DNA of 59,018 bases, from IMG/VR virus record IMGVR_UViG_3300003279_000015, positions 1 to 59,018 of that record; one strand, given 5' to 3'. The notes beneath the pieces are model-generated. The model did no database searches. It worked only from the letters and a program-made list of their open reading frames with translations, and was not told where the DNA came from. The translations under genes and the position numbers were made by a program. Position 1 is the first letter of the stretch. Each line of letters starts with the position of its first letter. This document shows, in pieces, positions 1 through 59,018 of this stretch. Origin of the DNA: a virus (Duplodnaviria > Caudoviricetes).

Positions 1-1105
1 GGAACAGACCATTTCCTGGGCCCGTCTCTACGGAGGGTGCATCGGGTTCCTGATGATCGATGGACAGGACCCTGCGACACCGTTGCGGATCGAGACGATC
101 GGCAAGGGCCAGTTTCGTGGCGTGCTGCCGCTGGATCGCTGGACGGTCCGCCCCACCACCGAGGAACTCGTGCCGGACTTCGGGCCGGAATTCGGCCAGC
201 CGATGTATTACCTGACGAACGCGTCGGCGATGCTGCCGAACATGAAGATCCACCACTCGCGCGCACTTCGGTTCGTCGGTGAAGAGTTGCCGTATTGGCA
301 GAAGGTGAGCGAACTCGGCTGGGGTCTATCCGTTCTTGAACCGTTCTATGACCGGCTCGTCGCTTTCGACAGCACCACGCAGGGCGCCGCACAGTTGGTC
401 TACCGCGCGCACCTTCGCACGCTTTACCTGCCGGGGTTGCGCGAGGCGATCGCCGCCGGCGGCCCGGCGCTGAACCAGATCGTCGCCAACCTCGGCATGA
501 TCCGCAAATACCAGGGGATCGAGGGCCTGACCCTGCTGGATGGCGACGACAAGCTGGACCATCAGTCTTACACCTTCTCCGGCCTGGACATGGTGCTGGT
601 GCAATTCGCCCAGCAGCTATCGGGCGCTCTGCAGATCCCGCTGGTCCGGCTGTTCGGCCAGTCTCCCGCCGGCCTGAATGCCACCGGCGACGCGGATATT
701 CGTCTCTACTACGACGCCATCGCCTCCAAGCAGACGAAGACCCTCGAGAACCCACTCGACAAGGTCATGCAGCTTCAGGTGCGTTCCTACTTCGGCGCGC
801 CGCCTCCGGAGGACTTTGCGTTCGACTTCAACCCGCTCTGGCAGCTTTCGGGAACGGAGCGTGTCGATATCGCCGAAAAGGCGGAGCGGACCATCGGCTC
901 CGCTGTCGATCGCGGCTTGATGCCCCGGCACACCGGCATGGAGGAACTGCGCGGCCTGGCGCGCGAGACCGGCTTTTTCGGATCGATCACCGACGAGCAG
1001 ATTGCGGAGGCGGAAGCCGATCCGCCGCCGGTTGAGGAACTGCTGCCGGGCGTGCCGAACCCGGACGGAAACGTGGTGCCGCTGCGTCCCACCGGCTCCG
1101 TCTGA
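1..1105 (+). CDS. Portal protein (DUF1073-type), C-terminal part; continues from 58702..59018
   Basis: Frame open from position 2 (EQTISWARLYGG...IDGQD) with the LFGQSPAGLNATG..D...YYD motif; follows the terminase across the junction. Confidence 0.9.
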   Translation, partial: EQTISWARLYGGCIGFLMIDGQDPATPLRIETIGKGQFRGVLPLDRWTVRPTTEELVPDFGPEFGQPMYYLTNASAMLPNMKIHHSRALRFVGEELPYWQKVSELGWGLSVLEPFYDRLVAFDSTTQGAAQLVYRAHLRTLYLPGLREAIAAGGPALNQIVANLGMIRKYQGIEGLTLLDGDDKLDHQSYTFSGLDMVLVQFAQQLSGALQIPLVRLFGQSPAGLNATGDADIRLYYDAIASKQTKTLENPLDKVMQLQVRSYFGAPPPEDFAFDFNPLWQLSGTERVDIAEKAERTIGSAVDRGLMPRHTGMEELRGLARETGFFGSITDEQIAEAEADPPPVEELLPGVPNPDGNVVPLRPTGSV

Positions 1106-1108
1106 TCC

Positions 1109-2809
1109 GTGGCGACCGCCGAGGAACGTGCCAAGGCGCGCCGCGCCCGGTCCGCCTTCGAGCGGGTCCGGCGGGCGGAGATTGAATACGGCCGGAAGCT
1201 GCGCCGGATCGCCGACAACATCGCCACGCTGATCGAGGGCTTTGACCTCGAGGATCCGCGCTCCCAGGCGCTGATCGACACGGCACTTCGCAAATACGCC
1301 GAGACCCTGAAGCCCTGGGCGGCGGCGGTCGGCAAGACGATGATCGAGGAAACCGCCCGGCGCGACTTCGCGGCCTGGGCAGAATTCTCCCAGCAGATGG
1401 GCCAGGAGATCAGGGCCGAACTGCGCCAGGCGCCCACCGGCCTGCGGGTGCAGCAGCTTCTCGACGAGCAGGTCCGCCTGATCACCAGCCTGCCGCTCGA
1501 GGCGGCCGAGCGCGTCCAGCACCAGGCGGCCGAGGGGTTGGCGAAGGGCGAGCGGGCAAAGGAAATCGCCGACCGGATCATGGAAACCGGGCACGTCACG
1601 CGCAGCCGGGCCAACCTGATCGCGCGGACAGAGACGGGCCGGGTGGCGACCACGCTGACACAGGCGAGGGCCGAATCTATCGGCTCCGAGGGGTATATCT
1701 GGCGCACGTCGAAGGACTCGGACGTGCGGCCGTCGCACAAAGCGATGGAAGGCAAACGTGTTCTGTGGTCCTCTCCGCCGACTCTCGACGGGCTGACAGG
1801 TCACGCAGGCGCGCTGCCTAATTGCTTCCCGGCATCAACGAAAGTGTCCTTGACGAACGGTTGTCACAATCTGCTGCGGCGCTGGTACGAGGGAGACCTT
1901 GTCATCATCGAGCACGAGGGCGGCTTTCTGGATCTTACACCAAATCACCCGATACTCTGTCGGCGGGGGTGGGTTGCGGCGCAGGATATTGAGGCAGGCG
2001 ACGACATCGTTCAAAGCCTGGTCGATCACCGACTGGCTTTCGAAGACGACGAAAATCAGGGCCAGCCCACGTTCGGCGATCTCTTTCGATCTCTTGATGT
2101 TCTGGTGGGGCGAGAACGTCAGTCGAGATTTCTGTTTAATCTCCACGGCGAGCGGCCCGGTCACGATGTCGATGCAATACGGTCCGACCATCTCCTGGCG
2201 GCTCACGTCCCACCCTTTGCGCTGCAGGGCATTCGCGATCTCGCGCTCTCCTGGTCCAATAGCCGGATGATGAAGAGATGTGTCGTGGGCGGCTTCCTGC
2301 ATGTTCCGGAATCGCGCGGCCCTGGCCTTTTTGATCAGGATCTGCCGGGCCTCAGTCGGCATGGCCTGCATGCGCCGGACGTTCGCCTGGGAGGCGGTTC
2401 TACGCTGGACGCCGTGGCGGTCGAGTATCTTCGTGACGGTTCCTCGAGCGCAGCCGAATTCAATCGAAACGGCCAACTCGCTGTTGCCGCTTTGATAGGA
2501 TTGCACGACCTCTGGTTCGCAAAGGTCTTCTCGTCTGCGGCGCGGCGGAATGCGGTGGGGAATTACGATCCCACGGGCGCGGAGGCGCTTGCTGAGCGCG
2601 TCCGGGCCGAATCCGATTTGATTGGCGGCATCCCGAACGGTCCCTCCGGACGTTACAAAAGCTTGCGCACGATCAACAAGATCGTCAGAAAGTTTGCGGG
2701 ACATGTCTTCACCATGGAGACGGCTAACGGTTGGTTCACCGTAGGCAACTCCGCTGTGGTCGTCAAAAACTGCCGCTGCTACCCAGAGCCGATCCTGCCC
2801 AACGACTGA
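1109..2809 (+). CDS. MuF/SPP1 gp7-like head morphogenesis protein, interrupted by an intein
   Basis: RANLIARTE, YIWRTSKDSDVRPSH and the HAG..PN/CRC motif split by an insertion; lies after the portal. Confidence 0.9.
   Translation: MATAEERAKARRARSAFERVRRAEIEYGRKLRRIADNIATLIEGFDLEDPRSQALIDTALRKYAETLKPWAAAVGKTMIEETARRDFAAWAEFSQQMGQEIRAELRQAPTGLRVQQLLDEQVRLITSLPLEAAERVQHQAAEGLAKGERAKEIADRIMETGHVTRSRANLIARTETGRVATTLTQARAESIGSEGYIWRTSKDSDVRPSHKAMEGKRVLWSSPPTLDGLTGHAGALPNCFPASTKVSLTNGCHNLLRRWYEGDLVIIEHEGGFLDLTPNHPILCRRGWVAAQDIEAGDDIVQSLVDHRLAFEDDENQGQPTFGDLFRSLDVLVGRERQSRFLFNLHGERPGHDVDAIRSDHLLAAHVPPFALQGIRDLALSWSNSRMMKRCVVGGFLHVPESRGPGLFDQDLPGLSRHGLHAPDVRLGGGSTLDAVAVEYLRDGSSSAAEFNRNGQLAVAALIGLHDLWFAKVFSSAARRNAVGNYDPTGAEALAERVRAESDLIGGIPNGPSGRYKSLRTINKIVRKFAGHVFTMETANGWFTVGNSAVVVKNCRCYPEPILPND
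1823..2770 (+). mobile_element. Intein (316 aa) in MuF
   Basis: Block A CFPASTKV, block B LTPNHPIL..RGW, block F FAGHVFTMET, C-terminal VVKN followed by Cys+1; excision restores HAGALPN-CRCYPEP; more AT-rich than the flanks. Confidence 0.9.
1835..2704 (-). CDS. Putative homing endonuclease (2x HTH + DUF559/Vsr-like PD-(D/E)xK) encoded antisense inside the intein
   Basis: MSRKL.. 289 aa; HTH-like segments TVRDAANQIGFGPDALSKRL and SELAVSIEFGCARGTVTKIL; GEREIANAL..GW....QEMVGPYCIDIVTGPLAVEIK; upstream GGTGA. Confidence 0.75.
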   Translation of the reverse strand: MSRKLSDDLVDRAQAFVTSGGTVRDAANQIGFGPDALSKRLRARGIVIPHRIPPRRRREDLCEPEVVQSYQSGNSELAVSIEFGCARGTVTKILDRHGVQRRTASQANVRRMQAMPTEARQILIKKARAARFRNMQEAAHDTSLHHPAIGPGEREIANALQRKGWDVSRQEMVGPYCIDIVTGPLAVEIKQKSRLTFSPHQNIKRSKEIAERGLALIFVVFESQSVIDQALNDVVACLNILRRNPPPPTEYRVIWCKIQKAALVLDDDKVSLVPAPQQIVTTVRQGHFR

Positions 2810-2832
2810 ATCAACCGAAAGGGTTAACCACC

Positions 2833-3426
2833 ATGCGTCGCTTTGTCCCGTTGCTGACCGCCTTTTTCGTCGCTGCCCTGGCCGCCTGGCCGGTGCTTGC
2901 GCAGACGCAGAACGTCCAGCCGATCCGCCGCGCAACCTACTCCGCCGGGTTCGTCGCCCTGACGCCGGCCGCCAGCGCAACCGACTTCTTCACCCTGACC
3001 GGTTCGGCCACGAAGACGATCTGGGTGCACGGCGCGGGCTGTTCCGGCGCTTCGACCGCGGCGGCGCTCCCCGTGGTCCAGATCGTCAAGCGCTCGACCG
3101 CCAACAGCGCGGGCACCGCGGTGAACCTCACCGAGGTTCCGCACGACAGCCTGTCGACCGCCGCCTCGGCCACGGCGCAGTCCTACACGGCGAACCCGAC
3201 CACCGGAACGCTCGTCGGCGTGCTGCGGACCTTCCGCATGGCGACCGACGCGGCGACGACCACGGCGACCCCGACCGCCCCCGTGCCGGTGGGCTTCCGC
3301 TTCGGCGAGGTCTGGACGCAGCCGATCGTCCTGCGCGGCATCGCCCAGGTCCTGGCCTTCAACGCCAACGGCGCGTCGTTCGCGACCGGGACGACCCTGT
3401 CCTGCTGGGTCGAATGGTCGGAGTAA
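2833..3426 (+). CDS. Signal-peptide-bearing beta-rich protein in the head module (possible head fibre/decoration)
   Basis: MRRFVPLLTAFFVAALAAWPVLA|Q Sec signal; Thr/Ala-rich; two Cys. Confidence 0.7.
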   Translation: MRRFVPLLTAFFVAALAAWPVLAQTQNVQPIRRATYSAGFVALTPAASATDFFTLTGSATKTIWVHGAGCSGASTAAALPVVQIVKRSTANSAGTAVNLTEVPHDSLSTAASATAQSYTANPTTGTLVGVLRTFRMATDAATTTATPTAPVPVGFRFGEVWTQPIVLRGIAQVLAFNANGASFATGTTLSCWVEWSE

Positions 3427-3432
3427 CCAGCG

Positions 3433-3687
3433 ATGACGTCGACCCTCACGCCCTCGCTGCGTGGCGTTAAGGCACTCACGAAGTCTGACGACGACGACGA
3501 TAATGTCGCGCCCGGCACCGCCTTGGTCTGCGTCTGCACCGTCGCAGGGAACGTGAAGGTCGAATTCGCCAACGGCACGTTCGGCACCTATCCCCTGGCA
3601 ACGGGGCTGACGATCCTGCCGTTCCAGGTCGTGCGCGTGTTCACCACCGGCACCACTGCCACGGCGACGTTCGAGAACGGTTACTGA
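3433..3687 (+). CDS. Head spike base protein-like (RcGTA Rcc01079-like)
   Basis: ALTKSD...AGNVKV..A.G....LPFQVVRVFTTGTTAT pattern; 84 aa; head-module position. Confidence 0.55.
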   Translation: MTSTLTPSLRGVKALTKSDDDDDNVAPGTALVCVCTVAGNVKVEFANGTFGTYPLATGLTILPFQVVRVFTTGTTATATFENGY

Positions 3688-3690
3688 TCC

Positions 3691-4998
3691 GTGGACTATT
3701 TCCTCGCCGCGCAGATCGGACTGACGCGTTCGCTCACCCCGGAAGGCTACCTGCTGTGCCGTGACGTCCCCATCGGGCGAATCGGCCAGCAGGAGTATCT
3801 CGCTCACGAACTCGGCGGGAAGATCGAGGGCGATGCAAACGGGATCGTGAAGATCCAGCGCGACCCGGAAGAAGTGTTCCGGCCGGAGACGATCGCCAGC
3901 TTCAACGGCAAGCCGGTGATCATGGACGCGCACCAGATGCTCGATGCGCAGACCTGGCGCGGGCGATCGGTCGGCTCCGTTCTCAACCCGCGCCGGAGCG
4001 ACGATGGCACGGGCGACTTCCTGCTGGCGGATCTGATGATCTGCGACCAGCACGCCATCCGGAAGATCACTGACGGACTGACCGAGGTCAGTTGTGGCTA
4101 CACGTCCGACTATGAGGAACTCGCGCCCGGTCTCGGGCGGCAGGTCAACATCGTCGGCAACCATCTCGCAATCGTGGAGCGGGGCCGCTGTGGTCCTGCC
4201 TGTTCTATCGGAGATCAGAGTATGCCCGCACCGAAAAAGGGAAATTGGCTGTCGCGCCTCCGCACGGCGGTGAAGACCGGCGACAACGAGGCGATGGAGG
4301 AGGTCCTCTCCGAGATCGCACCCGAGGGCGGCGAGACGGCCGGCGGCGTCTCCATCAACCTGCATCTGGGCAGCGAGAAGCCCGCGGGCGATGCCGAAGG
4401 TGGCGCTGGCGGCGAGGGCGCGAAGGAGCCGACGCTGGCTGACGTGATCGCTGCGCTCAACGGCATCGGCGAGCGCCTCACCAAGCTGGAGGCGATGGAA
4501 AAGAAGGAAGCCGAGATCAAGACCGGCGACGAAGAGACCGAAGAGGAAAAGAAGGCGCGCGAGGAGGAGGAAGCCAAGAAGGCTGCCGCTGCCACGGGCG
4601 ACTCCGCTGGGCTGCTCACGGTGTTTCAGGACGCGCTGTCCGGCGCCGAGATCCTCGCACCCGGCATCCAGCTTCCCACCTTCGACGCGAAGGCAGCGCC
4701 GGCCGCCACCACGGGCGCCCTCTGCACCCTCAAGCGCAACGCGCTGGCCACGTTCCTCGGCACCCCTGCCGGCCAGACCTGGGGCGACAGCCTGAGTGTC
4801 AAGGCAGCGGCGCTCGAGGGCATGACCTGCGACGCCATCAACGGGCTGTTCCCGGTGGCGGTGCGCGATCAGCGCGCCAGCAAGACGATCCGCTCGGGCA
4901 CCGTGTCCTTCCCGGATGCGAAGACGCTTGAGACCTACAAGCCGAAGACTCCGGCGGAGATGAACGCCGAAAATCGGAAGCGCTACGGCTTCGCCTGA
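3691..4998 (+). CDS. DUF2213 prohead protease/scaffold
   Basis: TPEGYL, EVF.PETIASF.GKP, EVSCGY, NHLAIVERGRCG; acidic C-terminal scaffold region. Confidence 0.88.
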   Translation: MDYFLAAQIGLTRSLTPEGYLLCRDVPIGRIGQQEYLAHELGGKIEGDANGIVKIQRDPEEVFRPETIASFNGKPVIMDAHQMLDAQTWRGRSVGSVLNPRRSDDGTGDFLLADLMICDQHAIRKITDGLTEVSCGYTSDYEELAPGLGRQVNIVGNHLAIVERGRCGPACSIGDQSMPAPKKGNWLSRLRTAVKTGDNEAMEEVLSEIAPEGGETAGGVSINLHLGSEKPAGDAEGGAGGEGAKEPTLADVIAALNGIGERLTKLEAMEKKEAEIKTGDEETEEEKKAREEEEAKKAAAATGDSAGLLTVFQDALSGAEILAPGIQLPTFDAKAAPAATTGALCTLKRNALATFLGTPAGQTWGDSLSVKAAALEGMTCDAINGLFPVAVRDQRASKTIRSGTVSFPDAKTLETYKPKTPAEMNAENRKRYGFA

Positions 4999-5050
4999 CC
5001 CTCAACCCGGCTGAGGCGCGGCGTCGCCTCGATCTGCCACCCCAGGAGTA

Positions 5051-5575
5051 ATGGATCTCATGTCCAGCACCGCTTACCTGCTTCGCGCACCGGCCGGCGT
5101 TCCGGGTGCGCTGTCCCGTCCCGACCAGTCGACGGTCGAGCCGGTCAACATCACCCCGTATGGGACGACCGGCGCGCCCGCTGCGTTCGGCCTGGCCTGC
5201 CAGATCGACGCCACCGCCGAGGACCTGCGCGTCGTCGCGGATCCTGACGCCGCCGCCTACGGGTTCCTCGTGCGCCCGTATCCGTCCCTTTCCGGCAACA
5301 ACGCCGCCTCCCAGGGCCTGGGCCAGGCGGTGCCGCCGGCCGAGGGCGTGGTCGGCGTGATGGTGCGCGGCTACATGACCGTGAAGCTGGGCGGCAGCGC
5401 CGCCGCCGTGAAGGGCGCGGCGGTGTATGTCTGGTCTTCCGCCGACTCCGGTGCGCATGTGCAAGGGCAGGTGGAAGCCGCTGACCCCAGCACGGACGGC
5501 TTCGTGCTGGCACGGTCGTATTTCATGGGGCCGGCCGATGCGGACGGCAACGTCGAGATCGGCTTCAACATCTAG
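5051..5575 (+). CDS. Capsid cement/decoration protein
   Basis: Sits between protease and MCP; G.LVRPYP, VMVRGYM and ADADGNVEI motifs. Confidence 0.75.
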   Translation: MDLMSSTAYLLRAPAGVPGALSRPDQSTVEPVNITPYGTTGAPAAFGLACQIDATAEDLRVVADPDAAAYGFLVRPYPSLSGNNAASQGLGQAVPPAEGVVGVMVRGYMTVKLGGSAAAVKGAAVYVWSSADSGAHVQGQVEAADPSTDGFVLARSYFMGPADADGNVEIGFNI

Positions 5576-5624
5576 GCCGCGATCGGCTTCAACACCTTAT
5601 CGGGCGAAAGGAAAACCTCACCCC

Positions 5625-6680
5625 ATGCCGAACCGTTCCCTTCTGCGCGCCGGTACCGTCCTGAACCAGGGCGCCGTCCGCAAGCTGATCCGCAATGTCG
5701 CATTCGGCGACTCCGGATCCGCAATGCACACCTTCGACCAGGCGACGCTGGATGCCACCGGCGCGTTCTTGACGAGCGAACTGCTCCGCCTGGATCAGCG
5801 CGACTATCTGCCCCTGGTTCAGACGTTCTGGAAGCGCGATATCGACCTGCGGTCGGACGTGACCATGGGCGACGAACAGTCCGGATTCATCAACACCGGC
5901 TGGGCTGCGGCTGGCGGCGTCAACCCCACCGGCATCAACTGGGCCAGCCAGAACGCCAACGCGCTGCCGCGCGTCCAGCTTGACGCCGGCCTGACCACGA
6001 AGCCGCTGCGCCCGTGGACCCTCGGCGTCGAATACACCGTGTTCGACCTGGCCAATGCCCAGCGCATCGGCCGCCCCATCGACGCCACGCAGGTGGATGT
6101 GATGGAGCAGAAGTGGGACATGGACGTCGACCAGATGGTTGCGATCGGCGACACCGGCGTCTCCGCCTACGGGATGTATAACAACCCGGCGGTCACCCCG
6201 TACAACGTCGATGCCGGCGCGTCCGGCAACCTGGCCTGGTCCACGAAGACGCCGTCCGAGATCCTGAACGACGTCAACACGCTGCTCAACGCGGTGTGGG
6301 TGGCATCGGCGGTTGCCCAGGTGCCGGAGGACCTCCGTCTCCCGACCCTGCAGTTTGGCTACATCGCGTCCACCCCGGTGAGCACCGCGGGCACGATGTC
6401 CATCCTGGAGTACGTGGCCACGAACTGCATCAGCTACGCGGCGAACGGCCAGAAGCTGCGCATCTTCCCCAGCAAGTGGCTCGACGGCCGCGGCGCCTCC
6501 AGCAGCGATCGGATGGTCGCCTACACCCGGCGCGAGAACTTCATCCGCTATCCCCTGGTGCCGAAGGCGATGACGCCGGTGCAGTATCGTGGGATCTGGC
6601 AGTCCTCGACCTATTTCGGTCGCCTGGGTGAGGTCGAGTTGGTGTATCCCGGCACGGTCGGCTACGCGGACGGCATCTGA
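5625..6680 (+). CDS. Major capsid protein (DUF2184-type)
   Basis: GAFL.SEL..LD, G..GMYNNP, W..KTP.EIL.DVN, C-terminal YPGTVGYADGI. Confidence 0.88.
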   Translation: MPNRSLLRAGTVLNQGAVRKLIRNVAFGDSGSAMHTFDQATLDATGAFLTSELLRLDQRDYLPLVQTFWKRDIDLRSDVTMGDEQSGFINTGWAAAGGVNPTGINWASQNANALPRVQLDAGLTTKPLRPWTLGVEYTVFDLANAQRIGRPIDATQVDVMEQKWDMDVDQMVAIGDTGVSAYGMYNNPAVTPYNVDAGASGNLAWSTKTPSEILNDVNTLLNAVWVASAVAQVPEDLRLPTLQFGYIASTPVSTAGTMSILEYVATNCISYAANGQKLRIFPSKWLDGRGASSSDRMVAYTRRENFIRYPLVPKAMTPVQYRGIWQSSTYFGRLGEVELVYPGTVGYADGI

Positions 6681-6718
6681 GCGCGCGGCAACCGAACTAA
6701 TCGCAGGGAGTATTGGCT

Positions 6719-7183
6719 ATGCCGACGATCAATGTGGCGACGAAATTCCAACTGATGACCCGGGACGCGCTGAACAAGGCGGTGTTCCGGACGTTCGATG
6801 TTGGCCTGCACGAGGTCGACGAGAGGACCGCGGCGCATCCGTACGTGAAGGCGAACCTGGTCAACGCCGAGCAGACCGTTCTGCCGAAGCCGGGTTCTCC
6901 GGAAGCCGCTCGCCTGATCAACCAGGCTGCGGAAGCCGCGCGAGACGCGGTGGCTCGGGTGCTGTTCGCCGCCCACAACAAGCCTCTGACGCCGGAGATG
7001 ATGCAGGAGATCAAGGAGGCGATCCCGGCCCAGAGCGACAAGGGGCCGGGTGCTGGTGCTGATACCGCTGCTGGTGCTGACGCCGGTGGCGGTGCTGGTG
7101 CCGAAGCGAAGGAGCCGGCGCCGAAGCCGGCCGCCCCGGCTGCTGTGGCACCCACGAAGCCAGCCTCCAAGCCTGCCGCCTGA
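6719..7183 (+). CDS. Virion-associated protein with Ala/Pro-rich tail
   Basis: GGGAG RBS; follows the MCP; G.HEV....A.HPYVKA motif. Confidence 0.65.
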   Translation: MPTINVATKFQLMTRDALNKAVFRTFDVGLHEVDERTAAHPYVKANLVNAEQTVLPKPGSPEAARLINQAAEAARDAVARVLFAAHNKPLTPEMMQEIKEAIPAQSDKGPGAGADTAAGADAGGGAGAEAKEPAPKPAAPAAVAPTKPASKPAA

Positions 7184-7353
7184 CCACTGCCGAGCGCGCG
7201 TTGCTGCCGGGGCACCGGTAGCGCGCGCACGCGGTTGGATTTCCCGCCCGCTGTCGCCGCGCCGGCTTGCCGCCGCCCCACCGGGGCCCGGTGTTCCGGA
7301 CACGCCGCCAGCGGGCAAATTTCCCGCCCTCCTGCGGGGCTTGAGGGGGCAGC

Positions 7354-7737
7354 GTGACCGTCACCGAATTCCGCACTCGCTTCCCCGAGTTTGCTGACGA
7401 GGCGATCTACCCAGACGACTCGGTGCAATTCTGGCTCGACATGGCGGACCGGTTCCTGGTCGCCACGCGCTGGGGCGACGCGCTACCGCTCGGCCTGGCG
7501 CTTTTCACCGCGCACAACATGGCGCTCGACCGGCAGACCTTCCTGTCCGGCCAGCGCGGCGCCGCTCCCGGGATTTCGGGCGGCGTGATGGCGTCGAAAT
7601 CGCTGGGAGGGGCATCCGTCTCCTACGAGAGCGTCCAGGCGCTGTTCAACGACGCTGGCGCCTGGGCCCTCACGCAGTACGGCCGCCGGTTCTGGACGCT
7701 GATCCGGCTGATGGGGATGGGAGGCATGCAGATATGA
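7354..7737 (+). CDS. Head-tail adaptor (DUF4054)
   Basis: FRTRFPEFAD..YPD, LFTAH, W..TQYG. Confidence 0.85.
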   Translation: MTVTEFRTRFPEFADEAIYPDDSVQFWLDMADRFLVATRWGDALPLGLALFTAHNMALDRQTFLSGQRGAAPGISGGVMASKSLGGASVSYESVQALFNDAGAWALTQYGRRFWTLIRLMGMGGMQI

Positions 7738-8222
7738 AATCCGGCGCCTACGTCCTCACCGACAACACCGCCGCTCTCAAGCGCGCGATCGCGGAACTGA
7801 CGGGCACGCAGGTGATGGTCGGCATCCCCGCCACGACCGCCGGCCGGTCCAAGGGCGCGATCGACAACGCCACCCTGGGCTACATCCACGAGAACGGCTC
7901 GCCGGCGGCGAACATCCCGGCCCGGCCGTTCCTGCGGCCTGGCGTGCGCAATGCCCAGGCGAAGATCACCCAGCAGCTTCGCAAGGCTGGCGTTGCGGCC
8001 CTGGCCGGCAATTCCTCCGGCATGGTGCGCGCGATGACGTCTGCCGGCCTGGTCGCGCAGTCCTCCGTCCGCGCCAAGATCACCGATGGTCCGTTCCAGG
8101 CGCTTTCGGCATCGACGCTGCGCGCCCGGCGCCGCCGCGGCCGTACCGGTACGCGCCCGCTGATCGATACCGGTCAGCTTCGCCGCGCCATCACCTTCGT
8201 CCTCCGCAAGAAGGGGAAATAG
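7734..8222 (+). CDS. Neck/virion morphogenesis protein
   Basis: IHENG...NIPARPFL, PLIDTGQLR. Confidence 0.8.
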   Translation: MKSGAYVLTDNTAALKRAIAELTGTQVMVGIPATTAGRSKGAIDNATLGYIHENGSPAANIPARPFLRPGVRNAQAKITQQLRKAGVAALAGNSSGMVRAMTSAGLVAQSSVRAKITDGPFQALSASTLRARRRRGRTGTRPLIDTGQLRRAITFVLRKKGK

Positions 8223-8223
8223 C

Positions 8224-8607
8224 GTGGCTCTGCTCGACCTCTCGGAACTGATGACGGATCCCGACTTCGTCGACGATTTCACGATCGTCCGGAAGGCTCA
8301 GTCCGTCAGCAACACGGGCCGGACCGTGACCACCAGCACGAACGAGGCGGCCACCGGCTCCATCCAGGCGGCGAGCGGCAAGACGCTCGAGTTGTTCCCC
8401 GACCTGGCGCGCGCCCAGGGCCAGATCGAGATCTGGACGCAGTCCCGGTTGCACGCGCCGGCCGAGGGGTCGGGCGCCGACGAAATCCAGTGGGACGGCC
8501 GCCGCTATACCGTCTCCGCGGTGCGCGACTGGCGCAACTGGGGCCCGGGCTGGAACGTCGCGATCGCCGACCTGCGGAACCTGCTCGAGGCGGAACTCGA
8601 CGAATGA
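8224..8607 (+). CDS. Head closure protein
   Basis: LD.SE...DPDF, D.I.W.G.RY; synteny. Confidence 0.7.
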   Translation: MALLDLSELMTDPDFVDDFTIVRKAQSVSNTGRTVTTSTNEAATGSIQAASGKTLELFPDLARAQGQIEIWTQSRLHAPAEGSGADEIQWDGRRYTVSAVRDWRNWGPGWNVAIADLRNLLEAELDE

Positions 8608-9185
8608 GTGGGAACACGTCCGCCACGGGCGGCTTCCTGCCGCCGGCCGCCTCGCCGACCGTGCTGGAGGATCCCGGCCTCACCGACCTGCTGACCGCCC
8701 TGGTGGTGGGCACCACGGGCATCGCCGCCACCCTGGTGCGCCCGCGCTGGCAGCCCGAGCCGCCGAACACGCCGCCGGCGACCACCGACTGGTGCGGCGT
8801 CGGCATCATGCGCCGCGTCGGCGAGGGCGGCCTGCCCTACATCGCCCACGACCCGGGCAACGGCGTCGACCCAGAGACGGCATCGGACCAGATGCAGCGC
8901 CACGAGATCCTTGAGGTCCTGGCATCGTTCTATGGCCCGAACGCGGCTGCCAAGGCGGAGGCGCTGAACGATGGCCTGTACGTCGCGCAGAACCGCGAAA
9001 CGCTGTTCCTGGCCGATGCGGGCCTGGCGGACGTGGGCGACATCCTGACCACCTCCGACCTGGTGAACAACCAATGGATCGAACGCGTGGACTTCACCTT
9101 CTTCATCCGCCGCCAGCGGAAGCGGGGCTATGCGGTGTTGAACATCGCCGAAGCGCCCGTCAACATCGTGCCCGACCTGACCTGA
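8604..9185 (+). CDS. Neck/tail terminator protein
   Basis: NTSATGGFL.P, LVRPRWQ.EPP, SFYGP; immediately upstream of the sheath. Confidence 0.75.
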   Translation: MSGNTSATGGFLPPAASPTVLEDPGLTDLLTALVVGTTGIAATLVRPRWQPEPPNTPPATTDWCGVGIMRRVGEGGLPYIAHDPGNGVDPETASDQMQRHEILEVLASFYGPNAAAKAEALNDGLYVAQNRETLFLADAGLADVGDILTTSDLVNNQWIERVDFTFFIRRQRKRGYAVLNIAEAPVNIVPDLT

Positions 9186-9207
9186 CCTCCAACCCAGGAA
9201 GAATCCC

Positions 9208-10692
9208 ATGCCCGGTTTGAATATCGCCGATGTCGTCGAAGTGACGGTCAACCTCTCGCCGCTCACCGCGCCGTCGCGGAACTTCGGCATCCTGCTGCTG
9301 GTGGGTCACACCGACATGGTGATCGACACCGCCGAGCGGTATCGGATTTACACGACCATCGACCAGGTGGCCGGAGACTTCTCCGAGAGCGATCCGGAAT
9401 ACATCGCCGCGACGCTCTTCTTTGAGCAGTCGCCGCAGCCGTCGATCCTCTACATCGGGCGCTGGGCGAAGACTGCCTCCGCGGGCATGCTGAAGGGCGG
9501 CGTTCTGTCGGCGTCCCAGCAGGCGATGTCCAACTTCACCGCGATCACGTCCGGCGGGTTCTCCATCACCTTCGACGGCGGCTCGGCGACGGTGCTGTCC
9601 GGCATCAACCTCTCGGCGCAGACGAACCTGAACGGCGTCGCCTCCGTCATCGACGCGGCGCTGCCGTCCGGCACGACCTGCACCTGGAACGCTGAGCAGG
9701 GCCGGTTCGAGATCTACAGCGCCACCACCGGCGCATCGTCGTCGGTGACAGTGATGTCCACCACTGCCCTGGCCACCGCCATGGGTGGCACGGCCGCGGC
9801 GGGCGCCGAGGTCATTGATGGGATCGCGGCTGAGACCGCCCTGGCCGGCCTGCAGGCGATCGCCGCCGAGACCACCGAATGGTATGCCTGCATGTTCGCG
9901 CTGGCGGCCGACGACGATCTGAACGAGGCAGCCTACACCGCGGTGGCAAACTACATCGAAGCGGCAAGCCCCCGGCATGTGTTCGCCATCAACACGCAGG
10001 ACACGGCGACGATCGACCCGAACGACGACACGGATATCGCCTCGGTTCTGGGCGCTCTCGATCTCAGCCGCACCCTGGTCCAGTACTCCTCCAGCAGCCT
10101 CAACGCGCCGGCCGCGCTGCTGGCGCATATGCTCACCGTCGACTTCACCGCCAACAACTCGATGATCACCCTGAAATTCAAGAGCGAAACAGGTGTGACG
10201 GCGGAGGTCCTGACGGAGACCCAGGCGACCGCGCTCAACACCAAGAACTGCAACGTGTTTGCCGCCTATGAGGGCGCGCGCTCGATCATCCAGCAGGGCT
10301 GCATGGTCAACGGCGAATTCATCGACGTGATCCACGGGACTGACTGGCTGGCGAACGCTGTCCAGATGGCGAATTACAATCTCCTGGTGACCTCGCCCAC
10401 CAAGATCCCGCAGACCGACGCCGGCGTGAACCAGCTGATGAACGCCACGGTCCAGGCGCTGCAGCAGGGTGTGTTCAATGGGCTGATCGCCCCGGGCCAG
10501 TGGAACGGCGGCAATATCGGCCGGCTGAAGACGGGCGACTATCTGCCGACCGGCTTCTACGTCTATGCTCCGCCGATCGCACAGCAGTTGCAGAGCGTGC
10601 GCGAGCAGCGGATCGCGCCGACCCAGCAGGTGGCGATCAAGCTGGCCGGGGCCATCCACTTCGCCGACGTCATCATCAACGTGAACCGATAA
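9208..10692 (+). CDS. Tail sheath protein (DUF3383)
   Basis: FFEQSPQP..LYIGRW, ITLKFK, KIPQTD.G, KLAGAIH. Confidence 0.88.
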   Translation: MPGLNIADVVEVTVNLSPLTAPSRNFGILLLVGHTDMVIDTAERYRIYTTIDQVAGDFSESDPEYIAATLFFEQSPQPSILYIGRWAKTASAGMLKGGVLSASQQAMSNFTAITSGGFSITFDGGSATVLSGINLSAQTNLNGVASVIDAALPSGTTCTWNAEQGRFEIYSATTGASSSVTVMSTTALATAMGGTAAAGAEVIDGIAAETALAGLQAIAAETTEWYACMFALAADDDLNEAAYTAVANYIEAASPRHVFAINTQDTATIDPNDDTDIASVLGALDLSRTLVQYSSSSLNAPAALLAHMLTVDFTANNSMITLKFKSETGVTAEVLTETQATALNTKNCNVFAAYEGARSIIQQGCMVNGEFIDVIHGTDWLANAVQMANYNLLVTSPTKIPQTDAGVNQLMNATVQALQQGVFNGLIAPGQWNGGNIGRLKTGDYLPTGFYVYAPPIAQQLQSVREQRIAPTQQVAIKLAGAIHFADVIINVNR

Positions 10693-10705
10693 GGAACCGC
10701 TCCCC

Positions 10706-11158
10706 ATGCCGACATATAGTTTCGCTGACGTGAACGCGGCGATCCAGGGGCCCGGCGGCGCCTTCTCGATCGGTGCGGGCGCTGGTGTTGCCTCCGAAGG
10801 CATCACCGTCGAAATGGCCGACGACAAGGACAACATGGTGATCGGCGCCGATGGCAAGTCGATGCACAACCTGCGCGCCAGCCAGGCGGGCAATGTGACC
10901 GTGCGTCTGCTGAAAACCTCGCCGGTGAACGAGAAGCTGCAGACGCTGTACAACTTCCAGCAGGCGTCCTCGGCGAACTGGGGATCGAACGTGATCACCA
11001 TCAACAACCCGGCCACCGGCGACGTGATCGTCGCACAGGACGCGGCGTTCCGCCGGCAACCCAGCATCGGCTACGCCACGGACGGGGCCATGGTCGAGTG
11101 GGCCTTCAACTGCGGCAGCATCGTCCAGAACCTCGGCGATAACGTGATCGCTGCCTGA
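10706..11158 (+). CDS. Tail tube protein (DUF3277-like)
   Basis: TYSF.DV, GADG..MH, LLKTSP.N; follows the sheath. Confidence 0.85.
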   Translation: MPTYSFADVNAAIQGPGGAFSIGAGAGVASEGITVEMADDKDNMVIGADGKSMHNLRASQAGNVTVRLLKTSPVNEKLQTLYNFQQASSANWGSNVITINNPATGDVIVAQDAAFRRQPSIGYATDGAMVEWAFNCGSIVQNLGDNVIAA

Positions 11159-11160
11159 CC

Positions 11161-11637
11161 ATGGTCGAGTTTGAAATCCGGGGCACGAAGTACCGATCCG
11201 ACCGCATCAGCACCGTGGACCAGCTTGCCATCGGGAAGCGCCTGATCCCGCTGCTGATCGCGATCGGCCCACAAGCAATCAAGGCGGCGGCGAGCGAGGT
11301 CAGGGCTCGCACCGGCGCCGTCGATGGCGCGGCGGTCGGCACGGCGTCCGACCAGGCGGAGCCGGCGCCCAGCTTTGACCTGACGGAGATCCTCGCGCCG
11401 CTCGCCGATGCTGTGGGCATGCTGACGGACGAGGACCTGCAATTCATTGTTCGGGTCTGCGCGATGAAGACCTCGCGCCGGAGCGGTGATTCCTGGCAGG
11501 TGGTCTGGAACCGTGGGGCCAACGACTTTCAGTTTGAGGACATCAACGCGCTCGACGCCCTGGTGATCGTGTCCCAGGTGATCATGGACAATATCTCAAA
11601 TTTCTCCTTCGGCCTGCCGGCGCCACTGGCGGGCTGA
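11161..11637 (+). CDS. Tail assembly chaperone
   Basis: Lies between tube and tape measure; slippery site near the 3' end. Confidence 0.75.
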   Translation: MVEFEIRGTKYRSDRISTVDQLAIGKRLIPLLIAIGPQAIKAAASEVRARTGAVDGAAVGTASDQAEPAPSFDLTEILAPLADAVGMLTDEDLQFIVRVCAMKTSRRSGDSWQVVWNRGANDFQFEDINALDALVIVSQVIMDNISNFSFGLPAPLAG

Positions 11638-11843
11638 TCCCCGGCGGGCCGACCAACTTCGAAGTCCTCTCGCTGCGGGATGGGACGGACTGGCTGATGC
11701 GACCGGTCCTGCACGGGATGATCCGTTACACCGACCTGCTCGACGGATCGCTGAACCTGGTTGATATCGCGCGCATGAACGACGCCATCGACATACAGGC
11801 GGAAAACCGGCGTCGCGCTGAAGAGGCTGCACGGAAGGGCTGA
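11598..11843 (+). other. -1 programmed frameshift site (A AAT TTC, 11598-11604) and the open -1 frame extension of the chaperone
   Basis: X XXY YYZ heptamer in register with the 0 frame; the -1 frame is open to TGA 11843 and encodes DWLMRPV..G...Y..L.DGSL.L.DIA.MN. Confidence 0.75.
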
Positions 11844-11852
11844 GCAGGCGAG

Positions 11853-13976
11853 ATGGCAGACGCGGCGAAACTCAAGGAATTCCTGATCGCGCTCGGATTC
11901 CAGGTCGACGTCGCGAGCGAGCGGAAATTCAACCAGGCGATCGCCGCTGCCACCACCCAGGTGGTGACCCTCGGCGCATCCGTGACCGCTGCCGCTGCGG
12001 TGATCGTGGCCGGGGTGGCGAAGATCGCCGACCAATTCGAAAGCCTCTACTACACGTCCCAGCGCACGAAGGCGTCGGTCGAGAACATCCGTTCGTTCTC
12101 CTTCGCCGCGGCGCAGTTGGGATCGACGGCGGAGGCTGCCCGGTCCTCGCTCGAGAACCTCGGCCGGATCCTCCGCACGATGCCCGGCTCGGCCGGCATC
12201 ATCAAAGCGCTGGGCGTCGACCCGACACAGGACCTCGCCAAGGTCATGGAGCAGCTTGGCGAGCGGTTCCGCAACATGCCCTACCACCAGGCTAATGCGT
12301 TCGCGCAGCGCCTGGGGATCGACGAGCGCACCCTCGACGCGATGATCGCAGGCACGGCGAAATTCTCCGCCGAGTACTCCCACATGCTGCGCCAGGCGGG
12401 CATCGACTCCGAGCAGGCGGCGAGGTCATCCAGGACCTTCATGCAGGAGTTGCGCACCGCGGGTGCGGCCCTGGACATCCTGGGGCAGAAGGTCGGGATC
12501 GTCCTCTCCGATCGCCTGGCCGGCGGGATCCGCACATTCCGCCAGACCCTCGTCGCGAACTTCGACAACATCACGCGGGTGCTGTCGTCGATCCTCAACG
12601 GATTCCTGGCGGCGGCCGATATTGCCCTGCGCATGTTCGTCCGCGTCGCCGACCTGATCCGCGACCTGGTCGAAGGCTTCGGCAAGCTGGATCCACGCCT
12701 GCAGTCCGCCATCAAGGCGCTCGGCGGTCTCGCAACCGCATGGCTGGTGCTGAACTCCGCATTCCTTGCCTCGCCGATCGGCCGGATCATCGCGCTCTCG
12801 GGCGCGCTCGTGGCCCTCTGGGATGACTACAAAACATGGCGGGAGGGCGGCGAGAGCGCCATCAACTGGGAGAAATGGGAGCCGCAACTGAAGGCGGCGG
12901 CCGAGTGGCTCGGCAAGATCGGCGCCGCGTTCAAGGACCTGACGGGCCTGACGCTGGGCTGGGAATTGGCGCTCGGTTCGCTGGCCGCCTACGTCGCTGG
13001 CTCCTGGCTGGTGCGGATCTCCAAGCCCATCCTGGCGGTGCTGGGCATGCTGGCGATGATCCCCGGCTCCGGCGTGTCCTCCGCGGCTGTGGCGGCCCTG
13101 GCCAGCAGCGCCGGTATCGCGATGGCCGGCGTTGGAGCCGCGGCGGCGGCAGGGGCGGTCGGCATGGCCACCGAGGGCGGCGGCCTGAACCCGCTCAACT
13201 CTCTCCCGAACATCTGGGCCATGAACAAGATCGGCGAGGCGCTGGGCGGCGCCTGGCGCTGGCTCCGCGGCAACCGCGGCGGCGCGGCCGGCGGTGGCGC
13301 GGGTGGCGGTTCCAGCCCACAGGGCGGCGGCACGTCGCCTATCACGGGCGAGATCCCGGCCGAGGGCCGCGGGCTGCTGGCGACGATCAGCGGACCGGAG
13401 AGCGGCGGCAAATACAACGTGCGCTATGGCGGGGCCACGTTTGACGACATGTCCCGCCACCCGAACATCCCCGAGGTCATTCGCTCCGGACCGAACGCCG
13501 GGCGGACCAGCACCGCGGCCGGCCGGTACCAATTCCTGAAGGGCACCTGGGACGAAGCCGCCGCGGCGCTGGGGCTGCGCGACTTCTCGCCGGCCAGCCA
13601 GGACAAAGCGGCCTGGTGGCTGGCCTCCCGCGAATATCGGCGCAAGACGGGGCGAGAACTGCTGACCGACCTGCGCTCCAACGATCCATCCGTGCGCGCC
13701 GGCATCGGCCAGGTCCTATCTGGCCAGTGGACGTCGATGCCAGGCGGCATTGAGCAGGGCATCAACAGCGGCAACTTCGCCCGTTCTCTCGACCGGAACA
13801 TCGGCGCCGAGACCGCGCGCGTGCAGGGCGGAAATGTCGGGACGGGCCCGATCACGAATAACAACACCATCAACGTGAACGGAAGCGTCGACAACGCGAC
13901 GGCCGCAGATATCATCTCCCAGCTTGACCGGTCCAACCAGGACATCGTCCGGAACATGCGGAGCAGCTTCCAGTGA
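11853..13976 (+). CDS. Tape measure protein with C-terminal lambda-R-like lysozyme domain
   Basis: KEFLIALGF start; helical and hydrophobic body; ES.G.YN, TAAGRYQFL..TW, FSP.SQD. Confidence 0.88.
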   Translation: MADAAKLKEFLIALGFQVDVASERKFNQAIAAATTQVVTLGASVTAAAAVIVAGVAKIADQFESLYYTSQRTKASVENIRSFSFAAAQLGSTAEAARSSLENLGRILRTMPGSAGIIKALGVDPTQDLAKVMEQLGERFRNMPYHQANAFAQRLGIDERTLDAMIAGTAKFSAEYSHMLRQAGIDSEQAARSSRTFMQELRTAGAALDILGQKVGIVLSDRLAGGIRTFRQTLVANFDNITRVLSSILNGFLAAADIALRMFVRVADLIRDLVEGFGKLDPRLQSAIKALGGLATAWLVLNSAFLASPIGRIIALSGALVALWDDYKTWREGGESAINWEKWEPQLKAAAEWLGKIGAAFKDLTGLTLGWELALGSLAAYVAGSWLVRISKPILAVLGMLAMIPGSGVSSAAVAALASSAGIAMAGVGAAAAAGAVGMATEGGGLNPLNSLPNIWAMNKIGEALGGAWRWLRGNRGGAAGGGAGGGSSPQGGGTSPITGEIPAEGRGLLATISGPESGGKYNVRYGGATFDDMSRHPNIPEVIRSGPNAGRTSTAAGRYQFLKGTWDEAAAALGLRDFSPASQDKAAWWLASREYRRKTGRELLTDLRSNDPSVRAGIGQVLSGQWTSMPGGIEQGINSGNFARSLDRNIGAETARVQGGNVGTGPITNNNTINVNGSVDNATAADIISQLDRSNQDIVRNMRSSFQ

Positions 13977-14614
13977 GCGGCGCCCTTATCCCGCAGACCG
14001 GAGCCTCCGCCGGTGCCCAGATCGCCGACCTGCTGGTGCGTCCGATCCGCCAGATCGGATTCATCATCCCCCAGGTGGTGTTGTCCGAACTGCACCACGA
14101 CGAACTGGCGATCACCCAGCACCCCGTCGAACAGGGCGCGCCGATCAGCGACCACGCGTTCAAGCAGCCGGCCCAGCTATTCATCCGCGCCGGCTGGTCC
14201 TCGTCGTCGCCGGGCGCGATCCCGGCGGGCCTGATCACCCAGAACCAGGCGTTCGTCATCGCCGTGTACCAGGCGCTGCTGGACCTGCAGGCGGCGCGGG
14301 AGCCGTTCCTGGTCTGGACCGGAAAGCGCCTCTACACGAACATGCTGCTGGCGTCCCTGGACGTCGAAACCGACGAGCGCACCGAGACAGCGCTGTTCGT
14401 GACCGCCCGCTTTCAGGAGGTCATCATCGTCTCGACGCAGACGGTGCGCGTGGCGGCCTCGTCCCAGCAGGCGACGCCGCAAACCACCGCCCCCACGCAG
14501 TCCACTGGCCCGACGCAGGTGCAGCCGGCCGGCCCGTCCATCCTCCGCCGCGGGCTGGACTTCTTCGGCATCGGCGACGGCGCGCAGGGCAGCACCCCGA
14601 TCTGGACACCGTAG
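13973..14614 (+). CDS. Baseplate/tail-tube initiator (Dit-like)
   Basis: E.H.DEL.IT.HPVE.GA.ISDHA, TGKRLY.NM. Confidence 0.8.
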   Translation: MSGALIPQTGASAGAQIADLLVRPIRQIGFIIPQVVLSELHHDELAITQHPVEQGAPISDHAFKQPAQLFIRAGWSSSSPGAIPAGLITQNQAFVIAVYQALLDLQAAREPFLVWTGKRLYTNMLLASLDVETDERTETALFVTARFQEVIIVSTQTVRVAASSQQATPQTTAPTQSTGPTQVQPAGPSILRRGLDFFGIGDGAQGSTPIWTP

Positions 14615-14947
14615 ATGGCCGATTACATCCTTCACGAGATCCCGCTCGAGCCCGGCCAGGCGCAGTCCTTTTCGATCCCGCTGGGGGGCACGACGTACCG
14701 CATGTCATTCCGCTATCGCGAGACAGGTGGCGTCGGCTGGACGATGACGATCGCCGACGCCACGGGCCGGACCCTGGTGGCGAACCGGGCGGTGACGACC
14801 GGCCGCGACCTGCTCGAGCAGTTGCGGTATCTCGGAATCGCCGGTGGCCTGCTCGTCCAGACGGACGGCGACACCGATGCGGTGCCGACCTTCGAGAACC
14901 TCGGCACGCAATCGCACGTGTTTTTCATCACGGTGCCGGCGGGATGA
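14615..14947 (+). CDS. Baseplate plug-like protein
   Basis: EIPL....Q.FSI.L.G, TG.DLL.Q..YLG, PTFENLG. Confidence 0.75.
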   Translation: MADYILHEIPLEPGQAQSFSIPLGGTTYRMSFRYRETGGVGWTMTIADATGRTLVANRAVTTGRDLLEQLRYLGIAGGLLVQTDGDTDAVPTFENLGTQSHVFFITVPAG

Positions 14948-15987
14948 GCGGCAGCACCCGCCAGTGGATCCGCAACGCCTCCGTGGTGGTTGCGGACGCA
15001 TCCGGCCGCGGGATCGAATTCGGCGACCTGCGGATCGTGTTCAAGGTGACCCACGAGGTCGCCGGCGAGACGCCGAAGACCCTGCAACTGCGCGCGTTCA
15101 ACCTGGCGCCGGCCACCGCGAAGGTCCTGCTGTCCAAGGAATTCACCCGGGTCACGCTCAAGGTCGGATACGGCAACCCGGCGCTCTACGGCAGCGCCAC
15201 CACGCAGATGGCATACGAGGGCCGGAACGACGCCATCGAGCAGCTATTCGACGGACCGCCGCAGCCGACCGGGCAAATCCAGATGTTCACCCTGTTCGAG
15301 GGCGACATTAAGCAGGCGCGCATGGGGCGGATGAACCCCACCGATACCTACGTGGACATCCTCGCCGGCTCGTCGGAGGTCGCCTACAACTTCGGCTTCA
15401 TCAACAAGGCGGTGGCGGCCGGCTACACGCCCGAGGATCTCAACAAGGCGGTCGCCGAGGTCTTCGCCGGCTACAACGTCCAGCAGGGGTTTGCGGGCAA
15501 CCTGTCCGGCAACGCCGCGCCGCGCGGGCGCGTGCTGTTCGGCCTGGCGCGAGAGTATGCGCGCGAGATCGCCTACACCGCCGGGAACACCTGGAGCATC
15601 GCCGACCTGACCTACGACCAGGTGCCCGTCGATACCTACATCCCGGACGAGGCAATCGTGGTGACTGCATCCACCGGCATGATCGGTATGCCGCAGATCA
15701 CGCTCGACGGCGTCGTGGTGCGGTGCCTGATGAACCCGAAGATCCGCGGCAACCGGCTTGTGAAGCTGGACAACCGCTCCATCCAGACGTTCCAGCTTTC
15801 GCCGGGCTATACCCTGCCGGCGTTCATCCCCAGCCTGCAGCAGGACGGGACCTACAAGGTGATCTTCTGCGACCACATCGGCGACACCCGCGGGCAGGAG
15901 TGGTACTCGGACTTCGTCTGCCATTCGATCGACGAGAGCGCCGCGCCGACCGACGCTGTCGTCCGTGCCGTGGGATATAATCCGTAA
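14944..15987 (+). CDS. Baseplate hub protein
   Basis: PRGRVLFG, TGMIG.PQ, DG.YKV, GDTRG.EWY. Confidence 0.8.
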   Translation: MSGSTRQWIRNASVVVADASGRGIEFGDLRIVFKVTHEVAGETPKTLQLRAFNLAPATAKVLLSKEFTRVTLKVGYGNPALYGSATTQMAYEGRNDAIEQLFDGPPQPTGQIQMFTLFEGDIKQARMGRMNPTDTYVDILAGSSEVAYNFGFINKAVAAGYTPEDLNKAVAEVFAGYNVQQGFAGNLSGNAAPRGRVLFGLAREYAREIAYTAGNTWSIADLTYDQVPVDTYIPDEAIVVTASTGMIGMPQITLDGVVVRCLMNPKIRGNRLVKLDNRSIQTFQLSPGYTLPAFIPSLQQDGTYKVIFCDHIGDTRGQEWYSDFVCHSIDESAAPTDAVVRAVGYNP

Positions 15988-16721
15988 TGGATCCGCGCGA
16001 ACGGTTCAGCAGCCCGCAGGAGGCGATGCGCGCGGCCGTGCTGGGGCTGCGTTCCCAGATCTGGACGGCGCTGCCAGGCATCCTGGTGTCGTTCGACGCC
16101 ACGAAGATGACCGCGGAAGTGCAGCCGGCGGTCAAGAGCGTGCGCCGCAAACAAGACGGTGAGCTTGAGTATGTGACCCTGCCGGTGCTGCCGGACGTTC
16201 CGGTGCAGTTTCCGCACGGCGGCGGATACACCCTGACGCTGCCGATCGTGGCCGGCGACGAGGTCATGCTGGTTTTCCAGGCGCGGAACATGGACGGCTG
16301 GTGGGACCAGGGCGACGTGCAGAACCCGCTCGATCGCCGCATGCACGACCTGTCCGATGCCATCTGCATCCCCGGGCCCATGTCGAAGGGCAAGGTGATC
16401 GAGAACGTCTCGACCGATACCGCCCAGCTTCGCGCGGACGATGGCGAGATCACCATCACCCTGGACACGCCGAACAAGGTGATTCTGCTCAAGACGGGCG
16501 ACGTAGAGGTCAAGCTGGACGGCGACGCCGACGAAATCACCATGAAGGCATCGACGAAGATCCGGCTGGAAACGCCCCTGGTGCAGATCACCGGAGCGAT
16601 CGAGGCGGACGGCGAAATCGGCGGCAAGGTGGGCGGCGACAACATCAGCCTCACCACGCATATCCACTCCAACGTGCGGAACGGACCGGACGAGAGCGGC
16701 CCACCTGTGGACGATACCTGA
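15987..16721 (+). CDS. Baseplate puncturing spike (Gp138/gpV-like)
   Basis: LP.L.DVPV.FP.GGG, R.HDLSD, C-terminal THIH metal-binding motif. Confidence 0.85.
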   Translation: MDPRERFSSPQEAMRAAVLGLRSQIWTALPGILVSFDATKMTAEVQPAVKSVRRKQDGELEYVTLPVLPDVPVQFPHGGGYTLTLPIVAGDEVMLVFQARNMDGWWDQGDVQNPLDRRMHDLSDAICIPGPMSKGKVIENVSTDTAQLRADDGEITITLDTPNKVILLKTGDVEVKLDGDADEITMKASTKIRLETPLVQITGAIEADGEIGGKVGGDNISLTTHIHSNVRNGPDESGPPVDDT

Positions 16722-16722
16722 C

Positions 16723-17076
16723 ATGCGATATCGGAAGATCACGGCGGACGGCGACTATACGTTCGGCCAGGGCCTGGCCAATTTCTGGGTCGACGTGCGC
16801 GAAGCGCCGGCCCAGGCAGTGCGCTCGCGCCTCCTGCTGCTGAAAGGGGAATGGTTCGCGGACCAGTCAGCCGGAACCGCCTGGTCCACGCGCGTCCTCG
16901 GCCGCAACACCATGTCAACCTACGACCCGGAACTGCAGGGGCGCATCGCCGGCACGCAGAAGGTGACCGGCATCCAGCAATATGAGAGCGTCGTCGACCC
17001 GAACACCCGGCGGCTGACGGTACGCGCGCGGATCTCGACTGCCTACGGTGAAATCCAGGTCCAGGAAACCATCTGA
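16723..17076 (+). CDS. Baseplate wedge/sheath initiator
   Basis: MRYR....GDY.FG, AQAV..RL.L..GEWF. Confidence 0.75.
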   Translation: MRYRKITADGDYTFGQGLANFWVDVREAPAQAVRSRLLLLKGEWFADQSAGTAWSTRVLGRNTMSTYDPELQGRIAGTQKVTGIQQYESVVDPNTRRLTVRARISTAYGEIQVQETI

Positions 17077-17077
17077 C

Positions 17078-18265
17078 ATGAGCGAGTCCATCACCAGCGT
17101 CACGCCCACGGTCGATGCGACCGGCATCCATGTCCCGGAATTCTCGACCCTGCTGGCGCACCTGGAGGCGCGCATGCGCCAGATCTTCGGCGTCGATATC
17201 TACATCGACCCGGACAGCCAGGACGGCCAGGTCCTCGGCATCGTCGCGCTCGCCTGGGCTGACACCATGGACATGAGCGTGTCGGTCTATAACGCGTTCA
17301 GCCCGTCGACGGCGCAGGGCACCGGCCTGTCGTCCCAGGTGAAGATCAACGGCATCGACCGGAACGTCGCCACCCGCTCGACGGTCGACCTCCTGATCGT
17401 GGGCGTGGCTGGAACCACCATCGTGGACGGCGCGGCCGGCGACGAGAACGGCGTCCGCTGGAACCTGCCCTCGCCCACGGTGATCCCGGTTGCCGGCGAG
17501 ATCACCGTCACCGCCACCGCGGCCGACCTGGGCGACCAGCGAGCCGAGGAAGACACCATCAACCGGATCCTGACGCCGACCCGCGGCTGGCAGACCGTGA
17601 ACAACGCCACAGCGGCGAACCCTGGGGCGCCTATCGAGAGCGACGCCGCGCTGCGCATCCGCCAGGCGATCAGCACCGCCCTGCCCTCCCTGACCGTGCT
17701 TGATGGCATCATCGGCGCCGTCGCCACCATCGACGGTGTGACCCGCTACCGCGCCTATGAGAACGACAGCCTGATCGTCGACGCGAACGGGATCCCGGCG
17801 CACGCCATCAGCCTGGTGGTGGACGGCGGCGATGCCCAGGAGATCGTCGATGCGATCGGCCTGAAGAAATCGCCGGGCGTGTCGACCTATGGAACCACCA
17901 CCGGGGTCTACGAGGACTTCTACGGGATCCCGCACGACATCAACTTCTATCGGCCCACGGAGGTCGCGATCACGGTCGAGATCACGCTGACCGCGCTGGA
18001 TAACTACACGTCCGTGATCGGCGACCAGATGCGCCAGGCGGTGACCGATTACATCAACGCGCTGCGCATTGGCGACACGGTGTACTGGTCCAAGGTGTTC
18101 GTGCCGGCGAACCTGGCAAACGGCCAGTACAGCGACACGTTCGATATCACCGAGATCACGCTCTCGCGCGACGGTGACCCGCTGACCGCGGCGGACGTGG
18201 TGATCCTGTTCAACGAGGCAGCCACCTGTGACCTGGCGGACGTCTCCGTGGTGGTCTCGCCCTGA
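17078..18265 (+). CDS. Baseplate J/gp47-like protein
   Basis: DPDSQDGQ, FSP.TAQG, ESDA.LR.RQ, YEND. Confidence 0.88.
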   Translation: MSESITSVTPTVDATGIHVPEFSTLLAHLEARMRQIFGVDIYIDPDSQDGQVLGIVALAWADTMDMSVSVYNAFSPSTAQGTGLSSQVKINGIDRNVATRSTVDLLIVGVAGTTIVDGAAGDENGVRWNLPSPTVIPVAGEITVTATAADLGDQRAEEDTINRILTPTRGWQTVNNATAANPGAPIESDAALRIRQAISTALPSLTVLDGIIGAVATIDGVTRYRAYENDSLIVDANGIPAHAISLVVDGGDAQEIVDAIGLKKSPGVSTYGTTTGVYEDFYGIPHDINFYRPTEVAITVEITLTALDNYTSVIGDQMRQAVTDYINALRIGDTVYWSKVFVPANLANGQYSDTFDITEITLSRDGDPLTAADVVILFNEAATCDLADVSVVVSP

Positions 18266-19035
18266 TGCCGACCGTCGAGGATTATCTCGCGCTCATTCCG
18301 GCGTTCAACGCGCAGCAGCCGAAGCTGCGCGACACCATCCGCGCCTATATCGAGCCGTTTGTCGTCACCCAGGCGTTCCTGGAATCGTTCATCGAGAAAT
18401 TCGACCTCGACACCGCGATCGGCGTGCAGTTGGACGCGGTGGGCGAATGGGTCGGACGGTCCCGGTACGTCACGATCCCGCTGCCCAACGTCTACTTCAG
18501 CTTCGATATCCCTGGCCTGGGCTGGGACGAGGGCGTGTGGAAGGGGCCCTATGACCCCACCGAGGGTCTGACGCGGCTGGACGACGACCTGTACCGGCTG
18601 CTGCTGCGGGCGAAGATCGCGGCGAACCACTGGGATGGCACGGTGCCTGGCGCGCGCGTGGCGCTGCGCAAGATGTTCACCGAATTGCTGCAGCTTGGCG
18701 CGCAGCCGATCATTTCCGAAGACGGCTCGCCGCTGCTGGCCGAAGACGGTTCACCGATCCTGGCCGACCCGGCGCTGTTCCAGGGGTTCTACGTCGAGGA
18801 CACGATGCGGATGTCGGTGATCTTCGCCCTGGCCGGCCACCTGCCATCGGCGATCTTCCTGTCCCTGTGGGCGGGCGGATACATTCCCCTGAAGCCGGCC
18901 GGCGTGGAGGCGATCTATCTTTTCACGTCCGTGAACGATACCCCGGTCTTCGGGTTTGACGTCGCAAACGGATATATCTCCGGATGGGACGAAGGTTCCT
19001 GGGGCGTGAACCGCCCTGATCTCGTCGAACTGTAG
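18265..19035 (+). CDS. Baseplate protein DUF2612
   Basis: FDLDTA.G.QLD.VG.WVG.SR, L.DD.YR.LL.AKI..N.WDG, KPAGV. Confidence 0.85.
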   Translation: MPTVEDYLALIPAFNAQQPKLRDTIRAYIEPFVVTQAFLESFIEKFDLDTAIGVQLDAVGEWVGRSRYVTIPLPNVYFSFDIPGLGWDEGVWKGPYDPTEGLTRLDDDLYRLLLRAKIAANHWDGTVPGARVALRKMFTELLQLGAQPIISEDGSPLLAEDGSPILADPALFQGFYVEDTMRMSVIFALAGHLPSAIFLSLWAGGYIPLKPAGVEAIYLFTSVNDTPVFGFDVANGYISGWDEGSWGVNRPDLVEL

Positions 19036-19046
19036 GAGCACCCACG

Positions 19047-20882
19047 ATGCCGACAAACGACTTCCAGACGTTCGCAGGCTCCGGCTCGGCGAACGTCGTC
19101 TCGCAGGCGCAGTGGGAGGCTTTCACGTCCCTCCTGGCGGACGGCTTCATTGCCGGCACCGCGCGATCGGACCAGGCGAACAAGCTGTTCCGGCAGTTGT
19201 CGATCTTCACCGCCATGCTGGCGTCCTTCATCGTCGACCAGACCGGCGATGATGTGATCGACGATGGCGAAGCCGGTGTGGCGGCCATCCAGGCGTCCTT
19301 CGTCAACGCGGTGCAGAATGCGGCCGCTCAGGCGGGCGTGCCCTATGGCGACGACACCGGGGCGGCCAACGCGCTGGTCGCCAATGTCACGCCGGCACCT
19401 GGCGCGCTGGCCAACGGGCTGGCAGTGCTGATCAAGGTGGTGGCGGACAACACCGGCCCATCGACCCTGAACCTGCAGTCCTTCGGCGTGAAGAACATCG
19501 CCAACGCGGACGGCACCCCGCTGTCGCCTGGCCAGTTGACCGGCTCCGGATACGCGCTGTTCGTCTATGACGGAACGGTCTGGCAGATGATCAGCATGCC
19601 TGGCCCGGCCTTCTTCGCCAGCCTGCTCACCAGCGCCTCCTACACCGCGGTCGACTCCGGCAGCGCCAACACCATCGTCGCCGCCCTGGACACGCCGCCC
19701 GCCTCCCTGGCGTCGGTCCTCTACATCCCGATTTCGATCAAGGTCGCCGCGGCGAACACCGGCGCGACCACCCTCAACCTGAACTCGCTCGGCGCGACGC
19801 CGGTGCGCAACGTCGACTTCACGCCGCTGATCCCCGGCCAGATGGTCGCCGGCCAGAACCAGTTTGCCTATGACGGGACCTACTTCATCCTGCTCACCCC
19901 GCCCGGCCCGAAATTCGTCCAGCAGGGCGGCATCCACTATGCGGTCGCAGGGGGCACGGGCGACGCCATCACCGTCACCCTGAACCCCGTGCCGACCGCG
20001 CTCGCCGCTGGTTTCCCGGTGAACTTCAAGGCAACGGCGGACAATACCGGACCGACCACCATCAACGTGAACGGGCTGGGTGCTGCTGACATTCTCGACG
20101 CAGCCGGCGGTGCGCTGGCCGGCGGCGAGATCATCACCGATGGCATGTATTCGCTGCTCTACGATGGCAGCGATTTCCGCCTGGCGTCGACGCCGTCCAA
20201 CCTGGGCGGGGCCGGGCGCCTGGTCACCGTCACGCGCATGTCCGCCACCGGATCCTATTCGCCGAGCGCGGGCGCGTCGAAGATCCGGGTGCGCATGGGC
20301 GGCCCAGGTGGTGGCGGCGGTGGTGGCGCGGCCACCGGCGGCAGCCAGATCTCGCTGGGCGGCGGTGGCGGATCCGGCTCCTATGCGGAGGCTGAATTCC
20401 TCGTCTCTGCCATCACGGCTCCCGTCACCGTCACGCTGCCGGCCGGCGGCGCTGGCAACTCCGGCGCGGGTGGCTCCAATGGTGCGTCCGCCTCGTTCGG
20501 CTCCTACATCACCTGCCCGGGCGGCCAGGGCGGTTCCACCGTCACCGCGAACACCAGCGATCCTCCGGTTGCCCCAGGCGGCGCGCCTGCCTCCGTGGCG
20601 ACGGTGACGGGCGCGGTCTGGTCGGTGGTGTCCGGCGGCAACCCCGGTTCGCACGGCGTGGCGTCGGACTCGACGCTGGGGCGGACAGGCGGCGGCGGTG
20701 CGCCTGGTCCGTTCGGTGGTGGCGGTGCCACCCCGGCGAGCGGCGGTGGCGTCCACGCGGGCGGCAGCGCGGCCAGCGGGCCGGGTGCAGGCGGCGGTGG
20801 CTCCCTGAACCAGCCGAGCGGCGGGGCCCAGACAGGCGGCGCCGGTGGGGCAGCGTGGGCTATCATCGAGGAATTCTCGTGA
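19047..20882 (+). CDS. Tail fibre: three internal repeats plus C-terminal Gly-rich domain
   Basis: N-terminal TNDF..F....ANV.SQ..W anchor; three D/G.G.AN..V...NTG..T.N repeats; poly-Gly C-terminus ending IIEEFS. Confidence 0.8.
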   Translation: MPTNDFQTFAGSGSANVVSQAQWEAFTSLLADGFIAGTARSDQANKLFRQLSIFTAMLASFIVDQTGDDVIDDGEAGVAAIQASFVNAVQNAAAQAGVPYGDDTGAANALVANVTPAPGALANGLAVLIKVVADNTGPSTLNLQSFGVKNIANADGTPLSPGQLTGSGYALFVYDGTVWQMISMPGPAFFASLLTSASYTAVDSGSANTIVAALDTPPASLASVLYIPISIKVAAANTGATTLNLNSLGATPVRNVDFTPLIPGQMVAGQNQFAYDGTYFILLTPPGPKFVQQGGIHYAVAGGTGDAITVTLNPVPTALAAGFPVNFKATADNTGPTTINVNGLGAADILDAAGGALAGGEIITDGMYSLLYDGSDFRLASTPSNLGGAGRLVTVTRMSATGSYSPSAGASKIRVRMGGPGGGGGGGAATGGSQISLGGGGGSGSYAEAEFLVSAITAPVTVTLPAGGAGNSGAGGSNGASASFGSYITCPGGQGGSTVTANTSDPPVAPGGAPASVATVTGAVWSVVSGGNPGSHGVASDSTLGRTGGGGAPGPFGGGGATPASGGGVHAGGSAASGPGAGGGGSLNQPSGGAQTGGAGGAAWAIIEEFS

Positions 20883-21892
20883 TGCGCACGCTCATGCGGC
20901 TGGCCCTGGCGGCGCTCCTGGCGCTGTCCAGCGGCGCGGCAACCGCCCAGCAGATCAGCACCCTGCCCGCGGCGAGTGCCTTCAACGCCTCCGACCTCTT
21001 CCCCGCCACCCAGAACTTCACCAGCCCGGGCACCGGCACGACCCGCAAGGTCACCGGGGCGATGGTGCAGGCGTTCATCTCCGCGCAGATGCCGTCGATC
21101 ATGGCGTCGTCCTACGGGACGGTGCGCGGGTCGATCCTCCGCTACGGGGCGACCGGCTGGGAGAGCGTGCCGCCTGGCACGTCCGGCTATGTGTGGACCT
21201 CGGCCGGCACCGGCGCGGATCCGACCTGGCAGCAGGTGGCCCTGGCGCTGGACAACCTCACCGACGTCAACACCAGCGGCGTCAGCATCGGCAACACGAT
21301 CGTCTGGAACGGCACCGCCTGGGTTCCAGGGGCGGCAGGCGCCGGGACGGTGACCTCTGTCATCTGCGGCACCGGCCTGACGGGCGGCACCATCACCAGC
21401 ACGGGCACGTGCGCGGTGTCCTATGGCACGTCCTCGAACACTGCCCTGCAGGGCTCGACACGGGCCGCCGCCAACGGCGTGGCCAGCCTCGACGCGTCCA
21501 CGCTCGTCCCGGTGGCCCAACTGCCGCCAGCGGCCGTCCGGCGCGGGTTTTCGCAGCCGTTCCAGGGCGCGCCTACTGCCGGAGACCCGGACGTCTACCA
21601 GATCCCGACCGGCGCGGCGGCTGACGTGCCTGGCAGCACAGTGCCGACCGCCATCTGTCGGGTGAACCCAGCGGCGACCGTCACGTTCCTGGTGAAGAAG
21701 TGGACGGGCACCAGCAGCGCGTCGTCTTCGACCTTGTGCACCGGGTCGCTATCCACAAGCTGCGCGGTGTCGGGATGCTCCATCAGCGCCACCAGCTTTG
21801 CCGCCGGCGACGGCGTCTCGATCGAGGCGACGGAGGCAAGCGCCGACACCGCCGCGCGGTTCACGATCACCATTCCGTGGGACTGGAAATGA
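20882..21892 (+). CDS. Signal-peptide-bearing fibre-like protein
   Basis: MRTLMRLALAALLALSSGAATA|QQ; ISTLPAA, LDNLTDV, GTVTSV, NGVASLD fibre motifs; 6 Cys. Confidence 0.75.
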   Translation: MRTLMRLALAALLALSSGAATAQQISTLPAASAFNASDLFPATQNFTSPGTGTTRKVTGAMVQAFISAQMPSIMASSYGTVRGSILRYGATGWESVPPGTSGYVWTSAGTGADPTWQQVALALDNLTDVNTSGVSIGNTIVWNGTAWVPGAAGAGTVTSVICGTGLTGGTITSTGTCAVSYGTSSNTALQGSTRAAANGVASLDASTLVPVAQLPPAAVRRGFSQPFQGAPTAGDPDVYQIPTGAAADVPGSTVPTAICRVNPAATVTFLVKKWTGTSSASSSTLCTGSLSTSCAVSGCSISATSFAAGDGVSIEATEASADTAARFTITIPWDWK

Positions 21893-23310
21893 TGCGTCGT
21901 CACGTTCTCCGCATGTTAATCGTCGCGATCGGCGTCATGGCGGCATCGTCCGTCTGGGCGCAGGCGGTATGGGACGCGACGTTCGGTGGGCCGGGTATTG
22001 CCTACAGCAACGGCAACAAGACGGCGTCTGGCCAGGGCACGCGGGTTTCCCTGGCGATCGATTTCGGCGCAAAGCGCCTTTTTGCCCGCGCCCCTTACGA
22101 CGGCCGCTGGCGTGGTGCGGCTGGCAGTGTGAATGCCGACATCTCGCTGGTGACGGGCTTCGACATCAGTTCCTTCGGCACGGCGGCGATGGCGATTGCT
22201 GTTTCCATATCGAATTCCCTGGGTGTGAAGATACACACCGGCGGCACAATCCAAAGTCCATTCCCTGCGGGATACGTATCGCCCGAGACGGCATGCGGCG
22301 CGGCCGTTTCATTCACGTCCTCGGCCATCGGCGCCAATGTCACCCTGTCGGGGTCGAATATGATTGCCACCACCGGCACGTCGGCCGGCGGAAATGGTGT
22401 CAAGACGGATTGCACAATCGCTCTCGGAACGGCTGTGCAGGTGATGGTGGAGCTGGAGCTTCCGGCACCCGGCGCGTCGTGGTCCACGGAGTACAATTTC
22501 GGTCTCGTGACCTCGGCATGGGATGGAACAAAGAGTGTGCACTACACGGCCGGGGAGGCTGTTGGTTGGTGGTCCTCTTCGTGCTGCACGCCGGCGTGGC
22601 CGTTTGATCAGACGCTCGTGCGCATGGACAACGGGAATATCCCGGGGTGGACAGACGCAAGCGACTTTGCCCGCCCTGTGGTGTCAACGGCTGTGCCGAT
22701 CACCAGCGGCAAAAAGGTCTACTATGAAGTCAAGATCGATGCGACGGCTGGCGGGTTTATCGTAGGCATCGCTGATGGTGCCATGCCACCGATCGACACC
22801 ACGGCCCAGCGGCGTGCCTATCCAGGCAATTCGACTTATGGTGGGATCGGTATAACTTCCGCGACACTCAATGGGTCGACATCCAGCGCCACCATTCCGA
22901 CATTCGCGGATGGGGATGTAATCGGCTTTGCGGTCGACACCACCACCAGCCCGGCCGGCGTCTGGGCGCGCATGAATATCAGCGGCACACCGACATGGGT
23001 TGGCGGTGGCAGTGGGTGCTCCCCGATCAATCCCGTCACCGGCCAGTGTCCCTTCCTCAACGCGGCGCTGTCCTCATCAACGCTCTACCCGGCCGGCGCT
23101 GTCTACTCTCAGTCGTCAAACGCCGGTGGCACGATCAGCATCAACGGCGGCACCACGGCATTCACCTTCGGACCACCTTCCGGGTTCTGCGCGCTCGATC
23201 AGACTTCCGGATGCTCTTCGCCGCGTCCACGCGGCATGATCTGGGGCTTCCGGCTTCCACCCCGCCCGGCAAACGACAACGCCGGCACAGAGTGCAGGAT
23301 GGCAGGATAA
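21889..23310 (+). CDS. Signal-peptide-bearing SPRY/B30.2-like putative receptor-binding protein
   Basis: MMRRHVLRMLIVAIGVMAASSVWA|Q; KKVYYEVKID, GDVIGFAVD, LYPA, F...PPSGF; 9 Cys; more AT-rich. Confidence 0.7.
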   Translation: MMRRHVLRMLIVAIGVMAASSVWAQAVWDATFGGPGIAYSNGNKTASGQGTRVSLAIDFGAKRLFARAPYDGRWRGAAGSVNADISLVTGFDISSFGTAAMAIAVSISNSLGVKIHTGGTIQSPFPAGYVSPETACGAAVSFTSSAIGANVTLSGSNMIATTGTSAGGNGVKTDCTIALGTAVQVMVELELPAPGASWSTEYNFGLVTSAWDGTKSVHYTAGEAVGWWSSSCCTPAWPFDQTLVRMDNGNIPGWTDASDFARPVVSTAVPITSGKKVYYEVKIDATAGGFIVGIADGAMPPIDTTAQRRAYPGNSTYGGIGITSATLNGSTSSATIPTFADGDVIGFAVDTTTSPAGVWARMNISGTPTWVGGGSGCSPINPVTGQCPFLNAALSSSTLYPAGAVYSQSSNAGGTISINGGTTAFTFGPPSGFCALDQTSGCSSPRPRGMIWGFRLPPRPANDNAGTECRMAG

Positions 23311-23795
23311 TGAGCGCGACAACGGAGGATGGCGATATGCCCCGCCGCACATTGCTGGCCCGGGATGTGTTCCCGGCCTGGCTGTCCGCTGGCCCGTGGC
23401 CCTACGAGGTCGGCCTGACGTTCCTCATGATCTGGTTCGCGGACTGCCTGCGGGTGGCGGAGGAACTGCTCCCGCGCTATGGCGACTCGCCGTTTTTCGG
23501 GTGGGTGCTGACGAGCGGTCGCGTGCCAGTTGGGCTGCTCGTTCTGTTCGCAGCCGTGATCCTGCTCATTGGCCTGCTGCTGACGATCCATGATATGCGC
23601 GCCCAGGCGCGGCCATTCCGTGCGGCCGGTGTGCTGCTGTGCTGTGCGATCTTCGTGACGCTTGCTATCGCGTTCCTCTGGACGTTCGACCACTCCCTGG
23701 CTGGCGGCGCCTACGCATTCCTCGCGTGGCGCTCGTTCTGTGTCGGCGTTCGTCTCGCCGTGGAGCGCGCCGATGATGCCTCACAACTCGCCTGA
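23310..23795 (+). CDS. Multi-pass membrane protein (alternative start 23337)
   Basis: About four hydrophobic segments; next to the holin. Confidence 0.65.
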   Translation: MSATTEDGDMPRRTLLARDVFPAWLSAGPWPYEVGLTFLMIWFADCLRVAEELLPRYGDSPFFGWVLTSGRVPVGLLVLFAAVILLIGLLLTIHDMRAQARPFRAAGVLLCCAIFVTLAIAFLWTFDHSLAGGAYAFLAWRSFCVGVRLAVERADDASQLA

Positions 23796-24096
23796 GCCGG
23801 CCTTCGACCTCTTCACGTTCCTGATCGCGGCGCTGGGAGGGATTCTGGGGCGCGTCGTCGCAATGACGGAAGAGCGGCGCAACCCGATCTCGTGGTCCCT
23901 CGTCTGGGAGATCCCGGCCGGCGTCGCTGGCGGAATCATCGGTCACGGAATCGGCCTGCATTTCGAATTGAACAGTTGGGCGCTGCTCGGCTGCGCGATC
24001 GTCTGCGGGATCCTGGGGCCGAAGGCGGTGATGTTCGTTTTCTACCAGCGGACCCTTCGCCGGGTGCGTGCCCGCGCCAGGAACGACGCCTGCTGA
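23773..24096 (+). CDS. Holin-like protein (LydA-type)
   Basis: A.LGGILGR, WEIP, G.LGP; about three TM segments; basic C-terminus. Confidence 0.65.
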   Translation: MMPHNSPEPAFDLFTFLIAALGGILGRVVAMTEERRNPISWSLVWEIPAGVAGGIIGHGIGLHFELNSWALLGCAIVCGILGPKAVMFVFYQRTLRRVRARARNDAC

Positions 24097-24178
24097 TCGA
24101 ACTGCTACCGCCGCCGGCGTGGCGGGTGATATATCCTCCCTCAACCCTTCCGGCTTCTATGCCCAGGAGATCGCTGCA

Positions 24179-24823
24179 ATGACCGGCTTTTCCGATCGGA
24201 CGGCTCAAGGCGTCCTCGACCACGTCACCGGCAAGGCGGCGATGTTCGCGCGTGTCACCCCGGTTTACCTCGCGCTGTTCACCGCCGTTGGCACCGATGC
24301 CGGCACCGGGTTCACCGAAGTGAGTGGCGGCAGCTATGCGCGGGTGTCGATGGCGGCCTCGGACTGGAACGCGGCGTCGGGCACTTCGCCCAGCAGCGCC
24401 GACAATGCCAACGCGGCGGCGTTCCCGACATCGACCGCGGACTGGGGCACGGTGATCGCCTGGGGCATCTATGACGCCGCCAGCGCTGGCAATCTGCTGA
24501 TGTGGGATTTCCTGGGCGACTATGACTGGAAGCCCTTTTCCTGCACGTCCGCGACGCCTGGTGTTCTCACGTCGCCGGCGCATGGCTACAGCAACGGCGA
24601 TTCCGTTGTCGTCACCGCCGAGTATGGCGGCGCGCTGCCGACCACTGGCGGAAGCTGGTCTGGCATCAAGACGGTGGCGAGCGCGACGACAGACACGTTC
24701 ACCGCGGGCGTGAACACCACCGGCACCGGCAGCGGCATGGTGCGCAAGGTGACGCAGCAGGCTATTCCGTCCGGCATCACGCCGTCCTTTGCGTCGGGCC
24801 AGATCACGCTGCTGGCAGCGTAG
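24179..24823 (+). CDS. Fibre-associated structural protein (second fibre module)
   Basis: YLALFT, EVSGGSYAR, FP..TA.WGT...GIYDAA.AGN.L; AGGAG RBS. Confidence 0.7.
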   Translation: MTGFSDRTAQGVLDHVTGKAAMFARVTPVYLALFTAVGTDAGTGFTEVSGGSYARVSMAASDWNAASGTSPSSADNANAAAFPTSTADWGTVIAWGIYDAASAGNLLMWDFLGDYDWKPFSCTSATPGVLTSPAHGYSNGDSVVVTAEYGGALPTTGGSWSGIKTVASATTDTFTAGVNTTGTGSGMVRKVTQQAIPSGITPSFASGQITLLAA

Positions 24824-24832
24824 GAGAGCGAC

Positions 24833-25363
24833 ATGCTCGACGCCGAGATTATCAAGGCGGAAATCGCTCAACACCCGGAATGGGACAAGTTGTCCGATGG
24901 CGAAATCCTGAAGGAGTTGCACGCGATCAGGCGTTCCAAACGCCGGCCAATTCCGGCCGAAGAGGTCAAGAAGTTGTGGTCTCGGGAGATGGTGCTGGCG
25001 GCGTGCTGGGTAATCGCCAACACCGCTCCGCCCGCCGATCTCAAGCCGGAGCAAGTCGCGGGTTTCTTTGAAATGCGCGTGGTCTGTTACCAGACCTATT
25101 ACAATCTGGATCGCAACCTTTTCAAAGACCTTGACCTCGACGACATCGACCAGGGGCCGCTGATCCAGCGATACCTTGCCGGTCTGGTGCAGGCTGGCGC
25201 CCTATCGGCGGAATTGCGTGATCGCACGCTTGCGCTCGCCGACATCGATGCGGCTCCATTCGCTGATGCGGAACAACGTGACGTCTGGCTTGCGCGTGGC
25301 CAGCCCGAGGCGAAGGACGTTGCAACAGACACGGCGAGTGCCGTTGAAGCGCCGGTGGTTTAG
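24833..25363 (+). CDS. Hypothetical protein (fibre module)
   Basis: AGGAGAG RBS; intact ORF. Confidence 0.65.
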   Translation: MLDAEIIKAEIAQHPEWDKLSDGEILKELHAIRRSKRRPIPAEEVKKLWSREMVLAACWVIANTAPPADLKPEQVAGFFEMRVVCYQTYYNLDRNLFKDLDLDDIDQGPLIQRYLAGLVQAGALSAELRDRTLALADIDAAPFADAEQRDVWLARGQPEAKDVATDTASAVEAPVV

Positions 25364-25365
25364 CC

Positions 25366-25863
25366 ATGGCAAATCCATTTAGCATTGGCTCGCTCACGAC
25401 GCTGCCGAGAGGCGCGGGCGCGGGCACGGACAACATCACGGGCAAGGCGTCCTCTGGATCGAAGATCGCCCTTGGCCTTGGTAAAGTCGATTGGAGCAGC
25501 GCCGTTCCATATGACGGCATGGTCCAGATGAAAGTGAAGACCAACGCCACCACCCCTACTGGCAACAAGATCCTTTCGCTGTATCTGATCACGTCTCTGG
25601 ACGGGACGATTTTCACCGATGGCATCGATCCTGACAGCGCCTCGGATCAGTCCTCAAAGATCAACCAGGCGCTTTGCGTGGGCATCTTCACCAACATTGC
25701 CGCGTCCACGACTTACTATTTCGACACGATCGATATTCCAGCGATTCTCGGCTACATCCCGCTTTATTGGGCGATCGTCTGGCAGCTTGACGTGACCGCT
25801 GGTGGTTTTTCCTCGACCGCAGGCGATCACTCGACGAAGTCTCTCCAAGAGTCGTATGCGTGA
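25366..25863 (+). CDS. Beta-rich hypothetical structural protein
   Basis: Intact ORF; S.DGT.F.D and LG..P..W motifs. Confidence 0.6.
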   Translation: MANPFSIGSLTTLPRGAGAGTDNITGKASSGSKIALGLGKVDWSSAVPYDGMVQMKVKTNATTPTGNKILSLYLITSLDGTIFTDGIDPDSASDQSSKINQALCVGIFTNIAASTTYYFDTIDIPAILGYIPLYWAIVWQLDVTAGGFSSTAGDHSTKSLQESYA

Positions 25864-25872
25864 AGGTGCGCC

Positions 25873-26586
25873 ATGCCGTATGTCTGGCGCCCTAACAGGT
25901 TCCGCATCCTGCCTGTCGCGCGGGATTTCACTGCATCTGGATCGAATGTAAATTTCACAGGCTTCCGGGCGGTCACTAATGTCACCCCGAATGACGGCGG
26001 CGATTGGACCATCATGGCCTGGGCCATGACAACCACAGCCGACCAGCAGACTCCGGCGGCCCAGATGGGCAACAGTGGCTCTGTGATGGAATGCGCGATG
26101 TATCTTGACGGATCCCGCATCTCTATTCTTACCGCTTTGCCGCCTGGATACCATTTCAGTGGTTCTGGACCGACCTATCAGACCAATCGATGGGAGTGCT
26201 TTTTGGCCGGCGGAACAAGCAACGGCTGGGCATCCTATACGCGATCCGCAGATACATACTATTTCGTATCGACAGGAAATCAGCGAGTGACCCCCGGTGG
26301 AACTGGTCTGACTGTCATTGGCCCTCAGCCGAGCGATCCGAGTAAACGCTGGCGCGGCCCGATCGGGATGGTCGCGATCTGGGGGGCTTTTCTCAACGAG
26401 ACAGAGGCAAAGGCGCTCGGACACGGCGTTGCGCCGTGGAACGTCAGGCGGTCCAAGCTGCGGTTTCTGTGGGCGCCCAGAACGCAGGCCGGCCCTGATC
26501 TCGATCTAATCGGGCGTCGTGTCGGAACGCAGTCCGGTAGTCCGACGCTCGCCGCGTTTCCAGCGCGCGGTCTGATCCGTCCATGA
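25873..26586 (+). CDS. LamG/ConA-like jelly-roll protein
   Basis: WTIMAW, G.I..VAIW...L...E..AL..G. Confidence 0.6.
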   Translation: MPYVWRPNRFRILPVARDFTASGSNVNFTGFRAVTNVTPNDGGDWTIMAWAMTTTADQQTPAAQMGNSGSVMECAMYLDGSRISILTALPPGYHFSGSGPTYQTNRWECFLAGGTSNGWASYTRSADTYYFVSTGNQRVTPGGTGLTVIGPQPSDPSKRWRGPIGMVAIWGAFLNETEAKALGHGVAPWNVRRSKLRFLWAPRTQAGPDLDLIGRRVGTQSGSPTLAAFPARGLIRP

Positions 26587-27275
26587 GGCATCGCCTCTAT
26601 TTCAGCAATGCCCCCACCCCTGTGGCCCTCGAGGGGCGGGCAACAGCCGGTGGCCGCGCGCAGGCATCGCTTGCCGCCGCCGCCGCTCTCGAGGCTCGCG
26701 CGCGATCGGCGTCCAGCGGTCGCGCAGGTGCAACAGCTTCCGCGTCGCTGCGGGCCCGGGGCGCCGCCGCATCCTCCGCCAGGAGTGACCCGGCCCTCGC
26801 GGCCCTGATGGGCGCGCGCGGCGCTGCTGCTGGCCGCGCTGGCGCCGCTCCAACAGCCGCCGCGCTCCTGGCAGCCCGAGGATCCGCCGCGGCACAGGGC
26901 GGCGCTGTGCCGGGCCTGGCGGCGGCGCTCGCCGGCCGCGCAGCAGCCGCGTCCTCCGCGCCCAGCAACCTGGTCGCTGCAATGATGCTTTCCGGCCGGA
27001 GCCTGGCCGGGTCCTCCGCCGCCGCTGGTGCGTCCTATGCCCTGCCGCTGTCCGCGCGCGCGCTGAGCGGTGCCGGCGGACGGGCGGGCCTGGCTGGCAC
27101 CACGGCGCTGTCCGGCCGGTCCACGGCGATGTCGTGGATGGCGGTGTTCTATGGCGGCCGAACCTATGTCGACGGGCTGCTGCTCACTGCGCGGCCTTCG
27201 ACGTTCGTGCTAGAGGCTGAACCCGATTCCTGGGTGCTTTCCGCCCGCCGGAGCCGGTGGGTTCTGTCCCGATAG
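26583..27275 (+). CDS. Ala-rich repeat fibre shaft
   Basis: About nine repeats of ~20 aa, L.(A/G)R....... Confidence 0.6.
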   Translation: MRHRLYFSNAPTPVALEGRATAGGRAQASLAAAAALEARARSASSGRAGATASASLRARGAAASSARSDPALAALMGARGAAAGRAGAAPTAAALLAARGSAAAQGGAVPGLAAALAGRAAAASSAPSNLVAAMMLSGRSLAGSSAAAGASYALPLSARALSGAGGRAGLAGTTALSGRSTAMSWMAVFYGGRTYVDGLLLTARPSTFVLEAEPDSWVLSARRSRWVLSR

Positions 27276-27288
27276 GAGAGAACGCGAC

Positions 27289-27627
27289 ATGCCGACCAGT
27301 CCTCTGATGACCTATCCCATGGTTGCGCCAGGCGAGAAGCGACCGATCTGGTTCGACTATGCGCCGGAACTGCCGGACGGGCTGACGATCGTCAGTGTCA
27401 CCGCCGAACTGACCGGTACCGGCATCGAACTCGAGGGCGATCCATTGATCGGAACGCTCAACGAGGCGCAGGACGAATTCACCGAGGATCCGGATGGCCT
27501 GGTCGTGCAGCAGATGATCTCCGTCACCGGCAGCCGTGGCATCCCGTTCATTACATTCACCGTGGTGCTGTCGAACGACGACGAGATCCCGCGGAGCGGC
27601 TTGTTGCCGATCGGTTACCGTACGTGA
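27289..27627 (+). CDS. Fibre-tail adaptor-like protein
   Basis: PGEKR...FDY..EL.DG.TI.S; AGGAGAG RBS. Confidence 0.55.
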   Translation: MPTSPLMTYPMVAPGEKRPIWFDYAPELPDGLTIVSVTAELTGTGIELEGDPLIGTLNEAQDEFTEDPDGLVVQQMISVTGSRGIPFITFTVVLSNDDEIPRSGLLPIGYRT

Positions 27628-27693
27628 GGCTGACGGCATCGTGATAGACCGCCCTCGGGTGACGGTGTAGAACCGTCGCTCCGGAGGAACCCC

Positions 27694-28308
27694 ATGTCTG
27701 AATGCCGTTTCCTCAAGTCCGTCGCAATGATGCTCCGCGGCCTGCTGCGGATGATCAACGACCGGATCGATCATTGCTGCCGGCCCGAACGTCCTGGTCG
27801 CGTGATGGTGGCAGGGCGAGGGTTTCACATCGTTTCCAACCTGAAGGAGTGCTTCGCCTTGACCCAGAAGATCGAAGGCATCGCCATCCGTGGCGATATC
27901 CCGGGTGCCAACCCGGCCTATGTCACCAATGGCGCCGTGGTGATCATGAATTCCGCGACGCCGCCGAAGCCGCTCAACCCGCAGCCGCCGTACCACACCC
28001 TGGGCGTGAGCTTCGAGGGTCTGAAGGGTGGTTATGTGGCGGAAACCGGCCAGGTCGCCATCATCCCCGACGACGATCAGCCGCCTGGCGCGCCCTGGAA
28101 GGTCGCCGTCTCTGCCGTCGAAACCGGCACCGAGGACGATTTCGAATGGAGCGGGTTCTACACCGATGACGTTGCGGGCGGCGTTGACGGTCTGGCGGCA
28201 GGCGACCTCTCCATGGTCACCGAGCGTCCCGCCGCGGCCGTTGCGCCGCCGCCGCCGGCGCCCGATCCGCAGCCTGATCCGGCACCGGAGCCTGACCCGA
28301 ACGCCTGA
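27694..28308 (+). CDS. Hypothetical protein with Pro-rich C-terminus
   Basis: GGAGGA RBS; PAPDPQPDP tail. Confidence 0.6.
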   Translation: MSECRFLKSVAMMLRGLLRMINDRIDHCCRPERPGRVMVAGRGFHIVSNLKECFALTQKIEGIAIRGDIPGANPAYVTNGAVVIMNSATPPKPLNPQPPYHTLGVSFEGLKGGYVAETGQVAIIPDDDQPPGAPWKVAVSAVETGTEDDFEWSGFYTDDVAGGVDGLAAGDLSMVTERPAAAVAPPPPAPDPQPDPAPEPDPNA

Positions 28309-28337
28309 ACGCCAACCGTTCAGGCGACCTTGCAAGG

Positions 28338-28375
28338 ACAAGCCCGCTGGGAAACCGGCGGGCTTGTTGCTTTTT
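28338..28375 (+). terminator. Rho-independent terminator
   Basis: CAAGCCCGCTGG-GAAA-CCGGCGGGCTTG stem followed by a T-rich tail. Confidence 0.75.
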
Positions 28376-28438
28376 GAGACGGATGGCGTGCAGAATGCGC
28401 GCGCACGGAACCCGCACTTCCGAAAGGGCACCCATTTC

Positions 28439-28816
28439 ATGCTCCGAAATATCGCTGAGACCGTCGCGCCGGTCCTGCTGCCGATCGTCATCGCCTGGTT
28501 TGCGGAGTTGTTGCGTCGGTTCCTCAATGTCCAGGCGGACAGCGAGGCGGGAAAGGCAATCAATCTCGCGGCCGAGCGCGCGGCGGGGCGAGTCTACCAG
28601 CACGCCATCCAGGCGGGCGTTCCGCTGACGGACACTCGCACGCTCAACAAGCTGGCGGTCGACGCCGCTCGGGACGCCGAGCTTCGTGTTGGTTCCGCCA
28701 TGACGCGCCGCCGTGTCGGGACCTCTGAATTCGCCGCGATGGTCCAGGGCGCATTCGCGCGCGCTCTGGTGACAGATCCAACCATTACCGGGCCGCAGCC
28801 CGGTCCAAGGGAGTGA
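28439..28816 (+). CDS. Single-TM holin-like membrane protein
   Basis: N-terminal TM segment then helical AINLAAERAA region. Confidence 0.55.
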   Translation: MLRNIAETVAPVLLPIVIAWFAELLRRFLNVQADSEAGKAINLAAERAAGRVYQHAIQAGVPLTDTRTLNKLAVDAARDAELRVGSAMTRRRVGTSEFAAMVQGAFARALVTDPTITGPQPGPRE

Positions 28817-29244
28817 CGACCATGACGATCAACGATTCCGCAGTCTTGCGTCGCCGGAAATTCCTCGAGGCATTGCCACTGCTGGCGCTGGCGCTGGCTG
28901 GATGCGAAGCCGGGGTCAAGGTCGATCTTAACGCCAAGTCGATCGTCGATGGCGTCGTCGATGGCATTGCGCGTTTTGCGCCGCCGGATCTCGCGGGAAA
29001 TCTTATCGCTGCGCGGAAGCAGCTTGAGGCAGGCGGCGACTGGAAGAAAACGACCGCCGCATTCATTCCCCTGACCCAGTCGATAATCGACCTGGGCGTG
29101 GTGCCGGAGCCCTATGCAAGCCTCACTCGCACCGCGCTGGGCGGGCTGGGCCTGCTTCTCGGCTATGCCGGCGCTCCCGGAACGCCAGTCGTCACGATGC
29201 CGCAGGCGCTTGATGCGGCGAAGCAACTGCGCGACCTGCGGTGA
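28813..29244 (+). CDS. Lipoprotein (possibly spanin-like)
   Basis: RRRKFL..LLALALAG|C lipobox. Confidence 0.65.
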   Translation: MTTMTINDSAVLRRRKFLEALPLLALALAGCEAGVKVDLNAKSIVDGVVDGIARFAPPDLAGNLIAARKQLEAGGDWKKTTAAFIPLTQSIIDLGVVPEPYASLTRTALGGLGLLLGYAGAPGTPVVTMPQALDAAKQLRDLR

Positions 29245-29372
29245 TAGAGGCGGCCGTCCGTGTCTGCCTGATTGCGGTCACGGCGGCCGGTCCCCCGGCG
29301 CTGTTCTATGGCCTGTGGCGGCTGTCGGATCACCTGGTCCAGCCGAAGCGACAGACCAACCGGAGAACGTGA
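29241..29372 (+). CDS. Small hydrophobic peptide (43 aa)
   Basis: GTGA and TGATG overlaps with both neighbours. Confidence 0.4.
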   Translation: MIEAAVRVCLIAVTAAGPPALFYGLWRLSDHLVQPKRQTNRRT

Positions 29373-29488
29373 TGGCGTGGTGGGCGTGGGTGCTGCTGGG
29401 CATTGCCATCGGATGCTTCCCGCTCTGCGGCGTGCCGATCCTGCCGGCGCTGTTGGCGAGGGCTGCGCTGCGGATGAGGATTATCTGA
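29372..29488 (+). CDS. Small membrane peptide (38 aa)
   Basis: GGAGA RBS; MAWWAWVLLGIAIG.. Confidence 0.5.
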   Translation: MAWWAWVLLGIAIGCFPLCGVPILPALLARAALRMRII

Positions 29489-29506
29489 TGCAGATTGGGG
29501 GGTGTG

Positions 29507-29665
29507 ATGGCGGGTGACGACACCAAGGCGATGAGGAAGTGGGGGTTGGCCGCATTTGCCATCCTGGCTGCGGTGATTGGCGGTCTAGGATCCATCCCGC
29601 TTTTCGGCGGGTATTCGGTCTGGGGCATGCTGCGGCTGCTAATCACCACGAACTGGAAATACTGA
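29507..29665 (+). CDS. Small membrane peptide (52 aa)
   Basis: RKWGLAAFAILAAVIGGLG TM segment; abuts the next gene. Confidence 0.5.
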   Translation: MAGDDTKAMRKWGLAAFAILAAVIGGLGSIPLFGGYSVWGMLRLLITTNWKY

Positions 29666-29666
29666 C

Positions 29667-30476
29667 GTGAGCGAGGGCGACTGGAATATCGACGGCCGCG
29701 GCGACGCATCGCCGTCCGTGGCCGGCCGGCCCATTCCCAGCCTCGGTGCCCGCTACCGCCCCGCGCCGGCCGCTGTGCCCCAACTCCGTGCCGCAGCGAG
29801 CATGGCAAGCGCCACCTTCCCGGCCGAATGCAACTGGCTGGCCGGCCTGGACCTGACCGGCGAGGACGGGCAGCCCGACGCGCTCGGGAACCTGCTCCGT
29901 CCCGTCTGCGTTCCTGTGGGCGCCGCTCGCATGCTGCAGGTGCAGTGCGGCGACGGCCGCAAGCCCAGCCAGGACCTCGTCGACGGTCTGTTCCGCGCCT
30001 GGGACGGCGACGAGATGATGGGCACGTTCACCGACACCGCGTTCGCCAGGCTGTCCTCCCGCGGCGTGCAGTGGGCGCCACAGCGCCTCGTCGTGCCGCG
30101 GTGGACGGTGATCGAGGCGGACGGCGTGGCACCCGACATGAGCGCGCTGAAGCTGGGGGTGTGGGCGCTCGGCGGCGTGCTGGCGTGCTTCAATATGACG
30201 CCGGAGGCGATGTCCTCGGACAGATGGGAACTCGGCCGCGCGACCAGCGAGTCCGCCGGGATGCACCTGGTCTATGTCGGCGGCTACACGCCATCGGAGT
30301 GGATCGTCCTGTCCTGGGCGAAGCCGATCATCGTCGGACACAGCTTCATGGCCAGCCGCCTGGTGCACGCCAGCGGATTTGCCAACCTTGCCTGGGTGCG
30401 GCCCGGCGGCAAAACGCCGTCTGGTTTGAGCGCCGACCAACTGCTGGCGATCGGTGCCAGCATCCACGGAGTATGA
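29667..30476 (+). CDS. Papain-like (C1-type) cysteine peptidase
   Basis: LGN....C, GGV, G.H.V.V.GY....IVLSW in papain catalytic order. Confidence 0.6.
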   Translation: MSEGDWNIDGRGDASPSVAGRPIPSLGARYRPAPAAVPQLRAAASMASATFPAECNWLAGLDLTGEDGQPDALGNLLRPVCVPVGAARMLQVQCGDGRKPSQDLVDGLFRAWDGDEMMGTFTDTAFARLSSRGVQWAPQRLVVPRWTVIEADGVAPDMSALKLGVWALGGVLACFNMTPEAMSSDRWELGRATSESAGMHLVYVGGYTPSEWIVLSWAKPIIVGHSFMASRLVHASGFANLAWVRPGGKTPSGLSADQLLAIGASIHGV

Positions 30477-30721
30477 CCATGCGGATCCTGACCATCGTTG
30501 CGGCCCTGGCTGTGGCGGCTCTCCCGGCGTCGGCGGCGCTGCCGCCCGAGACCTACGCCGGCCCGCTCGGCAGCCGCCTGGCGGCGCAGTGGAACATCAT
30601 GACGTCCTCATTCGGCGACGGCTCCTACGTCGCCCCGTGGGCCGCCCTGAAGCCTGGGCAGTACCGGAACCCAACCTCCGGCAAGGTCGAGGGGGCGCCA
30701 ACCGGGCCCTTCAGCCGTTGA
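30473..30721 (+). CDS. Small secreted protein
   Basis: MRILTIVAALAVAALPASA| signal peptide; ATGA overlap. Confidence 0.6.
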   Translation: MTMRILTIVAALAVAALPASAALPPETYAGPLGSRLAAQWNIMTSSFGDGSYVAPWAALKPGQYRNPTSGKVEGAPTGPFSR

Positions 30722-30987
30722 GCCGCACCAGCTCGGAGATCGCGTCCCTCTGTGGGCGCGGTCTCGCGAAGGGCAAGCGCGGCGTGAACGACGCGGAATT
30801 CAAGGACATCTGCGCGTCCGGCCTGCGCCAGGCTGAGTCGATCGCGTCCTACACGGACCTGCGGAAACGTGCTGCCAGCCTGAAAAAGCGGCTCGCGCGC
30901 GGCACCATCACGCCGGCTGCTGCCCTCGACGATCTGGTCGCGATGGCGAAGCCGGTGTCGGTGAAGCCGGAGGTCCACGCCGTATGA
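30718..30987 (+). CDS. Hypothetical protein
   Basis: TTGA/ATGA coupling with neighbours. Confidence 0.5.
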   Translation: MSRTSSEIASLCGRGLAKGKRGVNDAEFKDICASGLRQAESIASYTDLRKRAASLKKRLARGTITPAAALDDLVAMAKPVSVKPEVHAV

Positions 30988-31229
30988 CCACCGCCTCCGA
31001 AGTCCGTGTCGGCGATATCGTCCTGTGCGTGCAGGGCGCCGCCGACCGTGTGAACAACGCCGCGGTGACCGAATTCGCCGCGATCGTGACGTACGTCCCA
31101 GCGCCCGGCATCGTCGACCTGACGCTGTTCTGCCCGCCGGTGGTGGGGTATCTGCCAACGATGACGCTGTCGAAGATCCCGCATGAGTCGATGGTTGCGG
31201 AGGGGCGTTCGTTCTGGCGGAGCCGGTAG
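30984..31229 (+). CDS. Hypothetical protein
   Basis: GGAGG RBS; VGDIV..AAIVT..VDL pattern. Confidence 0.6.
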   Translation: MTTASEVRVGDIVLCVQGAADRVNNAAVTEFAAIVTYVPAPGIVDLTLFCPPVVGYLPTMTLSKIPHESMVAEGRSFWRSR

Positions 31230-31309
31230 GGGCGGGTTATATCCCTGTCCCTGCCCTCGTGCCGGCGGTTGCACCTGCCCCGGTCAGCCGTTCTCACCAC
31301 CAGCGCAGC

Positions 31310-31355
31310 GCGCGCCCGCCGTCAACCTCCCCGGCGGGCGTGTCGCGTTTGTTTC
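31310..31355 (+). terminator. Terminator-like hairpin at the convergence of the late and early operons
   Basis: GCGCGCCCGCCG / CGGCGGGCGTGT stem followed by TTTGTTT. Confidence 0.45.
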
Positions 31356-31386
31356 GGCTGTCACGCACAAAGCCACCGGTTTTGCG

Positions 31387-31611
31387 TTAACCGGGATTTT
31401 CGTCCTGAATCTTTGCGCCTGGATGGGCGACCCCAGCGCCGCGCTCGGCAAGCTGCAGCAACTGCCGGCCGTGCATGTCGAGGAACACCAGGGCCCGGTT
31501 GACCACCGACTGCGCGCGCAGGGTGTCCTCCGGCGTGGTCGCCGGCCGCTCCGCATCATCCAGCAGCGCGCGGAACGTCACCAGGAGCAGGTGCGGGTCG
31601 ATGTTGTTCAT
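31387..31611 (-). CDS. Hypothetical protein
   Basis: ATGA coupling to the HD gene. Confidence 0.5.
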   Translation of the reverse strand: MNNIDPHLLLVTFRALLDDAERPATTPEDTLRAQSVVNRALVFLDMHGRQLLQLAERGAGVAHPGAKIQDENPG

Positions 31612-32237
31612 GGCTTAAAGAATCCGCTGAGGTCTGGTCGGTGCTGGATGGCACTGGTCAGGAGATCGTATTTCTTTGCAAAGGCAGCAGCGGCAGCCGG
31701 GCCTGCTGGATCGAAGTGCAGGTTCACCAGCATTTTCGCGGGTGGCAGATCCACCGTTCGCTGCCAGAAATTACCCACCTGGGGCCTGAGAAAATGAAAG
31801 CGCTCGTAGGAAAGCGCCTCCAGGTCGGCTTTCTTAACCGCGTGCTCGAAGCGGCGCGATACATTGGATCGAGGGTCCGGCAACCCGGCAACCTGAGCGA
31901 CGGCGACGTCGATGCTCCGCCGCATCTGTTCGATGGCTTCGGTCTGCCCTGCCTGGCGGAGGACCGCATAGACCGGTCCCGGTATGTCGCCGATGTAGGC
32001 TTCGTGCGCATCGTGCAGCAGTCCCATCAACTGCACGCCTGTCGGAGCGCCGTCCATCTGCAGGAAGGCAGTGACCAGGAGCGAGTGCGCCGCGACAGAC
32101 CATTCCCGCCCAGGCGCGGTGTGACCTCCGAAGCGCGGGATCCTGGACAGCGCCAGCGCGATCGTGTCGATCGAGATATCCTTTGCCGTTGGGTTGGTGA
32201 GGGGGAATCCTTGGCCGCTCACGGTGTGCATGATCAT
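31608..32237 (-). CDS. HD-domain nucleotidase (YfdR-like)
   Basis: IA.ALS...RF.GH, SVAAHS, LLHDAHEAYIGD, KKAD. Confidence 0.85.
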   Translation of the reverse strand: MIMHTVSGQGFPLTNPTAKDISIDTIALALSRIPRFGGHTAPGREWSVAAHSLLVTAFLQMDGAPTGVQLMGLLHDAHEAYIGDIPGPVYAVLRQAGQTEAIEQMRRSIDVAVAQVAGLPDPRSNVSRRFEHAVKKADLEALSYERFHFLRPQVGNFWQRTVDLPPAKMLVNLHFDPAGPAAAAAFAKKYDLLTSAIQHRPDLSGFFKP

Positions 32238-32512
32238 GTCGGTGGTTCTCCGTTCAGGTGGGTGAGGCGATCGCGCATCCACGCGGTAGACGCCGCCCGG
32301 CCGCGGCGGATGCGGTCGCCGGCCTGGGGCCCGTGTAGCCCGACCTTCATCGTCGGGTCCTCCCCCTGCAGGACGCGCACGACCAGGGCGACGCGGCGCC
32401 AGGGCATGCCGATCTTGCGGGCGATCTCGCGCATGGTGTGCGCCGGCCAGTGGGCGCGGACCTCTGCCTTCTCGATGTCGGTGACCGGGCCGAGGCTGTT
32501 TTTCCGCGGCAT
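32234..32512 (-). CDS. Small HTH-like protein
   Basis: TMREIARKIGMPWRRV. Confidence 0.5.
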   Translation of the reverse strand: MPRKNSLGPVTDIEKAEVRAHWPAHTMREIARKIGMPWRRVALVVRVLQGEDPTMKVGLHGPQAGDRIRRGRAASTAWMRDRLTHLNGEPPT

Positions 32513-32610
32513 CAGTCGCATTCCAGCTTCGGTGCCGGGTCGCCGCAGTGTCCGCATGCGCGGTTCCAGGGGCGCAGTTTCCCGCACCGAGAGCAACGTT
32601 CGATGATCAT
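32512..32610 (-). CDS. Mini zinc-ribbon peptide (32 aa)
   Basis: MIIERCSRCG......ACGHCG; overlaps both neighbours. Confidence 0.45.
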   Translation of the reverse strand: MIIERCSRCGKLRPWNRACGHCGDPAPKLECD

Positions 32611-32795
32611 CCTGGTCGCCTTTCACATGAGATGGGGAACTCGGCAGGTTCGCCACGCAGCGGCATCCGCGCGATCGCGGCAAAGCATTCTGCCTCGGTG
32701 GGAAAAGGGCCGCCATGCTCGATGACGGTGCAGGCGATCGGCGGGCCGGTGACGCAGTGCCGCGCGATCAGCAGCCAGACAAACATCACCTTCAT
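32607..32795 (-). CDS. Small Cys-rich protein
   Basis: MKVMFVWLL.., F.T.AEC; ATGA overlaps. Confidence 0.45.
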   Translation of the reverse strand: MKVMFVWLLIARHCVTGPPIACTVIEHGGPFPTEAECFAAIARMPLRGEPAEFPISCERRPG

Positions 32796-32968
32796 CGCTT
32801 GCCCTCGTCCGCCATCGCCGCCTTCGCGCTGAACCACCCGGCGCGGAATGCGGCGGCCACGCTCCCGGGATTTCCCTGCGGCGGCTCCGCGGTGCTGGTG
32901 CTCTGCAGGAACGCCAGGATGCCTCGGTTGTGCGCGGTCAGGCGGTCGCTCTGCGAGGGGGTGTTCAT
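32792..32968 (-). CDS. Small Rmf-like protein
   Basis: AHNRG..A.....NP......AFRAGW. Confidence 0.4.
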   Translation of the reverse strand: MNTPSQSDRLTAHNRGILAFLQSTSTAEPPQGNPGSVAAAFRAGWFSAKAAMADEGKR

Positions 32969-33507
32969 GGTGCTGCAACTCCTTTCAGCCACGCCAGGTC
33001 CCTGGTCGTCCATGCGCTGATCTCCATTTTCAGGTGCCCCACCGTGCCCGGCCGGAACGCGCCGGAAAACTTCTCCGTCGCCTCGCCGGTCAGCAACTGC
33101 GCGACGATCGCCGGATAGGCGAGAACCTCGCGGATCCGCAGTGTGCCTTCCTCGATGCAGCGTTTCAGGTGTGGGCACTGCATGGCCGAGCGGGCAGCGC
33201 AGCGGCGGTGTGACAGCGGTTCGACGACCAGCGCCATGCGCCTGCCCTGGACGACGCGTGCGGACTCGAAGCTCAACGAGACCATGTCCTCGCCCAGAGG
33301 CTCTCCGCAAAGGTCACATAGGCGCTGCGCAATGGCCCGCCGCTGCCGGACGCTGTGCGGCTGGGAGAACTTCGGTCGTCCCTCGCCTGGCAGGTGCGGC
33401 TGCCAGAGCGCGATCTTGCCCTGCACCCATCGGCATGGCCGGATCTCGAACCGTTCCTCTCCGCTCCAGCTTGTGGTCCAGGGAACTTCGATGTTGCCGT
33501 ATTTCAT
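32965..33507 (-). CDS. Zn-binding hypothetical protein
   Basis: VPW..SW..E, H..RQ, CDLCG, EP.H..CA..CP. Confidence 0.65.
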   Translation of the reverse strand: MKYGNIEVPWTTSWSGEERFEIRPCRWVQGKIALWQPHLPGEGRPKFSQPHSVRQRRAIAQRLCDLCGEPLGEDMVSLSFESARVVQGRRMALVVEPLSHRRCAARSAMQCPHLKRCIEEGTLRIREVLAYPAIVAQLLTGEATEKFSGAFRPGTVGHLKMEISAWTTRDLAWLKGVAAP

Positions 33508-34439
33508 ACCGGCGCCTCCCGCCACTCGCGGCCGTCCAGCATGGCGCCGGCGGCCTTCTTGCCGACGCGGCGGGTGAGGAATCCGGTACCGCTCGCCCAG
33601 TGCTGGCGGTAGATTTGCTTTGGGTCACCGCGGTGGTCCAGCGCGGCGCCATAAACGATGTCGTCATGATCGGACCAACCGCGATCCTCGCGCCCGTCTT
33701 GGTATGAGAGGAAAAACGATTCCGGGTCGTCCGGCTCAGCGCATTGCTCGGCGACCAGATGTTCACCCCACTGCTTGAAGAAAAACGGCACGCCAGCAGC
33801 CTGGCACTGATTGCGCAGGCTGCGCGCCCAGTCGGGATGCATCGGACGGGCGTTAGGACCACTCTCGCCCCCGGCGATCACCCAATCGATACTCTCAATA
33901 AGCGGAATCAAATCCACCGGACCCAACAGCGGCTCGCATGAGAGAAACCGCTTTGCCGCTGGTGGCAGCAGCAGATGCGGGATGCGTCGGTCGGCCTCGA
34001 CTTGGTTCTCGACCGTGGTGCCCAGCCAGATGTTCGGCCAGATCTTTCCTCGTGGGTATGACGGGAAGAAGTCCCGAATATTCTGCGGGCGCTTGGTCAG
34101 CAGCAGCCAGTCCAGGTGCGGCGTGGCAAATATCAGATCGAACAGGTCTGCGCGCCAGCTTGGCATCGCCTTATTGTCGAACACGTCGGCCAGGCTGGCG
34201 CAGAACACTTTGCGCCTGACGCCATCCCGCTCGGCGTCTCGGTTCCACTTCGCTGGTTCCCGCCAATAGGCAACACTGGTGCGGCGGCGCTCGCCGTTCC
34301 ATAGACCGGCCTGCCCGGTGCGCTTCGCCCATCCTTCGGCGTAGCAGTTGTCGCATGCAGGTGAGACCTTCTGACATCCGGTCCACGGATTGAAAGTGTG
34401 ATCGCACCACTCGATTTTGCTGTTCTCAACCACGAGCAT
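33504..34439 (-). CDS. DUF5131 (Gp37/Gp68) radical-SAM-like protein
   Basis: IEWCD.TFNPW.GC.KVSP.CDNCYA, LLTKRP, GGESG, FFKQWG. Confidence 0.92.
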   Translation of the reverse strand: MLVVENSKIEWCDHTFNPWTGCQKVSPACDNCYAEGWAKRTGQAGLWNGERRRTSVAYWREPAKWNRDAERDGVRRKVFCASLADVFDNKAMPSWRADLFDLIFATPHLDWLLLTKRPQNIRDFFPSYPRGKIWPNIWLGTTVENQVEADRRIPHLLLPPAAKRFLSCEPLLGPVDLIPLIESIDWVIAGGESGPNARPMHPDWARSLRNQCQAAGVPFFFKQWGEHLVAEQCAEPDDPESFFLSYQDGREDRGWSDHDDIVYGAALDHRGDPKQIYRQHWASGTGFLTRRVGKKAAGAMLDGREWREAPV

Positions 34440-35112
34440 TTTCCTCCCGCTCGAATTTCACCACCCAGACGTAGGGGTTGGCGTTCCAGGCACCCGCGCC
34501 GTTGATGCTGTCCCAGATCGAGACGAACCCGGTGACCGGCGACAGGAAGTTGGCGTAGCCCGGGTCCGCCTTCAGTTGGTCCTCGGTGATAAAGCCGTGG
34601 CCTGGCACGTACAGCCCACCGCCCTCTGCCCTGGCGTCGTCTTCGGTGATCGCCTGCAACCGCTCGACGCGGATCTCCGTCACCCGCAGCGTGATGCGGC
34701 TTGCCCAGCGCGGCATGTGGATCGAGGGGCGCCAGCCACGCTTCAGGTCTTCGGGGCTGCCTGCAGGTGGCTGTAGGTCATACAGCGGCGGCGTGTTGTT
34801 GCCGACCACATCGGCGCGGCATTCGATCCCGTCCCGATATCCTTTCAGGATGCACGGGCGCACTCCCTTCCCCCACGTCTCTCGCACCCACAGGCGGTCG
34901 CCGGGCGCGCCGTAGGGGCAGCGCACATGCTTGTCGATCACCCAATCGTCCTCCAGGCACAGCCCGAAATTTCCGGACGGCTTGCCATCGGCACCGTAGA
35001 GGGCGATGGCGTGCACCGGCTGCGGCTTGATGATCCGCCGCGTCTGCGTCTTCCGGCCGGCCAGGATCGCCTGCACCATCGGACCGGAAAATATGATCGG
35101 GCGCTCCATCAT
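34426..35112 (-). CDS. ASCH/PUA-like phage protein
   Basis: MV.AIL.GRKTQTRR, GDRLWVRE, PSIHMPR.ASRI, NP.VWV. Confidence 0.85.
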   Translation of the reverse strand: MMERPIIFSGPMVQAILAGRKTQTRRIIKPQPVHAIALYGADGKPSGNFGLCLEDDWVIDKHVRCPYGAPGDRLWVRETWGKGVRPCILKGYRDGIECRADVVGNNTPPLYDLQPPAGSPEDLKRGWRPSIHMPRWASRITLRVTEIRVERLQAITEDDARAEGGGLYVPGHGFITEDQLKADPGYANFLSPVTGFVSIWDSINGAGAWNANPYVWVVKFEREENARG

Positions 35113-35432
35113 CTTTTTTCCAGCGCGGCCATCGCGGCGGCGGGGGTGGGGAATGCGCGAGCCGGGCCATTGTAGCGTTCCCGCACGTATGTTTTATTGG
35201 CGTTGCACGCGATCCATCCAGCCTTCATCTTCTGAACGAAAGCGCCGTCTTCCCGAGAATATACTGCGCTGTCCAATGTCCACCCCTCCGGCGGCACATG
35301 CGCCGCCGCTTCGCGTACGGCGACGGCGAGGCGGTGAATTAGATCGGTGTCCCCCATAGTTGAGTGCATTTGTGTCTCTGCACGGATGACACGCACATCC
35401 GCCTCCGCGATAAGCCCCTTGTAGTCGGTCAT
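35109..35432 (-). CDS. Hypothetical protein
   Basis: ATGA-coupled ORF. Confidence 0.5.
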   Translation of the reverse strand: MTDYKGLIAEADVRVIRAETQMHSTMGDTDLIHRLAVAVREAAAHVPPEGWTLDSAVYSREDGAFVQKMKAGWIACNANKTYVRERYNGPARAFPTPAAAMAALEKR

Positions 35433-36043
35433 GCTCCAAGCTCCCGAAGTGCCGCGTCGCATGCGGCGTTGATCTTCGCCATCATCGTCGCCGAGCCGCC
35501 CGCGTCCGGGTGCCACCGCTTCGATAGGTCCCGGCGCATCTGGTGGATCAGCGCGGGAGTGACGATCACGTTGGCGGGAATGTCGAGGACGGTCCGCCAA
35601 TGCTCCGCCTTCTGGCTGGGCAGCGCCGCAAAGCCGGTGAACATCTCCTCGGCGGTGCCCACTCCATATCGCTCGATGGCGCGCGTGGCCTGGATGTGCG
35701 CGGCGATCGCGGCGACGTTCTGCTCGACTCCGACATAGGTATCGGTCGGCAGGACGATCGGCTTTCCGTTGTGGCGCATGTAGAGCGCCGCCCCGTAATC
35801 GCGCAGAACCGGCTGGCGCGCCTTCGGGCTGCCATCTGTGTTCAGGGCGAGGTTCGATGTCAGGATGCAGTCCGTCGCCTTGAGCAACTCGCACTGGTTG
35901 ACCAGGCGTTTCATGGCCTCGTGCAGGGTGATGTCTTCGCGCCATCCTTGTGAATTCTTGAAGTTGAAGCTACCGGCAAACGGAAACTTCACGCGCGGTC
36001 GGCCCTCGGGCCATTGGAGGGGATGCATAAGAGTGATCTTCAT
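35429..36043 (-). CDS. J-domain (DnaJ-like) protein
   Basis: PLQWP.G.PR N-terminus; C-terminal HPD.GGS...M..IN.A. Confidence 0.85.
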   Translation of the reverse strand: MKITLMHPLQWPEGRPRVKFPFAGSFNFKNSQGWREDITLHEAMKRLVNQCELLKATDCILTSNLALNTDGSPKARQPVLRDYGAALYMRHNGKPIVLPTDTYVGVEQNVAAIAAHIQATRAIERYGVGTAEEMFTGFAALPSQKAEHWRTVLDIPANVIVTPALIHQMRRDLSKRWHPDAGGSATMMAKINAACDAALRELGA

Positions 36044-36079
36044 GTTGCGGTCCTCGGTGTTGCGGTGTGGCCAGCGGCG

Positions 36080-36283
36080 TTATGGGTGGATCCATCCTCC
36101 GTTCAGCAGCATGGGCGCGGTGGCGATCGCGAGCGCGAACAGGATGACGCACCAGAGCCGGCGTCGGGCTGCCTTGCGCCGCCGCTCGGCCGCCAGGTGG
36201 GCCAGGTAGGCGCCGGCAACAGCCTTCAGCGCCGTCAGGACGTCCTCCGGAGCGATCTGTGGCTGGTCCTGGTGGTCGCTCAC
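36080..36283 (-). CDS. Small membrane protein
   Basis: Basic stretch followed by a TM segment. Confidence 0.45.
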   Translation of the reverse strand: MSDHQDQPQIAPEDVLTALKAVAGAYLAHLAAERRRKAARRRLWCVILFALAIATAPMLLNGGWIHP

Positions 36284-36443
36284 GGGCGCCCGACCTGCCA
36301 ACGCGCCAACAAACACGGATTTCCGCGGGCTGTGCGGCGTTTCGGCATTTCTGCGTCCGGCTGGGCGCCCGTGAAGCCTGGGGCGCCACGGGGCGGCTGT
36401 GTGGCCCGTTTGCGGGGGGGCGGGTTCGGCATGGGTCCCTCCA

Positions 36444-36818
36444 TCAGAACCAGACCCGGCGGAGGAACAGGACGGCGTTCCCGTAGATCACCGGCCAGTC
36501 CGCTGTGATCCGCGCGATCACGGCCGGGTCGGTCGGGTTGCCATGCTCGTGCACCAGCATGTTGGCGTGGTAGATCGCGGTGGCTTCGGCGTTCACCGGC
36601 AGCCCTTTTCGCTTGCTTTGCTCGTCGACGAACATGTCGCGATAGGCGCCGCAGTGCCAGACGCGCACGCGCTCGAGGTCCGGCTCCGGGTTCCCGGGCA
36701 TCACCAAGTGCGGAGCGATCACCCGATGCAATTCCGACAGGCGCGGCTCTGGGCTCATCTCGACGACGATGTTCGTCGGCGTCTCACCGATGGCGATCCG
36801 GATATAGGTTGTCTCCAT
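36444..36818 (-). CDS. DUF3846-like protein
   Basis: MFVDE..K.KGLPVN..AT, IYGNAVL. Confidence 0.6.
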   Translation of the reverse strand: METTYIRIAIGETPTNIVVEMSPEPRLSELHRVIAPHLVMPGNPEPDLERVRVWHCGAYRDMFVDEQSKRKGLPVNAEATAIYHANMLVHEHGNPTDPAVIARITADWPVIYGNAVLFLRRVWF

Positions 36819-36843
36819 GGTCGTGGTCCTTTGTGGTTGCGGG

Positions 36844-37602
36844 TCAGCACTCTTCGCCGGAGGGGAAGCCGCGGAATTGCCTGAAGCAATCCTCACTGCA
36901 GAACTCGCCGCGGTCCCAGACGATTTGCTCATCAGGGACGTCGAGGTCACCCAGCTTGAAGATTTCGCAATATCTGTCCCGGAATGCCACGGTGTAGCCT
37001 TCCGATGCCGCGGACGAGCCGCAATGATCGCATGCAGCTTCCCGCGACCGCTCTTCATATTCATAGCCCTCGCAGAGGAAGTGCCGCTCGGCGCCGTTGG
37101 CGTCGAAGTGTGTCTCGCGCTCTGGCCCCATGGCATATATTCGCTTCTCGATCCGACCGACCTGGTTGAAGTTGAAATCATCCGGTTGCTCGAAGTCCAG
37201 CGGCTGGCTCAGCATCAGCACCGTTCCGCAGATCGGCGGCAGCCCGCCCAGGTGGCCGGCAGGGTGCAGGGCGTCGCGGATTTTCATGGCGGTGCCGTTC
37301 GGCACCAGCAGGTCGGAGCGGTTATCAAACAGCATGAACGCGCGGCCCGTGCCCCGCTTCATCAGCGGGTGGTAGACCGACGCGGCACCGATCGAGCGCC
37401 ACTCGAGGACGTCCGGAGCCACAAACTCCTTGGCAACCCGGATCAGGTCTTCATCCGTTGGCCAGATGGAGATCTCGACCTTCTTCCGGATCTGCTCGGC
37501 GCGCGGATCAACCGGTATGATCACGGCGTCCATGAACATGGTGGGGTAGCGGATCTTCGTGCGGTCGACCGGCGGCTGCGGCTTCGTGATGATCGGCGGC
37601 AT
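36844..37602 (-). CDS. Hypothetical protein with C-terminal Cys-rich Zn-binding region
   Basis: CDHCG, FCSEDC. Confidence 0.6.
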   Translation of the reverse strand: MPPIITKPQPPVDRTKIRYPTMFMDAVIIPVDPRAEQIRKKVEISIWPTDEDLIRVAKEFVAPDVLEWRSIGAASVYHPLMKRGTGRAFMLFDNRSDLLVPNGTAMKIRDALHPAGHLGGLPPICGTVLMLSQPLDFEQPDDFNFNQVGRIEKRIYAMGPERETHFDANGAERHFLCEGYEYEERSREAACDHCGSSAASEGYTVAFRDRYCEIFKLGDLDVPDEQIVWDRGEFCSEDCFRQFRGFPSGEEC

Positions 37603-37675
37603 GGGTTCGGTTCCTTTGCGGTTGATCGTGTTGCGCATGCGGACATTGCGCGTTGCGCGCGCGTTGGCAAGACTT

Positions 37676-37888
37676 CTAGAGATCGATGCTGCCTTCAGTG
37701 GTGTGGAACGAGACAGCCTTCATGATGAGAAGCTGTCGGTTCGGGTCCTGGCTCAGTAGCCTGTCGACCTCCCGCTTCGCGCTCTCCGGCGACGTGTGGA
37801 TGCGCGCATGGCCGCGGCGGATCCCAGCGTTCTGGAACCCGCGCACGATCCAAAAGGGGCGAGCGCCAGGGATGGCGTCGTCAGGCAC
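37676..37888 (-). CDS. Hypothetical protein
   Basis: FWIV...H...ESA..E..RL pattern. Confidence 0.55.
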   Translation of the reverse strand: MPDDAIPGARPFWIVRGFQNAGIRRGHARIHTSPESAKREVDRLLSQDPNRQLLIMKAVSFHTTEGSIDL

Positions 37889-38498
37889 CGGCGCCTCCCC
37901 TGCGGTGCTGCAGGATGCCGGCGTAGATCGTCCGCACGCGCTCGACGTTGCCCATGCCGATCTGCAGGCTGGCGTCGAAGTCATCGACCGCGGTCCCGAT
38001 ATCCGGCACGGCGTCTGGCCCGGCGAAGTGCGCGTAGGCTTCCTCCATCGCCGGCCATTTCGATTTGCCGCGTCCGCTCGGCGGAGGAATCGCGCAGATG
38101 TCCGCGCTGTTGGTCATGGTGCAAAACCATTCCAGGACGGGCATTTCCTCGCCGTGGCGGCCGTAGAACGACCGCAGCAGCTTGCGGTGAAACGCCGCCG
38201 AGTGCGCCACCACCAGCGTGGCCTTCGAGATCGCGCGCGTGATGGTGATCAGGTCGTCCCCGGTCGGCTCGTGGCCTGGTAGCATCCACTCCAATCCGGT
38301 GGCGCCCATGCGCGTGCACGCCGCCTCGTCGAGGATCTCCTCAGGCGGCGGCAGCAGGCACAGCCCGGTGTATTGCCGGCTGCCGATGTCCATGATGCCC
38401 ATGGAGCAGAATCGGATCAGATACGGCTGGAACGGATCGTCGTCCTTGAGCCTCCATTCCCAGTTGCGGTTGGCGACGGTGTCGATGAATACGATCAT
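37881..38498 (-). CDS. DnaQ-like 3'-5' exonuclease fold, catalytically degenerate
   Basis: IVFIDT, VVAH...F, FCTM, KWP.M.EAY.HF. Confidence 0.7.
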   Translation of the reverse strand: MIVFIDTVANRNWEWRLKDDDPFQPYLIRFCSMGIMDIGSRQYTGLCLLPPPEEILDEAACTRMGATGLEWMLPGHEPTGDDLITITRAISKATLVVAHSAAFHRKLLRSFYGRHGEEMPVLEWFCTMTNSADICAIPPPSGRGKSKWPAMEEAYAHFAGPDAVPDIGTAVDDFDASLQIGMGNVERVRTIYAGILQHRRGGAGA

Positions 38499-38740
38499 GG
38501 CTTCCTCGGTTTGCGGGTTTTCTTAGGCGCCTCGCGCTGGCAAAGCGCGAACGGGTCCACCGATGCATATTCGCAAAGGCGGAACAGGTTGACGGTCGCT
38601 GGGGGGCGGCCGGATAAGAAATGGCTGAGCGCGGAGTAGGAAATCCCCAGCGTCTTGCCGAGCGCGCGGAGGTTCCCCCACTCCGCCTTCTTTGCCTCGA
38701 GCGCCTTGCGCAGGAGGCTGTAGTCCAGGGCCTTGATCAA
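38495..38740 (-). CDS. XRE-type HTH protein
   Basis: LRALGKTLGISYSALSHFLSG. Confidence 0.7.
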   Translation of the reverse strand: MIKALDYSLLRKALEAKKAEWGNLRALGKTLGISYSALSHFLSGRPPATVNLFRLCEYASVDPFALCQREAPKKTRKPRKP

Positions 38741-40446
38741 TTGTCGTCTCCTTCATCTTCGGTGGTGGGAAGCTTCACGCGGGCGGTGTAGTCCGCGATC
38801 GCTGGGCGCCAGGACGGTGCCCTGCCCTCGAGTTGCTTGCGGCGATCAGAGACCTTGGCGGCCGGCTTGATGCCGGCGACCTGGCACGCCTCGGCAAGCG
38901 TGTCGCCATTGCAGAACGCGAGGAATTCGGCGGTGTCGAACCTCTCGACAACCCGAGCGCCGAGGATCCGCGCAATCGTGTCCGCGATCGGACCGCTGCT
39001 GTGCAGCGAGCGTGGCTGGTCGCAAATCAGGATCCTTGCGATCGCCTGGCCGGCGATTTCCGCCAGGCGATCATGGGAGGGCTGAACCATACCATCGTCG
39101 CCGCCCAGCAGCAGCGGAAGCAGGTCGCGGAAATCCGTGATCATGTTCGGCTGATCTGGATTGCCCATCACGTGAACGTTCTGCGCTGTCAGCGCCAGCA
39201 ACAGCACATGCAGCAGGCTCCTCGCACTGAACTTGTCATCCATCAACGAGGTCCGAAGCTCGTCGGTCTTCAGTTTCGACACGCGGCGCTGGCCCTCAAT
39301 CGAGATGCCCGGCGCGGGTTCGTCCTTGTCGACGTCCTGCGCCGCAGAACCGGCGAGGCGCTTCTCCGCCATGTCCTTTTTCCGCTGCACCCGCGGCGAG
39401 ACGTATTCCGCCATGGCAAAGGCATGAACCTGGCCGGCCTGCCAACCAGTCGGCGCGATCCAGATCGCGATGCGAACCAGCGGGTCCTTCTTGGTCGGCT
39501 TCGGCCATTTCGCATGGTTGAGCGATAGCAACTCGCCCATGCTGTGCGAGACCTGCCAGCCGTCGATGTCCTTGCCCCACTCCGGAGACTTGTCGAGAAT
39601 CCGGATCTCGTAACCTTTGTCCGCCAGGTCCGCGGCCTTGCGCTCGACGGCCGCGCGCTGCGCCGCCAGGAACCCGGCGATATCAGATGTGGTGATGGCG
39701 TCTTCCGCTCCAGGCTGCGCAAACAGGTCCTCGTCGAACACCACCCCGGTCGGATTGCCGTCCACCTGGAAGAGCGCGCGCGCCGCAGATATCCGGTCGA
39801 CGACGCAATGCTGGGCGAACTGGTACCAGGTGATCGACTTCGTCTTGCCGGTGCCCATCCAGATATCCTTGGCCTTGGCCGCCCGCTCCTGGACCTCGGC
39901 CGGCGCCATGGCGATCACTGACAACTGCCGTGTGTCCGGCATTCCGTGCTTGTCGATCAGTGCCAGCACCGGCGGAGCGACGTGCGCCAGCTTCTCGAGC
40001 CGGCGCGCGTAGGAAACCGGAACCGCCAGCACCGCGGCCACCGTCTCGATCGAGACTTGCCGCTCCCGCATCTCTTTCACCGACGCCCACAAATCGAGCG
40101 GCGCCAGCGGTGCGCGGGCGTGGTTGTCCGCCATGCGCATGCTCTGCCGGATTGCCGGGTCCTCGGCGTCGGTGACGAGGGTGCAAAAGATCACCTTGAA
40201 CCCGGCCTGCTGGCACGCTGCGACGCGCCGGTGCCCGAGGATGATCATGTAGTGCGGTGGGTCCGCCTCCCGCAGCGCCTTGTCGGGATGCGGCCTGACC
40301 ACCGGCTGGACGACGGGTCCGCCTGTTGCCCTGATGGATTCGAGGAAGAGCTTGTCCGCCTCCGGATCTTGGCGCTTTCGCTCTCGGTCCGGATCGTCGT
40401 GCAGCAGCTTCACTTCGACGAGGATCGAGGTTGGTTCCTGTGTCAT
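38737..40446 (-). CDS. ParB/Spo0J-like protein
   Basis: L.ESI...G.VVQPVVR, GHRRVAAC, DN..R..L, HTH. Confidence 0.8.
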   Translation of the reverse strand: MTQEPTSILVEVKLLHDDPDRERKRQDPEADKLFLESIRATGGPVVQPVVRPHPDKALREADPPHYMIILGHRRVAACQQAGFKVIFCTLVTDAEDPAIRQSMRMADNHARAPLAPLDLWASVKEMRERQVSIETVAAVLAVPVSYARRLEKLAHVAPPVLALIDKHGMPDTRQLSVIAMAPAEVQERAAKAKDIWMGTGKTKSITWYQFAQHCVVDRISAARALFQVDGNPTGVVFDEDLFAQPGAEDAITTSDIAGFLAAQRAAVERKAADLADKGYEIRILDKSPEWGKDIDGWQVSHSMGELLSLNHAKWPKPTKKDPLVRIAIWIAPTGWQAGQVHAFAMAEYVSPRVQRKKDMAEKRLAGSAAQDVDKDEPAPGISIEGQRRVSKLKTDELRTSLMDDKFSARSLLHVLLLALTAQNVHVMGNPDQPNMITDFRDLLPLLLGGDDGMVQPSHDRLAEIAGQAIARILICDQPRSLHSSGPIADTIARILGARVVERFDTAEFLAFCNGDTLAEACQVAGIKPAAKVSDRRKQLEGRAPSWRPAIADYTARVKLPTTEDEGDDN

Positions 40447-40460
40447 AAGTGGTTACCTTC

Positions 40461-42296
40461 CTATTTCGCGAGCGTGCCCATGTGGGCATTCACCGCGGCT
40501 TTGAAATTCTCGAACATCTCAGCCTTCTCCCGCTCGATGCGGTTCAGCCGGACGGCGTAGGCGGTGCCGGTCAGGTGGTCCTTCACTTCCTGCTGGGTCT
40601 TCAGCTTCGGCAACTCGTCCTTCAGGATGCTGTCCAGCCATTCGCGATCCTGGTCGCGCGTCTCCATGCCCAACTCACCGCTGCGCTGCGCGATCGCCGT
40701 GTTGACGTTCGCCTTGGTCACGCCTGGCAGCCGGCCGATCACCTGGGCATGTGCCTCGATGAACGCGCGCATCGTGTCGGCGTCGGTGATTTTGGCGACG
40801 GCCGCACGGAACGCGCCAGGCACGTTCGGCAGGTCGGGCCGGCCGGCCTTCTTCGGCAACTCGATCGGCCAGGACGGCGCCGCCGACGCCTGATACTGTT
40901 CCGCCGCTGCTTCCGCCTTCGTGGTGGTTTCCGCCGCGGGCGGCGCCCAGGAGTATTCCTCGTGCAGCTTGGCCGCAGCCGGATCCTGCAGCGCGTCCTG
41001 CATGCCGTCCGAGTTGTGTTCCGCCAGCGCGTCCCGGTTCTTCGAGGTCTCCCAGACCGCCCGGTATTTGCGGATGAAGTCCACCGCCGAGGTCGCGTAG
41101 CCAGCGTCGCCGTCGACCGGCTCGCCATGCTCGTCGGAGAGGTAGAATTCGTCGACGCTGGCGGCGTCCGTGGCCGCACCAGCGCCGTCATCCTCTGGGC
41201 CGGGATCATCGTCGCCGGCAGCCGGGTGCCCCGGTGGCGGACCGCCCGCGTCGGCGGCCGGGGCGGCTGGCTTTGTCTTGGTTGCCGCCGTGTCCTTCCG
41301 CTTCGTCTCGGTGGGTGCCGGCGGGTCCTTCCTCTCGCTCACGTCCTCGACGTCCTGGACGTCGCCGCGGCGGTCGGTGAAGCGCGGATCCCCGCCGCCC
41401 TCTGCGTCTTCCTCGATGTTGCCGATGCCGTCGAACATCAGCGCGTCCTGGTCCAGCACCACGTCCCGGAACCGGAGGTTCTTGGTGTCCTGGCGCTCGT
41501 CGATCGTCAGCGCCGCCGCCAACTCGATCGACTTCGGCAGCCATTTCTGGCCGGCGCGGAACGCCGTCTTTCGGGCCATGGGGATGGGGTATTTCACCCA
41601 CGGCGCTTCGGTGTAGGCGCCGGGTTCCTTTTGTCCCGGCTTGCGATACTCGAGCGCGCGTAGGGCAGCCCGGTAGCCTTGCGAGCGGTTGCGGATGGTC
41701 ATCACCGATGCCCATGGCATGACCTCAAACGACTGTCCGCCGCCCTTCACCGCGCCGTGCATGTATGCCCAGCCAGGCGTGTCCTTCGACTCGTCCTGCG
41801 TGCCGGCCGGCTTGTGGTTCAGGTGCTGGTTGGTGCCGTAGGAAAATGAGAACTCGTCGCCGGCCCAGACCACATCGGCGTGGACGCTGTCGATCCGGCC
41901 CGTGCGGTACACCAGGTCGAGCAGTCCCTGGTATCCAAAAATTAGCTGGATCGTGTACCGTTCGCTGTCTTGCCACTTCCCGTTTATCAACTCGCGACCC
42001 GCCTTGAACGGGATCAGATGGGCGTGCTGCAGGTGGGTGTTCGGTTCCAGCCCGACCAGCGAGCAGGTCATGAACGCGCCGATCAGGTCCAGCACCGGCG
42101 CCCTGGCCAGTAGCGGCTGGCGCTGCACTGCCTGCATGCAGACCCGCATCATGCGCTCGGGCGATATCGTGCCCGGCGGGAGTCCTTCGATCAGGCGTTT
42201 CTTGAACTGCGGGTGGTCGAACGCCTCCTGCAGCGATGTCACCTTGTTCAGCGGAACGGTGATGGTCGAGGGTGCGACCGTCTTGCTTTCACTCAC
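40461..42296 (-). CDS. recT: RecT-family single-strand annealing protein with long C-terminal extension
   Basis: GLEPN....AHLIPF, QLI.GYQGL.DL, MARKT. Confidence 0.88.
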   Translation of the reverse strand: MSESKTVAPSTITVPLNKVTSLQEAFDHPQFKKRLIEGLPPGTISPERMMRVCMQAVQRQPLLARAPVLDLIGAFMTCSLVGLEPNTHLQHAHLIPFKAGRELINGKWQDSERYTIQLIFGYQGLLDLVYRTGRIDSVHADVVWAGDEFSFSYGTNQHLNHKPAGTQDESKDTPGWAYMHGAVKGGGQSFEVMPWASVMTIRNRSQGYRAALRALEYRKPGQKEPGAYTEAPWVKYPIPMARKTAFRAGQKWLPKSIELAAALTIDERQDTKNLRFRDVVLDQDALMFDGIGNIEEDAEGGGDPRFTDRRGDVQDVEDVSERKDPPAPTETKRKDTAATKTKPAAPAADAGGPPPGHPAAGDDDPGPEDDGAGAATDAASVDEFYLSDEHGEPVDGDAGYATSAVDFIRKYRAVWETSKNRDALAEHNSDGMQDALQDPAAAKLHEEYSWAPPAAETTTKAEAAAEQYQASAAPSWPIELPKKAGRPDLPNVPGAFRAAVAKITDADTMRAFIEAHAQVIGRLPGVTKANVNTAIAQRSGELGMETRDQDREWLDSILKDELPKLKTQQEVKDHLTGTAYAVRLNRIEREKAEMFENFKAAVNAHMGTLAK

Positions 42297-42332
42297 GTGG
42301 GTAGCCTCCTGGTGATCGTGTTGCGCGTGCGG

Positions 42333-43214
42333 CTAACGCAGCCGCACATTCTCCGTGTAGTCAATACGGATGCCGTCAATGAGATCTGCAGGAATTCTGC
42401 CGGTCCGCATCTTCTTCTCCGTGTCGATCCGGGTCTGGATAAGGCGACGATCCGGCAGGCACAGCGGGCGCGGAACCTTGTCGGCGTCGATAATCTCGAA
42501 GGTGTATTTGCCCGCCATGCTGGCGCTGGTGCCGAGGCTGGTGCGCACCGTCGCCGCCTCACGTCCGCCCGATGGCGCCAGCGCCGCCGACGCGCGCCGC
42601 TCGGCCTGGTCCTCCATCACCATCGCCTGCTGCATCGCGTCCTCGCTGCCCGTTTCCTCGGCCGCCTTCGCGATCGCTTCCGCCGCCCGGCGTTCTTCGG
42701 CCGCCCGCGCCAACTGCGCTTCGCGCTCCCGTGCCGCAGCCGCCCGCGCATAGTCGTCGACCGCATCGCGGATGGTGCGTTCGCCGGCCGCCAAGCTTCC
42801 CACCAGCGTCTTGAAGAAAGCGTCCACCGCCTCGCCGGCTTTGCGGAACGGCTCCTTCGTCTTCGTGCGCGTGGCTTCCCAGTCCTTGCCGGTGTCGCGC
42901 AGTTGCCGCCCGAAATCGATGCTGCGCTGGTAGGCGTCCGGCGTGCCAATCTCGATCTTCGTCATGGGAGTGCCGTCGCGGCCCTTGATGACATCGCCGT
43001 GCTCGTCGTGCAGCGTCTTGGTCATCTGCGCCGTCCAGCGATCAATCGCCTCGGCCAGCTTCACCTGGCGTTCCTGCAGGTCCGCGAACCGCTCCGCCAG
43101 TTGGTCCGGCAGGTAGGAGAAATCGTAGAGGTCGGACAGCCCTTCGGGCGGCTGGTTGTGCCCGACGCTCGGCTGCGGATCGGCTGCTGCAGCCGGTGTT
43201 GCCTTCTTCGCCAT
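42333..43214 (-). CDS. Coiled-coil recombination-associated protein
   Basis: GHNQPP, EI.D..KVPR, DGIRI; next to recT. Confidence 0.7.
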   Translation of the reverse strand: MAKKATPAAAADPQPSVGHNQPPEGLSDLYDFSYLPDQLAERFADLQERQVKLAEAIDRWTAQMTKTLHDEHGDVIKGRDGTPMTKIEIGTPDAYQRSIDFGRQLRDTGKDWEATRTKTKEPFRKAGEAVDAFFKTLVGSLAAGERTIRDAVDDYARAAAAREREAQLARAAEERRAAEAIAKAAEETGSEDAMQQAMVMEDQAERRASAALAPSGGREAATVRTSLGTSASMAGKYTFEIIDADKVPRPLCLPDRRLIQTRIDTEKKMRTGRIPADLIDGIRIDYTENVRLR

Positions 43215-43224
43215 GGGTGGTCTC

Positions 43225-43569
43225 CTAGAAAAGCGGGGGCATGTTGATGAGCGCCCGCTTGATGGTGGGTGTCAGGATGGGATGGTTGGGATCGTTGGCG
43301 TGCGCCCACGCGATCAGCCGGAGCAAGCCGGCGTGTTCGTCCTCGGAGATGGCGCGGCCGTAGTAGTAGACGCGCTCCATCTGCGGGTGATCCCAGGGGT
43401 TGCCGACGACGCTCGTCGGCGTGCCGTCGCCGATCTGGATCGCCCAGGTGTCGCTTTCGGCGTCGTGGGTGATCCTGGCGGGCAGCGGGTGACCGCCGCG
43501 CACCAGGCGAACCTGGTAGAACCCCGGCTGGGGCGCTTCCAGATCCCGCGGCGTGGCGTCGCGCGCCAC
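43225..43569 (-). CDS. Hypothetical protein
   Basis: PQPGFY..RLVRGG..LPARI, AISE.E motif. Confidence 0.65.
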   Translation of the reverse strand: MARDATPRDLEAPQPGFYQVRLVRGGHPLPARITHDAESDTWAIQIGDGTPTSVVGNPWDHPQMERVYYYGRAISEDEHAGLLRLIAWAHANDPNHPILTPTIKRALINMPPLF

Positions 43570-43571
43570 GG

Positions 43572-43766
43572 CTACGCGTCCGTGAACGGGCGGATCGCGA
43601 TGTGGCGCAGGTCCGTGAAAAGCATGGGCTGGGCGGGTTCCCCGAGCATGCTCCGGAGCCGGGCGATCTCCTGGCTCTGGCGCTGCAGCTTCACGGCGAT
43701 GATCTCAAGCGCCTGAAGAATCGGGCGCAGGTCGGGCGCGGGTGCGCCGGGATGGTTCTCTGGCAT
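43572..43766 (-). CDS. Small coiled-coil protein, first gene of the leftward operon
   Basis: AGGAGG RBS. Confidence 0.55.
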   Translation of the reverse strand: MPENHPGAPAPDLRPILQALEIIAVKLQRQSQEIARLRSMLGEPAQPMLFTDLRHIAIRPFTDA

Positions 43767-43808
43767 GTGGTCCTCCTGTTGCGGTGCGCGTTGCCTGCGC
43801 GCAACCCG

Positions 43809-43875
43809 ACCGTGCGCGCATGCGCAACGCCATGTCAACCAGGAGATTGACCAGCCGACCTGTTCGCGAGATGGT
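43809..43875. promoter_or_regulatory. Back-to-back sigma70-like promoters
   Basis: (+) TTGACC-N17-GATGGT at 43847-43875; (-) TTGACA-N18-CACGGT at 43838-43809; TTGCGCATGCGC near-palindrome in the spacer. Confidence 0.55.
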
Positions 43876-43919
43876 CCCGGGCCGGCGATGGGCCGGCGGC
43901 AACCCCAGGAACCTCAGAA

Positions 43920-44492
43920 ATGGCCAAGCGCGCGACCCCGACCAGCAGCACCGCCTCCGCGACAGGCGAGCCGGGTTTCACCGACGACCCGGCGAAAATC
44001 TCGAAGCACTACGCCGAATACGTCCAGTCCCAGCGCGCCATCCAGAACGCGCGGACCATCAACCAGAACGTCCTCAAGGCAGCGAAAAAGGACGGCGTCG
44101 ATATCGACGTCCTCAAGGAGGTTTACGCCGACGCCAAGCGCGAGCCGACCGAGTTGTCCGAACACGAGACCCGCAAGCAGCAATACCGCCACGCGCTCGG
44201 CTTCGCCGTTCAGACGTCGCTGTTCACAAAGGACCTGGCGCCGGTGCCCGAGCAGGTGCGCGCCGACCAGGCGGCCCTCGCCGCCGAGCAGGAAGGCTAC
44301 GACGCCGGCCTGAAGGGGCGAAAGGCGGACGACCACCGGTTCCCGGCCGGCACGCCCACTGCCGACGCCTTCATTCGCGGCCACGGCAAGGCAGTCGAAT
44401 TCCTAACCGCCTCCAACCTGCTGGACAAGCAGACGACGGTGCCGCGCGCGCGTGGGCCGCGATCGAGCAGGGGAGGCGAGGCGCTGAACTGA
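43920..44492 (+). CDS. GapR/DUF2312-like DNA-binding domain plus Rmf-like C-terminus
   Basis: AKKDGVD..VLK.V....K........E.....Y..ALG; then EGY.AG..G......P.....F..G. Confidence 0.6.
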   Translation: MAKRATPTSSTASATGEPGFTDDPAKISKHYAEYVQSQRAIQNARTINQNVLKAAKKDGVDIDVLKEVYADAKREPTELSEHETRKQQYRHALGFAVQTSLFTKDLAPVPEQVRADQAALAAEQEGYDAGLKGRKADDHRFPAGTPTADAFIRGHGKAVEFLTASNLLDKQTTVPRARGPRSSRGGEALN

Positions 44493-44493
44493 C

Positions 44494-45117
44494 GTGCCCG
44501 GCGTTCTCCGGGGCTGGCCTCCGCTCATCGACACGGAGGCGAAGCGCGAGCGCATAAAGAACCTTTGGGAAGAAAAGGACCCGAAGGGCCAAACCATGCA
44601 TTCGCTGGTCGCTATGGCGCAAATGCTCGGTGTGAAGAAAAACGCGCTCGTCGGGATCCTTCATCGCAACGGGGCAAAGATGGGTCTGGCGCCGCGGCCG
44701 AACCCGGTGGGCCCGCGCAAGACGCCGAAGGAGCGCACGCCGGTCGAACTCCGGACGCGCAAATCGAAGCCGCTGGGGCCAGGCGAGGTCTCGCTTCCCT
44801 CACTTTCATCGCTGGCGTCAGCGCCGACGCCGCCCGCGATCGCCGAGTTGGTGAAGGGTGCGGCCGCTGCGCGAATGGCGGGAGAGGTCCGACCGGTTCC
44901 GCGTTCGGCGCCGCCGCATGACCCAGGCATCGTCCGGCCCGGGTTGATCCTGTCGCGCTGGCAGTGCGAGTGGCTGAACGGCGATGGCACCGGCCCGAAA
45001 AAATGGGATCGGTGCGAGGATAGGGCGGTCGTGGGCAAACCGTACTGCCCGATCCACAGCGGGCGGGCCTTCGTGAAGATCCGGGACCGGAGGGACGATG
45101 CGCAGCCTGGCGCTTGA
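44494..45117 (+). CDS. gcrA: GcrA-family cell-cycle regulator
   Basis: LW..G....A..LG..KNA.VG..HR; C-terminal C.W..GD...C......PYC..H..RA. Confidence 0.8.
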   Translation: MPGVLRGWPPLIDTEAKRERIKNLWEEKDPKGQTMHSLVAMAQMLGVKKNALVGILHRNGAKMGLAPRPNPVGPRKTPKERTPVELRTRKSKPLGPGEVSLPSLSSLASAPTPPAIAELVKGAAAARMAGEVRPVPRSAPPHDPGIVRPGLILSRWQCEWLNGDGTGPKKWDRCEDRAVVGKPYCPIHSGRAFVKIRDRRDDAQPGA

Positions 45118-45628
45118 TCTTTCCACCACCACCGGATGGGCGGTTGGCGACTCCCGGCCGGGTTCGCGCATCGACTATGGCCGATGGATCCTCGAGCGCC
45201 GCCCGTCGAACATCCCGCGCGACCTGCAGACCGGCTACCGCATGCGGCAGCTTTATGGCGCGGTCGACGATGCGATCTCCGTCCACCAGGTGGACATGGT
45301 GATCGTCGAGGCTCCGCTTCACCTGGCGGATGGGACATCCCGGCTGCTGGGGAACCTGGCCGGGGTGGTCGCTATGGTCTGCGACGAGCGCAGTGTCCGG
45401 TACGAAGAGGAACACCTGAGCAAGATCCGCAAGCTGGTGTTGGGCAGTGCCAGGAGCGAGAACTTCGGCGGCAAGGCTGGGATCATGCGCTGGGCGCGCA
45501 CTCAGGGCTGGGATCCGGTCGACGACAATGTGGCGGACGCGCTGGTGCTGCTGCGGTACCGGCATCTGCTGGACCGAGACCGTGTGCGGTACGAGCGATC
45601 TCGCGATGTGCCGGCCGCGGCCGGATAG
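45098..45628 (+). CDS. RuvC-like Holliday junction resolvase
   Basis: LALDL.T.TGWA, VIVE, K, DDN.ADA. Confidence 0.75.
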   Translation: MRSLALDLSTTTGWAVGDSRPGSRIDYGRWILERRPSNIPRDLQTGYRMRQLYGAVDDAISVHQVDMVIVEAPLHLADGTSRLLGNLAGVVAMVCDERSVRYEEEHLSKIRKLVLGSARSENFGGKAGIMRWARTQGWDPVDDNVADALVLLRYRHLLDRDRVRYERSRDVPAAAG

Positions 45629-45654
45629 CCAGGCGCGTTCTGGACCTGTTCTCG

Positions 45655-45683
45655 TTGACCCCGGGCGACCGTGCGCACATGGT
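45655..45683 (+). promoter_or_regulatory. Promoter for the replication genes
   Basis: TTGACC-N17-CATGGT, matching the 43847 promoter. Confidence 0.5.
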
Positions 45684-45712
45684 CAGCCTGCAACCAGGAC
45701 GGGAACCGCAAC

Positions 45713-45922
45713 ATGACCGCCCCAATCGCTTCGATTCACCGGCTCGACCGGCAAACCCACGATCCGAAGGACCAATTCGACCGCGCTCGCGCCGATATGG
45801 TTCGCGCCCTCCGTGCCTGGATCGCCAGCGGCGACGCGACGCCGACCGATATCGACCAGGAGATCGATGGCACCGCCAACCAGATGCGGTCGATCGCCAC
45901 CCTGGGCGAACGCGATGTCTGA
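45713..45922 (+). CDS. Hypothetical protein
   Basis: Short ORF overlapping the dnaB start. Confidence 0.5.
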   Translation: MTAPIASIHRLDRQTHDPKDQFDRARADMVRALRAWIASGDATPTDIDQEIDGTANQMRSIATLGERDV

Positions 45923-47417
45923 GCCGTCACGGCAGCGCCGACGCTACCAGGCTGTCCTGGACGAGGATCGTGTCCGGCGGGAGGAATTCGTCTCGTCGGT
46001 CGCCCTGCGCCAGCCCCCCCACAACATCCAGGCGGAGCAGGCGCTCCTGGGTGCCCTCCTGGCCAACAACCGGGCCTATGAGCGCATCGCCCATTTCCTG
46101 AAGCCGGAGCACTTCATCGACCCGGTGCACGCCGCTATCTACGCGCAGTACCAGATCGGCGTCGAAGCCGGCCGGGTGATGGACGCGGTGACCATGGCGG
46201 ACCATTTCAGGAACACGGAGATCCTGACCGACGCCGGCGGCACCGGCTATCTCGCCCAACTGCTCACCGCCATGGTCGGGATCGTGAGCGTTCCAGAATA
46301 CGCGCGGGCGATCTACGACGCCTGGGTGCGCCGGCAACTCATCGAGACGGCCGCGCAGCTATTCTCCGATGCCTACGCCGGCAACGTGGATGCCCGGGAT
46401 CGGGCTGCGCTCGCGGTCAGCCGCATCGACATGTCGCTGCGCGCGCCAGGCGAGGGGAACGGGGCCAGCGGCAAGACGCTGCTCGAGGCGGTTGACGAGG
46501 CGCTCAACGGCGCCGACGAGGCAGCCTCCCGCGGCGGCCCTGTGGGGCTTTCCACCGGGTTCCCGGCGATCGACCGCAAGATCCTCGGCCTGCGCGACGG
46601 TGGCTACTACGTGCTGGCCGCCCGCCCCGGCATGGGCAAGACGGCGCTTGCCGTCCAGATCGCCGAGCGGGCTGCGCTGACCTGCCGGCAGGACGCGACG
46701 GACACCGGCACCAAGGGGGGCGTCGTCGTCATCAGCATGGAAATGCCGGCGGCCGACCTGGCCAGCCGGTTCCTGGCGTACCGGTCCGGCATGCCGCTGG
46801 AGAACCTGCTGAAGGGGGAACACGCGGACTATGTCGATGCCCTCCTGGCCGCGCGCGAATCCGCGGTGTCGCTGCCGCTGATCATCGAGGACGTGCCCGG
46901 CCTGCGGATGGCGGAGATCCTGCTTAAGGTTCGCTCGGCCGCCCGCCGGCTGGGCCAGGTGCGCCTGATCGTCCTGGACCACATGCACATCGTGCGGCCG
47001 GACGAGGGCCAGCAGGGCACCTGGGCGGTCGGCCAGACCTCCAACGCCATCAAGCGCATGGCCAAGGAATTCAACTGCCCGGTCCTGGCCCTGGCCCAGC
47101 TATCCCGCGCCGTCGAGGGCCGGGATGACAAGCGCCCGAACCTATCCGACCTCCGCCAGGCGGGCGAAATCGAGCAGGATGCCGACGCGGTGATGTTCCT
47201 TTATCGGGAGGAATACTACCTGGACCAGGTGCCTGTTCCGACCCGCAAGGCGGGCGAATCCCTCACCGCTTTCACCGACCGATTGGACAAGGACGCGCAG
47301 GAGCGTCAGCGCGCTGCCGGCAAAGCGGAACTGATCTGCGCCAAGCTTCGCCAGGGGAAACCCGGGACGGTGTATCTCGGGTGGCACGGCGCCACCACCA
47401 GCTTCCGGGGGGATTGA
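45915..47417 (+). CDS. dnaB: Replicative DNA helicase
   Basis: PPHNIQAEQ, AARPGMGKT, SMEM, LAQLSRAVE.R.DKRP.LSDLR.GEIEQDAD. Confidence 0.95.
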   Translation: MSEPSRQRRRYQAVLDEDRVRREEFVSSVALRQPPHNIQAEQALLGALLANNRAYERIAHFLKPEHFIDPVHAAIYAQYQIGVEAGRVMDAVTMADHFRNTEILTDAGGTGYLAQLLTAMVGIVSVPEYARAIYDAWVRRQLIETAAQLFSDAYAGNVDARDRAALAVSRIDMSLRAPGEGNGASGKTLLEAVDEALNGADEAASRGGPVGLSTGFPAIDRKILGLRDGGYYVLAARPGMGKTALAVQIAERAALTCRQDATDTGTKGGVVVISMEMPAADLASRFLAYRSGMPLENLLKGEHADYVDALLAARESAVSLPLIIEDVPGLRMAEILLKVRSAARRLGQVRLIVLDHMHIVRPDEGQQGTWAVGQTSNAIKRMAKEFNCPVLALAQLSRAVEGRDDKRPNLSDLRQAGEIEQDADAVMFLYREEYYLDQVPVPTRKAGESLTAFTDRLDKDAQERQRAAGKAELICAKLRQGKPGTVYLGWHGATTSFRGD

Positions 47418-47525
47418 GACGATGAACGCCAGCTTGACGCAACGCGCCGACCCCGGAAACGTTAAGGGGCAGGGGGCCGCAACTCCCCCTGCCCCAGCAA
47501 CCACATCGACAGGAACCAGCCGCCG

Positions 47526-48425
47526 ATGACCGAGAACCAATCTATACCGTCCGCCACAGCCGATCGCAAGCACGGCGCCGCCGGCCCGGCGAAGCACCGC
47601 TGGATCAGGTTTTACCCAGATGATTGGGTGGGCGATCCGGCCCTTTCGCTCTGCTCCCTGGCCGCCCAGGGGCTGTGGATAAGGCTGATCTGCCTGGCCC
47701 ACAACGGCACGCCCTACGGGCACGTGACGATAGGCGGTTCCTCCGACTCGGGGGGCAAACCGATCGCGCCGACGCCGATTCTCATCGGAAAACTCGTCGG
47801 TTTGAGCGAAAATCGCACGAAAACCCTCCTGAAAGAGTTGCAGGACGCAGGCGTGTTTTCGCTCACACCCGAGGGGGTGATCTACTCCCGCAGGATGGTG
47901 AGAGACAGGGAGTTTCAGGAACTTAGCGCACAATGGGGCCGCGGCGGCGGCAATCCATCCCTTAAGGCGAGCCGCCGGGGTAGGGTTAACCCTCCCCATA
48001 ACGGGCGGCTTATTCCAGAGTCAGAGTCAGAATCAGAATCAGAGTCAGAGTCAGACGCGCGGGCGCGCGCGGCTGTGGATATCCGGAAAATGCCACGCCT
48101 CTCCGACCCGCCCGCCCGGTGGGAATCCCTCGCGCCAGCCTCCGAGGTCGACGAGGACGGATCACGCCACCCAGTGGTCGGCGGATACTACCTCGACGTG
48201 GTCGCCAAGCAGGTCTGCTCCGCCGCCAACATCAACGACGCCCACTGGCGAGGCGACTGGACACCGCTCGTCCAGTGGTTGCAGGACGGTCTCGTTCCCG
48301 ATAGCGTCATCCTGCCAGCCATCGCCGATGTCGCGGCCCGGCCGAAATACGTCGCTCGCGAGATCCGGTCCCTGGCCTATTTCGACAAGGCAGTGCGCGA
48401 GCGGGGGGCCAAGCATGCCGGGTGA
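47526..48425 (+). CDS. Replication initiator (YdaU/DUF1376-like wHTH N-terminus)
   Basis: W..FYP.DW..D..L..CS.AAQGLW, G.IYSRRMVRD; (ES)n linker. Confidence 0.75.
   Translation: MTENQSIPSATADRKHGAAGPAKHRWIRFYPDDWVGDPALSLCSLAAQGLWIRLICLAHNGTPYGHVTIGGSSDSGGKPIAPTPILIGKLVGLSENRTKTLLKELQDAGVFSLTPEGVIYSRRMVRDREFQELSAQWGRGGGNPSLKASRRGRVNPPHNGRLIPESESESESESESDARARAAVDIRKMPRLSDPPARWESLAPASEVDEDGSRHPVVGGYYLDVVAKQVCSAANINDAHWRGDWTPLVQWLQDGLVPDSVILPAIADVAARPKYVAREIRSLAYFDKAVRERGAKHAG
48018..48053. repeat. Six tandem GA(G/A)TCA units (six GANTC sites) in the probable origin
   Basis: gagtca gagtca gaatca gaatca gagtca gagtca. Confidence 0.9.
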
Positions 48426-48738
48426 AATCAAGCATCCCAGATCGGTCCAGTTGCTGGTCGCCGGGATGGAACAGGCGGCGCTCCGGCAGCGGGCCATGGA
48501 AAGCGACGCGCTCGCCGCCGAACTGGTCGGGCGCACCCTGGCCTGCCTGCGCAGCGGCGTCCCGGGATCGGTCTGCTACGCCGGCCAGGCGAAGGCGATC
48601 CTCTGGCTCCTGGCCCGCGGCACGGACACCGACGAGGAATTCCGCACGACGGTCGCCGCCTTCCAGACCCTCCTGTTCGCGCACGCCGCCAGAGGGCGTG
48701 ACGCCTGCAGCCGTGCGGAACTGGACCCGCCGGCGTGA
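48415..48738 (+). CDS. Hypothetical protein
   Basis: Overlaps both neighbours. Confidence 0.5.
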   Translation: MPGEIKHPRSVQLLVAGMEQAALRQRAMESDALAAELVGRTLACLRSGVPGSVCYAGQAKAILWLLARGTDTDEEFRTTVAAFQTLLFAHAARGRDACSRAELDPPA

Positions 48739-49361
48739 CCAAGCGGCCCGCCCGCGCGCCGCTGGACCGTGATCGGGCGGCCGACCGCATCGTGCCCCGG
48801 GCCCAGCGAGAACCGGTCGTCGACCGCTCCGGTGCCGTCCTCCGCGGGGCACGCATCGAGGTCGAGACCACCCTCGCCGGATCCGTGCGCATCACCCGGC
48901 GGAACGTGATCTCGTCCCTGCACTCCCTCGGCCGCAGCCGCGGCACCGACGAGGAAGGCAGCATGATCACCGCCAGGCACGTCGCGGCGGCCGAGATCCT
49001 CCTGCGGGACTGGGACGAGGTCGGTGCCGGAATCGCCCCGCCACCGCTGGACCTGCTCCGGACTGGCGGCGGCGGTGCGGGCCACGAGGGCCAGATCCTC
49101 CGCCTGGCGGGACAGGTAGCCACCCGCGACCGCCTGGCCGCCGCGCTGGCCCACTGCGGCACACAGGCGCCTATCCTGCACGCGGTCGTCCTGAGCGGGG
49201 TGAGCGTGCGCGTCTGCGCGATCGGAATGCGGGTCAACCGCCGCCAGTTGGTGGGCTACCTCGCCGGCGCGCTCGATCGCCTGATCGAGTTTTACGAGGC
49301 GCGTGGGATGACGATCGTCGCCTTTAAAGCGCCGAAAGCGCGCGCGGAGGGTGACGCCTGA
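48735..49361 (+). CDS. DUF6456-like putative late transcription regulator
   Basis: AAAE.L..DW, C-terminal HTH ..L..ALDRL..FY; end of the replication operon. Confidence 0.55.
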   Translation: MTKRPARAPLDRDRAADRIVPRAQREPVVDRSGAVLRGARIEVETTLAGSVRITRRNVISSLHSLGRSRGTDEEGSMITARHVAAAEILLRDWDEVGAGIAPPPLDLLRTGGGGAGHEGQILRLAGQVATRDRLAAALAHCGTQAPILHAVVLSGVSVRVCAIGMRVNRRQLVGYLAGALDRLIEFYEARGMTIVAFKAPKARAEGDA

Positions 49362-49465
49362 CCTGGCGCCGCCGGAAATCTCTGGATTTTCAGTGGGAAC
49401 CGAGCGGCCGCAACTCGCCGGTGGGTGCGCGCCAGGCTCGCCCTGGCGCGCATAAGCGGGCCATT

Positions 49466-49579
49466 TCAGCGGACGAAATGGTCGATCGACGCCAGGACGC
49501 GATCCGCTGCGCGCGCCCAGATCGAGAGCACAATCGCCAGGGCGAATGCCGCGATCACCAGGCGCTGCAGCGTCCGCAT
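49466..49579 (-). CDS. Small membrane peptide (37 aa)
   Basis: MRTLQRLVIAAFALAIVLSIW. Confidence 0.4.
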   Translation of the reverse strand: MRTLQRLVIAAFALAIVLSIWARAADRVLASIDHFVR

Positions 49580-49582
49580 CGG

Positions 49583-49783
49583 TCAGTCCTTCCTCGTCCA
49601 GGTGGTGAAGCCGGCCGCCTCAAATCCGCGGGCCTTGCAGTCGTCACAGAATCCGGATTGCCACCCGTTCGGCTTGGTGCCGACCCAGGTCGCCGGCTTG
49701 CCGCACTCGTGGCCGTACGTGCCAGGCTCGGCGTTGTGGCAGAGACCGTCGATCGCGTAGAGGTTCGGGACAGCGCGTTCCAT
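49583..49783 (-). CDS. Small Zn-binding protein
   Basis: C..., ECGKPA, FCDDC; GGAGAGG RBS. Confidence 0.6.
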   Translation of the reverse strand: MERAVPNLYAIDGLCHNAEPGTYGHECGKPATWVGTKPNGWQSGFCDDCKARGFEAAGFTTWTRKD

Positions 49784-49784
49784 G

Positions 49785-50108
49785 TCAGTCCCTCTCCGTC
49801 TTCATGTCCCAGGCGATCGGATCGGGTGGCAGGAACCCTCTCTCGTGTCCGGTGGCGTCGATGCGCACGATGGGAAGCCCGAACATGACGGCCCACTGTT
49901 CCGCCTCGCGCTCGGCGTGTTTCAGGTCCTTGCCGTGCCACGTGCTTTGATCAAGCTTCATGTGCCTGCCGCCGTATCCGACCGCGCGAGCCAGATAGAT
50001 GATTTCCAGCTTGTGCGCATAACTTCCGCGCTTACCCCGGTACCGGACAATCTCGATGCGCGGAGTTGGCGCTTCGTCGTCCGGATTCATCGTGAATTCC
50101 TGTGCCAT
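49785..50108 (-). CDS. Hypothetical protein
   Basis: Intact ORF within the operon; start uncertain. Confidence 0.5.
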   Translation of the reverse strand: MAQEFTMNPDDEAPTPRIEIVRYRGKRGSYAHKLEIIYLARAVGYGGRHMKLDQSTWHGKDLKHAEREAEQWAVMFGLPIVRIDATGHERGFLPPDPIAWDMKTERD

Positions 50109-50109
50109 G

Positions 50110-50394
50110 TCAGGCATCCCCGTCCGCGCCGCATAACTCGCAGTAGATGCGGCGCGGCTCCCCGAAACGCTCATCCTCCGACCCGACCCACACATGGGCG
50201 CAGTTGGAGCATGGCTCATCGTCCTCGATCGCTTCGTCGGCGTCGTAGGCCTGGTCGGTGAAGATCTCCGGCCGGTAGCGCGCCCGCTTCTCCGCCTCGC
50301 AATCGTCGCAGACGTAGGCGCAGAAGATCCCGCGCGCGTCGGTGAGGTCGCGCCGGGGCTTGCCGGAGCCGCAGGAGCAGGTGCGGATGTTCAT
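50110..50394 (-). CDS. Cys-rich Zn-binding protein
   Basis: CSCGSG, DARGIFC..VCDDC, CSNC, CELC. Confidence 0.65.
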   Translation of the reverse strand: MNIRTCSCGSGKPRRDLTDARGIFCAYVCDDCEAEKRARYRPEIFTDQAYDADEAIEDDEPCSNCAHVWVGSEDERFGEPRRIYCELCGADGDA

Positions 50395-50663
50395 GATCCG
50401 CCTCCTTCACCCGCCGCGATCTTGGCGCGATGGTCCAGCCAGGCATACAGCCCGACACCGCGCGCCTTCATGTTGTCGAAGGAATCGTCCTTGTGCCGGA
50501 ACTCGTCGAGGACGATCCGGTATTGCGGCCTGCCGTTGGTGCGCTTGTGGCGGGTGATGCCGATATCCCTCCCGTCGCAAAGCACCCGAAATCCCAACTC
50601 GGAAAACCCGCGCCCGGTAACGTGGAGCGTCATGGACTCGGTCCATTCGTGCTTGCTGGTCAT
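50391..50663 (-). CDS. Hypothetical protein
   Basis: ATGA coupling. Confidence 0.5.
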   Translation of the reverse strand: MTSKHEWTESMTLHVTGRGFSELGFRVLCDGRDIGITRHKRTNGRPQYRIVLDEFRHKDDSFDNMKARGVGLYAWLDHRAKIAAGEGGGS

Positions 50664-50977
50664 GGCGTGGCCCTCGTCAGCGCGGGGTGGGCATAGTCCA
50701 GCGGCGCCGCCTTGGCGTTGCAGGCGGCCCATTCCGTCATGGTGAACCGGTGCGCCGCCTGGTCGTCCGTGTCGAGCATCCGCACATGCACGTAGGTCAC
50801 CGTCCCGCGGCCCGGGTGCCGTTTCGGCACCCGGTTGAAGGACACCACGTAGCAGGGCCTGTCCTTCCAGATCAGGACCGGCTGCGGCGGCCGGCCGGTG
50901 TCGACCAGCCCGAGGTAGCTGTAGCGGTTGATGGGACTGACGTGTTCCCAGGTCGCCACGCGGTGGGTGGTGGTCAT
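50660..50977 (-). CDS. Hypothetical protein
   Basis: AGGAGG RBS. Confidence 0.55.
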   Translation of the reverse strand: MTTTHRVATWEHVSPINRYSYLGLVDTGRPPQPVLIWKDRPCYVVSFNRVPKRHPGRGTVTYVHVRMLDTDDQAAHRFTMTEWAACNAKAAPLDYAHPALTRATP

Positions 50978-50988
50978 GCTGTGCCCTC

Positions 50989-51771
50989 CTATTCCGCCGC
51001 CGGGACCGAGTAGCGGGTCGCCGCGCGCGTCGCGCCCTTGGCGATCGCCAACTTCAGCCCACGCTTCGCCGCGAACTTGGTCAGGTAGGCTTCCGCCGCG
51101 ATCGCCTTCCAGCCGAGCGCCGTGCGGATCTCCGTCGCCGTCGCGCCGCCATCCCGGCGAAGCTGCTCGAGGATGATCCGCTCGTTCTCGCCGTTGCCCG
51201 CGCGCGCCGCGCCGCTGCCCGCGCGCGCCGCCTTCGCCTTCTTGCCGGTCGTCTCGTAGACCACCCGGGCCGGGTCGGACGCGTCGCGCACCCGCACCAT
51301 CACCTTGAGGCGCTTCGCCGACTTGAAGGCGGTGACGACCGCGACGTCGCCGGGCCAGTGTCCGTCCTCGTCGCCGGTCACCAACTCGATGATGCAGCGC
51401 GCCGGCATCGGCGTGTTCCGGTCCCAGGCAACCGTGGGCGTGGCGATCGGCGCGGCCGGCACCGGTTCGGCCGCCACCGCCGCCTGTGTCGGCGCCACGC
51501 GCCGGCCCGGCTTGTGCTGCGGCAGGACGTCCGCCTTCGGCTCCGGCGCCGCCTGTGCGGCCGTGTCGCGCGCGTCCTCGGCATCCGCTGCGGCCTGCGC
51601 CTGGTCGATCGAGACGATCTCGAAGACGACGTTGCCCTTGGCGATCTCGCGCTCGCGGACGGTGTAGCCCAGCTTCGTGAGGTTCAGCCCGTTGCGCCGG
51701 AGGTACTGGTTCGCCGCCTTCATGCTCGACCAGGAGCGGTTCAGGTGGGTCTCGGCGATCGTAGTGGTCAT
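50989..51771 (-). CDS. Protein with C-terminal DUF3489-like winged helix
   Basis: IL..LRR.GGAT..EI..ALGW. Confidence 0.6.
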   Translation of the reverse strand: MTTTIAETHLNRSWSSMKAANQYLRRNGLNLTKLGYTVREREIAKGNVVFEIVSIDQAQAAADAEDARDTAAQAAPEPKADVLPQHKPGRRVAPTQAAVAAEPVPAAPIATPTVAWDRNTPMPARCIIELVTGDEDGHWPGDVAVVTAFKSAKRLKVMVRVRDASDPARVVYETTGKKAKAARAGSGAARAGNGENERIILEQLRRDGGATATEIRTALGWKAIAAEAYLTKFAAKRGLKLAIAKGATRAATRYSVPAAE

Positions 51772-51867
51772 TGTTGCGGTCTCCTGTTGGTGGGCGTGCT
51801 GCCCGGTGATCTGCGCGGTTGCCGAGCGCAGAGAGATGCCGGCGTTGCGGGCCGGCATCCCCCCGCG

Positions 51868-52065
51868 CTAGGCGAGGGCGAGGTAGGAAGCCTCCGTGCG
51901 CGCATCCAGCGCGCGGACCTCGGCGTCGTAATCCGCCTGGGTCAGGCTGCCGCTCACCAGGCGGCGATCGAGCGCGTTCATCTCGCGCTCGGCCTGGCGC
52001 TCGATCCGCTGCTCGGCGGCTTCGCGGGCGGCGACCTGGGCCAGGTATTCGTCGGTGGGATGCAT
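51868..52065 (-). CDS. Small helical protein
   Basis: AAGGAG RBS; IE...ER.M..LD..L..G.L.Q..YD. Confidence 0.6.
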   Translation of the reverse strand: MHPTDEYLAQVAAREAAEQRIERQAEREMNALDRRLVSGSLTQADYDAEVRALDARTEASYLALA

Positions 52066-52124
52066 GGGCGAAGCTCCTTGTTGCGGAGGCGCCAGGGCCG
52101 AAGCCCTGGCTGGGTTGCGGTTGA

Positions 52125-52427
52125 TCAGGCGGCGTAGGAAGCCATGGCGATGTCGAAGCCGGTCTTCGTCAGGGTGACGCACTCGCCGTCGCTCTTCAGG
52201 TGCCCGGCCTGCACCAGGGTGCCGACCACCGCGGCCAGTTGCTTGCCCTTCGGGCAGTCCCTCTCGTCGCTGTCGTCGATGCAGTTTGACCAGACCTGGA
52301 AGTCGCTCGCGTTGAACTCGTATCCGGCCGGCGGCCTGCCATAGTTGAAGGCGGTGAAGCTGTTGGTGAGGACCGAGCGGAGGACCTTGGTCTGCAGGGG
52401 TGTTGCGGTGGGGGAGGTTGCGGTCAT
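52125..52427 (-). CDS. Winged-helix-like protein
   Basis: VVGTLVQAG......VTLT.TG. Confidence 0.55.
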   Translation of the reverse strand: MTATSPTATPLQTKVLRSVLTNSFTAFNYGRPPAGYEFNASDFQVWSNCIDDSDERDCPKGKQLAAVVGTLVQAGHLKSDGECVTLTKTGFDIAMASYAA

Positions 52428-52479
52428 GCTCAGGTTCCTGTCCATTGCGGTGGCTCGGGCCGGCATCCGCCGGCAAGGC

Positions 52480-52595
52480 GACCATTAGCGTGTTGCTCCG
52501 GACGGACAAAGCAAAATGATGCCATATCGGTCGAATATCTCGCGCAGCCAGATTTCCCGTTGCAGTTGCGCCTGCGCTCGGTCTAAGGGTGTTGC
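52480..52595. promoter_or_regulatory. Divergent early promoter region
   Basis: AT-richer intergenic gap between divergent small genes, with TTG...-(A)ATGGT/AAGGGT elements on both strands. Confidence 0.4.
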
Positions 52596-52648
52596 GCCGG
52601 CGCAGCACTCGCGCCCGGCCGACCGCAACTCGGAGGGAGAACCACCCC

Positions 52649-52975
52649 ATGCCTGTCGCCCACCCGGATACCAAAAGCATCGACGCCGCCCAGGTCGCAG
52701 CCAGGCGGGCCGAAGCCGCCGCGCGTCTCGCCACCCAGATGGCGGACGAGGTTGGCACCACAGCCGCCCGCGAAATCGCCGCCTACGTCCGCCAGTGCGC
52801 GATGCGCGCCGTCGCTGACCGCCAGACGGCGAACACGGGCCACAGCGCCCTGGCGCCGATCGCCGCCCAGCAGGCGGCCAACAACGCCGAGGCAGCCCTT
52901 GCCGCAACGGAGGCTCTGTCGCGGACGATCACCGCCTACCACGCGGCACTCCGGCGCGCGGTGCCGGCCGCCTGA
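52649..52975 (+). CDS. Ala-rich helical protein
   Basis: GGAGGGAG RBS. Confidence 0.55.
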   Translation: MPVAHPDTKSIDAAQVAARRAEAAARLATQMADEVGTTAAREIAAYVRQCAMRAVADRQTANTGHSALAPIAAQQAANNAEAALAATEALSRTITAYHAALRRAVPAA

Positions 52976-53059
52976 CCGCCGGCCGCTGCCGTCTGCGAGG
53001 GCCACGCGCCCTCGCCCTCGGGAGCGACCGGCTCCGACCGCAACGAGGAACCAGGACCA

Positions 53060-53269
53060 ATGTTCAAACGCACGTACTCCGACAACGCCTGGCGCGCTGT
53101 CGATGTTGCCCTGCAGCGCCAGGGCGCCAACCCGGCGACCGCCGGCGAATTCCAGGCGGCCTGGCCGCGCACCGAGGACGCGTTGCCGACCGAGACGGCG
53201 AGGCGCATCGTCGCCCAGCGCAACCTGCCGGCCGATATGCGCCGCGCGATGTTCCGGGTGGTGACATGA
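53060..53269 (+). CDS. Hypothetical protein
   Basis: AGGA RBS. Confidence 0.55.
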   Translation: MFKRTYSDNAWRAVDVALQRQGANPATAGEFQAAWPRTEDALPTETARRIVAQRNLPADMRRAMFRVVT

Positions 53270-53592
53270 GTAAGCGCCCGAAGATGCGATTTAAGGATGC
53301 GATGGAGATCGCCGAAAGCATGGACCTGCCAGACGGCGCGTTCTGGGCCATGGCGCACGACATCGCTGGCCTGGAGTATGGGGAAGGGTTCGACGAATTG
53401 CTGTCCGACGATCGCGATCCACAGCCGCAGCGGCAAACACCAGCGAAGCTGAAGCGCTTTGTCTGTTCTGAATGCGGGAAGAAATTCACGACCAAGGGTG
53501 GACGCAAGCAGCATCGTCATGTGCGGCACCCGGAAGCCACCGCTGCGGCGCGTGCCGCCAGCGCCGCTGCGCGCGAGAGGGGTAGACCATGA
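53266..53592 (+). CDS. C2H2 zinc-finger protein
   Basis: FVCSECGKKFTTKGGRKQHRHVRH. Confidence 0.7.
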   Translation: MSKRPKMRFKDAMEIAESMDLPDGAFWAMAHDIAGLEYGEGFDELLSDDRDPQPQRQTPAKLKRFVCSECGKKFTTKGGRKQHRHVRHPEATAAARAASAAARERGRP

Positions 53593-53804
53593 CCGAGGCG
53601 CAGATCTTGAAGATCGTCCCGACGCTCACGCGCGTCGACCCGCGGTGTTTCCGCGCCGAGGAACTGTTCTGGTGGTGGCTCTGGCGTGCGAAGGTGATGG
53701 AGGACATGGGCAGCCTCCGAGGCATCACGCCACGGCACCTCGCGTGGGCAACGGGAGAAATGAACACCGCGATCGCCGCCGCGATCGGCTGGGCATCACG
53801 GTAG
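53589..53804 (+). CDS. Hypothetical protein
   Basis: ATGA coupling. Confidence 0.5.
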   Translation: MTEAQILKIVPTLTRVDPRCFRAEELFWWWLWRAKVMEDMGSLRGITPRHLAWATGEMNTAIAAAIGWASR

Positions 53805-53819
53805 AGGAAGGGCACAACC

Positions 53820-54230
53820 ATGCGAGTGATGACGACCGCGGATGCACGCAAGCGCATGTGCCCGATGAAGATGGTCGGCCTGGCCAGCAGCAGCGCCGAC
53901 CGGTGCCGCGCCGACGAGTGCATGGCCTGGCGCTGGTATCTGCTCAAGGTTCACGAGCACGTCACCGGCCCGATCGAGCGGACGCTGCGCATGCCCGGGG
54001 CGAAGATCGCGCACCAAGGCGCGACGGAGATCGTCTGGGCGTACAAGACGGAGGCGCGTCCTGATGTCGGATACTGCGGAATGGCGATCACGCCGACGCC
54101 TGGCGAATCCGGCGTTCTGCATCGCCAGGCGACCGAGGACGAATTCTGGCCGCTGACGGACTCTGGCGACGATCCCCAACCGGTGCCACTGCTACCGCAC
54201 CAGCAACCACCAACCGCAACTGAGGAATAA
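53820..54230 (+). CDS. Cys-containing hypothetical protein
   Basis: A.K.MCP, C.A..CMAWRW, GYCGMA. Confidence 0.6.
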   Translation: MRVMTTADARKRMCPMKMVGLASSSADRCRADECMAWRWYLLKVHEHVTGPIERTLRMPGAKIAHQGATEIVWAYKTEARPDVGYCGMAITPTPGESGVLHRQATEDEFWPLTDSGDDPQPVPLLPHQQPPTATEE

Positions 54231-54234
54231 ACCG

Positions 54235-55239
54235 ATGGAAACGCAAAAGACGATCGTCGCCTGGGCGATCGAGACGTTCGGCGACCTGGGCACGCTGCCG
54301 AAGCTGGCGGCACGCATGAACACCGAGGTCGCGGAGGTCCTGCGCGAAATTGTCTCTGAACCTATGGACCCATTCAAAGTGGCGCTCGAGTGCGCCGACG
54401 TTGCGATCATCCTATTTCGCATCTGCGAGATCACGGACATTGACCTCCGAGAGAAAGTGCCGGGTCTGCCGGACATGGGATGGATTGAAGAACCTGGCGC
54501 ATGGGAGCGTGCGGCGTTGTTGCTTCAAGGATGTGCCGCGCTGGCGTCGAGCGTTCCGCACGGTGACGATCCGATACCGTTCCAGGCAGATTGGTTTGCG
54601 AGAGAGGTCACCGGCATAGGCAGAATGCTCGAGGACCTTTCCAATTTCGTCGGCGTCCCTCTCAACATGGCGATCGATCGCAAGATGCAGATTAACCGGG
54701 CCAGGAAGTGGGTGCAGGGGAAGGACGGCAGCGACCATTGGGTTCGGGTCAGCGACCCGGCCGACCCGCCCATACCCAATGACGAGGCAATCAGCCGATG
54801 GATCGATGGCGAGGGGCGTATCCCTCCGGACATGAGCGAGCAGGATATCGTCGATCGGCTCAAGAACGTCCCGAGTTTGCTGCATCTCTCGTTGGAAGAC
54901 TGGGCGGAACAGCAGGGCAAGGTTCGCCGAGACGCTATCACCGAGATCCTTCGCCTCCGGTCCCAGGTCGCGGCGCTGGAAGCCATTGCGGCCCCCCGTT
55001 CCCAGGAAGCAGCGCGCCATGCCGCTGCGTCCGACAAATGCCACGCCGGCGTTGAGAAGGCGCTGGAGCTTGCCGCACACGCACTCTGCGGTGAGTTGGG
55101 GCCATGCAACTGCGGAGTGCGCTGTCGTGCTGGCGAAGCCGCACGCGCCGCTATCCTCGCCTTTCACACGATGATGCCGGATGAGGATCCCCTGATTGCC
55201 TGGTTTCCTTCCCGGATTGTGGAGGAATTGAGCAAGTGA
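54235..55239 (+). CDS. MazG-like/DUF550 dNTP pyrophosphohydrolase with C-terminal extension
   Basis: WA.ETFG, E..E, ECADV.I, AIDRKM.INRAR.W. Confidence 0.75.
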   Translation: METQKTIVAWAIETFGDLGTLPKLAARMNTEVAEVLREIVSEPMDPFKVALECADVAIILFRICEITDIDLREKVPGLPDMGWIEEPGAWERAALLLQGCAALASSVPHGDDPIPFQADWFAREVTGIGRMLEDLSNFVGVPLNMAIDRKMQINRARKWVQGKDGSDHWVRVSDPADPPIPNDEAISRWIDGEGRIPPDMSEQDIVDRLKNVPSLLHLSLEDWAEQQGKVRRDAITEILRLRSQVAALEAIAAPRSQEAARHAAASDKCHAGVEKALELAAHALCGELGPCNCGVRCRAGEAARAAILAFHTMMPDEDPLIAWFPSRIVEELSK

Positions 55240-55433
55240 CCCGCGCGATCGACGTCCTCATCCAGCGCCTGGACAAGATGGCGACCTCGCCGGCTCTCAC
55301 GCCGGCCGGCCGCGCGTTTGTCAGCCGACGCCTGGCCCACCGGCGGCGCCAGGCGGTCACCGGGCACGGTGATCCCGTCACCCTGGACGACGCCCCTGAC
55401 GACGCCAGCTATCCGCCGCTCGGGCCGATGTAG
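55236..55433 (+). CDS. Hypothetical protein
   Basis: GTGA coupling. Confidence 0.45.
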   Translation: MTRAIDVLIQRLDKMATSPALTPAGRAFVSRRLAHRRRQAVTGHGDPVTLDDAPDDASYPPLGPM

Positions 55434-55606
55434 CCCGTCTCGCCGGGCGAGATGCTTGACACGTTGGGCCAATATCTGTCCTAAATCCCGCATGATCCAG
55501 AAAAGCGCCATAAGCGAGCCGGCCATGTAGCCCGTTCTGGCGCTGGGAAACGGGGCAGTGACCAGCGATCAGTCCATCACCACGACCGCCGACCAGGGCC
55601 GCTGAA

Positions 55607-56896
55607 ATGGCCCTCGAGATCGTCTACCGCGACCTGTCCGAACTGATCCCGTACGGCCAGAACGCCCGGACCCACCCGAAATCCCAGATCGCTGCCCTCC
55701 GCCGCTCCCTCGCCGAATTCGGCTGGACGACGCCGATGGCGATCTCCGGGAACCACATGATCGCCGGGCACGGCCGCCTGATGGCGGCGATCGAGATGCG
55801 CGACGCCGGCCAGGCGATCCCTGGCAACCCGGACCCAAAGCAGGGGCCCACCGTCGACCTGTCCCACCTGACCCCAGCCCAGCAGCGCGCCTACGTCCTG
55901 GCCGACAACCGGATCGCCGAGCAGGCAGGCTGGGACAAAAAGATCCTGGCGGTCGAATTCGCCGCTCTTGCCGACCTGAAATTCGACGTGACCCTGACCG
56001 GGTTCGACCTGGACTTCGCCAACCGCCTCACCGGCTACCGCGGCAACGCCGACCCGGAAGCGATGCCGGAGCAGGGCGCCACGGTCATCTCCCGGCTGGG
56101 CGATATCTGGGCGCTCGGCACCCACCGCCTGGTCTGCGGCGACTGCACCGTCGAGGGCGTGGTGAAGGCGGCGCTGGACGGCGCGAAGCCGCACCTGATG
56201 GTCACCGACCCGCCCTATGGCGTGAACTATGACCCGTCCTGGCGGGCGCGCGCCGGCGTGAACCTGAACCCCGGCAAGCTGGGCGTGGTGCAGAACGACG
56301 GCCGGGCTGACTGGCGCCAGGCGTGGGCGCTGTTCCCCGGCGACGTCGCCTACGTCTGGCACGGCGGCCTGCATGCCGGTACCGTCGCCGAGAGCCTGAC
56401 TGCTTCCGGGTTCAATATCCGCGCTCAGATCATCTGGTCGAAAGACCGCTTCGCCCTCTCCCGCGGTGACTACCACTGGCAGCACGAGCCGGCCTGGTAT
56501 GCCGTCCGCTCCGGCGCCGCCGGGCACTGGAACGGCGATCGCTCCCAGACCACCATCTGGCCGATAAAGTCTCGGGAGGACGCTGGCTTCGGCCACGGCA
56601 CGCAGAAGCCGGTCGAGTGCATGAAGCGCCCGATCGAGAACAGCAGCGCGCACGGCGATCGCGTCTACGAGCCGTTCTCCGGTTCCGGCACCACGATCAT
56701 CGCCGCGGAAATGACGGGCCGCCTCTGCCACGCGATCGAGATCAGCCCGGCGTATGTCGACCTCGCCGTCCGCCGCTGGGAGCAATTCACCGGCCAGAAG
56801 GCGGCGCACGTCGAAACCGGCCTGGGGATCGAGGCGCTCGCGCTGTCTCGCCAGGAAGCGCCTGCCGCGGCTGAGGCGGAAGCGCCCGCGGCGTGA
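55607..56896 (+). CDS. ParB-N domain fused to an N4/N6 DNA methyltransferase (beta class)
   Basis: NARTH, AGHGR, ADN; TDPPY, H.TQKP, EPFSGSGTT. Confidence 0.92.
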   Translation: MALEIVYRDLSELIPYGQNARTHPKSQIAALRRSLAEFGWTTPMAISGNHMIAGHGRLMAAIEMRDAGQAIPGNPDPKQGPTVDLSHLTPAQQRAYVLADNRIAEQAGWDKKILAVEFAALADLKFDVTLTGFDLDFANRLTGYRGNADPEAMPEQGATVISRLGDIWALGTHRLVCGDCTVEGVVKAALDGAKPHLMVTDPPYGVNYDPSWRARAGVNLNPGKLGVVQNDGRADWRQAWALFPGDVAYVWHGGLHAGTVAESLTASGFNIRAQIIWSKDRFALSRGDYHWQHEPAWYAVRSGAAGHWNGDRSQTTIWPIKSREDAGFGHGTQKPVECMKRPIENSSAHGDRVYEPFSGSGTTIIAAEMTGRLCHAIEISPAYVDLAVRRWEQFTGQKAAHVETGLGIEALALSRQEAPAAAEAEAPAA

Positions 56897-56910
56897 CGTG
56901 AACGCCTCCG

Positions 56911-57330
56911 ATGTCGAAGAAGATCCTGCACCAGCCGACCGACAACACCCGCGGGGCGGTCCAGGCGATGATCGCCACGGGCAACACCAGGCGCGGGATC
57001 GCGGCCTATCTCCGCATCGCCGAATCAACCCTCCGCAAGCACTACAAGGAGGAACTGAAAATCGGCCAGGAGGTTGTCACCGCGACGATCTCCGGGATCC
57101 TGGTGCAGGAGGCGCTGAAGGGGAAACCCTGGGCGGTCTGCTTTTTCCTGAAGACCCAGGCTGGGTGGCGCGAGCACCACAAGGTGGACATCGAGGGCGA
57201 CCTGAATGTCTCTAGCCTCAGTGATGAAGAGCTTGCCGAGCGCAAGGCTCGCCTCGCCGCGATTGAGCAGGCTGCAAAGCGAAAAGCTTATGATCGCGGA
57301 GGAAATGCTCCGCCGCCGGTGCCGGAGTAA
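56911..57330 (+). CDS. terS: Terminase small subunit
   Basis: HTH TLRKHY.EEL, FFLKT.AGWRE, LSDEEL. Confidence 0.8.
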   Translation: MSKKILHQPTDNTRGAVQAMIATGNTRRGIAAYLRIAESTLRKHYKEELKIGQEVVTATISGILVQEALKGKPWAVCFFLKTQAGWREHHKVDIEGDLNVSSLSDEELAERKARLAAIEQAAKRKAYDRGGNAPPPVPE

Positions 57331-58705
57331 CTTCGGCGCCTACTGCGCATACGCTCTGCATCGGTTCGGCCAGGAGCCTGCTGCGCACCACTGGCTGATC
57401 ATCGAAGCGCTGCAGGAGGTTTTCGACGGGATCACCGACCGGCTGCTGATCCAGCTACCACCCGGCTCCGCGAAATCGACCTACGGCTCAAAGCTGTTCC
57501 CGGCGTTCTATCTGACCAAGGGCCGGAAGGACATCATCGCGGCAAGCTACAACTCGAAGCTGGCCGAGGATTTCAGCCAGGACGTGCAACGGTTCGTGCT
57601 GGAGGATCAGGACGTCCTCGGCTACCGGCCGACCTCCGACGCGAAGGAACTGTGGCGGACCTCGCTTGGCGGCGTCTATCGGGCGGCCGGCGCGGGCAGC
57701 GGCATCACCGGCCGCCGCGCTGACCTGTTCCTGATCGATGATCCGATCAAGGGGCGGGCCGAGGCGGACAGCGCGACGACGCGGGAAAGGGTCTGGAACT
57801 GGTACCGGGCCGAGGTCATTCCGCGCCTCAAGCCGGGCGCGGCGATCGTGCTGATCCAGACGCGCTGGCACCCCGACGACCTGGCCGGCCGCCTCCTGCA
57901 GGAGCAGGAAAACGGCGGCGATCGCTGGAAGGTTCTCGACCTGCCCGCCTTGGCGCGTGGGCCCGATCCGGATGGCAACCCGCGGCCCGACCCGCTCGGC
58001 CGCAAGCCAGGCGAGGCGCTGTGGCCTGGGTGGGAGGACGAAGAGGCGATCGCGCGCAAGCGCCGCGCCATCGGCGAGATCGAATTCTCGTGCCTCTACC
58101 AGCAGGAGCCTCTCGTCTCGTCCGGCCTGCTGTTCCAGCCGGAGAAGATCGAGGTTGTCGAGGTCGAGCCTCCCTGCGATGCCAAGGGCCGCGGCTGGGA
58201 CCTGGCGGCGACGTCCCAGGTGGGATCGCGCGATCCGGACTGGACGGTTGGCCTGAAGCTGGGCCGGCTGCGCGACGGCCGGTTCTGCATCCTCGACATG
58301 GTGCGGCTGCGCGGCGGCCCGCAGGACGTCGAGGCGGCGATCGTCAACACGTCGAACGCCGACAAATTCCCCTGCGCGGTGGGTCTGCCGCAGGATCCCG
58401 GCCAGGCTGGCAAGGCACAGATCGCCTACCTGGTCGGACGGCTGAAGGGCCACAAGGTCATCACGTCGCCGGAGTCCGGCAGCAAGGAGACCCGGGCCGC
58501 TCCCGTCGCCTCGCAGGTGAACGTGGGGAACTTCCTGATGGTGAAGGCGCCCTGGAACAGCGTGCTGATCGAAGAGCTTCGGTACTTTCCGCACGGCGCA
58601 AAGAAGGACATCGTCGACGCTCTCTCCCGCGCGTTCTCGTTGCTCGATAATCCGAAGGGGGATATTTGGATGCGCCTCGCCCAGAAAGGGAGACCGCCGC
58701 AATGA
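57290..58705 (+). CDS. terL: Terminase large subunit (start uncertain, possibly 57206)
   Basis: PPGSAKST, IDDPIK, QTRWH.DD, LYQQ.P, WDLA, FP.G..D.VDA. Confidence 0.93.
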   Translation: MIAEEMLRRRCRSNFGAYCAYALHRFGQEPAAHHWLIIEALQEVFDGITDRLLIQLPPGSAKSTYGSKLFPAFYLTKGRKDIIAASYNSKLAEDFSQDVQRFVLEDQDVLGYRPTSDAKELWRTSLGGVYRAAGAGSGITGRRADLFLIDDPIKGRAEADSATTRERVWNWYRAEVIPRLKPGAAIVLIQTRWHPDDLAGRLLQEQENGGDRWKVLDLPALARGPDPDGNPRPDPLGRKPGEALWPGWEDEEAIARKRRAIGEIEFSCLYQQEPLVSSGLLFQPEKIEVVEVEPPCDAKGRGWDLAATSQVGSRDPDWTVGLKLGRLRDGRFCILDMVRLRGGPQDVEAAIVNTSNADKFPCAVGLPQDPGQAGKAQIAYLVGRLKGHKVITSPESGSKETRAAPVASQVNVGNFLMVKAPWNSVLIEELRYFPHGAKKDIVDALSRAFSLLDNPKGDIWMRLAQKGRPPQ

Positions 58706-59018
58706 CAGCCGACGCCGAAGGCACTCAGATCCGCGCTGTCCCCACGGCGGACAGCTTCCAGAACATGGCGGCGCGGATCGGCATCGGCCCAGGCATGGAC
58801 AACCAGGCGGCCGGCGCGACCTATGCGCTGAACGCCATCACCCGCAACCGCATGCTCTGCGACATGCTGTTCCGCGGTTCCTGGATGGCCAAGCAGGGTG
58901 TCAACGCGTACTCCGAGGACATGATCCGCGCAGGGATCACCATCAATTCGACGATGGAAGCCGGGAACATTGCCAAGTTGCAGACGTCGCTCGTGCGCGG
59001 CGCCATCTGGAACCAGAT
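58702..59018 (+). CDS. Portal protein, N-terminal part (wraps to position 1)
   Basis: ATGA overlap with terL; DSFQN..AR.G, SW.A...V...EDM.R.G; final AT plus G at position 1 gives an in-frame ATG. Confidence 0.88.
   Translation, partial: MTADAEGTQIRAVPTADSFQNMAARIGIGPGMDNQAAGATYALNAITRNRMLCDMLFRGSWMAKQGVNAYSEDMIRAGITINSTMEAGNIAKLQTSLVRGAIWNQ

Follow-up and report, generated by a model that had tools for sequence, protein, structure and literature searches.

The window, by which we mean the whole 59,018-nt stretch of viral DNA analysed here, carries a MuF gene, a head morphogenesis or minor capsid gene, as one unbroken open reading frame (1109..2809, plus strand, 566 aa). Its product is recognised by Pfam Phage_Mu_F (E = 3.5e-17) and phrog_324 (5e-61), and the gene sits downstream of a portal gene and upstream of genes for a protease and the major head protein, with all neighbouring head genes on the plus strand. 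Within the MuF frame lies an intein, and on the opposite strand a nuclease gene fills nearly the whole of that intein. The coordinates of these features are collected in Table 1.

Table 1. Features of the MuF locus in the window.
Feature	Position	Strand	Description
MuF N-extein	1109..1822	+	238 aa, ends ...GALPN; Pfam Phage_Mu_F at residues 135-239
Intein	1823..2770	+	316 aa, contiguous open sense frame; phrog_15127 match over residues 1-313, E = 8e-31
Hint N-terminal splicing part	1823..2035	+	Cys1, block B TPNHP, then GW..A..I..GD
Sense linker	2036..2665	+	~210 aa; the nuclease gene read from the other strand in the same codon register; no family match
Hint C-terminal part	2666..2770	+	Block F FAGHVFTMET, block G VVVKN, then +1 Cys
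MuF C-extein	2771..2809	+	CRCYPEPILPND, 12 aa plus stop (translation)
Antisense homing-endonuclease-like gene	2704..1835	-	289 aa plus stop, wholly within the intein, no internal stop
Two helix-turn-helix units	2375..2695	-	About residues 4-50 and 63-110
Vsr/DUF559-like PD-(D/E)xK nuclease domain	1940..2287	-	Residues 140-255; E153, D179, E188-x-K190
Shine-Dalgarno-like GGTG, weak	2710..2713	-	5 nt upstream of the nuclease ATG

The intein is inserted at a conserved N|CRC site, ahead of the first Cys of a conserved CxC motif. When the window MuF is compared by BLASTP with the intein-less MuF of Acinetobacter phage IME285, the alignment reaches the ALPNC/WLPMC junction and stops there; the CxC motif occupies the same place in the intein-less protein as at the window C-extein, and Pfam Phage_Mu_F spans to position 110 of 112 in an intein-less MuF protein. 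MuF inteins as such are already known, as the available part of Novikova et al. (PMC4760082) tabulates 14 inteins in COG2369 (Mu F/gp6-like) proteins in its Table 3. One is also annotated in the GenBank record of phage Snoke.

The insert reads CFPASTKV... TPNHP... GHVFTMET... VVVKN, followed by CRC, and is an intein for which splicing is predicted, as an earlier note on this DNA had claimed. A profile of the N-terminal 105 aa of the family, for which automatic intein-end calls (wrong at some loci) served solely to choose the N-terminal stretches, matches the solved inteins 2in0 (RecA mini-intein, 1.7e-9), 2jmz (1.2e-7), and 2lqm (3.2e-6), and the Hint N-terminal part aligns through the family profile to residues 55–97 of PI-MtuI. 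Pfam Intein_splicing is found in 34/36 family members and scores above its gathering threshold in 5/10 host ORFs; the window's own N-terminal part alone gives no match to this family at E ≤ 0.1. In alignment A3, Cys1 (1823–1825) is invariant in all 36 members, as are G24, G49, and the His of block B (TPNH, residues 39–42), with T39 and N41 present in at least 90%. At the other end, relatives keep GHVYNLET...HN|C, where Pfam Intein_splicing reaches the end of its model (155/155). The penultimate residue in the window is Lys rather than the common His, and relatives have HN, SN, KN, or RN at this place, while C1, TxxH, the terminal N, and the +1 C are retained across the family. At E ≤ 1, Pfam gives the sense insert no match to a LAGLIDADG or HNH family, also in agreement with the earlier note.

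The antisense ORF shares its codon boundaries with the sense frame (an offset of 12 nt, and 12 mod 3 = 0). Its ATG reads the block-F His codon CAT (2702–2704) in reverse complement, and its stop TGA does the same for the intein Ser5 codon TCA (1835–1837). The stop-free, codon-aligned 289-aa frame described earlier is exact in its coordinates. At the ~60% GC of the window, 1.1 stops are expected in the sense frame and the probability of finding none is ~0.3, so that the open sense frame alone is not significant, and likewise a long antisense ORF alone in the window is not. What raises the antisense gene above chance is homology: 1395 cluster representatives match its protein at E ≤ 1e-3 and 390 at ≤ 1e-10, the best with 58% identity (E = 6e-100), and most of these are ~290–300 aa long and match end to end. 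Against a model of the nuclease family, the window ORF scores E = 8.8e-103 with no stops, and the same model finds a single copy in its own genome. A search for related loci with the window protein alone returned just one identical IMG/VR contig (L011) and nothing among genome_contigs. Additionally, a free-standing homologue of the nuclease in Acinetobacter phages adjoins an intein-less MuF and has 12 stops in its opposite frame. In phage IME285 this gene is convergent to MuF, overlaps its 3′ end by 7 nt, and lies ~40 nt from the CxC site.

The protein encoded by the antisense ORF is predicted to combine DNA-binding and nuclease domains. Its helix-turn-helix (HTH) region matches the phrog_664 and phrog_1303 DNA-binding proteins as well as Pfam HTH_23 (residues 66–96); in the family, HTH_23 is found in 44/91 members and HTH_7 in 33/91, and there are matches to PDB 2lvs (2.4e-6) and resolvase HTH. 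The nuclease-domain profile matches only 3r3p (I-Bth0305I, 1.7e-8) and the DUF559-like 3hrl (2.1e-7). Of the putative catalytic residues, D179 and E188 are invariant and E153 nearly so across 91 sequences. These results bear out the earlier description of two HTH units followed by a DUF559/Vsr-like nuclease. The domain, whose fold is predicted, contains the D...(D/E)-x-K core of the PD-(D/E)xK nucleases as D179...E188-I-K190. The ExK residues pointed out in the earlier note hold for the window's subfamily (44/91 close relatives, but only 4/49 of a wider set) and do not extend to other branches, which have E-x-G-G-x-W-H instead.

I-Bth0305I, which the nuclease profile matches best in the PDB, has the same layout in the available text of Taylor et al. 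2011 (PMC3239194), with a pair of HTH/NUMOD-like motifs at the N-terminus and a Vsr-like nuclease at the C-terminus. Its Glu170 and Asp196 align with E153 and D179 of our family, and both are conserved. Of the EDxHD composite motif given there (Glu170, Asp196, Asn208, His213, Asp222), the MuF nuclease family thus keeps the E and the first D, while the equivalents of His213 and Asp222 are not conserved. As the His and second Asp are not conserved, the family is related to, yet distinct from, the EDxHD family, and its catalysis may differ from that of I-Bth0305I. A His does occur 3–12 residues past the invariant Glu in 23/91 sequences of alignment A1 and 29/49 of A4, with E-I-K in the window, whose subfamily differs from I-Bth0305I in having the classical D...ExK. 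The two also differ in their setting, as I-Bth0305I sits in a group I intron (PMC3239194, available text) and the MuF nuclease in an intein.

The earlier note had proposed to check whether the antisense ORF is conserved among MuF inteins, and it is. The architecture of an intein with an antisense nuclease is present in the window and in all nine intein-bearing GenBank phage loci that were examined, in 79/80 IMG/VR viral contigs found through the nuclease (by a search with the narrower alignment A2), where the sense ORF is likewise unbroken in 79/80, and in 76/80 contigs (GC 35–71%) found through the sense motif TPNHP[VI]LT alone, using a degenerate DNA pattern; the loci so counted are not phylogenetically independent. 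Among the motif-found loci that lie away from contig ends (n = 51), 48 match the architecture and 46 are open for at least 230 aa, and the sense frame is open for at least 240 aa after block B in 48/48 loci away from contig ends. The exceptions were all kept in the counts. At one locus (L089) the nuclease match is not fully covered by the sense frame, and just 192 aa of nuclease frame are present; at two others (L163 and L171) nuclease frames shortened to 106 and 206 aa lie inside open inteins. One intein (L138) has a junk-like insert with no nuclease match in the aligned frame, one hit (L158) is a chance match to the motif, and two (L120 and L123) are other, canonical inteins whose antisense frames close at 21 and 8 aa.

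Since the window is ~60% GC, where long shadow ORFs are many and GC-rich genes frequently leave their codon-aligned antisense frame open, and since the window by itself is expected to hold only 1.1 stops, one could read the antisense ORF as a mere shadow of a conserved sense protein that encodes nothing. This reading is already contradicted on several sides, and we reject it as extremely improbable. The double-open arrangement also occurs in genomes with as little as 34–38% GC, and ~250–300 codons remain open in those of 34–43% GC; the canonical inteins recovered in the same scan have closed antisense frames; a homologue of the nuclease exists free-standing and without an intein; the profiles match HTH families and I-Bth0305I; and substitutions, described below, favour the antisense frame. 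The proposal that the antisense ORF is a real gene is supported by its HTH and nuclease matches and by the free-standing Acinetobacter copies.

Both frames are maintained, in different ways along the intein. Across 63 embedded copies we observed no stop in the sense frame, counted as TTA, CTA, and TCA codons of the nuclease frame, against 475.8 expected (8 of the 71 unique copies were dropped for having too few reference Leu/Ser codons). Substitutions were counted in 14 non-overlapping family pairs, hand-chosen from a ranking. In the middle zone, nuclease-frame codon positions 1/2/3 changed 381/208/615 times, and single changes divide into 390 synonymous and 200 non-synonymous when read in the nuclease frame (66% synonymous) but 151 and 439 when read in the sense frame (26%). 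The latter share lies near the one-quarter or so of single changes expected to be synonymous when there is no selection on residues. The middle-zone pattern fits selection on the nuclease frame only, and it indicates that the middle ~210 sense codons are selected solely to be stop-free, as the earlier note had proposed. Selection on the nuclease frame here is weaker than on the MuF N-extein, where 76% of changes are synonymous and positions 1/2/3 changed 755/517/1405 times. A different pattern is seen in the tail zone, which covers the N-terminal splicing blocks: positions 1/2/3 changed 192/68/198 times, with 1 and 3 equal and 2 rare. The Hint N-terminal part is dual-coded with the C-terminal part of the nuclease protein, and both frames look constrained there, again in keeping with what had been suggested for this region.

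If the sense linker were itself a functional folded domain, the region would be doubly functional as protein throughout. A conserved sense motif, FHGD...E.E, speaks for this possibility, as does the fact that nuclease-frame position 1 changes less than it would if it were fully free like position 3. However, FHGD...E.E mirrors the invariant D...VAVE of the nuclease, the linker matches no family, and its 26% synonymous share falls far below that of the N-extein. Sense identity is furthermore below nuclease identity in 55/55 locus pairs, in an alignment that was built on the nuclease protein and so favours the nuclease. A functional linker was consequently rejected, and we regard it as highly improbable.

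A related question is whether the intein is made and spliced as one chain at all, or whether MuF is instead truncated at the junction or assembled from separate halves of a split intein. There is precedent for the latter in the fractured genes described in the available text of Dassa et al. 2009 (PMC2677866), in which a free-standing Vsr-like or GIY-YIG endonuclease gene lies between the halves of a split intein, the 3′ end of the endonuclease gene overlaps the start of the downstream gene by 6–69 bp, and the host gene is split into two ORFs that require trans-splicing. The MuF locus resembles these systems in having a putative, separately translated endonuclease gene at the site of an intein's endonuclease, in the type of that nuclease (Vsr-like with N-terminal DNA-binding motifs), in occurring mainly in phages, and in its overlap with parts of the intein (PMC2677866, available text). 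The C-extein of the window, at just 12 aa, and the unusual length (~210 aa) of a linker without a selected fold might also suggest that no full chain is produced. The MuF locus differs from fractured genes as described in that text in that the nuclease gene is antisense, the host frame is not broken into two ORFs, and the overlap is total (~870 nt). The absence of sense stops in the embedded copies, the sense frames open past block B in 48/48 loci, the C-exteins of 100–476 aa with whole domains in relatives, and the retention of C1, TxxH, the terminal N, and the +1 C all argue for a single chain. We thus rejected the split-intein reading, and consider it very unlikely that the intein is not made and spliced as one chain.

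Comparisons between relatives show that the intein and its nuclease move as a unit between divergent phages. In 4 phage pairs, the intein is 87–100% identical while the flanks are mostly 35–80% identical, and identity drops at the intein borders; this evidence comes from relatives and not from the window's own copy. In the relatives, the weak Shine-Dalgarno-like site seen in the window has GAGGTT as its equivalent, which on the other strand spells the block-F Asn-Leu codons. The nuclease ATG lies opposite the block-F His in 50/71 copies, with GAGGTT 7 nt upstream in many. A scan of positions 1500–3300 for promoters and terminators on both strands found no sigma-70-like promoter and no terminator.

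Taken as a whole, we hold with good confidence that the locus is a mobile MuF intein whose putative homing endonuclease has a gene of its own on the other strand and is not an in-frame domain. In such an element, an antisense transcript would be translated to give the nuclease. During co-infection, this enzyme would cut MuF alleles that lack the intein, close to the N|CRC-coding site, and the cassette would be copied in as the cut allele is repaired. Translation of the MuF precursor would meanwhile run across the nonsense linker, and both Hint parts would fold and splice the linker-bearing intein out in cis.

The homing role of the antisense protein is that of a candidate. The gene could be real and yet encode a regulator that binds DNA or a nuclease for exclusion or defence, or it could be an antisense transcription unit that throttles MuF; the intein would in that case spread by ordinary recombination. 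Phage free-standing nucleases can act in exclusion, two HTH units would fit a regulator as well, and the His and Asp of EDxHD are not conserved. On the other hand, there is little or no variation in the putative catalytic E, D, and E, the gene occupies the site where intein endonuclease domains sit, the identity islands end at the intein borders, and the free-standing copy lies directly beside this target gene. In addition, the closest relative of known structure has been proven to be a homing endonuclease, and its domains come in the same order (PMC3239194, available text). A role other than homing appears unlikely to us.

Extending this view to the family, we find it probable that these loci represent a widespread class of phage inteins in MuF/minor-capsid genes (of phages of Proteobacteria, Actinobacteria, and Campylobacterota) with an antisense, fully overlapping homing endonuclease, in which the start codon, ribosome-binding site, and perhaps a −10 box of the nuclease are the reverse complement of blocks F/G and ~210 codons serve as a stop-free spacer.

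The textbook intein is a splicing domain fused in frame with an endonuclease domain, and to our knowledge the only alternative has been the fractured gene with a split intein. Like the canonical mobile inteins PI-SceI and PI-MtuI, the MuF intein has a Hint domain that is interrupted after block B by endonuclease coding sequence, occupies a conserved site of an essential gene, presumably spreads by homing, and can be aligned by profile to PI-MtuI; unlike in these, the endonuclease is a separate protein from the opposite strand and the in-frame insert is a stop-free linker that is otherwise not conserved. Free-standing homing endonuclease genes can adjoin their target, including in ‘collaborative homing’ with an endonuclease-less intron. 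The IME285 nuclease gene beside its intein-less MuF resembles these, while the window gene lies within the intervening sequence and not beside the target. Some nuclear rDNA group I introns carry an endonuclease gene on the antisense strand and so share a reversed homing endonuclease gene within a self-splicing element; however, intron RNA need not be an ORF, whereas the intein strand has to stay translatable for ~316 codons. Searches of the open-access PMC/bioRxiv literature returned no account of an intein that carries its endonuclease gene on the antisense strand, and subscription papers or InBase notes could hold one.

If the arrangement is as we propose, the MuF intein family represents a third way of combining an intein with an endonuclease, and the locus would rank among the longest regions of well-supported antisense dual coding in viruses of prokaryotes. 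Antisense overlapping genes are disputed in bacteria and phages, and the locus offers a test case with Hint homology on one strand and nuclease homology and a free-standing relative on the other, where the free-standing copy, with its stops in the opposite frame, is a built-in control for dual coding. Gene callers annotate just one of two such overlapping genes. The family would also allow one to test how endonuclease genes invade inteins, and whether homing benefits when the endonuclease is expressed independently of the late structural gene. For intein engineering, it would be relevant that an intein can accommodate a ~210-aa unselected linker, and the antisense nucleases form a pool of candidate site-specific enzymes. 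As a separate observation, several GenBank records label the head protein but miss the nuclease.

The MuF-like host protein of the intein matches Phage_Mu_F (Pfam) over residues 135–239 (E 3.5e-17) and phrog_324 'head morphogenesis' (5e-61). Its gene lies between the portal gene on one side and a head protease, a structural protein and the major head protein on the other, all on the plus strand. The window record opens within the portal gene, consistent with a genome record that is permuted or was opened at an arbitrary point; CheckV rates it complete. The 197-aa ORF directly 3' of MuF has a signal-peptide-like N-terminus (MRRFVPLLTAFFVAALAAWPVLAQ), and a PHROG search with it returned nothing at E ≤ 1e-3.

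Positions of the intein, the antisense nuclease ORF and neighboring genes in the window
Feature	Coordinates	Strand	Basis and remarks
Portal gene	1–1105	+	5'-open ORF; matches phrog_146 positions 129–454 of 587
MuF-like protein, 566 aa	1109–2809	+	ORF listing and translation
Intein	1823–2770	+	MuF residues 239–554; Cys1 (CFPASTKV), TPNHP, GHVFTMET, terminal Asn then CRC
Nuclease ORF, 289 codons	2704–1835	-	Stop-free; codon-aligned with the sense frame; entirely within the intein
197-aa ORF	2833–3423	+	

A BLASTP alignment to the intein-less MuF of Acinetobacter phage IME285 ends at ALPNC/WLPMC, which is the exact intein junction. Pfam intein models gave no match when searched against the window's insert alone. 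A family profile built from the N-terminal 105 residues of 36 members matches solved inteins, including the PI-MtuI/RecA mini-intein (1.7e-9), a bacterial intein-like domain (1.1e-9) and MJ0781 (1.2e-7), as well as the Pho RadA, NrdJ-1 and DnaB inteins. Pfam Intein_splicing is found in 34 of the 36 members; in whole host ORFs this model bridges a long gap, scoring above the gathering threshold in 5 of 10 tested. At the level of sequence, Hint homology, retained splicing residues and insertion at a conserved N|CxC site identify the sense element as an intein. Table 3 of one survey lists 14 inteins in Mu F/gp6-like proteins (PMC4760082), and the record of Escherichia phage Snoke annotates a MuF intein (PF14890, Cys244–Cys516) without an antisense gene.

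On the opposite strand, the nuclease ORF ends in a TGA that is the reverse complement of the fifth intein codon (TCA), and it starts with an ATG lying directly opposite the block-F His codon (CAT). Reading of the sequence, the splicing blocks and the frames, together with the IME285 junction, bears out the earlier note on the coordinates and description of the intein and on the position, codon alignment and enclosure of this ORF. In a window of 60% GC, a long codon-aligned antisense ORF is by itself weak evidence, and given the antisense protein 1.1 sense stops are expected in the window copy. An exhaustive HMMER search over 1.84 billion cluster representatives returned 1395 homologs of the antisense protein at E ≤ 1e-3, 390 at ≤ 1e-10 and 30 at ≤ 1e-30, most of them 280–305 aa long and aligned from residue 1 through the end; the nearest relative shares 58% protein identity. 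We consider the antisense ORF to be a gene because of this homology, which settles the question, and not because of a stop count in the window alone.

In an alignment of 91 family sequences, D179 and E188 (numbered as in the window's protein) are invariant and E153, Q170 and Y176 nearly so, and Pfam finds HTH_23 in 44, HTH_7 in 33, REase_MTES_1575 in 19 and DUF559 in 9. A profile of the nuclease part only (49 sequences from viral loci) matches exactly two PDB entries, the catalytic domain of the homing endonuclease I-Bth0305I (3r3p, E 1.7e-8) and a DUF559-like 'endonuclease-like protein' (3hrl, 2.1e-7). The profile alignment places the family's conserved Glu and Asp at Glu170 and position 196 of I-Bth0305I. 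The domain layout is also alike: in I-Bth0305I, two HTH/NUMOD motifs at the N-terminus are followed by a Vsr-like nuclease at the C-terminus (PMC3239194). Neither the His nor the second Asp of EDxHD is conserved in the present family, and we therefore place it beside, rather than inside, the EDxHD family. The HTH units and nuclease domain read by the earlier note have sequence-profile matches, and homology to nucleases together with conservation of putative catalytic residues characterizes the family. The proposed D..E-x-K signature holds in part: the Asp and Glu are invariant, but D...E-x-K is carried by the window's subfamily (44 of 91), with E-x-G-G-x-W-H in other branches.

The arrangement recurs widely. 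A tblastn search of 50,697 phage records with the antisense protein found 41 at 24–29% identity, including Edwardsiella, Klebsiella, Vibrio, Aggregatibacter/Haemophilus, Salmonella, Pantoea and Gordonia phages and a Helicobacter prophage; the examined phage genomes carrying the nuclease range from 34 to 67% GC. In nine of ten records examined, the match is antisense to one annotated MuF-like CDS and lies wholly inside the intein, with the same frame relation as in the window. For Salmonella phage PK1, the record includes an automatically annotated 'hypothetical protein' CDS that lies antisense within the head morphogenesis gene. When IMG/VR was scanned for a peptide pattern of the nuclease frame, 80 loci (65 distinct) were obtained, in 79 of which the codon-aligned opposite frame is open over the whole match. 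A second IMG/VR scan used the sense motif TPNHP[VI]LT only, which removes the bias of finding loci via the nuclease. Among the 80 loci listed, of at least 119 stretches, the codon-aligned antisense frame matches the nuclease HMM in 76, all distinct. Of the 51 listed loci away from contig ends, 48 match the HMM and 46 are open for at least 230 aa, and in all 48 the sense frame stays open for at least 240 aa after block B. The antisense ORF is thus kept in related MuF inteins, a point for which the earlier note had proposed a test.

Two other phage inteins sharing TPNHP[IV]LT (L120, L123) have antisense frames closed at 21 and 8 aa and therefore served as natural negative controls; by eye, the in-frame insert of L120 appears LAGLIDADG-like. 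A further intein with TPNHPVLT (L138) has an insert of about 330 aa rich in Arg, Asp and Gly, and its codon-aligned antisense frame has no nuclease-family match and is open for just 72 codons downstream. One locus (L158) is a chance match to the motif. In L163 and L171 the nuclease frames are shortened to 106 and 206 aa with the sense intein frame still open, and the single broken case of the nuclease-pattern scan (L089) has a nuclease frame of 192 aa; these three may represent endonuclease genes in decay, which would be expected toward the end of a homing cycle.

In the tenth examined record, that of Acinetobacter phage IME285, the nuclease is free-standing and offers a natural control; there and in two records with identical copies it is an annotated stand-alone CDS. 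The IME285 nuclease gene and the gene of a 237-aa MuF are convergent and overlap by 7 nt at the end of the MuF gene; this MuF lacks an intein, and its Phage_Mu_F domain is complete. The nuclease gene there uses 8 TTA, 1 CTA and 3 TCA codons, each a stop in the opposite frame (12 in total); these codons are absent from all ten embedded copies. With expectations taken from Leu and Ser codon usage in each locus's own N-extein, 63 unique embedded copies should hold 475.8 sense-frame stops and hold 0, a comparison affected by relatedness among copies and by noise in some reference values; for individual low-GC loci P(0) is 1e-7 to 1e-14.

The loci compared throughout are not phylogenetically independent. 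In a comparison of frame identity, for which the alignment was built on the nuclease protein and so favors it, sense identity was below nuclease identity in 55 of 55 locus pairs. Substitutions were counted in 14 non-overlapping pairs of relatives. Over the HTH and nuclease zone, changes at nuclease-frame positions 1/2/3 number 381/208/615, and single-change codons are 390 synonymous to 200 non-synonymous in the nuclease frame and 151 to 439 in the sense frame. The corresponding values for the MuF N-extein in these pairs are 755/517/1405 and 746/230. Because position and synonymous counts favor the nuclease frame, the intein middle evolves as a nuclease gene, with sense residues seemingly free except for a ban on stops, in line with the proposal that the sense frame there is merely kept open. 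Over intein blocks A and B, which the last 80 nuclease codons cover, positions 1 and 3 change about equally and position 2 rarely (192/68/198), and synonymous fractions are alike (119/128 in the nuclease frame, 113/134 in the sense frame). This fits a real dual constraint at the N-terminal splicing region, where the earlier note had both strands constrained. On this sequence evidence, two reading frames are maintained in the intein family. Host genes in the family encode Phage_Mu_F or the related Phage_min_cap2, and some are fused to a portal (L057), an ADP-ribosyltransferase (L046) or a topoisomerase-IB-like domain (L090), so that some C-exteins are long; in these three the open sense frame is therefore indispensable.

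The nuclease ATG lies opposite the block-F His (GHVYNLET) in 50 of 71 unique copies, with about 20 of the 71 starts chosen automatically and possibly wrong. In many copies the block-F Asn-Leu codons read GAGGTT on the nuclease strand, at a distance of 7 nt from the ATG on its upstream side, and in the window GGTG lies 5 nt upstream. A TAnAAT hexamer occurs at -60 to -20 on the nuclease strand in 25 of 46 unique upstream regions (for example in L007, L014, L019, L058, L061 and L088), compared with 4.4% of 40-nt windows inside the same genes. Written opposite Ile/Val codons of block G, it may or may not be an embedded promoter (-10 box) rather than a mere coding by-product. It is absent upstream of the window's nuclease ATG, and a sigma-70-like promoter scan of window positions 1500–3300 found none. 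In Edwardsiella phage MSW-3 (497–2357) and Klebsiella phage KpTDp1 (445–975), annotated genes upstream of the nuclease on the same strand converge on the MuF 3' end. Read-through from these could be a source of antisense transcript; the window lacks a neighbor of this kind.

We propose that the nuclease would be made from an antisense transcript and would cut MuF alleles that lack the intein, close to the insertion site, in mixed infection, whereupon recombinational repair would copy the intein plus nuclease gene into the cut allele. MuF would be translated through a linker of about 210 residues, which the Hint halves would splice out in cis. As the earlier note suggested, antisense expression would plausibly let the nuclease be made independently of the late head genes. 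Fractured genes provide known cases of a separately encoded Vsr-like endonuclease gene within an intein; in these, according to PMC2677866, the host gene is divided into two parts and the endonuclease 3' end overlaps the downstream gene start. In the main texts of the open-access full-text literature we found no report of an endonuclease gene antisense within a contiguous intein; within that literature, the components are familiar but the antisense, fully overlapping arrangement is not.

Among relatives of the window's copy, the intein is much more similar between phages than the host gene around it. Four pairs (L058/L059, L026/L027, L019/L021 and L042/L050) have 150-nt sliding identities of 0.87–1.00 inside the intein and mostly 0.35–0.80 in the flanking DNA, the change falling at the intein borders. 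Such identity islands are what one would expect if a cassette had recently moved between diverged phages.
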